Shown here: one piece after another, positions 1-34,673 of the stretch
How positions within the stretch are numbered: position 1 is the stretch's first letter
Layout: every line of letters begins with the position of its first letter
Assembly (NCBI GenBank): GCA_030706145.1
Contig: JAUZPB010000041.1
Location: 1-34,673 of the forward strand
Origin: Bacteroidota bacterium
Lineage (GTDB): Bacteria; Bacteroidota; Ignavibacteria; Ignavibacteriales; SURF-24
Reading direction: 5' to 3'
Length of the DNA: 34,673 nucleotides
Notes under the pieces: generated by a model
The model's input: only the letters and a program-made list of their open reading frames with translations
The model's database searches: none
What the model was told of the DNA's origin: nothing
Program-made: the position numbers and the translations under genes

Positions 1-1176
1 ACTGTAGAGGAAAGGACTGCAAGGCTGGTGCAGTTAAATGAGAAGCTTGAAGAGGAGATAAAAAAGCAGAAGCTTTCTGAAGAGAAGATACAGAGCCAGG
101 TTGAATTCCTTAGAACGCTTATTGATACTATACCTAAACCTCTCTTTATTAAATCTAAGACTAGAAGATATATAGATTGCAACAAAGCCTTTGGAGAACT
201 GTTCCATAGACCAAAAGATGAGGTAATTGGGCTAACGGCCTACGATATTTTTCCAAAGGAAGTAGCAGAAGTAAATGAGCAGAAAGATTCTGAACTTTTC
301 AATAATCCGGGAAATCAGTTCCTGGAATTTCATTATAATAGTTTATTTGGCACTGAACATTATGTTACTATAAATAAAGCTACTTATGTTAATCCTTATG
401 GAGCATTAGAAGGAATTATAGGAATAATTGAGGATATTACTGAATACAGGCAAATGCAAGCCGATATAAAAATCGCACTTGAAAAAGAAAAGGAACTCAA
501 CTCTTTAAAGTCCAGATTTATTTCAAATGCTTCGCATGAATTCAGGACACCTCTTACAGTAATACTTGCATCGGCTGACCTGCTGGAGATGTTTGGGAAG
601 AACTGGAAAGAGGAAAAATTCAAAGAACATACTTCAAAGATCAGGCGAACCGTTAAATACATGATCGAATTGCTTGATGATGTACTTACTATTAGCAGGA
701 CAGAGACAGGGAAAGTTACCTTTAGACCTGAAAATATCAACTTCTATAATCTATGCTGTGAAGTAATAGAAAACGTCAAGCTTCGGAAATTGGAAAATCA
801 CGAAATTTTCTTTTCTTATAACAGTCCAGAGCATTTTCTAATGGCCGACGAAAAGCTCTTAAAACAGATATTGCTGAACCTTCTTGTAAATTCTGTTAAG
901 TATTCACCTAATGGGGGGCAGATTAAATTTATTGTTGATATAAACGATAATATAGCATCTATCGAAATTGCAGACCAGGGGATAGGAATACCCGAAGAGA
1001 ATATAGATTTACTTTTTGAACCTTTTATCAGAGCTGAAAACGTAGGAAATATTCCAGGTACCGGACTAGGGCTTTCCATTGTAAAAAGATCTGTAGAGAT
1101 GCACAATGGAAATATAAAACTTAAATCCAAGGTTAACGAAGGGACAACTTTCTATATAAATATTCCAACTGCATAG
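1..1176 (+). CDS. Sensor histidine kinase, C-terminal part (PAS domain + HisKA + HATPase_c); ORF is open to the window edge so 5' truncated (if complete, GTG at 28)
   Basis: Frame 1 has no stop from position 1. H-box 'SHEFRTPLTVI', N-box 'LLNLLVNSVKYSP', G1 'IADQGIGIP', G2 'GTGLGLSIV'. PAS-like segment 'IDCNKAFGELFHRPKDEVIGLTAYDIF' lies upstream of the kinase core. Confidence 0.85.
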   Translation, partial: TVEERTARLVQLNEKLEEEIKKQKLSEEKIQSQVEFLRTLIDTIPKPLFIKSKTRRYIDCNKAFGELFHRPKDEVIGLTAYDIFPKEVAEVNEQKDSELFNNPGNQFLEFHYNSLFGTEHYVTINKATYVNPYGALEGIIGIIEDITEYRQMQADIKIALEKEKELNSLKSRFISNASHEFRTPLTVILASADLLEMFGKNWKEEKFKEHTSKIRRTVKYMIELLDDVLTISRTETGKVTFRPENINFYNLCCEVIENVKLRKLENHEIFFSYNSPEHFLMADEKLLKQILLNLLVNSVKYSPNGGQIKFIVDINDNIASIEIADQGIGIPEENIDLLFEPFIRAENVGNIPGTGLGLSIVKRSVEMHNGNIKLKSKVNEGTTFYINIPTA

Positions 1177-1184
1177 GTTGAAAA

Positions 1185-1568
1185 ATGGAAAAGATCCTAA
1201 TAGTAGATGATTCCCCGGATATCACTACCTCACTATCGGATTTACTTAAAGAATGCGGCTATTATGTCTATAGTGCACACTGCGTAGAACAGGGTTTTTC
1301 TCTAGCCAAGCAGGTAATGCCGGACCTAATACTTAGCGACATACTTATGCCCAAAACAGATGGATATGAGTTCTTAAAAATGCTCAAGGAAGAGGAAAAG
1401 ACTTCAAATATTCCTGTAATATTTATTTCAGCCAAAGCTGAAAAGTCTGAGAGTCTTAAAAGTTTTGAAGCCGGCGTCTGCGATTTTATTCTAAAGCCTT
1501 ATGATGCCAAAGGACTCTTAAAGATCATTTCAGAAATATTTATTAAAGCACCCGAGGAAACATCCTGA
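1185..1568 (+). CDS. Single-domain CheY-like response regulator receiver protein
   Basis: 127 aa. 'LIVDDSP' acidic pocket, phospho-acceptor Asp in 'LILSDILMP', conserved Lys in 'LKPYD'. Starts 8 nt after the kinase stop, so probably co-transcribed. Confidence 0.85.
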   Translation: MEKILIVDDSPDITTSLSDLLKECGYYVYSAHCVEQGFSLAKQVMPDLILSDILMPKTDGYEFLKMLKEEEKTSNIPVIFISAKAEKSESLKSFEAGVCDFILKPYDAKGLLKIISEIFIKAPEETS

Positions 1569-1615
1569 AGAAACATAGGCCCTCTTTTTTCTCTTAATTG
1601 ACTTAAAAACCTGAT

Positions 1616-2371
1616 ATGAAGAAAATACTCATAATAGAAGATGACATAGAGGTCCGTTCAGGACTAATTGACCTTTTGGAAGAATCTGGCTTTAAGGTAA
1701 TTCCTTCTTCGACAGGCAAAGAAGGAATACTACTTAGCAAGGAACTTCTGCCCGACCTTATTATCAGCGATATTATGATGCCAGGTTTAAGTGGAATTGA
1801 TGTTATAAAAGAACTAAACTCTCACACTTCTACAAAGCTGATCCCACTGATATTTCTTACAGCAAAAAAGGAAATGACCGATCTTAGAGAGGCAATGGAA
1901 TATGGGGCTGCTGATTATATTGTAAAGCCTTATGATGCAAATGATCTGTTAAGAGCCATTAATGTAAGGATAGAAAAAGCCGAGGCATATAAAAACCTGA
2001 TCAAAAAAGAGAAAAAGAAAACAGGCAGAAAACCCGGCTACACTGAAAGAATCACGCTTATAGTAGAGGGCAAGCCCGAATTTATCAAGCTCTCAGATAT
2101 AGTCTGCATTGAAGCAGAAAACATATACTCTACTGTTTATCTGAACAATGGACATAATTTTTTGATAAGAAAATCTCTCAGAAATTGGGAACAAGTACTC
2201 CCTGATTCTGAATTCTTAAGGATTCACAGGTCTACTATAATAAATATTAATTTTATAGACAGAATAGAGAAGTGGTACAAGCGTTCTTTAAAGATCTACC
2301 TAAAGAATTCACACCGCAGTTTTATTATAAGTCAGCGCTATGCCGTAAAGATCAAATCTTCTGTAATATAA
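1616..2371 (+). CDS. LytTR-family response regulator (REC + LytTR DNA-binding domain)
   Basis: N-terminal receiver ('ILIIEDD', 'LIISDIMMPGLSG', 'VKPYD'). C-terminal LytTR signature 'RIHRSTIININFIDRIE' and 'IYSTVYLNNGHNFLIRKSL'. Confidence 0.85.
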   Translation: MKKILIIEDDIEVRSGLIDLLEESGFKVIPSSTGKEGILLSKELLPDLIISDIMMPGLSGIDVIKELNSHTSTKLIPLIFLTAKKEMTDLREAMEYGAADYIVKPYDANDLLRAINVRIEKAEAYKNLIKKEKKKTGRKPGYTERITLIVEGKPEFIKLSDIVCIEAENIYSTVYLNNGHNFLIRKSLRNWEQVLPDSEFLRIHRSTIININFIDRIEKWYKRSLKIYLKNSHRSFIISQRYAVKIKSSVI

Positions 2372-2483
2372 TTTATTTTCAATTAACTTCTAAAATACAA
2401 TTCATGTAATAGTGTAAGTAGACCTAAAGTACTTAAATTAAGACTTAATCTTTTTACCTGCGCCTTATAATTTTCACCTTTAC

Positions 2484-2570
2484 TCTTCTATTTTTTATTT
2501 GTGTTCTTCTATTTTTTACATAATACCTTTGTACTTTTTCCGCTTACAACATTATATGTGCGTTTACAAC
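2484..2570. promoter_or_regulatory. Two pairs of direct repeats with ~20-21 nt period in the 267-nt intergenic region; candidate LytTR-type regulator binding site
   Basis: 'TCTTCTATTTTTTAT' at 2484-2498 and 'TCTTCTATTTTTTAC' at 2505-2519 (14/15 identical, 21-nt offset). 'CGCTTACAAC' at 2541-2550 and 'CGTTTACAAC' at 2561-2570 (9/10 identical, 20-nt offset). LytTR regulators (AgrA, ComE, AlgR) bind imperfect direct repeats spaced about two helical turns apart. Confidence 0.3.
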
Positions 2571-2638
2571 TTTTTTCTACCAAAATCCTTGTTGTTTAGC
2601 GAATATTGCAATAAAAATATCCCGGAGGTAGAAAGAAG

Positions 2639-3748
2639 ATGTGTAGTAGTAGTATACTTATAGTAGATGATGAACCTGAGGTAAGAAATAACTTAGCCGA
2701 ACTTCTTGATAACTTCGGCTATAAATCCATCCAGGCCACAGACGGCGCTGATGCATTTAGCTATTTGGAAAATTCAATTTTGAAGAATTCTCTCCCTGAC
2801 CTTATAATTTCAGATATAATGATGCCCAAGATGAATGGCTTTAAGCTATTGGAAACAGTTCAGGAAAATCCAATCTTGCAGAACATTCCATTTATTTTAT
2901 TAACTGCAAAAAACGATGACTTATCATTTAGAGGCGGAATGAATCATGGAGCAGACGACTTTATAACAAAGCCATACGATGCATCTGAATTATTAAAGGC
3001 AATTGAAGTAAGATTAAATAAAAGTAAAAGAGCTTCTGTAGCTGTGGATGAAGTTGTTAATAATATATTGATGTATGTGCCTCACGAACTTAGAACTCCT
3101 CTTTCATCTATTTCAGGTTTTTCACAACTAATTACCGAGAGCTATTATTTTCTTTCAGCTGATGAAATTTACGATATGGTAAGCAAGATAGATCAAAGCA
3201 ACAAAAGGCTTCACAGGACAGTAGAAAAGTTCATAGCTCTTTCAGAGATAATCTGTATTCAGTCTGATGCTAATAGAAAGAATGAATTAAAAGACAGGTA
3301 TCTTAATGAAACAGAGTTTGTAATACGCGGCTCTGCTTTATCCAAAGCCGATGAATATGGAAGAACAGATGATATTAAGTACCATCTTACTAGTTCGGGT
3401 GCTTTAATTACAGAGGAATTTTTGCATCTGGTAGTAATGGAACTGACTGAGAACGCAATGAAATTTTCACAATCAGGCACACCCATTGAAATAAGCTCCA
3501 GAACTGAAGATGACCTGTTTATTCTGATCATTAAAGATTATGGGAAGGGGATGAGTATTGAAGAAATAGCAAAGATAAGTGCATTTATTCAGTTTGGAAG
3601 GAAATTCCATCAGCAAGAAGGCAATGGACTTGGGCTTACCATAGTACAAAAAGCAGCAGACCTCTTTTCGGGCAGTGTTATGATAGTTAGTGAAAGAAAT
3701 AAATACACACAAGTTACTGTAACTCTTAGATTAACTCCCACATACTAA
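2639..3748 (+). CDS. Hybrid response-regulator/histidine kinase (N-terminal REC followed by HisKA + HATPase_c)
   Basis: 'ILIVDDEPEV', 'LIISDIMMPKMNG', 'ITKPYD' receiver. H-box 'VPHELRTPLSSISGF'. N-box 'ELTENAMKF', G1 'IKDYGKGMS', G2 'GNGLGLTIV'. RBS GGAGG at 2624-2628. Confidence 0.8.
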   Translation: MCSSSILIVDDEPEVRNNLAELLDNFGYKSIQATDGADAFSYLENSILKNSLPDLIISDIMMPKMNGFKLLETVQENPILQNIPFILLTAKNDDLSFRGGMNHGADDFITKPYDASELLKAIEVRLNKSKRASVAVDEVVNNILMYVPHELRTPLSSISGFSQLITESYYFLSADEIYDMVSKIDQSNKRLHRTVEKFIALSEIICIQSDANRKNELKDRYLNETEFVIRGSALSKADEYGRTDDIKYHLTSSGALITEEFLHLVVMELTENAMKFSQSGTPIEISSRTEDDLFILIIKDYGKGMSIEEIAKISAFIQFGRKFHQQEGNGLGLTIVQKAADLFSGSVMIVSERNKYTQVTVTLRLTPTY

Positions 3749-3757
3749 TGTGGAAGG

Positions 3758-4717
3758 TTATTCAATAAGGTCAAACTTAAGTATTTTCATGCAGGCCTTA
3801 TCATATTGTTCTAAGAGCTCGAAAAATAATTCTTTTACGGTAGGGATATTCCGGATAAGGCCAGCGCCTTGTCCGGCTTCCATCAGCCCGTTTTTCTCGT
3901 CTCCTTCAAATATTCCTTCTCTTTCGCGTTTTTTCCCTAAGAGCTGCCTTAAGCTTTCCTCATCTGCACCTGCAAGCTCTGCTTTTATAAGATCTGATGT
4001 AAAATCGTTTTTAATTGTCCTTAGTGGTCCAATCCTCTTTAGCAATAGTACAGTATCATTATCCTTTGCCTTGCAGATACGCTCTTTATATTTAGCGTGG
4101 GCAGAAGATTCAATAGTAACTGCGAACCTGGTTCCAATCTGCACTGCCTGCGCACCCAAAGCAAATGCTGCAAGTATACCACGTCCATCTGCAATACCTC
4201 CTGCTGCAATTACAGGAATCTTTAATGCATCGGATATTTGAGGTATAAGAGCAAATGTTGTAAGCTCATCAATTCCGTTATGCCCGCCAGCTTCAACACC
4301 TTCACCAACAACAGCATCACAGCCTACACTCTCGGCCTTAAGGGCATACTTAAGCGAAGGGACAACATGAACAACTTTTACATCATTTTTTTTCAGAATC
4401 TCTATGAACTTTCCCGGATGACCGGCCGATGTAAAGACTATCTTTACACCTTCACTTATTACAACATCAATTAAGCCTGAGGCATCCTCTCTAAGAAGAG
4501 GAATATTTACACCAAAAGATTTTGCTGTTGCCCTTCTGCATTTTTGAATGTGCTCTTTTAGAAGATCAGCTTTCATTGAACCTGCACCTATAAGACCCAG
4601 GCCTCCACATTCTGCTACAGCCGAAGCAAGGCGCCATCCTGAAGTCCAGACCATACCAGCCTGAATTATTGGATGCTCAATAGAAAACAGCTCAGTTATT
4701 TTATTTTTTATATTCAT
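3758..4717 (-). CDS. Nitronate monooxygenase / 2-nitropropane dioxygenase family FMN oxidoreductase (FabK-like enoyl-ACP reductase II fold)
   Basis: N-terminus 'IEHPIIQAGMVWTSGWRLASAVAECGGLGLIGAGSM' and 'IPVIAAGGIADGRG' are typical of the NMO/NPD TIM-barrel family. Confidence 0.75.
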   Translation of the reverse strand: MNIKNKITELFSIEHPIIQAGMVWTSGWRLASAVAECGGLGLIGAGSMKADLLKEHIQKCRRATAKSFGVNIPLLREDASGLIDVVISEGVKIVFTSAGHPGKFIEILKKNDVKVVHVVPSLKYALKAESVGCDAVVGEGVEAGGHNGIDELTTFALIPQISDALKIPVIAAGGIADGRGILAAFALGAQAVQIGTRFAVTIESSAHAKYKERICKAKDNDTVLLLKRIGPLRTIKNDFTSDLIKAELAGADEESLRQLLGKKREREGIFEGDEKNGLMEAGQGAGLIRNIPTVKELFFELLEQYDKACMKILKFDLIE

Positions 4718-4837
4718 TTAATATGCTCATCTATTTTTTCTCAAAGATAGAGAGAAAGAAGATATTTATTCCTTCGTTATTACAAGCATGTAGGATGAAC
4801 TTTCCGAGAATTTACAGCCTTTATTTACTTGTTTCTA

Positions 4838-5599
4838 TTAAACAGCCTCTCTGTCTTGCAGGAGTTTTTTCAGAATATCGGCATCCTGCAAAGCAAATCC
4901 GTATTGATCGTTATTGAAGTAGCAAAATATTTCCTTACCTTTTCCAGCCCATTCAACTATAGAATCTGCCCAAGGCAAAAGTACCTCTTCATCAAAATGA
5001 TCCTTGAAGGGAATATCAGGCCCATGAAAACGCATATACACAAAATCCGAAGTAATCTCCTTTGGTGTTACAAGCTTGGGCATCTCATAGATGCAAAAAG
5101 AGATATTATTATTTTTCAGAAGTTCTAATATTTCAGGGCGCCACCAGCCAGGATGCCGGAATTCAAATGAGTAGCGAAATACTTTAGGTAAGATAGAAAC
5201 AAACTTGCTTAGCCTCTCATAGTTAATATTCCAGAATGGAGGAAACTGAAATAATACTGGCCCAAGTCTTTCCTTTAGGGCTGCAACCCTGTCTAAGAGT
5301 TTTCCAAGTGCTTCAGCCGGCTCGTTTAGCTTTTTCATATGTGTAAGATAACGGTTAGCCTTAGCAGTAAAGATAAAACTGCCAGAGACACTTTCCCTCC
5401 AGTTTTCAAAAGATTCTTTATCCGGAAGTTTATAGAATGAATAATTTATTTCAACTGTAGAGAATCTCTTGCTGTAGAATTCAAGCCAGTCCTTGCTTTT
5501 TAGGCCTTCAGGATAGAATATACCTTTCCAGTGCTGGTAATTCCAGCCTGAAGTTCCTATATGGACTTTACCTGTATGAACTCTACCTGCTCCTTTCAT
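4838..5599 (-). CDS. DUF72 (YecE-like) family protein
   Basis: 'HIGTSGWNYQHWKGIFYP' and 'LEFYSKRFSTVEINYSFY' match the DUF72 N-terminal signature. Start is 14 nt downstream of the sodC stop. Confidence 0.7.
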   Translation of the reverse strand: MKGAGRVHTGKVHIGTSGWNYQHWKGIFYPEGLKSKDWLEFYSKRFSTVEINYSFYKLPDKESFENWRESVSGSFIFTAKANRYLTHMKKLNEPAEALGKLLDRVAALKERLGPVLFQFPPFWNINYERLSKFVSILPKVFRYSFEFRHPGWWRPEILELLKNNNISFCIYEMPKLVTPKEITSDFVYMRFHGPDIPFKDHFDEEVLLPWADSIVEWAGKGKEIFCYFNNDQYGFALQDADILKKLLQDREAV

Positions 5600-5612
5600 T
5601 GTAAAAATAATC

Positions 5613-6146
5613 CTACTTTGCTTTTGCTATACCAATTACGCCTACTGCTATTCTGGCACCGGCATTGCCTGCAGGCTGCGACATAAGGTCGTCTTCTTTT
5701 TCATGGACAACAACCGAGCGCCCGATAAGAGAACTTATATCTGACGAAAGCTTTACGTCAACATGAGCTATTCCGTCAGTGCCTGCTGTAATATTGCCCA
5801 TATCGCCAGCATGGTGCATTGTATCATCTGGGCCTGCATGGCGCATATTTGTTGGATTATAATGATCCCCGGCAGATTTTCCATCTGATGAGCTTAAGTC
5901 ACCATACTGGTGTATATGAAAACCATGTTTGCCTGGAGTTAAACCTTGTATGTCGCCTGTTATCTGAACACCGCTTCCTTCCTGAAGCTTTGTAAATGTC
6001 AATGTCCCTGTTACTTTATTGCCTTGCGTAGGCTCTAGTACTGCAATTGCACTGTTTATCTCCTCTGCCGAATTACTTTGTTGTCCATAAGTTAAAACTG
6101 AAAGGAACAGAAAAAATAAAACAGCACTATATACACTCTTTAACAT
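5613..6146 (-). CDS. sodC: Periplasmic Cu/Zn superoxide dismutase
   Basis: 'GFHIHQYGD', 'HAGDMGN', 'GGNAGARIA' Cu/Zn-SOD motifs. Signal peptide 'MLKSVYSAVLFFLFLSVLTYG'. Start moved from 6212 to ATG at 6146, which has a perfect AAGGAG RBS 5 nt upstream. Confidence 0.9.
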   Translation of the reverse strand: MLKSVYSAVLFFLFLSVLTYGQQSNSAEEINSAIAVLEPTQGNKVTGTLTFTKLQEGSGVQITGDIQGLTPGKHGFHIHQYGDLSSSDGKSAGDHYNPTNMRHAGPDDTMHHAGDMGNITAGTDGIAHVDVKLSSDISSLIGRSVVVHEKEDDLMSQPAGNAGARIAVGVIGIAKAK

Positions 6147-6230
6147 ATTTACTCCTTTTATGAATGTAAGTTGAACATACTTAAAAGATATTAAAAATCG
6201 CGAGATGGTCAAATTCGATAAAAGAGTAGC

Positions 6231-6259
6231 TTGACAATGTTTTTATATCTGCGTACAAT
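6231..6259 (+). promoter_or_regulatory. Sigma70-like promoter for the 6304 gene
   Basis: TTGACA (6231-6236), 17-nt spacer, TACAAT (6254-6259), about 45 nt upstream of the ATG. Confidence 0.4.
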
Positions 6260-6303
6260 ACTTAAAATTTTAATTAAATTTATTTACATCAATAAAGGGG
6301 AAA

Positions 6304-7341
6304 ATGTATCATCCAAGACTAAAAGGCAGCCATTATCAGATGGGGCAAAAAATGGGCAAAATATTCAAAGGCTGTAATGCACAGTTTCCAATAAGGCTAG
6401 ATAAGTTCCAGAGGGGTTTTGGAAAAGAAAGCGGAAACCTCTTAAGGAAGTTTTTTCCTGAGGCAGCAGAAGAGATAAAGGGAATAACAGATGTAATTGA
6501 ATATGACAATGAACTATTTACTTCATGGATGATGTGTATGGGTTGTTGCCTGTATAATATTGACGAAATGGAATCTGTTGAAGTAAAAGGATGTACAGCC
6601 TTTAGTTTTCAGTCCGGTGATAAGACCTATTACGCAAGAAACAATGATCTTCCGCCATTTTTAAAGAAAGTAAGCAAAAGCGAGTATTATGAACCCGAAG
6701 GTAAAAGCCGTTTTATTCTGAATACATCTTCTTTTATTAACGGTGAGGAAGGAATAAACCAGCATGGACTCGTAGCAGCTATGACGTTTGTAATGCCGAA
6801 ACTCGAAGAGATAAGACCAGGCTTAAATTCGGTTTTCCTTGTGCGATATATTCTGGAAAACTGCAGGGCAGTTTCTGATGGAATCCATTCACTGAAAAAT
6901 CTTCCAATTGCTTCAAGCTGCAATATACTTCTTGCAGATAAAAGTGGAGAGATGGTTGTAGCTGAATGTAATCCAAAGGAAATAAACTTCAGGCTTCCGG
7001 AAAAAAGCAGATGTGGAAAAAACTTCATTATTACGGTAAACCATTTTACTACTGAAAAAATGAAAAAGTATGATGCAAGCGATGGCAATACCTATTTTTC
7101 AGAAGAAAGATACCTAACGGCATATAAGGCCTTGAAAGACAAAGCATATAGTGATGCATTAGGACATGCAAAGAGTATCTTAACTGGCAAAGAGGGCTTT
7201 ATGTGTCAGTATGATAAGTCGCTTAACTTTGATACTGTTTGGTCATCTATTTTTGATATTACAAATAATAAAATATTCAGAGCTGAAGGCAACCCCTTTA
7301 AGGCAAAATTCATAGAAGATAAAAGGTTAAAGACAAAGTAA
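6304..7341 (+). CDS. Peptidase C45 / acyl-CoA:6-aminopenicillanic-acid acyltransferase-like Ntn-hydrolase family protein
   Basis: N-terminal 'GSHYQMGQKMG' plus the presumptive nucleophile Cys in 'VKGCTAFSF' and an 'ARNNDL' motif, as in the C45/AAT family. No signal peptide. Confidence 0.6.
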   Translation: MYHPRLKGSHYQMGQKMGKIFKGCNAQFPIRLDKFQRGFGKESGNLLRKFFPEAAEEIKGITDVIEYDNELFTSWMMCMGCCLYNIDEMESVEVKGCTAFSFQSGDKTYYARNNDLPPFLKKVSKSEYYEPEGKSRFILNTSSFINGEEGINQHGLVAAMTFVMPKLEEIRPGLNSVFLVRYILENCRAVSDGIHSLKNLPIASSCNILLADKSGEMVVAECNPKEINFRLPEKSRCGKNFIITVNHFTTEKMKKYDASDGNTYFSEERYLTAYKALKDKAYSDALGHAKSILTGKEGFMCQYDKSLNFDTVWSSIFDITNNKIFRAEGNPFKAKFIEDKRLKTK

Positions 7342-7370
7342 AAAAAACAAAAAAAAGATTGCAGCCTTTT

Positions 7371-7434
7371 AAAGCCAATACTTGTCAAAGCCGTTTTTTG
7401 TCAAAGCCGGTTTTTGTCAAAGCCAGTACTTGGG
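7371..7434. repeat. Four copies of AAAGCC spaced exactly 16 nt apart, with three tandem 16-nt units 'TTGTCAAAGCCGKTTT'
   Basis: AAAGCC at 7371, 7387, 7403, 7419. TTGTCAAAGCC at 7382-7392, 7398-7408, 7414-7424. The last unit overlaps the stop codon of the minus-strand PRC-barrel gene. Confidence 0.7.
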
Positions 7435-8214
7435 CAGTCCATAGTGCTCATAGAGTATTTCTTCATACTCTCTGCCCAGTGTCTCTGAAGGATTATATTC
7501 CGGGCTGTTTTTTATGCTATCGCTCGATAAAGCTATATGTACCTTAGATTCATTCCAGTTTATTTTCTCAATCCAATGTGGTGAAACAAGCACTTTTCTT
7601 CCTGAAGATATCCAGCTTCCCGTATCGACAACAATATAGCGTATAATCCATGTATTATCATCCACAATAAAATCCTTTAGATATCCTATCTCTCGGTCTG
7701 TTGACTGTATCTTATATGTATTAACTTCGCGGCTGCTTCGAAGATGAGGATCACCTTTCTTCTCCTCTTGTTTTTTCTCATCTTGTTCTTTCTCTTTACC
7801 TGAAGGAGTATCTGGATTATTCATCTGCTCAATAAGTGGTTTTTGCGTCAGATATGCAGCTCCTGGTGTTACTGCCATTCCCATTTCAAAATCCCAGTAC
7901 ATAGGCCAGTTATAATAATTAACCAGGTCAATCTCATTTTGACGTGAGACAGGTTTATCGGTCGATATATCGGGACTATTCTCTATCTGTTCTTTTGTAA
8001 GATTAACAGGAAGCCTCTTCTTATCCCACTCCGGTTTACCTATTGCTGCAGGAGAGATAAGTACCTGTTTATTAGATAACCAGTTTCCTGTTTTTACCAC
8101 GAGATATCTTATTGTCCAGTTCTGGTCATCAAAATAAAATTCATATACATTTCCAATCTCGCCATCATTTGCCAGGATATTTAATCCCGAAAGCTCTTTT
8201 ACGCTGCGAAGCAT
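7417..8214 (-). CDS. Tandem PRC-barrel domain protein with a K/E-rich linker
   Basis: Two copies of a 'DGEIG.V..F.FD...W.IRY.VV..G' module ('LANDGEIGNVYEFYFDDQNWTIRYLVV', 'STDREIGYLKDFIVDDNTWIIRYIVV'). GGAGG RBS 9 nt upstream of the ATG. Confidence 0.65.
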   Translation of the reverse strand: MLRSVKELSGLNILANDGEIGNVYEFYFDDQNWTIRYLVVKTGNWLSNKQVLISPAAIGKPEWDKKRLPVNLTKEQIENSPDISTDKPVSRQNEIDLVNYYNWPMYWDFEMGMAVTPGAAYLTQKPLIEQMNNPDTPSGKEKEQDEKKQEEKKGDPHLRSSREVNTYKIQSTDREIGYLKDFIVDDNTWIIRYIVVDTGSWISSGRKVLVSPHWIEKINWNESKVHIALSSDSIKNSPEYNPSETLGREYEEILYEHYGLPKYWL

Positions 8215-8406
8215 TTATTTAGCCTCCTAAAAAAGGTTCTTTTTATAAGTAATAGAAATCTTCTTTCTCAGTCAAGGGTATTATAGTGCAGCCTGTTTTA
8301 TACTGTATTGCCATAAATTGGGAAAATTTTGTTCTCCTGATCACACAGTGCCTATAAGAATGTTTTGTATGTTGAGAACTGGACAATTAAATATTATTTT
8401 ATTCTG

Positions 8407-8475
8407 ATAGCTCTATAGCTAATAGCTCTATAGCTAATAGCTCTAAGCTAATTACTCTAAACTAATAGTCAATAG
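8407..8475. repeat. Tandem 15-nt repeat (2 perfect + 2 degenerate copies) made of palindromic TAGCTA/CTATAG hexamers
   Basis: 'ATAGCTCTATAGCTA' at 8407-8421 and 8422-8436. Degenerate copies at 8437-8450 and 8451-8464. Lies 50-115 nt upstream of the 8522 start. Confidence 0.7.
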
Positions 8476-8521
8476 ATTTGTAAGTTTTCAACCTGAAAAT
8501 CTGTGCAGGGAGAGAAAGAAT

Positions 8522-10108
8522 ATGGAATACAGGGATATCAACATAGGTAAGCTGAGCGAATTTGAAGAAAATGAAATGCGATCTGTTACTATAGATAAAC
8601 ATAGCTTTTTACTTATAAGGTCAGAAGGAAAAGTCTATGCAATAGATGGATTATGCACACATTATGGAGCTCCGCTTGAAGAGGGAATTCTTTGCAGAGA
8701 AAATGTTATATGCCCCTGGCACCATTCATATTTCAATATAAAGACAGGCAAAGCAATTGAGCCTCCTGCTTTTAATTCACTCAACAGGTATGATGTAATA
8801 CTTAATGGTGAAGATATAATTTTAAGACTCCCTGAAAACGTTGAAAATGGCCGCACGCCTGAGATGGCAACATATGAGGCACAAAAAGATTCAAGGACAT
8901 TTGTTATACTAGGGGCAGGGGCTTCTGCCTACATGGCAGCACAGACCTTAAGAGAAGATGGGTTTAAAGGACGGATACTAATGCTCACATACGAAAACCA
9001 TACACCTTATGACCGTCCAAATTTAAGCAAGGAATACCTCATGGGTTCGGCACCTGATGAATGGATGCCCTTAAGGACAGATGACTTTTTTAGCAGTTAT
9101 GGCATTGAGATAATAAAACAGATGAAAGTAACAGAAGCAGATGCCGAAAAAAAGCAGATAAGATTTGAAAACGGTAATACTTTATCTTTCGATAAAATGC
9201 TAATTGCTACAGGCGGAACGCCCAAAAGACTTGAAATACCGGGCTCGAAGCTTCAGAACATATTTTACCTGCGCACCTTTGATGATGCCGATAGAATAAT
9301 TGAATCAACAGTTAAAGCCAGAAGAGTTGTTATAATTGGAAGCAGTTTTATTGCAATGGAAGCAGCTTTCAGTCTTCGGAAAAGAAAACTCTCCGTTGCA
9401 GTCATCTCACCAGATAAGGTTCCATTTGAAAAGGCTTTTGGCAGCGAAATTGGCGGTTTGTTTTTTGACCTGCACAAAAAAAACGGCGTGGAATTCCGCA
9501 TGGAAACATCAGTAGAAAGTTTCGAAGGCAATAAAAGAGTAGAAGCCGTTGTGCTTTCAAATGGAGAGAAAATTGAGACCGATATTGTTGTCGTTGGAAT
9601 TGGTGTAAAACCAGCTACAGATTTTATTAAAGGTATATCATTAGAAAAAGATGGATCAATAAAAGTTGACCAGTTCTTCCGTGCAGCCGAGGATGTATTT
9701 GCTTCAGGAGATATAGTAAGCTTTCCTGACTGGCGTTCAGGTGAAGTATTAAGAATAGAACACTGGAGAACTGCTCAGCAGCAGGGGAAAAATGCAGCTC
9801 ATAATATGCTTGGAAATGTTACGCCTGATAACTTTGTACCTTTCTTCTGGACACACCAGCTTGGATTGGAGCTACGTTATGTAGGGCACGCCAAACAGTG
9901 GGACGAAATTATTATAAAAGGAGATGTAAAATCTAAAGATTTTATTGCATATTACATTAAAGATAATCAGGTCTACGCAGCCGCAGGTAATAACCGTGAT
10001 AAGGAAATAGCCGCAATTGAAGAACTGATGCGCCGTGAGAAAATGCCTTCTGCTGATGAACTTAGAAATGGCAGCCCGGAAGACCTGCTTAGACTAATAC
10101 AGCAGTAA
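8522..10108 (+). CDS. Rieske [2Fe-2S] domain fused to an FAD/NAD(P)-dependent pyridine-nucleotide-disulfide oxidoreductase (AIFM3-like architecture)
   Basis: Rieske boxes 'CTHYGAPL' and 'CPWHHSYF'. FAD Rossmann 'FVILGAGASAYMAAQ'. Second NAD fold 'VVIIGSSFIAMEAA'. RBS GGGAGAG. Confidence 0.8.
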   Translation: MEYRDINIGKLSEFEENEMRSVTIDKHSFLLIRSEGKVYAIDGLCTHYGAPLEEGILCRENVICPWHHSYFNIKTGKAIEPPAFNSLNRYDVILNGEDIILRLPENVENGRTPEMATYEAQKDSRTFVILGAGASAYMAAQTLREDGFKGRILMLTYENHTPYDRPNLSKEYLMGSAPDEWMPLRTDDFFSSYGIEIIKQMKVTEADAEKKQIRFENGNTLSFDKMLIATGGTPKRLEIPGSKLQNIFYLRTFDDADRIIESTVKARRVVIIGSSFIAMEAAFSLRKRKLSVAVISPDKVPFEKAFGSEIGGLFFDLHKKNGVEFRMETSVESFEGNKRVEAVVLSNGEKIETDIVVVGIGVKPATDFIKGISLEKDGSIKVDQFFRAAEDVFASGDIVSFPDWRSGEVLRIEHWRTAQQQGKNAAHNMLGNVTPDNFVPFFWTHQLGLELRYVGHAKQWDEIIIKGDVKSKDFIAYYIKDNQVYAAAGNNRDKEIAAIEELMRREKMPSADELRNGSPEDLLRLIQQ

Positions 10109-10142
10109 AATAATGCGGTAATAAAACAGGGACTCCAATAAA

Positions 10143-11585
10143 TTGAAAACCCAATATGATGCCGTGATCGTAGGCTCTGGTCCAAATGGACTTGCAGCTG
10201 CCATTACAATGCTCAAGGCAGGTAAAACTGTTGCCGTTATCGAAGCAAAAGAGACTATAGGTGGTGGAATGCGCTCGAAAGAGCTTACACTGCCAGGATA
10301 CGTTCATGATGTATGCTCGGCAATACATCCTCTTGGCATAGCTTCTCCTTTTTTTGCCAAGCTGCCACTTAAAGAACATGGCTTAGAATGGATCTTTCCA
10401 CCTGTTTTGCTTGCACACCCATTTGATGATGGATCGGCTTCAATAGTAAAAAGATCCATCACTTCAACTGTAAGGACAATTGATCCCAACGATAGTGAGG
10501 CATACTACAGGTTAATGCAGGATATGTCTTCCAGGTGGTATCAGATTGCAGATGACATACTTGGCCCACTTAGGTTCCCCAGACACCCATTTGCACTTTT
10601 AAGCTTTGGAATAGGTGCTATACAATCTGCCAAAAATTTTGCCGAAAGGCATTTTAAGAATTTCAGAGCCCAGGCTTTGTTTGCCGGACTTGCGGCACAT
10701 TCTATGATACCATTGGAAAGGCCTCTTACAGCAGCTTTTGGGATTATACTTGGGACTTTAGCTCATGTTACTGGCTGGCCCCTGCCCAAAGGAGGCTCAC
10801 AAGCAATTACTGAAGCATTAAGATCCTATATTTCTTCTTTAGGCGGAGAATTCTATACAAATACTCCGGTTGCATCTCTTTCTGAACTGCCAGATTCAAA
10901 GGCAGTTCTGCTTGATATAACACCTAAACAAATTCTTCAGATAGCAGGTGACAGGCTGCCTGAAGCATATAGAAAAAAGCTTGAAGCTTACCGCTATGGT
11001 ACCGGAGTCTTTAAGGTGGATTTTGCTACCAATAGCCCTATACCCTTTAAGAACGATGGGTGCAGACAGGCCGGTGTAGTCCACATAGGCGGGACTTTCG
11101 ATGAGATCTTAGAGTCTGAAAACATGGTTTGGAGTGGCAAGAATCCTAAGTTTCCACTGGTTCTCCTTGCACAGCAAAGCCTTTTTGACACTTCGAGAGC
11201 TCCGGAGGGAAAACATACCGTATGGGCTTATTGCCATACACCAAATGGATCAACAGAGGACAGGACAGAAGTTATAGAAAACCAGATAGAACGATTTGCC
11301 CCAGGCTTTAAGGAAACAATTATTGCTAAGCATTCTATGAATTCGATGGATTTTCAGAGCTATGACCCAAATTACATTGGCGGAGACATCAACGGCGGTG
11401 TTCAGGATTGGCGGCAGCTTTTTACAAGGCCTGTTATAAGTCTACGACCTTATAAAACGCCCGTAAAAGGTTTATATATTTGTTCTTCTTCTACTCCTCC
11501 AGGAGGAGGTGTACATGGAATGTGCGGCTTTCATGCAGCAAAACAGGCCTTAAAGGACGTATTTAATCTTAAAGCTAAATTGTAG
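10143..11585 (+). CDS. Phytoene-desaturase (CrtI)-family FAD-dependent oxidoreductase (COG1233-like)
   Basis: 'DAVIVGSGPNGLAAAITMLKAGKTVAVIEAKETIGGGMRS' dinucleotide-binding motif at the N-terminus, C-terminal 'GGGVHGMCGFHAA'. First in-frame start after the upstream stop is TTG at 10143. There is no in-frame ATG before the Rossmann motif. Confidence 0.7.
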   Translation: MKTQYDAVIVGSGPNGLAAAITMLKAGKTVAVIEAKETIGGGMRSKELTLPGYVHDVCSAIHPLGIASPFFAKLPLKEHGLEWIFPPVLLAHPFDDGSASIVKRSITSTVRTIDPNDSEAYYRLMQDMSSRWYQIADDILGPLRFPRHPFALLSFGIGAIQSAKNFAERHFKNFRAQALFAGLAAHSMIPLERPLTAAFGIILGTLAHVTGWPLPKGGSQAITEALRSYISSLGGEFYTNTPVASLSELPDSKAVLLDITPKQILQIAGDRLPEAYRKKLEAYRYGTGVFKVDFATNSPIPFKNDGCRQAGVVHIGGTFDEILESENMVWSGKNPKFPLVLLAQQSLFDTSRAPEGKHTVWAYCHTPNGSTEDRTEVIENQIERFAPGFKETIIAKHSMNSMDFQSYDPNYIGGDINGGVQDWRQLFTRPVISLRPYKTPVKGLYICSSSTPPGGGVHGMCGFHAAKQALKDVFNLKAKL

Positions 11586-11613
11586 TTTTCTTTTTTTGTC
11601 CTCAGGCAAAAAA

Positions 11614-11656
11614 AAGCTGCTTATCAAGGAAAGAAGTTTATTAAGAAAAGCAGCTT
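11614..11656 (+). terminator. Possible terminator hairpin with a long loop after the oxidoreductase gene
   Basis: 9-bp inverted repeat AAGCTGCTT (11614-11622) / AAGCAGCTT (11648-11656), 25-nt loop, followed by ATTTAAG (weak U-tract). Confidence 0.2.
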
Positions 11657-11824
11657 ATTTAAGTTATAAGTTTTACCATAGATAGATTGTTTGCTTGTTC
11701 ATATATTGTCCTTGAAAAGAATTATTTGCTGCCCTTTATAAAATAGTTTTATTAAAAATGGTCAGAAGTTTTCCGCACAATTCTATTCAGATTGTTTAAC
11801 TTTATATCCCTTTGTATTGGATAA

Positions 11825-13723
11825 ATGAAAATTGAAATCATAGGCCCTAAGACCGGACTGACTAGTTCACTTTTTAGCTCTGTTTTTCTTTTTGTCCTAT
11901 TTGCACTGTTGTTTATTTTTTCCTCTAGGGTTCTGGCGCAGGACGACATAGAAGATGAAACAGGAGGCAGCAGAAGCAGTAAAGACAGCTCAAAGACAAT
12001 TGTTGAGAAGGTAAAAGATTTTTCAGGAAAAGATAATTTTTTCTCCAAGCTTGTGCGTAGCTTTCTTGTAAGTGAAGATGAAGAAACAAAAGAGAGCAGA
12101 CATAGGCAAGTCGACAAGATAAACAAAAAATATAGCGGCCGGATTATCAGAAAAATTAATATAAGGGTCCTTGACGTTTTCGGAACATCTGTCGACCATC
12201 CCCTGGATACTGCGGAAAACTGGCTTCAGAGAGCAGGCAATGCTGTTCATCTGGAGACAAAGGACTGGCTTATAAAAGACAAGCTTCTGTTTTATGAAGG
12301 ATCAACTCTTCTTCCTTTTGACCTCCAGGAAAGCGAACGTATCTTAAGACAGAGTCCATATATCTATGATGCCCGCATTGTTGCACGCGGAATAAAAAAT
12401 AATAAAGACAGCGTAGATGTAATGGTATATGTTCAGGATATCTGGAGCATAACAGGCGGAGCAGCATACCATCCGGGAGATAAAGAGGGCAATTTGTCCT
12501 TTAAGGATATTAATTTCCTGGGACTTGGCAATGAAATGACCGGGGGAATTAAGTTTGACGACCATTATAACCGTGGATGGGACTGGGATGGAAGTTATAC
12601 TTTTAATAACATCGACAGGACATATCTTACGGCAAAACTCTATTACCTTACAGACAAAGACCTAAGGAAATATGGATTAAGTATAAACAGGGATTTTTTC
12701 TCGCCCGTAATTAACTGGGCAGGGGGTATTAGCCTGGATTGGTATAAAGACAGGCAACTCCTTTTAATGGATACTTTATTATTAGATGGTAATGTAAAGT
12801 TTAGCCAGCAGGACTACTGGTTAGGCTATGCTTTTGATGTTAAGCCCTTCGACCCTAATACAGTAAATCAAAACAGATTCAACGTTTCAGGAAGAATAAT
12901 TCACACGACTTATTTGGAAAGACCATCCTATGACACAATGGGTATTTACCAGAACAGTACCTTTTATCTTGGACGCCTCGGCTTTTCTCTTAAAAAATAC
13001 TATCAGGACAGTTACATCTTCGGACTCGGGAAAACTGAAGATATACCGCTTGGATCGATTGCCGAATTCATCTACGGCATAGAAAAGGGAAGTTCCTTTA
13101 AGAGGCCTTATTTTGGATTTAAGTCGGGTTACAGCCTTTATGATGAGAATTTCGGCTACCTCTATGCAGGCCTGCAGATGGGCGCTTTCAGAGTTGATCA
13201 AAACTGGCTTAATGGCACCTCTGTCTTTGAACTGCTTTACTTTTCAAAACTTCTTCCTATTGGAGGCTGGATGTGGCGTCATTATATAGGAAGCAGATAC
13301 TCGCACAGTTATGATTCACAATCACACCAGGAGATACTGGATCTTAATAACGAACACGGCCTAAGAGGTTTTAATGACAATTTATTAAAAGGGAATAAAA
13401 AACTCACACTCAACTATGAGACCGATTATTTTGTTCCCATCAAGTTTTTTGGCTTTAAGATGGCCCTTATTACATTTGCCGATCTTGCACTCCTTTCTCC
13501 TGCAGAAAACTCACTTTATCAAAGCAAACTATACAGCGGCTTTGGAATAGGGATCAGAATAAGAAATGAGCACCTTATATTTCCAACTTTTCAGCTAATG
13601 CTGGGCTACTATCCCAATACTGTCCAGCCAGGCGGAGAAAGATTCAGTTTATTTAAGCAAAATGCTATTTTCTATCAATTCAACCAGTTCCAATTTTCAA
13701 AACCTTCTCCAGTACAATTCTGA
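11825..13723 (+). CDS. Omp85-like outer-membrane beta-barrel protein (one POTRA-like segment, C-terminal aromatic residue)
   Basis: Signal/anchor 'LFSSVFLFVLFALLFIFSSRVLA'. POTRA-like 'GRIIRKINIRVLDVF....YDARIVARG...VDVMVYVQDIW'. Long alternating beta-strand-like region ending '...SPVQF'. Confidence 0.45.
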   Translation: MKIEIIGPKTGLTSSLFSSVFLFVLFALLFIFSSRVLAQDDIEDETGGSRSSKDSSKTIVEKVKDFSGKDNFFSKLVRSFLVSEDEETKESRHRQVDKINKKYSGRIIRKINIRVLDVFGTSVDHPLDTAENWLQRAGNAVHLETKDWLIKDKLLFYEGSTLLPFDLQESERILRQSPYIYDARIVARGIKNNKDSVDVMVYVQDIWSITGGAAYHPGDKEGNLSFKDINFLGLGNEMTGGIKFDDHYNRGWDWDGSYTFNNIDRTYLTAKLYYLTDKDLRKYGLSINRDFFSPVINWAGGISLDWYKDRQLLLMDTLLLDGNVKFSQQDYWLGYAFDVKPFDPNTVNQNRFNVSGRIIHTTYLERPSYDTMGIYQNSTFYLGRLGFSLKKYYQDSYIFGLGKTEDIPLGSIAEFIYGIEKGSSFKRPYFGFKSGYSLYDENFGYLYAGLQMGAFRVDQNWLNGTSVFELLYFSKLLPIGGWMWRHYIGSRYSHSYDSQSHQEILDLNNEHGLRGFNDNLLKGNKKLTLNYETDYFVPIKFFGFKMALITFADLALLSPAENSLYQSKLYSGFGIGIRIRNEHLIFPTFQLMLGYYPNTVQPGGERFSLFKQNAIFYQFNQFQFSKPSPVQF

Positions 13724-13794
13724 AAATTCTCTATCTTTCCGGGGGCAAAGATTTTGGACCTTGACATTAGAGGGGCAAAAATATAGGTTCTTTT

Positions 13795-13836
13795 AAGCTT
13801 CGGTTCTGGCACAAAACTGAAGCTTCTTTAATTTCT
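13795..13836 (+). terminator. Candidate intrinsic terminator after the Omp85-like gene
   Basis: AAGCTTCGG (13795-13803) pairs with CTGAAGCTT (13817-13825), one G-U pair, 13-nt loop, then CTTTAATTTCT. Confidence 0.3.
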
Positions 13837-13908
13837 AAATTATTAAACTTAAAATAATCTTAAGGTTTTTTACCTTGCCATTTTTATTAAAAAAGACAGG
13901 AGGGCTTT

Positions 13909-15420
13909 ATGGAAAAATACAACAAACTGTTTGTGTTATTCTTAGTTTTGATTCCCTTTGTAGTAAATCCTTCGGTAATTTACCCTCAGCAGCAAACCCA
14001 GACCACTACTACTACGGACCAGCAGTCACTTTCTAAAGATGAAGTTCCAATTACTACAACATCGTCTCAGGCCAGGGATAAATATCTGGAAGGACTTAAA
14101 TATGCAGATAATATACAATTTGAGAAAGCAAAAGCACTTTTCCAGGATGCCATTAATGCCGATCCTAACTTCGCACTAGGATATGTGGGACTGGCAACAA
14201 CTTCAGGCAGCTACAGTACTTCAAAACAATATTTCGACAAAGCAGAAAGCCTTATGGACAAAGTCTCAGAGGGCGAAAAACATCTTATCTCATTTTATAA
14301 AGCACAGTTTGAAGGAAATACTTCAAAAGTGAAAGACGAGGTACAAAAACTTTTAAGTATGTTCCCCAAGGATAAAAGAGTAGAGCTCATTGCCGGGACT
14401 TTCGAACAGTTTTCAAACAGGAATTTTGATGCTGCAATTCAGCACTATCAGAAAGTAGTCGAAATTGACCCGAATTTTGCCCCGGTTTATAATGTAATGG
14501 GATACACATATTCGGATAAGAATGACTTTAATAAAGCAGAAGAAGCCTTCAAAAAATATATTTCTCTGCTTCCTGACAGTCCTAATCCATACGACTCATA
14601 TGCAGAGCTCCTACTGAAGAACGGAAGATACGATGCATCAATTGAGCAGTACCAGAAAGCAATAGATATTGATCCTGTCTTTGTTTCGGCATTAGAAGGA
14701 ATTGGAAATAACTATCTCTTCAAGGGAGATTATGCCAAGGCAAGAGAATACTATCAGACAGCTTTTGACAAGTCGCCTTCTTTAAACTGGAAATATGCTT
14801 CACTCTACAACGAAGCTGTATCTTTTGTACGTGAAGGAAATATTACTAATGCTTTAAATGCGCTGGATAAGCGTATTTCACTTGCAGAAAATGATAATTC
14901 CATTCCTACTGTTGTCGGCACTCATAATATGGAGGGCTTCATACTTGCAGAAAATGGAAAGCCTGATGAAGCAATGAAACATTTTGATATGGCTTCGGAA
15001 AAAATTGAGAGCTCCAACCTGCCAGATAATCTAAAAGATAATCTTATGAGTGATGTAAAACTTAATAAGCTCTATGGTATGGTCACAGCCAATAAGCTTG
15101 ATGCTGCAAGCAATGAACTTCAAAGCAAAGATCAGGTACTTGGCAGTGCAAATACTCCGCAGAATGACAAAAAATATGAAGCTATTATGGGACTTCTTTC
15201 CCTAAAGCAGAATAAATTTGATGATGCACTTTCACATTTTGATAAAGCAGATAATGAAGATCCAATGACCTGGTACTACCAGGCAATGGCTTACCAGAAA
15301 AAAGGAGACACTCAGAAAGCGACACAACTTATAGATAAGATAAAACAATCAAATCAGAACAGTGTTGAGCTTGCTGTTGCAAATAACCATGCAAAGGAAA
15401 TAGTAGCTCAAACCAAATAG
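13909..15420 (+). CDS. Secreted tetratricopeptide-repeat (TPR) protein
   Basis: Signal peptide 'LFVLFLVLIPFVVNPSVIYP', Q/T-rich linker, then multiple 34-residue TPR-like units ('AIQHYQKVVEIDPNFAPVYNVMGYTY', 'AIDIDPVFVSALEGIGNNY'). RBS AGGAGGG at 13897-13903. Confidence 0.8.
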   Translation: MEKYNKLFVLFLVLIPFVVNPSVIYPQQQTQTTTTTDQQSLSKDEVPITTTSSQARDKYLEGLKYADNIQFEKAKALFQDAINADPNFALGYVGLATTSGSYSTSKQYFDKAESLMDKVSEGEKHLISFYKAQFEGNTSKVKDEVQKLLSMFPKDKRVELIAGTFEQFSNRNFDAAIQHYQKVVEIDPNFAPVYNVMGYTYSDKNDFNKAEEAFKKYISLLPDSPNPYDSYAELLLKNGRYDASIEQYQKAIDIDPVFVSALEGIGNNYLFKGDYAKAREYYQTAFDKSPSLNWKYASLYNEAVSFVREGNITNALNALDKRISLAENDNSIPTVVGTHNMEGFILAENGKPDEAMKHFDMASEKIESSNLPDNLKDNLMSDVKLNKLYGMVTANKLDAASNELQSKDQVLGSANTPQNDKKYEAIMGLLSLKQNKFDDALSHFDKADNEDPMTWYYQAMAYQKKGDTQKATQLIDKIKQSNQNSVELAVANNHAKEIVAQTK

Positions 15421-15447
15421 AGCTGCTTATTTCTTCTCATATTCTTT

Positions 15448-15480
15448 TCCCCCACTTTCCCTTAGAAGGAAGGTGGGGGA
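15448..15480. terminator. GC-rich hairpin between the convergent TPR and ygiD genes (probably a bidirectional terminator)
   Basis: 13-bp stem TCCCCCACTTTCC / GGAAGGTGGGGGA (one G-U pair), 7-nt loop CTTAGAA. The GC-rich stem stands out in AT-rich DNA. No clean U-tract on either side. Confidence 0.4.
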
Positions 15481-15495
15481 GCAAGAAATAATTTT

Positions 15496-16293
15496 TTATC
15501 CTATAATAAAAGATCTCATTGAGACAGCTTTATTCTGAAAACCTTCATAAATAAAGTTTAGCTCGTCAGACTCACCTTGCATACCAATTACATAAAGCAG
15601 CGGCAGATAATGTTCTGGAGTAGGAACGGACATAGAGGCCACGTTTCCAAGCTGCTTATAATTAAGAAGTTCACTGTGCATTTTATCCTTTAGAAAACCT
15701 TTTACCTTCATATCAAACTCAACAGCCCAGCTGAAGGGTTCAGCATCCATGTCCTTAAAGTCGATGGATCTAAGATTATGTACAATATTTCCGCTCCCTA
15801 TTACAAGAATTTTCCTGTCTCTAAGTATAGAAAGCTTTGAGGCTAGTTTGTAGTGATATTCCGGAGGCTTTGTCTGATCAATGCTCATCTGGATTACGGG
15901 TACATCTGCTTCAGGAAAAAGGACCTTAAGAATTGCCCAGGACCCATGATCGAGTCCTCTGGAATAATCACATTTAATTCTTCCCTCGGGACCAGAGAGC
16001 TGAATTACAGAGCGGGCACAATCCGGAGAACCTTTTGGATTATACTGGACACGGTAGAGCTCATCTGGAAAGCCATAAAAATCAAAACCCTGTATCAGAT
16101 TCTCACTACAAGTTACATATGTACCCTTTGTCATCCAGTGAGCCGAAATTACAAGAATGCAATCAGGCTTTGGCAACTTTTTTTTAACTTCCTCAAGACT
16201 CTTTGTAAATTCATTCTGCTGAACTATATTCATAGGGGAACCATGCCCTATAAAAAGAGCAGGCATTCTACTGCCTCTATAAGACTCATTCAT
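15496..16293 (-). CDS. ygiD: Class III extradiol ring-cleavage dioxygenase, YgiD / 4,5-DOPA dioxygenase (LigB) family
   Basis: 'RMPALFIGHGSPMN' matches the YgiD N-terminus, plus the conserved His-rich core. The ORF track start at 16317 is TTG. ATG at 16293 (MNESY...) or 16266 (MPALF...) fits homologue N-termini better. Confidence 0.75.
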   Translation of the reverse strand: MNESYRGSRMPALFIGHGSPMNIVQQNEFTKSLEEVKKKLPKPDCILVISAHWMTKGTYVTCSENLIQGFDFYGFPDELYRVQYNPKGSPDCARSVIQLSGPEGRIKCDYSRGLDHGSWAILKVLFPEADVPVIQMSIDQTKPPEYHYKLASKLSILRDRKILVIGSGNIVHNLRSIDFKDMDAEPFSWAVEFDMKVKGFLKDKMHSELLNYKQLGNVASMSVPTPEHYLPLLYVIGMQGESDELNFIYEGFQNKAVSMRSFIIG

Positions 16294-16523
16294 TCTCTTC
16301 TCATTTGTGCTTTCCAAAGTTTACTATCCCTCCATTGTTTATGAGTGGATCTACAATAATAAGATATTAAATTTTAACTTAAGTTTTCAGCCACTAATTT
16401 TCAGCTATTAATGTATTTCCAGAGATCCTTTCCAGCGTAAGAAACATAAAATAAATAGATATATTTTATTACGAGGCAATATAGTATTCAGGCTTTCCTT
16501 TTTAAGTTAAGGCATTATTTTTT

Positions 16524-17165
16524 TTAAGGAGCAAGTCTCTCTAAGATCCATCTGCCATTAAGGTGTGAATACTCTATCCTGTCATGGAGCCTGTTAGATC
16601 TACCTTGCCAGAACTCTATTATATCTGGTTTTAATAAATAGCCTCCCCAATATTTAGGTCTTCTGGTTATATTATTTCCGAACTGCATCTGGTATTTCAT
16701 TACCATGTTTTCAAGGTAGGTTCTATCTTTTATTTTCTTGCTCTGTGGTGAAGCCCAGGCTCCAAGCTTACTCCCTTCGGGCCTGCTAAAGAAATAGGCG
16801 TCGGATTCATCTGCAGGAATTTTTTCGATCCTTCCTTCAATTCTTACCTGACGCTCCAGTTCGGCCCAGAAGAAAACAAGAGCGGCAAAAGGATTGGAAT
16901 TTATCTGATTTGCTTTCTTGCTGTTATAATTGGTAAAAAAGGTAAATCCCGTTTGATTTACCTTTTTTAGCAGAACTATCCTTGCCGATGGCTTTCCATC
17001 TGAAGTAGATGTAGCCAGCGTCATTGCCGTTGGTTCGTTTACCTTTGCCTCTATTGCTTCATTTAGCCATAGCTGAAATTGCTCGATAGGATCTTTTTTT
17101 AAATCCGCTTCATTCAATTCCCTTAAATGGTAATCGTTCCTTATCCCTGAAATACTTCTGGTCAA
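16524..17165 (-). CDS. pdxH: Pyridoxamine 5'-phosphate oxidase
   Basis: Collinear with E. coli PdxH: 'HLRELNEADLKKDP...QFQLWLNEAIEAKVNEPTAMTLAT', 'RIVLLK', 'FFTNYNSKKANQI', C-terminal 'IEFWQGRSNRLHDRIEY'. TTG start at 17165 has a GAGAGGG RBS 9 nt upstream. Confidence 0.9.
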   Translation of the reverse strand: MTRSISGIRNDYHLRELNEADLKKDPIEQFQLWLNEAIEAKVNEPTAMTLATSTSDGKPSARIVLLKKVNQTGFTFFTNYNSKKANQINSNPFAALVFFWAELERQVRIEGRIEKIPADESDAYFFSRPEGSKLGAWASPQSKKIKDRTYLENMVMKYQMQFGNNITRRPKYWGGYLLKPDIIEFWQGRSNRLHDRIEYSHLNGRWILERLAP

Positions 17166-17272
17166 GAAATACTAACCCTCTCTTTCATACTTTTAGTTAC
17201 AAGGTTATTATTTACCTAACAATTTCAGAGTGTCTTCAGGTTCATATTATGCTAATAAAAACTTAAAAAGTT

Positions 17273-18103
17273 TTAATTTTTCTTATTTTGCGACTGAATA
17301 AACCAATCTATAAGTTTTCGTGCTATGCTCCACTTTCCAGGCAACATCTCAGGCAACTTATCTATTCCGAACCAATCGGCTTCCAGGATCTCCTGTCCAT
17401 CGACCTTTATTTCACCGCCAGCATATTCAGCCGTAAAGCCTATCATAACCGAATTTGGGAAGGGCCAGGGCTGGCTTCCAAAGTATCTTATATTCTTTAC
17501 TTCAATATTTACTTCTTCTTTTACTTCTCTTTGTACACATTCTTCAAATGTTTCACCTGTCTCAACAAAACCTGCAAGTACACTGTAGAGTTTAGTTTTG
17601 AATCTTCCAGAATGAGCAAGAAGAATTTTGCCATTTTTCACCACAGCCACAATTATAGCAGGCGAAAGCCTTGGATAGCTTACAAGTCCGCAGTTTGGAC
17701 AAACTTTTGCTCTTTCGCCTTCTTTTGTTTCTGTCCTTGTACCACATCTGCCGCAGTACTGGTGACTCCTGTCCCAGTCCATTACCTGGAAGGCGCGCCC
17801 TGCAAGGCCGAAGAGTTCATCATCAATTACCCCTAGAAGTGAGCGCAGACCCCTGAAGGACATACCTTCCAGGGATTCATCTGCATCGGCAGAAATTTCG
17901 GCAGAATAACAATTTTTTTCATCTAAAACCCCAAGATATTGCACTCTTAAAGGTTTTATTCCTATTTCAGAAAGATCTTTTAATTGTGGAAGACTAATCT
18001 CTTCATCTTCTTGCTTCATTAGAAGTTCATCTTTCCTGAATACAAACCACCATGATGGTTCATCTTTTTTTTCAGGGTCCTTAATAGAAGCCATAAAATT
18101 CAT
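17273..18103 (-). CDS. nudC: NADH pyrophosphatase (Nudix hydrolase with zinc ribbon), NudC family
   Basis: Zinc ribbon 'CGRCGTRTE...CPNCG'. Nudix box 'GFVETGETFEECVQREVKEEVNIEV'. GGAG 12 nt upstream of the ATG. Confidence 0.8.
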   Translation of the reverse strand: MNFMASIKDPEKKDEPSWWFVFRKDELLMKQEDEEISLPQLKDLSEIGIKPLRVQYLGVLDEKNCYSAEISADADESLEGMSFRGLRSLLGVIDDELFGLAGRAFQVMDWDRSHQYCGRCGTRTETKEGERAKVCPNCGLVSYPRLSPAIIVAVVKNGKILLAHSGRFKTKLYSVLAGFVETGETFEECVQREVKEEVNIEVKNIRYFGSQPWPFPNSVMIGFTAEYAGGEIKVDGQEILEADWFGIDKLPEMLPGKWSIARKLIDWFIQSQNKKN

Positions 18104-18145
18104 CTAAAAATTACTCCGTCTTTTATTCGTACACCAAAAAATAGC

Positions 18146-18237
18146 AAAAAGCAATCAATAATCCTTCCTGGAAACTTTAACATATAAGGGAAATTCCATA
18201 CCTTTGCTACCGTAATTTTAGTGGATTGCTTTTTTTT
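18146..18237 (+). promoter_or_regulatory. 11-bp perfect inverted repeat flanking a 67-nt loop, followed by a T8 run, in the leader of the permease gene (candidate attenuator)
   Basis: AAAAAGCAATC (18146-18156) and GATTGCTTTTT (18224-18234), then TTTTTTTT to 18237. Sits 35 nt upstream of the permease ATG in a divergent intergenic region. Confidence 0.25.
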
Positions 18238-18271
18238 CAATATATTTTCAACTTTAATTAATAGGAGTTAA

Positions 18272-19528
18272 ATGGCACACCGCGTTATTGATGTAAACGA
18301 AAGACCGCCTCTTGCTGAAAGTATTCCTTTGAGTTTTCAACATCTTTTTGCAATGTTCGGAGCATCTGTACTCGTACCTATTCTTTTTAAGATAAATCCC
18401 GCTACTGTACTGATGATGAATGGAGTTGGTACACTGATCTATATTTTCATATGCAAGGGAAAGATTCCGGCTTTTCTGGGGTCAAGCTTTGCCTTCCTTT
18501 CACCTGTTTTTCTAGTAATCGCTAATTATGGCTACAATGCCGCTCTTGGTGGCTTTATTGCCTCAGGACTTATTTTTATTACAGTAGCCTTGCTCTTTAA
18601 GTTCTTCGGAATTGAATGGATACATGTTGTTTTTCCACCGGCTGCAATGGGAGCTATTGTTGCCATTATCGGCCTTGAGTTAGCACCTACAGCTGCAGAT
18701 ATGGCTGGACTTATTGCAAAGAATAATCAACCTTTAGATCCCAAGACAGTTTTTGTATCTATGTCAACACTTGCAATAATTGTTCTTGGATCGGTTCTTT
18801 TCAGGGGCTTCTTCAAAATAATTCCAATTCTAATAGGTGTAATTTCAGGTTATATTATTGCTCTTTTTATGGGCATTGTAAACTTCGATGCCATAAGTAA
18901 TGCCCCATGGTTTGCTGCTCCTACAATCTATACTCCTCAGTTCAATTTGTCGGCAATCTTAATTATTGTTCCTGCGTCTCTTGTCGTCATTGCCGAACAC
19001 ATAGGACATCTTATTGTCACAGGAAACATTGTCGAAAAAGATCTTGTAAAGGATCCTGGACTGCACCGCTCACTGATGGGTGATGGAATTTCAACTACTT
19101 TATCCGGATTTTTTGGTTCGGTCCCAACAACTACTTATGGTGAGAACATTGGTGTGCTTGCCATAACAAAAGTATACAGTGTATGGGTAATAGGCGGGGC
19201 AGCCGTAATATCAATTCTTATTTCTTTCTTTGGCAAACTCTCTGCTGCAATTCAGACTATACCTTTGCCTGTAATGGGAGGTGTATCGCTCATGCTATTC
19301 GGTGTTATTGCAGCCTCTGGTATAAGGATGCTTGTAGAGGAAAAGATCGACTACAGCAAACCAAAGAATCTTATACTTACAGCTTTCGTACTTACTATTG
19401 GAATTAGTGGTGCTCAGGTTGTCTTTGGATCAGTTACACTTAAGGGAATGGCCCTTGCTACAGTCTTATCAATTGTAATTAGTCTGGGCTTTAAGCTTTT
19501 TGAAAAGCTTGGCTGGATGAATGAATAA
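18272..19528 (+). CDS. NCS2-family uracil/xanthine permease
   Basis: 12-TM protein with an N-terminus typical of UraA/PyrP-type transporters ('LSFQHLFAMFGASVLVPILF'), 'GENIGVLAITKV' motif. AGGAG RBS at 18263-18267. Confidence 0.85.
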   Translation: MAHRVIDVNERPPLAESIPLSFQHLFAMFGASVLVPILFKINPATVLMMNGVGTLIYIFICKGKIPAFLGSSFAFLSPVFLVIANYGYNAALGGFIASGLIFITVALLFKFFGIEWIHVVFPPAAMGAIVAIIGLELAPTAADMAGLIAKNNQPLDPKTVFVSMSTLAIIVLGSVLFRGFFKIIPILIGVISGYIIALFMGIVNFDAISNAPWFAAPTIYTPQFNLSAILIIVPASLVVIAEHIGHLIVTGNIVEKDLVKDPGLHRSLMGDGISTTLSGFFGSVPTTTYGENIGVLAITKVYSVWVIGGAAVISILISFFGKLSAAIQTIPLPVMGGVSLMLFGVIAASGIRMLVEEKIDYSKPKNLILTAFVLTIGISGAQVVFGSVTLKGMALATVLSIVISLGFKLFEKLGWMNE

Positions 19529-19553
19529 AAGAATTAGCACTATTTAAGTAAGT

Positions 19554-19608
19554 AAAAAAATAAAGCCCGGAATGAAAAAAAGTATTCTTTTATAGTCTTC
19601 CGGGCTTT
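19554..19608. terminator. Intrinsic terminator between convergent permease and nucleoside phosphorylase genes (stronger for the minus strand)
   Basis: 11-bp stem AAAGCCCGGAA (19562-19572) / TTCCGGGCTTT (19598-19608), 25-nt loop. A7 run at 19554-19560 gives U7 after the hairpin on the minus strand. Weaker U-tract on plus. Confidence 0.5.
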
Positions 19609-19751
19609 GCTTTAAAAAATTGAACCACTGACATTTTTAATGGAATATAGTTATCAATAACTCAAATGAAAATTATTTTTCATATAAAAATAACACGCTT
19701 TGTTTTTTTTAATGCTTATAAGCTTCTAAAATATACTTCTAAAGTAAACTC

Positions 19752-20510
19752 CTAAAGTAATAAGCACGCTTCAGCTGAAAGCCTGAATAGAAGGTCCCTT
19801 ACATCGTGCTGCTTAAGCCAGTTCCTGTGATCCCACTCCTCGCAGCTTACATCATCTCCGCCATAGAGCATTTGTCCAAGTTTTACCTGACGGAATTCTG
19901 CTACAGCAAAGAATGCAGAGGCTTCCATTTCAACTGTAAGACACCCTTCGGATCTTCTTTTATTTACCTTATCAATTGTCTCACGGTAAACTGCATCGGT
20001 TGTCCATGTCTTTGAAAGGATATATTCAATTCCATGTTTTGAAAGCACAGTTTTAATTGCTTCAACAGCTTCAGGATTTGCACTAACTTCTCTTGAAGGA
20101 GGAAGGTAGTGATATGAGACTCCCTCATCCCTTATGGCACTCTCCGGAATTACTATTTTACCGCATTGTATCTGCCTGTCTAAGACTCCTGCGCTGCCGC
20201 ATACTATAAATTTCCTGCAGCCTAAAGCAATTAACTCCTCAAGTATTGCTACAGCAAGCGGAGCTCCTACACCCGAAGTAATAAAGGCAATTGTTTTCCC
20301 GTCAAATTCTGTTTCATAGACATGATGCTCAGACATTTCACTTCTAAGAGTGAAGACCTTCTTTGCCTTGTTCTCGTTTATAAGCTTATCTGTGACTTCC
20401 TTAAAAAAGGATATTACGCAGTATTCTGAAATATCGATCTTTTTAACAATTTTTTCAGGTTCAATTATGGCCTTACGTGCCGGATCAAATTCTAGAATAG
20501 GATATTGCAT
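19752..20510 (-). CDS. PNP/UDP-family nucleoside phosphorylase
   Basis: 'GVGAPLAVAILEELIALGCRKFIVCGSAGVL' phosphorylase family-1 core. 'LTVEMEASAFFAVA' C-terminal motif. Confidence 0.7.
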   Translation of the reverse strand: MQYPILEFDPARKAIIEPEKIVKKIDISEYCVISFFKEVTDKLINENKAKKVFTLRSEMSEHHVYETEFDGKTIAFITSGVGAPLAVAILEELIALGCRKFIVCGSAGVLDRQIQCGKIVIPESAIRDEGVSYHYLPPSREVSANPEAVEAIKTVLSKHGIEYILSKTWTTDAVYRETIDKVNKRRSEGCLTVEMEASAFFAVAEFRQVKLGQMLYGGDDVSCEEWDHRNWLKQHDVRDLLFRLSAEACLLL

Positions 20511-20534
20511 TAAGCTACCTAAATTAATTTAATT

Positions 20535-20571
20535 ATAAAAAAACCGCAGCTAATTTTTTGTAACTGCGGTT
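20535..20571 (-). terminator. Rho-independent terminator after the flotillin gene (minus strand)
   Basis: 8-bp stem AACCGCAG (20542-20549) / CTGCGGTT (20564-20571), 14-nt loop. Read on the minus strand it is followed directly by U7 (A7 at 20535-20541). Confidence 0.6.
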
Positions 20572-20622
20572 AAGAGATTATCTCTTTGATTAAACAAAGA
20601 TATAAATATTTGTTTATTAAAG

Positions 20623-22563
20623 CTAACTCAAAGTAACGTCCTCACCAAATCCGCCTGCCACTCCAGGTTTACTTTCTTTTGCATCACCATTTGATTTCAG
20701 CGCCTGTAGATCATCAAGACCATTTGACTTTGCCTGGCTGCGGAGCAGCAGTCCTATCAACGCTTCAGTAATTCCAGATTGTCCAGTTGAGCCTGTTACC
20801 TGTACATTAGGAACTATCTGAAGGCCATTATCACCTATAACCTGCATTAGCTGCAGAAGTGTATATCCATTAGATCCTAATGAATCGACACCAACTTTGT
20901 ATGCCTCAGCCTTTGCATTACCGATCGAGCGGATAGCCTCAGCTTCACCGTTGCCTTTAAGCCTTGTAGCTTCAGCTTCTGCACTTGCCTTCATACGAGT
21001 TGCCTCTGCTTCAGCGCCTGCTTTTAGTTTTGTAGATTCAGCTTCACCTTTTACTCTCTTTACCTGCGAATTTGCCTGCAGCTCAGAGATATTTACACCC
21101 TGCTCTGACTTTACAAGATCCGACTGAATATCAGCCATTGCAGTTTCTCTTACAAGCTGCTGACGCTGTGTCTGTGCTGCCTGCTGTACTTCAAATGTCT
21201 TCTTCTGCTCTTCTGCAATCTTTCTGTCTGTCTGAGTCTGCATAAGCTGTGCAGGAGGAGTAATATCTCCAATTAAAGTATCAACGGCCTGCACGTCATA
21301 GACTTTAGTTGCATGCTCAATAAAAACCGCAGCTTCTTTCTGGCGCTCACTTCTGTTTGTCAAGAAATCGAGCACTGTATAGGCTTGAGCAGAATTCCTA
21401 AAATAGTTACCAACAATAGGTTCAAGAACATGGTCTACAAGATTCTGCATTGATCCTACCCTTGAGATTACCTTCGGGGCATCGAGTGCGCCGACATGAA
21501 TGATCTGCGAGACGTCAAGGTTAAAGGAGAATCCATCTTTTGACCTAACTGTAATTGAGTTCAGTTTTTCGTCATATTTATGTGATTCTGTTCTTGTTGC
21601 CCAGTTAAGCACAATATTGGTTGTAGGAACAAGCTCAACCTTCATTACACGTGTGTTTAATGGATGCTTACCCGGATAGAGTGGAGTTACCCATACGCCT
21701 TTGTGGCCTACATTTACAAGGTCGCCATGCTTAAATTCACTTCCGCTTACATCTTGATGTTCTTTCCCTACATAGGAAATAACAACGCCAACATGACCTA
21801 TCGGAATAACCGTCATTGGCACCTGCTCAACTTTTACAAACCATGGATTAAGGTTCCATGAACCAGAAAGCAATACCTGCTCCTGAAGACCTCTGCGGCC
21901 AGAGGTCTCAAGGAAGACCCTTGCATTCTGAAAGTTATCATGACCTGAAATTATTGGACCGGCTATTTCTCCAGGTTCAATCGGTGTACCATCTAAAGTA
22001 GTAACAATTCCAACCTGGTCTGCCTCAACCTGATAGACCAGAAGATCCTCTGGCGCCATGTCGTGTGATTCTGCATTAGCCTTTGTAATAATCTGAAACA
22101 GGGCAGTGTTGATTCTATATGTACCAGCAGTCAGTATACCCAACTGACGCCCTTTTTCTCCGCCTTTACTTAAAAATGCACGAGCATCCTGATAATTATC
22201 ACATTCTACAACCTTGCCTAAGATATGACTTGCAGGAATAGATTCTCCTGCTTTTGCCACAATAAGGCCTATCTCACCCTGCGGTATCATAATGACCCTT
22301 TCTTTTATAACCTTATACATCCAGGGCCAGTAATAAAAATGCCATCCTGGGGCAAGAGTATCTGCCTGATAACCTGCTTCACCATTAAGAGCTATAAGCT
22401 TTCCTGCCTCAAGTTTCTTGACAGAGATTTTCTTAATAACAATACCAACTTCCAACTCATCAATAATAACTATACCAAAAAGAGCTTTTGCTGAAATTAA
22501 AAGAAGTACAGCAAAAGCAATAATACCGCTTACAATAAAAACGGTTTCATTTGATGCTTGCAT
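20623..22563 (-). CDS. Flotillin-family SPFH/band-7 membrane protein (YqiK/FloT-like)
   Basis: N-terminal TM 'VFIVSGIIAFAVLLLISAKALFGIVII', SPFH-like region, C-terminal flotillin 'EA' repeats 'AGAEAEATRMKASAEAEATRLKGNGEAEAIR...KAEAYK'. ATG at 22563 (MQASNE...) chosen just before the TM helix. The ORF is open to an upstream ATG at 22650. Confidence 0.75.
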   Translation of the reverse strand: MQASNETVFIVSGIIAFAVLLLISAKALFGIVIIDELEVGIVIKKISVKKLEAGKLIALNGEAGYQADTLAPGWHFYYWPWMYKVIKERVIMIPQGEIGLIVAKAGESIPASHILGKVVECDNYQDARAFLSKGGEKGRQLGILTAGTYRINTALFQIITKANAESHDMAPEDLLVYQVEADQVGIVTTLDGTPIEPGEIAGPIISGHDNFQNARVFLETSGRRGLQEQVLLSGSWNLNPWFVKVEQVPMTVIPIGHVGVVISYVGKEHQDVSGSEFKHGDLVNVGHKGVWVTPLYPGKHPLNTRVMKVELVPTTNIVLNWATRTESHKYDEKLNSITVRSKDGFSFNLDVSQIIHVGALDAPKVISRVGSMQNLVDHVLEPIVGNYFRNSAQAYTVLDFLTNRSERQKEAAVFIEHATKVYDVQAVDTLIGDITPPAQLMQTQTDRKIAEEQKKTFEVQQAAQTQRQQLVRETAMADIQSDLVKSEQGVNISELQANSQVKRVKGEAESTKLKAGAEAEATRMKASAEAEATRLKGNGEAEAIRSIGNAKAEAYKVGVDSLGSNGYTLLQLMQVIGDNGLQIVPNVQVTGSTGQSGITEALIGLLLRSQAKSNGLDDLQALKSNGDAKESKPGVAGGFGEDVTLS

Positions 22564-22742
22564 TTTTGCGCCATAAATTGTGAATAAATCGTCGGGGCCT
22601 TTTTTTTGACCTCGATGAAAATTATACAATTTCAGATGATGTGTCAACATTTGAAATATTGAAAAAAAGAGCTACATTCCGCACCATCTTATCTCTAACA
22701 AAAAGCCAACTTCTCTAAAAAGAACAACTATAACCCTCAGGG

Positions 22743-25406
22743 CTATAACCAGTATGATATCTTCACCATAAAAATATTATCCGGATGCACGTCAAAGATA
22801 GTATTCATAGACTGGCCAAAGTCGAAATCACCATTGTAGGAATAATCCTGCCTGCTCTGTGTCCACACAAGATAAATCGTCGATCCAGGCATATATTCCC
22901 AGCGCAGCACTGCACTGCCACGCAATGATAAATATCTAAAGTCGGGATTATCAATGGTTTTTGAAACTGCAGGCCCCTGTCCATCAGCGTCAAATGTATA
23001 GGTAAGTTCACCAGTGCCATTTGTTTTTGTAATAAGTGAAGATCCCTCTTCTCCATATTTAAGGAATTCGTATGTTTTTGATCTTCGCAGTTCTTTAAAA
23101 AAAGAATACTTGCCAGTTGAAATTAAGGGCTGCAGATAAAGCTGCATACTTAATTTTGGGCTAATTATCCAATCGGCCCGCGTATCCATTGACAGCGTTG
23201 TTTGGTCAAGGTGTGCAAATACATAGCGCCTTGAATATGTATTCTTAGCCGATAGGTCGGCATACGAAGTTACCCACTGAGCGCCAAAGTCATCCTTTGT
23301 GTAAGTAGGGCCAAATTGAACTGTAAGAGTCGGAGTGACCTTTATCTCCAGTGTCGTAGAGGCGGAATATGAATCTGCATCTTCACCTGTCCTTGCATAG
23401 CCGCTCAGATTCAGCACCATCCAAAGGCGGCTATCTGTATAAAGAGAAGCCTTTGTATAGCGGCTAACAGGGTTAAGTGTCAAAGGGCCGCCGCGAGTTC
23501 GCCTGTTATTGTAAGTCTCGGGATAATAAATATTTGAAATGCTTATCCCATATAAATTGGGAAATGTAAGACTGCCTGCCGTATAGTATCCTTGTGCTGT
23601 CCTGTTGCCTCCAAAATCATAACTTGTAAATGCAGCTAGAAAAATTCCTGCATTCTGATATATTGACGTTGGAGTATTCCACCTGTAGCCTGTATAGAGG
23701 TGAGCATTTATAAGATCACTGTACAGGTTAAATCCGAGGTCGTTTATTTCGAACTCCGGGCTCATTAGTCCCAAAGCCGCATTAAATACAACAGGGCCCC
23801 TGTTCTTGTTTACTACAATACGCCCTGCATATCCTGTCATTGAAGTAGCTGAACTATCTACCTTAAGATAACTTGCATCGGGACGCTGGAAATAATGGCC
23901 CGAGCCTCTTTGAAGAGATATCATTCTGTTTTCAGAACCACTAACTCTTGATACTGCAGCCCATGCATTTAGTACAAAAGTACCTTCTTTGTCAAGGTTT
24001 GTCCATCCATCCATTGCAGCAACAAGTGCATCTTTATTAATGCTGTTTTGAAGCTCCCGGTCGTTAAAGAACCTGTTTGTAAATGTTGCAAAAGCTCCAA
24101 GCCCCTGACGTCCGAAATTATAATCTCTCTGAGCTCTCAGTACACCATAATAGCTTAGTGGTTCAATCTCTATACTTGAACGCTCACCAGACAAATCAAT
24201 CTGTGCAAACTCGCGTTTTGTAATTGCGTGTATAGTTCCTATTCTCCAGTCATTGGAAATTTTTCCTGAAAGCTTTGCAGCTCCAAGAATATGAGTTCCG
24301 CTTGGGACGTCTGCATAATCGTACTGTGGCAGATTTCCCTGCGGGGCCCTTCCAATCCTTCGGCTGTAAAATATATTAGGAGATGTCCAGTTAAATGTAA
24401 TATTATCGTTAATACCACCTCTTCCAAAGCGGAAAATAGTTACTCCTTCTGTAAAGAAGGGACGCTTTTCCTCATAAGAAGACTCGACGTCAGTTAGATT
24501 AACAACAGCAGGATCGACTTCAACCTGTCCAAAGTCCGGATTAATTGTTGCATTGAGAGTAAGGCTTCTTCCAATGCCTGCTCTTATATCAAGTCCTGCA
24601 CCAGGAAGATATTTATGCCCTGGATTAAATGGGTCATTAGTATCATTGCCTATATATTCAGCCTTTCCCGTAATATAAGGCATTATTTCAAGCCGTCTGG
24701 GAGGTTTAATTGACTGGAGTCCTTTTAGTTCAGGAAATCGAGAGGTAAAGCCGCTTTCATTTCGCGGGGTAAAAGCAAGCATATCGGTCTCAGCTGCGCG
24801 GCTTATAAAGCGCTCTACGTTAACGCCCCAGTTCTGGGAGCTGCCATCTTTAAAGCGCAGTTGTGAATAAGGGATCTTCATCTCAACTGTCCAACCTTCG
24901 GAGTCAATTCTTGCAGCTCCATCCCAGACAGCATCCCATGTTAGATCATTGGGCTGTTTTAAATCATTTTCAATTAGACCATCTGCAAGTGCCCCGGCTG
25001 CTGAGACGTAAAAAAAATAACCATTTGTTTTATCACCATATGAGTCCAGATAAAGTACGCACCCATCTGATGGATCGCCCCATATGTAATCACGCCTTAC
25101 AAGACGGGCAAAAATGGAATCGGGATTAGTATCATAATACCTGGCAGCAAAATAAATGGCCTCATCATCATATCTTATCCATACCTCTGATCTTTGCGAA
25201 GGCTTGCAGCCTTCAATTGGATCCTGCTGGATAAATCCCGTGCAACCGGGACCTTTCCAGACCGCTTCAGATAAAATGGCATCAATTGTAATTTTCTCTT
25301 CTGTTCTGAAAGCCTCTACATGGCTAATAAATTTCAGATTGTCCGGTGGCTCTGAAGCTTTAATTACCCCTATTGCCATTAAAAGTAAGAGCAATATTAT
25401 TCTCAT
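22743..25406 (-). CDS. Large exported beta-rich protein with an N-terminal CBM9/DOMON-like module (DUF5916-like)
   Basis: Signal peptide 'MRIILLLLLMAIGVIKA' with a GAGGA RBS. 'DAILSEAVW...DDEAIYFAARYYD...' module, then about 600 aa of alternating aromatic/hydrophilic beta-barrel-like sequence ending 'KISYWL'. The ORF track start at 25472 is TTG upstream of the signal peptide. Confidence 0.5.
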   Translation of the reverse strand: MRIILLLLLMAIGVIKASEPPDNLKFISHVEAFRTEEKITIDAILSEAVWKGPGCTGFIQQDPIEGCKPSQRSEVWIRYDDEAIYFAARYYDTNPDSIFARLVRRDYIWGDPSDGCVLYLDSYGDKTNGYFFYVSAAGALADGLIENDLKQPNDLTWDAVWDGAARIDSEGWTVEMKIPYSQLRFKDGSSQNWGVNVERFISRAAETDMLAFTPRNESGFTSRFPELKGLQSIKPPRRLEIMPYITGKAEYIGNDTNDPFNPGHKYLPGAGLDIRAGIGRSLTLNATINPDFGQVEVDPAVVNLTDVESSYEEKRPFFTEGVTIFRFGRGGINDNITFNWTSPNIFYSRRIGRAPQGNLPQYDYADVPSGTHILGAAKLSGKISNDWRIGTIHAITKREFAQIDLSGERSSIEIEPLSYYGVLRAQRDYNFGRQGLGAFATFTNRFFNDRELQNSINKDALVAAMDGWTNLDKEGTFVLNAWAAVSRVSGSENRMISLQRGSGHYFQRPDASYLKVDSSATSMTGYAGRIVVNKNRGPVVFNAALGLMSPEFEINDLGFNLYSDLINAHLYTGYRWNTPTSIYQNAGIFLAAFTSYDFGGNRTAQGYYTAGSLTFPNLYGISISNIYYPETYNNRRTRGGPLTLNPVSRYTKASLYTDSRLWMVLNLSGYARTGEDADSYSASTTLEIKVTPTLTVQFGPTYTKDDFGAQWVTSYADLSAKNTYSRRYVFAHLDQTTLSMDTRADWIISPKLSMQLYLQPLISTGKYSFFKELRRSKTYEFLKYGEEGSSLITKTNGTGELTYTFDADGQGPAVSKTIDNPDFRYLSLRGSAVLRWEYMPGSTIYLVWTQSRQDYSYNGDFDFGQSMNTIFDVHPDNIFMVKISYWL

Positions 25407-25486
25407 TTTTTTCCTCTGCTTCTTATTTTTTATTGCACCTATGAACAAGGACAAAACAATAAACAAAGACAAGTCAACATAAAAAA

Positions 25487-27592
25487 CTAGTTTAGACCCC
25501 TTTGACGCAGTAGCGCCTCTATGCCTGGCTCCCTTCCTCTGAATTTTATATATAATGGCATAAGTGGTTCGCTGCCTGCTTTTTCAAGTATATTTTCTCT
25601 GAATGACTTTGCAGTTGATTGATCAAACAAACCTTTTTCACTAAAGGCTTCGAAGGCATCACTATCTAAGATAGCCGACCATAAATAACTGTAGTAACCT
25701 GATTCATATCCCCATGTAGCTATATGAATAAAGTTTGTCGTTGTATACCTTGGAAGTATTTCTGGAATCAGTCCCATTTTCTGAAGTGACTCTTTCTCGA
25801 ATTTTTCGACCTCTATTTCGGTTGTATCACTTAAGATGTGATAGTCCATATCGAGTATTGAAGCTGCAAGAGCCTCAAGAGTTTCAAATCCCTGATTGAA
25901 GTATTTTGAGTTACTGATTTTACTTATAAGCTCCTGTGGAATTACCTGGCCTGTTTTATAGTGATTTGCATACATCCTAAGTACTTCCGGCTGAATAGAC
26001 CAGTTTTCCATTATCTGTGAAGGGAGCTCTACAAAATCAGCAGGAACTGCCGCTGCACTTGGATAATGAATATTCTGAAAGAGTGTATGCAGGGCATGAC
26101 CGAACTCATGAAAAAGAGTTCTTACTTCGTCAACACTTAAGAGCGCCGGCTTATCCGACGTTGGTTTTGAAAAGTTGCCTACGTTATAGACCAGAGGAGT
26201 AACAGATTTACCATCTAACATATTTTGTTCTCTGAATGCTCCGCACCATGCTCCGCTGGTCTTGCTTTCACGCGGAAAATAATCTGTATAGAGTATTCCT
26301 ATATGTTTTCCACTTGATTCCTTTACCTCATAGACTTTAACTTCAGGATGGTATATCTGTATATCCTTTCTTTCGATGAATTTTATGCCCCATAGCTTGT
26401 TTGCTACAGTAAAGGCTCCATTTATAACATTTTCCAGTTTGAAGTATGGGCGCAGCATCTCTTCATCCAGGCTGTATTTATTCTTTTTTACCTTCTCGGC
26501 ATAAAACCACCAGTCCCATGGCTGCAGCTTAAAATTATCTCCTTCCTGATCAATAATTTTCTGCATTTCGCCGGCTTCAGACTTTGCTCTATTAACTGTC
26601 GGACTCCAAAGCTCATTTAAAAACTTCATTACGTTCTCAGGTGTTTTAGCCATTCTCCTTTGCAATACAAAATCAGAATATCTTTTATAGCCAAGCAGTT
26701 TTGCTTTTTCTACACGGAGTGATATAATGCGGGAGAATATTTTTTTATTGTCTAGTTCATCGTTATTATTGCCACGTGACATATATGCCTTGTACATCTT
26801 TTCTCTTAACCCTCTATTTTCTGAATATTGCAAAAAGGGAATTAGAGTTGGCTTATCAATTGTAAATATCCATTTGCCCTTAATGCCTTTGGCCATTGCT
26901 TTCTCAAAGGCAGCCTGCACAGATGCATCAGGCAATCCCTTAAGATCACTTTTGTTATCAACTACAAGTTCAAACTTTGAATTTTCTTTTCTAACATTAT
27001 TTCCAAACTTTAGGACGAGCAGTGCAAGCTCATCATTAATTTTTCTAAGCTTTTCCTTATCATCACTATTTAAGTTTGCTCCGCCTCCTGTAAAATCCAG
27101 GTAATAGTTTTGAAGAACAGTTTTTTGCTCTTCAGTCAGACCGAGGTTTTCTTTTTCATCGTAAATTGATTTTATTCTCTTAAATAGTTTATCATTCAGA
27201 TAGATATCATTAGTGTGCTTTGATATTAGCGAAACAATCTTTTCAGCTGCCTTCTGCATCTCTTCATTTGTTATTGCAGAATTCATTGCATCAAAGACTC
27301 TGTTGACCTTAATAAGAAGGCGGCCGCTCTTTTCCATGGCCTCTATAGTATTTTTATAGGTTGGCTTTTCACTGCTGTTTACAATTGCATCAATTTCTTC
27401 TTTCTGCTGCCTTATTCCTTCAGCAATAGCGGGAAGATAGTGACTGGTTTTTATCTGCTTAAATGGGGGAGTATTAAACGGAGTATTCCACTGCTTCAGT
27501 AGTGGATTCTTTGTATCTTTTGCATTAGCTAAAGTAAATGATAATGCTACAAGAAAGCATGTCGTAATAAGTATAATTAAAGAACGTTTCAT
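25487..27592 (-). CDS. dcp: Exported M3-family peptidyl-dipeptidase (Dcp) / oligopeptidase
   Basis: Zinc motif 'HEFGHALH'. M3 family length. Signal peptide 'MKRSLIILITTCFLVALSFTLANA'. ATG at 27592 has GGAG 6 nt upstream. Alternative upstream ATG at 27604. Confidence 0.85.
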   Translation of the reverse strand: MKRSLIILITTCFLVALSFTLANAKDTKNPLLKQWNTPFNTPPFKQIKTSHYLPAIAEGIRQQKEEIDAIVNSSEKPTYKNTIEAMEKSGRLLIKVNRVFDAMNSAITNEEMQKAAEKIVSLISKHTNDIYLNDKLFKRIKSIYDEKENLGLTEEQKTVLQNYYLDFTGGGANLNSDDKEKLRKINDELALLVLKFGNNVRKENSKFELVVDNKSDLKGLPDASVQAAFEKAMAKGIKGKWIFTIDKPTLIPFLQYSENRGLREKMYKAYMSRGNNNDELDNKKIFSRIISLRVEKAKLLGYKRYSDFVLQRRMAKTPENVMKFLNELWSPTVNRAKSEAGEMQKIIDQEGDNFKLQPWDWWFYAEKVKKNKYSLDEEMLRPYFKLENVINGAFTVANKLWGIKFIERKDIQIYHPEVKVYEVKESSGKHIGILYTDYFPRESKTSGAWCGAFREQNMLDGKSVTPLVYNVGNFSKPTSDKPALLSVDEVRTLFHEFGHALHTLFQNIHYPSAAAVPADFVELPSQIMENWSIQPEVLRMYANHYKTGQVIPQELISKISNSKYFNQGFETLEALAASILDMDYHILSDTTEIEVEKFEKESLQKMGLIPEILPRYTTTNFIHIATWGYESGYYSYLWSAILDSDAFEAFSEKGLFDQSTAKSFRENILEKAGSEPLMPLYIKFRGREPGIEALLRQRGLN

Positions 27593-27680
27593 TGCAGACT
27601 CCATATTTGTTTATTTAAACTGTAGAAAACTAGATCACACAAAAGATTGAATTACAAAAACTGAATTACAAAACACTTAA

Positions 27681-29189
27681 TTACATTTGTTTTTGAAATA
27701 CAACAGGCTTTGTATTTGGACTAACCTCAACCGACAGAGCATTTACTCTGTTATTCATATCTTTAATAAAAACAGTTTTCCATCCTGCATGCTCTGCAGG
27801 ATGATATAATTCAAATGCATCTTCCCCCATATAATTCAAGGGACAATCATAATTGTCTACTTTTACTTTTAATGAATCATTTTCAACTTTAACACATAAA
27901 GATCCATAACCCTGACTTACATAAGTCCCTGCACTTTGCTCTAGAAGTAGAGATGGCACCTTTGCATTTTCAACTTTATTATTTTTTTCCTCCTCCAAAA
28001 TTTGTTTCATCTGCGCTTCATAGAGTGCAAGTGCTTTTTGCTGCCAATCTATAGGATCAAGTTTCAGAATTTTATCCATCATATATCTTTCCAAAACATC
28101 AACAAAGGGGGTCCCGTTTAGATTTGCAAGAATTACTATCCCAATTTTTTCTTTGGGCATAAAAGTAACCTTTGAAGTAAAGCCGTATAAAACCCCACCA
28201 TGGTATATGTGCAGATAACCCCTGTAGTAATCAATCATCCATCCCATTCCATAGTTAGCATATGATATCTCGGACCTCGGGGTTTGTCCTGGAATAACTA
28301 CCTGGGGAGATTGTAACTGCTGTAAGCTTCTTGGACTTATAAGAGAGCTGTCGTGAACCTTTCCACTATTCAAATTGAACTCTACCCATTTTAACATATC
28401 ATCTACATTTGAAATAATGCAGCCTGCAGCTCCTAGTATATATGCATTGTGAAATTCCATCTTCTCAGGATCTTTATCCCAGATTATGTATGGCGTTGCA
28501 CAATCTGTTTTGTCTATAATATCATTAAAAGAAAGCTGAGTACTTTTCATTTCAAGAGGATCAAGTATTCTTTTTCTTATTAGGTCTTCCCAGGAGGTAG
28601 TACCCTCTCTTTCTGCAATCATATCTCCTGCTACAGTGTAGGCTTCATTACAATATTGCCACAATGTTCTAAAATCCAGATTAGGTTCAAAGTACCTGAA
28701 GCATCTACGAACATCGCGCCTGTCAGCAGGTGGATTCAAACTAAAGAACTTCTGCCGGGGTATGCCTGTACGGTGTGTAAGTAAATCCCTTAGTGTAACT
28801 TTTCCACTAATAAGTGAATCGTACATCTTAAAATCAGGAAAATAGTTTTCAAGAGGGACGTCAAAACTCATTTTCTTTTCCTCTACAGCCATAGCTGCCA
28901 GAGTTGCTGTAAAGGCCTTAGAAGATGAGCCTATTGAAAACAGTGTTTTAGGTGTTACTTTTTCTTTTGTCTTTAGGTCTTTATATCCAAACCCTTTACT
29001 GTAAATGACATTGCCATCTTTAATAATTCCTACTGCAAGTCCGGGTATGTCCCACTTTTGCATTGCTGTATCAATAAAGGAATCAATTTCCTTTATGGCC
29101 CTTATATCAGAAATGCTTTCTTGAGGTGCAGTTATTCCTGTGGCAAATAAAAGAGCTATAATAATGCTAAAAAGTTTTATTCTGTTCAT
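27681..29189 (-). CDS. Exported beta-lactamase-fold serine hydrolase (class C / PBP4-like esterase family) with extra C-terminal domain
   Basis: Signal peptide. S-x-x-K in 'GSSSKAF'. 'YANYG' (Y-x-N). 'HGG' near 'IYHGGVLYG'. Confidence 0.75.
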   Translation of the reverse strand: MNRIKLFSIIIALLFATGITAPQESISDIRAIKEIDSFIDTAMQKWDIPGLAVGIIKDGNVIYSKGFGYKDLKTKEKVTPKTLFSIGSSSKAFTATLAAMAVEEKKMSFDVPLENYFPDFKMYDSLISGKVTLRDLLTHRTGIPRQKFFSLNPPADRRDVRRCFRYFEPNLDFRTLWQYCNEAYTVAGDMIAEREGTTSWEDLIRKRILDPLEMKSTQLSFNDIIDKTDCATPYIIWDKDPEKMEFHNAYILGAAGCIISNVDDMLKWVEFNLNSGKVHDSSLISPRSLQQLQSPQVVIPGQTPRSEISYANYGMGWMIDYYRGYLHIYHGGVLYGFTSKVTFMPKEKIGIVILANLNGTPFVDVLERYMMDKILKLDPIDWQQKALALYEAQMKQILEEEKNNKVENAKVPSLLLEQSAGTYVSQGYGSLCVKVENDSLKVKVDNYDCPLNYMGEDAFELYHPAEHAGWKTVFIKDMNNRVNALSVEVSPNTKPVVFQKQM

Positions 29190-29222
29190 TGTTTTTCACT
29201 CTATATTATTTCTTTTTGAATA

Positions 29223-32210
29223 TTATCTTATGATCTTTTCTATACTGCCAAAGAGATCTTTCTGCTCACTGATTTTTTCGTCGTTTCCATATACGCAGTA
29301 AGCATTCTGCTCAAGTACTGCTTTTATCATTTTTCTTAGACTTTTTATGTCATCCATAGAAGTATTAAGGACCGCATCACGAAGCTTCTGCAGATCTTCC
29401 CGGCTTACATTGTTAAAATAATTTGTAATGGCTGTATTAGCTTTCTGTGAAACAGACAGGGGAGCGTCCATTGCGGCAATTGTTCCTATTATATAGCGTG
29501 TAATATCCTTTTCCTTTAGCTGAAGCTTGTCTAAGTATTCAATTGTAGCATTGTAGTTTTCGAGAGTCTCTTTAAGGTTTGGATCTCTGTAGGACATAAA
29601 GACAAAGTTACCAAGGTCATCAACACTACTAAAGCCTCCATAAGCCCCGCCAATAACTCTTATCCTGTTATGCAGCCAGTCTCTTGAGATTATCTGATTA
29701 AGTACTTTTACTTTTCCGTTCCAGTCGAATCCCAGCTTTTTAATATTATAGCCTTTTACAACATACTGAACCTTAGAGGGGGTCTGGAGACCTTCATTTT
29801 TTTTCTGGAAAGAAAACTTCCATTTATTTAGAAGTGTGGGTTTTGAATCAAAAGAAGTGATAAATTTTCCTATTTTTTCCTGGCATTCTGATCTGTCGCC
29901 CTTACTGCATGTAATGAGCATTGTCATGTTATTCTTATTAAATAGAAGTGAAGCCGTTTTAATTAAATTTGATTTAATTTCATCAGATCTCTTATCAAAA
30001 TTTCTGGCAAGATCAGTTATAAGCCAGTAATAGCTTATTCCACCTGTAAGCTCATTGAACATACCCATGTTTGTGAAATATGAAAGAGTCCTTATCTGCG
30101 CAAAGGTTAGTCCATTTTCTTTTACCTGTGCATCTAAACGTGATTGGTATCTTAAAAGAATAGCTTTCAGCCTGTCTGTATCTTCATATTTTGTCCTGTT
30201 AAGAATTTCACCTATAAGGTCAAACATTTCATTTGTTTTGTTATCCATTGCCTTGGAGCTTACAACAAACTTTGGTATTAAATTATTATCATCCCTCTTT
30301 TCAGCATAAGTGTTTATAAAGGCGCTAAAACCTCCTGTACTGATATTCAACTGGTTATTCAGATCTCCATATGAGTACGTCTTTGTATTCTGATTTCCCA
30401 GTACTTCAGTCAGAATTGCAGCATATGGTAATAGCTCCTGCGGAAGGACCCTTAAGTCGAAAAATAGCCTTGTATAGACAACATTATTTGAAAATGCTTC
30501 ATAGGAAAGCACCGGAACATCTTCAACTATATTTTCATTTAATTCATACCAATCGGCAGCCGGGTTAATATCCTTTCTTTCAAGCATGGGAACCGTGGCT
30601 AAAGCTTCAGGAGAGTCCTCTCTTTTCTGATATGCTACGAGATCTTTTGTCTCTTTTATTAGTTTATCTTTTTCCTCTTCACTCAGACTCGACTTAAATT
30701 TATCCAGTTCAAGGGCTGTTTGAGCATTTAACTGTTTATCATATCCGGGTTTTGGTTCAAGCGATATAAGTAATGAATGTGGATTATTGAGTATCTCTTC
30801 TTTTATTATTCTTTCAAGATAATCACCCGTTAGTGCTGTTTTGACCTTAGCCAAAGGTTTTTCATACTCAAGAGTTAAAAAAGGATCATTAGCAAAAAAC
30901 CATCCCGGCAATATCTGGAAAGCATAGTTTAGTCCCTGCTGCGAGTTATTTCCTTCTCTAAGAGAAAACTCGGTTCTGTTAAGTGATCCTTCTATGGCTT
31001 TTTTATCTATTCCTTTTTCTGCTACTTCTTTTAGTGTCTGAAGGATCACGCTTAAGAATTTGTCCTTATCACTTCCATTTGCATTTTGAACAGTTATTCC
31101 GAAAACGTTCTGGTGCATTTCATCTACCGTAGCTGTTACCTCACTGCCTATAGCTGCTTTTTGAAGTGCAAGTCTGATAGGAGCTGCTTCCTGATTTACA
31201 AGGACATCACAAAGTGTATTTAACCCCATTACCAATGCTCTGTCTGTATTTAAGCCTACAACAACTGAAAAAGAAAGATATGTCTGGTTCAAGGTATCCA
31301 TACCTTCGCTTACGGCATAAGGCAGAGTTACACTTTTCAGGGCAGGGAAGGGTTTCTGTATAGGAAAGACTTCCGGTTGAACTGCTTTTTCGTACTTATT
31401 TAAGTATTCTTTATTTATAAATTCTAATTCTTTATTTATATCTGCATCACCATAAAGTAAAATGTAGCAGTTTGAGGGGTGATAGTATTTATTATGATAT
31501 TTTACAAATGCCTCCTGTGTTAAACCAGGTATATCCTTTGGATATCCTCCGGAGGAAAACCTGTAGCCGTTATCAGGAAAGAGCAGTCTGTTTACCTGGT
31601 AGTTTAATTCACCTGTTGGATTTGAGTAAACGCCTTTCATTTCGTTATATACAACTCCTTTATAGGAAATTGGTCCATCTTTGCTCTCCATTTCATAGTG
31701 CCACCCTTCCTGTTTTAATATTCTTGTATCTGTCTTGAAATTAGGCTGAAATACTGCATCCAGATAAACATGCATCAGGTTGAAATAATCTTTGTTGTTT
31801 TTGCTGGCTACAGGAAAACACGTCATATCCTGACCAGTAAAGGCATTAATAAATGTTAGAAGTGATCCCTTGCGAAGGACATCATAAGGGCTTTTTACTG
31901 GAAATGATTTTGAACCATTCAGAGTCGAATGCTCAATAATGTGTGGAGTCCCCCAATTTGATTCAGGGTCCGTCCTGAATGCAATGGCGAATGTTTTATT
32001 GTCATCCTGTGCTTTTATTTTAAAAAGCCTTGCCCCGCTTTTTTCGTGAATAAAATATAAACACTCGGCATTGACTTCGCTCACAAACCGCTTTTCAAGC
32101 AGTTTGAAGCCTTCATATGTTTGGCCGGTTTTCATATCTTCTGCCTTTCCAATGCAGGGGCTAAGGAAAAGAGCTAATAGTAATAAGAAAATTGCTCTTG
32201 CCAGCTTCAT
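29223..32210 (-). CDS. Exported M16C-family (PreP-like) zinc metallopeptidase
   Basis: Inverted zinc motif 'HIIEHSTLNGS' (HxxEH). About 1000 aa length typical of M16C. Signal peptide 'LLLLALFLSPCIGKA'. AAGGAG RBS 8 nt upstream. Confidence 0.85.
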   Translation of the reverse strand: MKLARAIFLLLLALFLSPCIGKAEDMKTGQTYEGFKLLEKRFVSEVNAECLYFIHEKSGARLFKIKAQDDNKTFAIAFRTDPESNWGTPHIIEHSTLNGSKSFPVKSPYDVLRKGSLLTFINAFTGQDMTCFPVASKNNKDYFNLMHVYLDAVFQPNFKTDTRILKQEGWHYEMESKDGPISYKGVVYNEMKGVYSNPTGELNYQVNRLLFPDNGYRFSSGGYPKDIPGLTQEAFVKYHNKYYHPSNCYILLYGDADINKELEFINKEYLNKYEKAVQPEVFPIQKPFPALKSVTLPYAVSEGMDTLNQTYLSFSVVVGLNTDRALVMGLNTLCDVLVNQEAAPIRLALQKAAIGSEVTATVDEMHQNVFGITVQNANGSDKDKFLSVILQTLKEVAEKGIDKKAIEGSLNRTEFSLREGNNSQQGLNYAFQILPGWFFANDPFLTLEYEKPLAKVKTALTGDYLERIIKEEILNNPHSLLISLEPKPGYDKQLNAQTALELDKFKSSLSEEEKDKLIKETKDLVAYQKREDSPEALATVPMLERKDINPAADWYELNENIVEDVPVLSYEAFSNNVVYTRLFFDLRVLPQELLPYAAILTEVLGNQNTKTYSYGDLNNQLNISTGGFSAFINTYAEKRDDNNLIPKFVVSSKAMDNKTNEMFDLIGEILNRTKYEDTDRLKAILLRYQSRLDAQVKENGLTFAQIRTLSYFTNMGMFNELTGGISYYWLITDLARNFDKRSDEIKSNLIKTASLLFNKNNMTMLITCSKGDRSECQEKIGKFITSFDSKPTLLNKWKFSFQKKNEGLQTPSKVQYVVKGYNIKKLGFDWNGKVKVLNQIISRDWLHNRIRVIGGAYGGFSSVDDLGNFVFMSYRDPNLKETLENYNATIEYLDKLQLKEKDITRYIIGTIAAMDAPLSVSQKANTAITNYFNNVSREDLQKLRDAVLNTSMDDIKSLRKMIKAVLEQNAYCVYGNDEKISEQKDLFGSIEKIIR

Positions 32211-32461
32211 TCTGATTCTCCTTCTTTTTTGATAGATCTTTTTGTTAATTACCTCTAATTAAAGAATTGGGCACAAAAGCCCTTCTTTTATCCAGCATTT
32301 TGATAATTAAGACTATTAAATCGGGTAATAGTTAGTATAACTAAAGTCACATTTTGCAGTAAAGAAGAAGGATTTTCCCAAAACTTTGGTCATATTTGAT
32401 GGAGTTTGATATAGGAATGAGGATTTTCTCTGGCTGGAAGTCTAACTTTTCCATAAATATT

Positions 32462-32531
32462 CAAATTTCATAGGTAAGTTTTTCAGAAAGTTCCGTTTTG
32501 AACAAAATTCTATGAAATTTCGCAAATTTCG
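32462..32531. promoter_or_regulatory. Three copies of an AAATTTC-centred motif (one a perfect GAAATTTC palindrome) upstream of the 7TM-LuxR gene
   Basis: CAAATTTCA at 32462-32470, TGAAATTTCG at 32513-32522, CAAATTTCG at 32523-32531. The last two are tandem. Confidence 0.2.
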
Positions 32532-32598
32532 TTTATTTTAGTTCTAAAGAATTGCACCAGCCGTTATTTTTCTTGTCCAAATTGATGCGATAAAAAAT

Positions 32599-33579
32599 AT
32601 GAGCCAGTTATTAAAGACCGACATTTTAGTAAACAGCCTTGTAATACTTTTCCACTTCTTAAATTTCACAGTTGGATTAGCTGCGCTGTTTATTATTTTC
32701 AGGAAAGTGAGCCTTGTATCTTCTCAGATCCGCCGCTCTTTTTTTCAGCAGGCAGTTTTTTATAATCTGACACTTATACTTTCAGCTGTTACGGATTTTC
32801 TGGATTTTTTCTTCTGGAAGGTTGTTTCAAATAACATTTTCACACTTAGCATACTTTATTTTATAAATATATTTGCCTTGGCAACATATCTTATCTGGGC
32901 TCTTTCTTATGCCCAGATGGCATACAATTTTTTAGGCATTACTGAAGAGCTAAGGAAAAAAAGGTGGTTCAGGTATCTTTTTACTGCAGTAATGCTATAC
33001 CTGGTTTTCCTTTTTATAGTAAGAGTACTAAGACTAATACCAAATTTGTATTTCTTTTCCTCTCTTATTCTGGTGTTTGCAGGCTTAGGTACAGTTTTGG
33101 GGTATTCAATTTTCATCGGCCGGAAGTCAATTTCGGAGAAATTTCATGAAAGGAGAAAGGCCTTAAAGATACTTAGCAATCTTTTCATTGCCTTTAGCGT
33201 CACCAATATTTTTGTTTTCCTAAATTTCTATCCTTTTAATGTATTACCTCCACTTGCGACTAAATTTTCTTACAATGTAATGGATCTTATGTATAACTGC
33301 CTGATAATATTTTGGGCTTTGAAGTATTTAGATTCATTAAACAGATGCGAAGAGTCAACAGAAGCAGAAAGGTCATCTATTGGATCCAACATAGAAAAGT
33401 ATCAGATCTCCAAAAGGGAACTTGAAATAATCCATCTTGTATGCGCCGGAAAATCGAATCAGGAAATTGCCGATACTTTATTTATATCGCTTGGCACTGT
33501 AAAGAACCATTTGTATAACATTTATGCTAAGATTGGCATAAAAAACAGGACACAGCTTGCCAAATTATTCCAGGAATGA
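32599..33579 (+). CDS. One-component membrane regulator: 7 predicted TM helices fused to a C-terminal LuxR/GerE-type HTH
   Basis: Seven hydrophobic segments in residues 10-245. C-terminal 'ISKRELEIIHLVCAGKSNQEIADTLFISLGTVKNHLYNIYAKIG' is a LuxR-family HTH. Confidence 0.75.
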   Translation: MSQLLKTDILVNSLVILFHFLNFTVGLAALFIIFRKVSLVSSQIRRSFFQQAVFYNLTLILSAVTDFLDFFFWKVVSNNIFTLSILYFINIFALATYLIWALSYAQMAYNFLGITEELRKKRWFRYLFTAVMLYLVFLFIVRVLRLIPNLYFFSSLILVFAGLGTVLGYSIFIGRKSISEKFHERRKALKILSNLFIAFSVTNIFVFLNFYPFNVLPPLATKFSYNVMDLMYNCLIIFWALKYLDSLNRCEESTEAERSSIGSNIEKYQISKRELEIIHLVCAGKSNQEIADTLFISLGTVKNHLYNIYAKIGIKNRTQLAKLFQE

Positions 33580-33589
33580 TCCACAATTT

Positions 33590-33740
33590 TTCCCCATGTC
33601 CCCTTGTCACCCCATCCCCAAGTCCCCGTCAAGTCCCAACGCCCCTTGTCTTTGTCCCCAAGTCACCCCTTCCCAGCGCCCCTTGTCCCAGAAGCCCCTT
33701 GTCCCCCCATCCCCAAGTCCCCGTCAAGTCCCCCATCCTG
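33590..33740. repeat. Extremely C-rich (plus strand) repeat island: about 17 C3-6 tracts spaced 2-10 nt apart, including a 28-nt perfect direct repeat. Complementary strand is G-quadruplex-capable
   Basis: 'CCCCATCCCCAAGTCCCCGTCAAGTCCC' at 33610-33637 and again at 33706-33733. 'CCCCTTGTC' recurs 4 times. Almost no G on the plus strand across about 150 nt, inside an otherwise AT-rich genome. Fills the whole gap between two convergent genes. Confidence 0.85.
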
Positions 33741-33742
33741 CT

Positions 33743-34360
33743 CTAGCTTATCTCTATATCAAAGCATTGCAGAAGAGTCATTACCTCGGGCATACTAAAC
33801 TTTGCCTTCTTTATCTTGTTGAATTCAGGATTAATGTCATAGTTGCTAGCTTCCCTGAAGTCAGAGGCCGAAAGGTTGGTATTCTTAAATTTGCTTGAAA
33901 TAAAATTGGTCCCGTTAAATTTTCCTTTGCTTATATCTGCATTTTCAAAATTAACTTCCCGGGCCTCACATTCTGTTATTTCAATGCGCCTTAGATCCAT
34001 TGCAAAAAATATGGAGTAGTCTATTTTACTGCTTTCAACTTTTATCTTCACCGGTTCTTCTGCTTCTGTCCAGTTTATACCGATCATTTTACAATCAAAG
34101 AACTCACAGTCAATAAATCTGCTGCCTGTTAGTTTTACCAGCCCAAGATTGCAACTTTTGAAAGTACAGTTCTCAAACCTTACATATTTTAATTTTGTCT
34201 TCTCAAAGTTAACTTTTTCAAAAGTACATCCTGTAAATTCTATTTCCTTAAGCTCGCTTTCTGAAAGATCTTTACCATTAAAGGTTTCATTTAAATAGTA
34301 TTCTTCATCAAAGGACATTTTATTTTCACTCTCTTCATTTTGCTGATTTGGCTGGCTCAT
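33743..34360 (-). CDS. Pentapeptide-repeat protein
   Basis: Consecutive A(D/N)LxF-like pentapeptides ('FTGCTFEKVNFEKTKLKYVRFENCTFKSCNLGLVKLTGSRFIDCEFFDC', 'ENADISKGKFNGTNFISSKFKNTNLSASDF'). ATG at 34360. The ORF track start at 34375 is GTG. Confidence 0.75.
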   Translation of the reverse strand: MSQPNQQNEESENKMSFDEEYYLNETFNGKDLSESELKEIEFTGCTFEKVNFEKTKLKYVRFENCTFKSCNLGLVKLTGSRFIDCEFFDCKMIGINWTEAEEPVKIKVESSKIDYSIFFAMDLRRIEITECEAREVNFENADISKGKFNGTNFISSKFKNTNLSASDFREASNYDINPEFNKIKKAKFSMPEVMTLLQCFDIEIS

Positions 34361-34673
34361 CTTTATTTTTTCCACTTATTGTAAAATAAAACTATTGTTA
34401 TATAAAACTCCAGTGGACAAAATAACACATTTAATGCTTATTTCAATAGCCTAGTAGTTTGTTCTCCTTTTCTATATTTGAATCCATTGACTCAACAATA
34501 AGACGTAGCTTTGTGATGTTTATAAACCATGGGAATAAAATACTGGCAAATAAATGGCATTTATATTAAATTGAGCCTTGGAAAAATCGGTTCGATGTAG
34601 CAGTTTTTTTGCTTATCCTAAGATTTTTAGAAACTAAACCTATAGAAATTGTTGACCCGCTATTGGTAATTAT

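Follow-up and report, generated by a model that had tools for sequence, protein, structure and literature searches.

A pair of directly repeated 10-nt sequences, CGYTTACAAC-N10-CGYTTACAAC, lies in front of a hybrid kinase gene in the 34,673-nt stretch of DNA that we analysed (the window), and its conservation before the orthologous gene of at least seven distant relatives makes it very probably a regulator-binding site, as predicted from sequence. We consider it probable that this pair is a LytTR-type operator through which the regulator encoded upstream activates the hybrid kinase gene, whereas a T-rich pair of direct repeats in the same intergenic gap would not be a recognition element. For one uncharacterised LytTR protein of a poorly studied lineage, this yields a concrete binding-site prediction: CGYTTACAAC-N10-CGYTTACAAC, with a −10-like box about 30 nt downstream. 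A literature search found no paper tying LytTR to Ignavibacteria or Melioribacter. The operator is of a known type in an unstudied lineage, and the prediction is useful though unsurprising to a specialist.

The locus begins with a gene for a PAS-HisKA-HATPase kinase (28–1176, plus strand, by Pfam), the 5′ end of which is cut by the window edge; the complete gene, seen in locus L001, encodes 484 amino acids. It is followed by a gene for a single receiver domain (REC) protein (1185–1568, plus strand, by Pfam), the two together (28–1568) being the presumed phosphodonor module, and by the gene for the candidate operator binder, a REC-LytTR response regulator of 251 amino acids (1616–2371, plus strand; Pfam Response_reg 3e-26, LytTR 5e-21). 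The proposed regulated target is a hybrid REC-HisKA-HATPase_c kinase of 369 amino acids with no sensor domain (2639–3748, plus strand, by Pfam), and a Shine–Dalgarno sequence, GGAGG (2624–2628, plus strand), was read from the sequence 10 nt before its ATG. The REC-LytTR and REC-HisKA-HATPase genes that the sequence-only reading had placed on either side of the gap are thus confirmed by Pfam. Compared with NCBIfam, the regulator has BtsR among its best full-length matches, but it scores 68.8 bits against BtsR (cut-off 246) and 87.8 bits against LytR (cut-off 375), so it is a superfamily member only, reaching neither equivalog cut-off. The best genome-scan matches of the LytTR protein are in Melioribacter and Ignavibacteriales MAGs, at 36–48% identity; a metagenome scan with the hybrid kinase returned only relatives of at most 39% identity, none of them useful. 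The gap between the regulator gene and the hybrid kinase gene (2372–2638) is 267 nt long, with 27% GC against 38% for the window. Its small open reading frames give only low-complexity translations, and a search of 2300–2700 against Rfam (E ≤ 1) found no RNA family match. A scan for intrinsic terminators found none after the LytTR gene, and read-through transcription is therefore possible.

Two pairs of direct repeats had been described in this gap from the sequence alone, and reading the sequence and searching for exact matches placed both where they had been reported. The T-rich pair consists of TCTTCTATTTTTTAT (2484–2498, plus strand) and TCTTCTATTTTTTAC (2505–2519, plus strand), which are offset by 21 nt and have 14 exact bases in common. 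The second pair consists of a distal half-site, CGCTTACAAC (2541–2550, plus strand; CCGCTTACAACA with its flanks), and a proximal half-site, CGTTTACAAC (2561–2570, plus strand), which are offset by 20 nt and identical at 9 of 10 bases. Chance repetition in AT-rich DNA had been named as the threat to both pairs, and a shuffled-sequence control separated them: an exact repeat of at least 14 nt at offsets of 18–24 nt arose in 0 of 5,000 dinucleotide shuffles of the gap, whereas a 10-mer repeated with one mismatch, or better, arose in about 17%. The T-rich pair passes this control, and the second pair, taken alone, is not significant.

Comparison with related loci, obtained by fetching the contigs of hybrid-kinase homologs from a protein search and adding syntenic loci from a genome scan, gives the second pair its weight. 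CGYTTACAAC-N10-CGYTTACAAC is kept at an offset of 20 nt on the coding strand in L128, L129, L130, L134, L136 and L138 and is diverged in L004, the distal half-site being conserved in seven lineages. The distal and proximal half-sites read CGCTTACAAC and CGTTAACAAC in L129 (hybrid kinase 59% identical to that of the window), CTTTTACAAC and CGCTTACAAC in L130 (51%), CGCTTACAAC in both positions in L138 (47%), CGTTTACAAC and CGCTTGCAAC in L134 (46%), CCTTCACAAC and CGCTTACAAC, with a weak third copy, in L136 (44%), and the diverged CCCTTGAAAC and CGTTAGAAAC in L004 (37%). In L005 (38%), CCGCTTACTC is present with no convincing partner at +20. One further candidate ortholog, P0010 (42%), was rejected, because its context differs: a further kinase gene ends 7 nt ahead of it. 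A consensus scan that was kept non-circular by using the window alone to define the consensus (at most 3 mismatches in total, offsets of 19–21 nt, 1.75 million positions in about 130 loci) placed all matches upstream of hybrid-kinase orthologs, with zero background; about 0.88 Mb of control loci held no match to the CGYTTACAAC pair elsewhere. Within the 34.7-kb window and 4.4 kb upstream of it there is no second copy of the site pair; searching the window and the other loci for more copies of either motif gave single degenerate matches only, from which no regulon emerged, and no sign of a CGYTTACAAC site was seen in front of the PAS-kinase operon.

The alignment of seven promoters (A3) is nearly gapless, and its invariant columns cluster at the distal half-site (C13, T16, T17, A20, A21, C22 and A23), at the proximal half-site (C33, G34, T36, A40, A41 and C42) and at a downstream AAWATT box. 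Between the window and L128, whose hybrid kinase is 98% identical, the 61 nt around the second pair (2520–2580) carry no substitution (0/61), whereas the flanks of the gap outside this invariant block differ by about 12%: 11 of 92 positions at 2372–2463, 6 of 36 across the T-rich pair (2484–2519) and 7 of 58 at 2581–2638, with the 20 nt at 2464–2483 deleted in L128. It is the second pair, with this footprint in relatives, on which the claim of a LytTR-type operator before the hybrid kinase gene now stands; for the T-rich pair, which is unstable and not conserved beyond the closest relatives, the footprint gives it no support.

Downstream of the second pair, alignment and spacing point to a conserved A/T box, AATATTGC (AAWATTGC; 2602–2609, plus strand), as a probable −10-type element. 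The box, or a close variant of it, follows the proximal half-site by 30–31 nt in the window, L128, L129, L138, L130, L134 and L133; the distance in L004 is 31 nt. L136 has a TATAATTC box, which follows its third, weak repeat by 30 nt. The proximal half-site ends 62–68 nt before the ATG in the window, L128, L129, L130, L134, L138 and L004, and the expected −35 positions read TACCAA-like sequences. A simple sigma-70 scan, with a model that may not fit this lineage, found no plus-strand promoter in the gap and returned minus-strand or within-gene matches only; given this null result, the promoter is possibly of a non-canonical type. The sequence TAccTTTG at 2526–2533 matches the Bacteroidetes-type −7 box; that reading was dropped because the sequence is not conserved in L130, L134, L136 or L138.

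The geometry of the pair is also close to that of known operators of this family. Published LytTR sites comprise two direct repeats of 9–11 nt with a spacer of 11–13 nt and share no consensus (PMC4847170). The present site is 10 + 10, or 9 + 11 if the repeat is read as GYTTACAAC, and its period of 20 lies at the low edge of the published 20–24. The 12–13-nt spacer that had been expected of it does not fit the conserved site exactly.

Synteny and co-variation bear on which protein binds. Where the upstream flank is present, in L128, L130, L134, L136 and L004, the immediate upstream neighbour of the gap is a REC-LytTR gene, and synteny of such a gene with the hybrid kinase extends over L128, L130, L134, L136, L137, L004, L005 and L006. 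A sensor kinase gene precedes the LytTR gene in L004, L005, L128, L130, L134 and L136, with a single-domain REC gene between the two in L128, L130, L134 and L136. The LytTR domains encoded beside CGYTTACAAC sites are 47–67% identical to that of the window protein; those of L137 and L006 are 33–41% identical and accompany a different repeat, CGTTTRTC, present twice at an offset of 21 nt. Divergence of the regulator together with a changed repeat is what co-variation between the protein and its site would produce, as judged from these sequences. The exception is L133, in which three related period-20 repeats (CGCTTACTCC-type) precede the hybrid-kinase ortholog and the upstream neighbour is OmpA-like, not LytTR. 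The regulator gene is thus not adjacent in every case, and the binder could be some other protein; the regulator of L133 would have to be encoded elsewhere. The proposal that the regulator encoded just upstream controls the hybrid kinase draws support from the conserved pair with REC-LytTR directly upstream in five loci and loses some to L133.

We regard it as unlikely that the CGYTTACAAC pair is a real operator bound by a different protein, such as a global regulator or, in an autoregulatory loop, the regulator that is cognate to the hybrid kinase. The repeats of L133 behind an OmpA-like gene would agree with such a binder, as would the lack of an NCBIfam equivalog assignment for the LytTR regulator. 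OmpR/PhoB-type sites repeat at about 10–11 nt, unlike the period of 20 seen here. Against a different binder there is further the LytTR gene immediately upstream wherever the flank is present, the change of site in the lineage with the most divergent LytTR domain, and the fact that direct repeats of 9–11 nt about two helical turns apart are a LytTR hallmark (PMC4847170).

On the preferred reading, with the LytTR regulator as binder, the PAS kinase of the cluster would phosphorylate the REC-LytTR regulator, and two regulator molecules would occupy the direct repeats, one on each; with a period of 20 bp, both would sit on one face of the helix. With the AAWATT box as the −10 element and transcription starting a few bases past AAWATTGC (2602–2609), the repeats would lie near −50 and −70, and the bound regulator would compensate for a poor −35 region by recruiting RNA polymerase; we infer activation rather than repression. 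A signal received by the first kinase would then lead to synthesis of the second, sensor-less kinase, whose receiver domain could in turn be phosphorylated. The outcome would be a transcriptionally wired relay with a second signalling tier, and the conserved arrangement points to one two-component system exerting transcriptional control over a second kinase.

The AgrA repeat of Staphylococcus aureus is of the ACAGTTAAG type, unrelated in sequence to CGYTTACAAC, and has a period of 21 rather than 20. The AgrA repeats lie just upstream of agr P2 and P3, promoters with suboptimal core elements, so that there, as in the present locus, a direct repeat with its copies about two helical turns apart precedes a suboptimal promoter, which here is a putative one (PMC4227749). 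In both cases a REC-LytTR regulator is encoded beside its target, which also belongs to a signalling pathway, with binding predicted in the locus studied here. The partners differ (an AgrC-type peptide sensor for AgrA, a PAS/HisKA kinase here), as do the targets (an autoinducer operon versus a sensor-less REC-kinase) and the hosts (S. aureus versus an uncultured Ignavibacteria-related lineage). In Escherichia coli, the YpdB target promoter PyhjX contains the 10-nt motif GGCATTTCAT twice, and its sites A and B are filled cooperatively (PMC4847170). YpdB/yhjX and BtsR/yjiY (btsT) share with the present locus a directly repeated 10-nt motif and a single nearby target gene, but their spacer is 11–13 nt rather than 10, and they combine a LytS-type kinase with a transporter target, whereas here a kinase that is not of the LytS type is combined with a kinase target. 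The operators of AlgR, ComE and PlnC likewise consist of imperfect direct repeats with a fixed spacer, with regulator and target in one locus, and lie upstream of the −35 region (PMC4847170); their consensus sequences differ from CGYTTACAAC, and they serve quorum sensing, bacteriocin production or alginate synthesis, nothing of which kind is found in this locus.

The T-rich pair behaves differently. It falls within a decayed tandem array of about four units with a period of about 21 nt (2448–2530, plus strand), recognised by aligning units of the window to the L128 unit CTTTTTACCTGCGCTCTTCTA, and phased T-tracts start at 2451, 2471, 2491, 2512 and 2535, 20–21 nt apart. In L128 (1914–1963), TRF reports a perfect 21-nt array, CTTTTTACCTGCGCTCTTCTA × 2.4 with 100% matches, in which the 'spacer' is repeated too; at a score of at least 30 it does not detect the array in the window itself, which marks the version found there as decayed. 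The C/T difference is concerted, as each of the two T-rich copies of L128 reads TCTTCTACTTTTTAC. In L002, a near-identical sister MAG, the whole gap differs by a single base, an extra T within T-rich copy 1 that raises the offset to 22. No counterpart of the T-rich repeat was found upstream of the operator in L130, L134, L136, L138 or L004, a comparison from which L129 was left out because its contig ends 12 nt upstream of the distal half-site. The T-rich pair thus shows head-to-tail units that include the spacer, length differences between close relatives and a lack of deep conservation, as a slippage array does. Judged by these sequences, it would most simply be a neutral slippage product, part of a young, copy-number-variable and lineage-specific 21-nt tandem array generated by replication slippage, and not a recognition element. 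The resemblance to the short VNTR arrays that slippage produces in bacterial intergenic DNA lies in the head-to-tail 21-nt units, which one strain has in perfect and another in decayed form, and in the differences between close relatives, namely an indel the size of one unit and a change in the length of a homopolymer; the T-rich array differs in being very short (2–4 units) and in giving no sign of phase-variable expression. We also considered that the array might represent decayed extra copies of the operator and rejected the idea, since a local alignment of the two is no better than that of shuffles (p = 0.99 for the window, 0.31 for L128).

Real DNA also puts the shuffle result in perspective. 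A further exact 14-mer at an offset of 21 nt, ATTCTTTATTTATA, occurs in the window at 31406–31440, inside an M16-peptidase open reading frame (29223–32210, minus strand), and presumably arose there by coincidence over 7 codons or by a small duplication in frame; 887 kb or so of other loci contain 19 exact repeats of at least 14 nt at offsets of 18–24 nt, and TRF reports 14 short tandem arrays in the window. Because equal repeats occur in real DNA and shuffles do not model tandem duplication, repeat length alone cannot decide function, and the shuffle significance of the T-rich pair is a mark of mutation by tandem duplication and need not indicate selection. The question of function was decided by comparative footprinting instead, with the lesson that the winner of the shuffle test appears to be a non-conserved slippage product and the statistically weak repeat appears to be under selection.

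The T-rich pair is present in two copies in the window, L002 and L128, the three closest genomes, and may have a lineage-specific role there; in the mechanism that we favour, the array would contribute at most curved, phased T-tract DNA far upstream of the promoter. A more ambitious proposal makes the conserved cluster (sensor kinase, single REC, REC-LytTR, operator and sensor-less REC-kinase) an undescribed two-tier unit of Ignavibacteria-like bacteria, in which the first kinase both induces the second by way of the LytTR operator and activates it by way of its receiver domain (a coherent feed-forward arrangement) and, in the present lineage, the slippage-prone T-tract array tunes the system from strain to strain; we hold this to be decidedly unlikely. 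It is very unlikely that the array works as curved DNA or as an UP-like element that tunes the promoter, with the number of units and the length of the T-runs giving variation among strains. The regular placing of the five T-tracts and the variation in copy number and T-run length among close relatives would suit such a role, but there is no conservation beyond the closest relatives, and with many short intergenic tandem arrays in this genome neutral slippage may suffice as an explanation.

The main proposal of the sequence-only reading, that the T-rich pair (TCTTCTATTTTTTAY twice, offset 21) itself binds a LytTR regulator, whether by itself or jointly with the second pair, we likewise judge very improbable. 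Its 14 exact bases at an offset of 21 nt were matched in none of the shuffles, the window, L002 and L128 all retain it in two copies, and a 21-nt period fits classical LytTR spacing (PMC4847170). Set against these are its absence from the five more distant loci (L130, L134, L136, L138 and L004), its place as the most variable part of the gap relative to L128 (6 of 36 positions plus the adjoining 20-nt indel), the altered spacing caused by the extra T in copy 1 of L002, and the perfect L128 array, spacer included, which points to recent slippage; an equal repeat lies inside a coding gene of the window, and the pair sits about 85–125 nt upstream of the inferred −10 box. That both pairs are non-functional, products of chance or slippage in an AT-rich spacer, is extremely improbable: the second pair was equalled or bettered in about 17% of shuffles and the window is rich in short tandem repeats, but comparative data contradict this reading, since that pair keeps its spacing, strand and position in front of proteins 37–59% identical and occurs nowhere else in about 0.88 Mb.

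Several further observations were made along the way. A single inverted half-site-like copy (CTTACAC; TACTTACACTAT on the minus strand) lies at 2409–2420, about 40 nt after the LytTR stop codon; the copy near 2409–2420 forms with 2543–2558 an inverted repeat (I1; 16 nt, 81%), and it is kept in L128 as CTGCTTACAC, a change that brings it nearer to the consensus. L133 (1887–1938) and L136 (2888–2937), which come from the same sample (SRR26782595), both have three period-20 repeats of the CGCTTAC family, with a LytTR neighbour in L136 only; one regulator may serve two promoters if the two contigs share one genome. The proteins of the sister MAGs L128 (GCA_050258775.1) and L130 (GCA_050262615.1) carry the source names 'Clostridiales bacterium' and 'Bacillota bacterium', and the nearest genomic relatives of the window's regulator are from Melioribacter/Ignavibacteriales; these deposited taxonomy labels may be unreliable.

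The hybrid kinase gene of the window has a convergent nitronate-monooxygenase-like gene as its downstream neighbour, and the genes 3′ of the hybrid kinase vary by lineage, with CheW in L137 (2493–2984), a Cache-HAMP chemoreceptor in L133 (3260–5638) and an unannotated protein of about 520–550 amino acids in L134 (4099–5754) and L136 (4104–5693). These varied neighbours hint at chemotaxis-like outputs of the second kinase in some relatives. Short tandem arrays with a period of 13–17 nt and 2–4 copies occur in many intergenic regions of the window (7371–7432, 8407–8468, 11612–11659, 16379–16412, 19718–19760, 27639–27685 and 34377–34409), an example being ATAGCTCTATAGCTA × 4.3, which shortly precedes the gene for a Rieske/FAD oxidoreductase at 8522; the intergenic arrays suggest that the genome as a whole is prone to forming them, or else that they are regulatory sites so far unrecognised. 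At 33615–33722 the window holds C-rich, GCCCCTTGTCCCCCAA-like repeats with a period of 16 and more copies at offsets of 37 and 40, in the region of the overlapping open reading frames 33557–33898 (plus strand) and 33743–34375 (minus strand), and similar repeats, CCCTTGTCCC, occur in L138 (1–30) upstream of its operator.

Follow-up and report, generated by a model that had tools for sequence, protein, structure and literature searches.

The locus examined here raises a simple question: what is a tract made up largely of runs of C, lying between the 3' ends of two convergent genes in a Bacteroidota MAG, and does it do anything there? Its composition invites several answers, among them a transcription terminator, a structure-forming 3' UTR, a small regulatory RNA, a coding remnant, and a repeat. 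Our analysis of the window (the whole 34,673-nt stretch of DNA that was studied) and of related assemblies indicates that this island is probably a non-coding, hypervariable array of C-rich repeats of about 8 nt, of the STRR/G4-heptamer class. STRRs, or short tandemly repeated repetitive sequences, are cyanobacterial heptamers present in very many copies. The first-pass annotation of this DNA, which had proposed minus-strand G-quadruplexes (G4s), a Rho-dependent terminator, or a C-rich sRNA for the tract, overlooked the main point, namely that the island belongs to a known class of short tandem repeats and is hypervariable.

A degenerate octamer array fills a convergent gap

The island occupies the 163-nt gap between the LuxR-type and pentapeptide-repeat genes, as had been described, and the features of the locus are the following:

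32599–33579, plus strand: gene for a membrane-anchored GerE/LuxR-type regulator, the transcript of which would carry the C-rich strand
33580–33591, plus strand: 12-nt spacer (TCCACAATTTTT) from the LuxR stop codon to the first C-run
33592–33734, C-rich strand plus, G-rich strand minus: imperfect tandem array of about 17 C-rich units with a modal spacing of 8 nt; units CCCCTTGT, CCCCAAGT, CCCCCCAT, CCCCAT(GT), CCCCGTCAAGT, and CCCRRCG
33600–33637, plus strand: copy 1 of a higher-order 38-nt repeat, with an exact 28-nt core at 33610–33637
33695–33732, plus strand: copy 2 of the 38-nt repeat, with the exact 28-nt core at 33705–33732
33735–33742, plus strand: 8-nt spacer from the last C-run to the TAG stop codon of the pentapeptide gene
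33743–34360, minus strand: gene for a pentapeptide-repeat protein, the transcript of which would carry the G-rich strand

The flanking proteins are on record in three NCBI Bacteroidota MAG assemblies. In public records the pentapeptide protein has 205 aa, and its exact 210-aa form with a GTG start is absent from them.

The earlier description of a poly-C island and a sharp compositional anomaly held. There are 17 runs of at least three C on the plus strand at 33592–33734, against at most about 5 C-runs and at most 6 G-runs per 150 nt elsewhere in the 34.7-kb window, and the GC content of 0.63–0.64 (GC skew about −0.59) contrasts with 0.28–0.40 in the flanks. The accompanying remark that the plus strand had almost no G was slightly overstated, as C accounts for 49% and G for 11% of positions 33580–33745, the G residues being located in the GT/CG linkers. 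The linkers that separate the C-runs are AAGT, TTGT, AT, GTCAAGT, and RRCG.

Consecutive C-runs start 8, 10, 6, 8, 11, 7, 14, 10, 6, 7, 8, 8, 8, 8, 8, and 11 nt apart. The spacing is thus 8 nt in 7 of the 16 intervals, with a full range of 6–14 nt, and the 8-nt register is held across the spacing pairs 10 + 6 and 14 + 10. TRF returned periods of 8 and 16 for the island. On the G strand, the unit reads GGGGACWW or ATGGGGGG; written as a pattern, it is CCCCNNNN, and the island has six matches to a three-unit pattern for which 100 shuffles of the window gave none. The island is therefore a degenerate octamer array and not a clean microsatellite. Superimposed on the octamers is a recent, 95-nt higher-order duplication. 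A 28-nt repeat had been noted at a distance of about 96 nt; it is indeed exact, but its copies lie 95 nt apart and belong to 38-nt copies that are 97% identical, with one mismatch. No inverted repeat was found within the island, only the C arm being present in the window.

Array length differs among close relatives

The LuxR–pentapeptide gap was compared between the window and six other assemblies, which together hold five distinct alleles:

Window, NCBI MAG: gap of 163 nt; reference
L001, second NCBI MAG: gap of 163 nt; island identical, 10 SNPs over 7,075 nt
L002, third NCBI MAG: gap of 66 nt; both flanking genes 100% identical
L003, Logan assembly: gap of 77 nt; about 95% nucleotide identity, unit order differs
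L256 and L257, JGI and Logan assemblies: gap of 42 nt; about 93% nucleotide identity
L258, JGI assembly: gap of 26 nt; about 93% nucleotide identity, CATCCCAAAGTCCCCCATCC being all that remains

The short alleles, with gaps of 26–77 nt, contain only 2–7 C-runs, and their flanking genes are about 92–100% identical to those of the window. When the alleles were aligned, the coding flanks were conserved and the right border, AAGTCCCCC(C)ATCCT, was present in four of the five distinct alleles, the sequence between the flanks and this border being variable. More distant homologues, at 59–61% amino acid identity, lack the island and have a different gene downstream.

Because the 66-nt allele lies between flanking genes that are 100% identical to those of the window, the array, as judged from these assemblies, gains and loses length within a very short evolutionary time. 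Its length is also dispensable, since close relatives have 26–77 nt in the same gap. L002 has the appearance of an allele from which the DNA between the two 38-nt copies was deleted, with a further 2-nt deletion and a substitution at the junction relative to the window. A single study produced all three MAGs with near-identical flanks, and the difference between 163 and 66 nt could be due in part to assembly collapse between the 38-nt copies; a simple collapse, however, would not give the extra 2-nt deletion and the junction substitution, which counts against it. That the island as such is an assembly artefact was rejected, since two assemblies with 10 SNPs between them over 7 kb have the island in identical form.

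Two other candidate explanations were discarded. A phase-variation switch was rejected because the array sits between two 3' ends, where it affects neither a promoter nor a reading frame. A binding array for the neighboring LuxR regulator was rejected as well, since the array lies downstream of the gene for the regulator itself, and relatives that keep the regulator lack the array.

The same octamers occur in several phyla

A pattern derived from the island, CCCCWWGTCNCCCCWWCCCNNNNNCCC, was run on a viral collection, in which it had a single match, and on bacteria represented by one genome per species, in which it matched in more than 119 places. Filamentous cyanobacteria (Rivularia, Calothrix, Tolypothrix, Planktothrix, and other Nostocales) account for most of the matches listed and have many of them in each genome. 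Also among the matches listed are Oscillochloris and other Chloroflexota, Blastocatellia (Acidobacteriota), Nitrospirota, Planctomycetota, and six Bacteroidota MAGs, Lentimicrobiaceae included. In all of these groups, among the matches listed, the spacing is modally 8 nt, and the units CCCCTTGT, CCCCCCAT, and CCCCAT recur. The arrays listed have a median length of 59 nt with eight runs and a maximum of 208 nt with 29 runs, so that the array in the window, with 17 runs in 143 nt, is at the long end among them.

The cyanobacterial arrays adjoin other heptamer arrays (AGGAGTT, AAAGGTC, GGTAATT), and such a neighborhood of heptamers is the classical landscape of STRRs. On a Lentimicrobiaceae contig, CCCCTTGTCCCCAAGTCCCCCCATCCCCTTGTCCCCAAGTCCC, nearly the wording of the window, stands beside other arrays of 7–8-nt units, and Bacteroidota MAGs other than that of the window (L222 and L228) carry several arrays within a few kilobases. 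The arrays of Blastocatellia and Oscillochloris come in pairs, a G arm and a C arm in inverted orientation. A palindromic REP-like repeat was considered for the window and rejected because the second, complementary arm is missing there. The 37 kb or so made up of the window and the adjoining 2.5 kb contain one G-tract array. The window also has four unrelated, intergenic tandem arrays with units of 15–16 nt.

Looser patterns were run on viral contigs, namely three copies of CCCCWWGTC with gaps, CCCCWWGTCNCCCCN{2,12}CCCCWWGTC, and CCCRRCGCCCCTTGTC, which gave at least 80, 38, and 38 matches, respectively. The listed matches to the gapped triple CCCCWWGTC were mostly unrelated coding repeats, collagen-like or Pro-rich, together with STRR-like arrays; because mostly unrelated coding tandem repeats were matched, such patterns are too unspecific for big collections. 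A 22-nt pattern common to the window, L003, and L228 had no match in a metagenome scan. The pattern TTGTCCCCAAGTCNCCCC had 59 matches in metagenomes, mostly chance ones inside genes; the rest were an unrelated dispersed repeat of about 90 nt in one metagenome and a few STRR-like arrays, and the species of the window was not among the 59. A literature search on the octamer strings returned primer sequences only.

The G-rich strand is sense just past stop codons

The orientation of the arrays relative to genes was surveyed for 206 arrays among the matches listed, using crude greedy calls of ORFs of at least 100 aa on loci that are mostly cyanobacterial. Where the neighboring gene has its 3' end beside the array, arrays with the G-rich strand as sense (n = 80) lie at a median distance of 7.5 nt from the stop codon, and 68% of them are within 25 nt of it, whereas those with the C-rich strand as sense (n = 63) are at a median of 118 nt, and none is within 25 nt (Mann–Whitney, p = 2e-7). 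All six evaluable Bacteroidota arrays follow the G-sense rule at distances of up to 24 nt. The array of the window, whose G-rich strand is sense for the pentapeptide gene and begins 8 nt past its TAG, is one of them, and it has the placement of its class: intergenic, with the G-rich strand sense, and within about 50 bp past a stop codon (the class may also lie antisense immediately before a start codon). The window is unusual only in that the array fills the whole convergent gap and therefore reaches the stop codon of the LuxR gene too, there in the C-sense orientation. This strand rule, seen across some 200 arrays, bears on how transcripts end where canonical terminators are few.

Possible functions of the island

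The first-pass annotation had suggested that the minus strand can form G4s, and this capacity is well supported as a prediction. The island, with 17 G-tracts in 150 nt, has a mean G4Hunter score of 1.7 with peaks of 2.2–2.3, is the only region of the window to reach 1.5, and contains on its minus strand at least three non-overlapping canonical G3+N1-7 x4 motifs; the minus-strand RNA has no significant canonical fold (z −1.4). The predicted capacity agrees with the orientation of the family and with the behavior of sister heptamer repeats, which are transcribed and form stable, K+-dependent G4s in vitro, with i-motifs on the C strand (PMC4692102). It is possible, though doubtful, that this capacity has been selected, in which case a G4 in the RNA or in the non-template DNA past the pentapeptide stop codon would replace a hairpin terminator and would stop the RNA polymerase or protect the 3' end of the mRNA. 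The density of G-tracts speaks for such an element, as do the transcription and in vitro folding of the sister heptamers (PMC4692102), the placement of the family just past stop codons, with the Bacteroidota cases all within 24 nt, and the scarcity of canonical terminators in the window. A search for hairpins followed by T-runs on either strand of 33300–34000 returned no sites, and terminator-like hairpins are no commoner across the window than chance would have them (31 found, about 26 expected). Four tracts, however, suffice for a G4, yet there are 17 here and only two or three in the L258 allele; therefore, any G4 function is not kept throughout the species. Nor was a function identified for the heptamer G4 repeats even in the organisms that have been studied experimentally (PMC4692102).

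The opposite strand was read as a Rho-dependent terminator, with a selected rut site at which LuxR transcription would stop and so be kept from continuing antisense into the pentapeptide gene. This proposal is compatible with the base composition and with the absence of structure: C exceeds G by 0.42 over 78 nt, the largest excess in the window, there are 70 YC dinucleotides per 150 nt, and essentially no structure is predicted for the plus-strand RNA (191 nt, MFE −10.5 kcal/mol, z +0.7). The gap has no intrinsic terminator, the terminator-like hairpins of the window being at chance level, and Rho is present in Bacteroidota (PMC10284900, PMC11347177); no rho gene lies within the window. Against the proposal, the tract is not maintained in relatives with gaps of 26–77 nt and two to seven C-runs, and the repeat family, among the matches listed, is richest in cyanobacteria, which are organisms without Rho (PMC13289151). 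None of the 63 C-rich-sense arrays is within 25 nt of a stop codon, compared with 68% of the G-rich-sense ones. If the organism has Rho, the factor may well load at the island, but the comparison of alleles and genomes does not support selection for a rut role, and we consider a dedicated terminator of this kind unlikely.

The two readings that would make the island a gene product fared worse. An independent C-rich regulatory sRNA, with UCCC motifs pairing with Shine-Dalgarno (SD) sequences, could draw on the many CCCC motifs in an unstructured context and on the SD-like motifs (GGAG/GAGG/AGGA) upstream of 11 of the 25 genes of the window. Known C-rich sRNAs of this SD-pairing type (RsaE/RoxS-like) are, however, from Firmicutes, and the host is a member of the Bacteroidota. 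No Rfam family matched the window at the gathering threshold, and at E <= 10 only chance matches (mtDNA_ssA, H19_3, and ZEB2_AS1_3) were obtained for 33450–33900. There is no stable fold, no promoter-like site upstream on the plus strand, and no terminator, and neither sequence nor length is conserved, even within the species, all of which makes the sRNA highly improbable. A coding role is scarcely credible, whether as a small Pro-rich protein or as a read-through product that adds a Gly-rich tail to the pentapeptide protein. A 56-aa ORF does span 33576–33746, its ATG overlapping the LuxR TGA (ATGA), and a 35-aa minus-strand ORF continues in frame with the pentapeptide gene past its TAG, but the gap lengths (163, 66, 77, 42, and 26 nt) are not multiples of three apart, the alleles predict entirely different peptides, and an 8-nt unit cannot keep a reading frame. 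The small ORFs have no Pfam matches, and sequence rich in C or G lacks stop codons through composition alone; their earlier dismissal as artefacts of the repeat was correct. A collagen-like or Pro-rich coding remnant was rejected on the same ground, the 8-nt register being incompatible with a frame.

Origin and significance of the array

The interpretation that we favor, a hypervariable non-coding repeat array, would account for the island as follows. To go by the structure of the repeat, the array would change in length through slipped-strand mispairing between units and, as the L002 junction also suggests, through unequal recombination between the 38-nt copies. Past the pentapeptide stop codon, the G-rich sense strand could form G4s in the 3' UTR RNA or in non-template DNA, and past the LuxR stop codon, the unstructured C-rich tract would be an incidental sequence of the Rho-loading type. 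In a gap without a hairpin terminator, the G4-prone and the rut-like strand together may keep the convergent transcripts apart. A physiological effect, if there is any, would most likely be a by-product of this strand asymmetry. An essential regulatory device is unlikely, because the island is polymorphic in length and close relatives are without it.

A broader idea, to which we give a rather low probability, is that G-rich octamer and heptamer arrays are cross-phylum, hairpin-less 3'-end elements that act through G4s as terminators or 3'-end protectors. Were this so, it would apply in genomes with few intrinsic terminators or without Rho. The units common to Cyanobacteria, Chloroflexota, Bacteroidota, and Acidobacteriota would then point to a common factor for binding or processing, or to horizontal spread between bacteria that form mats, and the island in the window would be an unusually expanded example between convergent genes.

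With this locus, the range of G4-capable, STRR-type repeats, previously cyanobacteria and Xanthomonas, comes to include Bacteroidota. It also offers a clean natural allelic series, with gaps of 26, 42, 66, 77, and 163 nt separating one and the same pair of genes, which suits reporters of transcript termination and stability. Such arrays break or collapse short-read assemblies and, therefore, matter for MAG quality. Only the strand rule and the sharing of units across phyla have a wider reach.

Comparison with known repeats and regulatory sequences

Like rut sites, the island is C-rich, G-poor, and unstructured, and it would provide at least about 80 nt of untranslated RNA past a stop codon. 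Rut sites, however, are defined by function, whereas the tract in the island varies among alleles and its repeat family thrives in cyanobacteria that have no Rho.

Another kind of short repeat is shared between distant phyla. Arrays of the heptamer TAACTGA are found in Beggiatoaceae, in Cyanobacteria, and in some Bacteroidetes; the closest relatives do not have them in the corresponding gap, and they have spread across phyla without a known transfer mechanism (MacGregor 2015, PMC4679880). The island resembles them in being short, tandem, and intergenic in Bacteroidetes, missing in close relatives, patchy across phyla, and sited where gene order changes (PMC4679880). The TAACTGA arrays differ from it in that they are AT-rich, have no G-tracts, and are mostly located just upstream of start codons.

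With the STRRs, the island shares C-rich tandem units of 7–8 nt, an intergenic position, and an AT-rich genome, and its octamers CCCCTTGT and CCCCCCAT are abundant in Rivularia and Calothrix beside heptamer arrays, as in the STRR landscape. STRRs of heterocystous cyanobacteria, such as STRR1, CCCCA(A/G)T, of Calothrix, were reportedly described by Mazel and colleagues in 1990. The island differs from the STRRs in that it consists of octamers, forms one degenerate array, and has a host that is not a cyanobacterium.

The closest likeness in structure and placement is with the G4-forming repeats GGGGA(C/T)T of Nostoc PCC 7120 and GGGAATC of Xanthomonas, which are scattered through the genome, mostly between genes (Rehm et al. 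2015, PMC4692102). As in these heptamers, each short unit of the island has one G-tract, the array is intergenic and variable in length and sequence among close relatives, the preferred position is 0–50 bp past a stop codon with the G-rich strand coding, and the C strand is i-motif capable (PMC4692102). The differences are that the units of the island are mostly 8 nt long and mixed (GGGGACWW and ATGGGGGG), that its G4s are predicted, that it is known as one array in about 37 kb, and that its host is a Bacteroidota MAG. Head-to-tail units of 7–9 nt, each with at least three G (or C), are present, in an imperfect array, as is variation in copy number and sequence at the same locus among close relatives. 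The island probably belongs to the class of G-tract STRRs with 7–9-nt units and G4-forming SSRs, to which it adds octamer units and a host among the Bacteroidota.

Tandem arrays and terminators in the window

Besides the C-rich octamer island (33592-33734), the window holds other tandem arrays, and short intergenic tandem repeats seem to be generally plentiful in this genome.

Tandem arrays and intrinsic terminator, in window coordinates
7371-7432: 16-nt unit TTGTCAAAGCCnnTTTT, about 4 copies, in a convergent gap
8407-8468: 15-nt unit ATAGCTCTATAGCTA, 4.3 copies, partly palindromic, in a divergent gap
20542-20571, minus strand: intrinsic terminator with a stem of 11 bp and then a T-run, 3' of the SPFH/Band-7 gene
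27639-27685: TGAATTACAAAAC, 3.2 copies, intergenic, flanked by the M3 peptidase gene and the beta-lactamase-family gene
34377-34409: TATTGTAAAATAAAAC, 2.1 copies, intergenic, immediately 5' of the pentapeptide gene start

The 16-nt array lies in the gap between an AAT-family gene (6304-7341, plus strand) and a PRC-barrel gene (7417-8214, minus strand), and extends into the final codons of the latter. Its unit has a TTGTCA core in common with the linkers of the island. The 15-nt array is located within a 307-nt divergent gap, 5' of a Rieske/pyridine-nucleotide oxidoreductase gene (8522), and could be an operator array. Terminator-like sites occur across the window at an overall frequency that equals chance level, and the site 3' of the SPFH/Band-7 gene is the sole convincing intrinsic terminator within it.

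Genes and ORFs around the island

At one edge of the island, the TGA of the LuxR gene overlaps an ATG (ATGA, 33576-33579), from which a 56-aa Pro-rich ORF starts; at the other, a 35-aa Gly-rich ORF stands in frame after the TAG of the pentapeptide-repeat gene (33734-33745). Neither ORF is retained in the other alleles of this gap. Among more distant homologues, with 59-61% amino acid identity (L004, 5000-6900, and L005, 5099-6100), the M16 peptidase-LuxR pair is retained and synteny ends exactly 3' of the LuxR gene, where other genes follow, encoding either two proteins of about 630 aa that lack annotation or one with a PEGA domain. The C-rich island is absent from these loci.

Island-type octamers in other genomes

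In MAGs of Blastocatellia and Oscillochloris, the octamers of the island form inverted pairs in which a G-rich arm precedes a C-rich one.

Inverted octamer pairs
L161, 3585-3722
L205, 5567-5711
L150, 330-542

Because the arms at these loci are complementary (100% over up to 35 nt, or 90% over 48 nt), their sequences could allow long hairpins to form in competition with G4. In a Lentimicrobium MAG (L138, 6459-6744), the array occurs twice together with its left flank, once on each side of an N run that is a scaffold gap located at the repeat; short-read assembly is therefore disturbed by arrays of this kind.

A dispersed, roughly 90-nt repeat that contains CTCCTTGTCCCCAAGTCCCCCCCTAACCCCAAGTCCCC and, farther along, AAAAGGTTGTTTATGTACAC is an element distinct from the island and shares the motif by chance. 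It is present in many copies in one JGI metagenome, several per contig (L262, L279, L305 and other Ga0126342 contigs).

Shine-Dalgarno motifs

Upstream of 11 of the 25 genes whose starts lie in the window there is an SD-like motif (GGAG, GAGG or AGGA), in several cases the full GGAGG. Since this exceeds the level usual for Bacteroidota, an unusual lineage may lie behind the MAG's phylum-level label.
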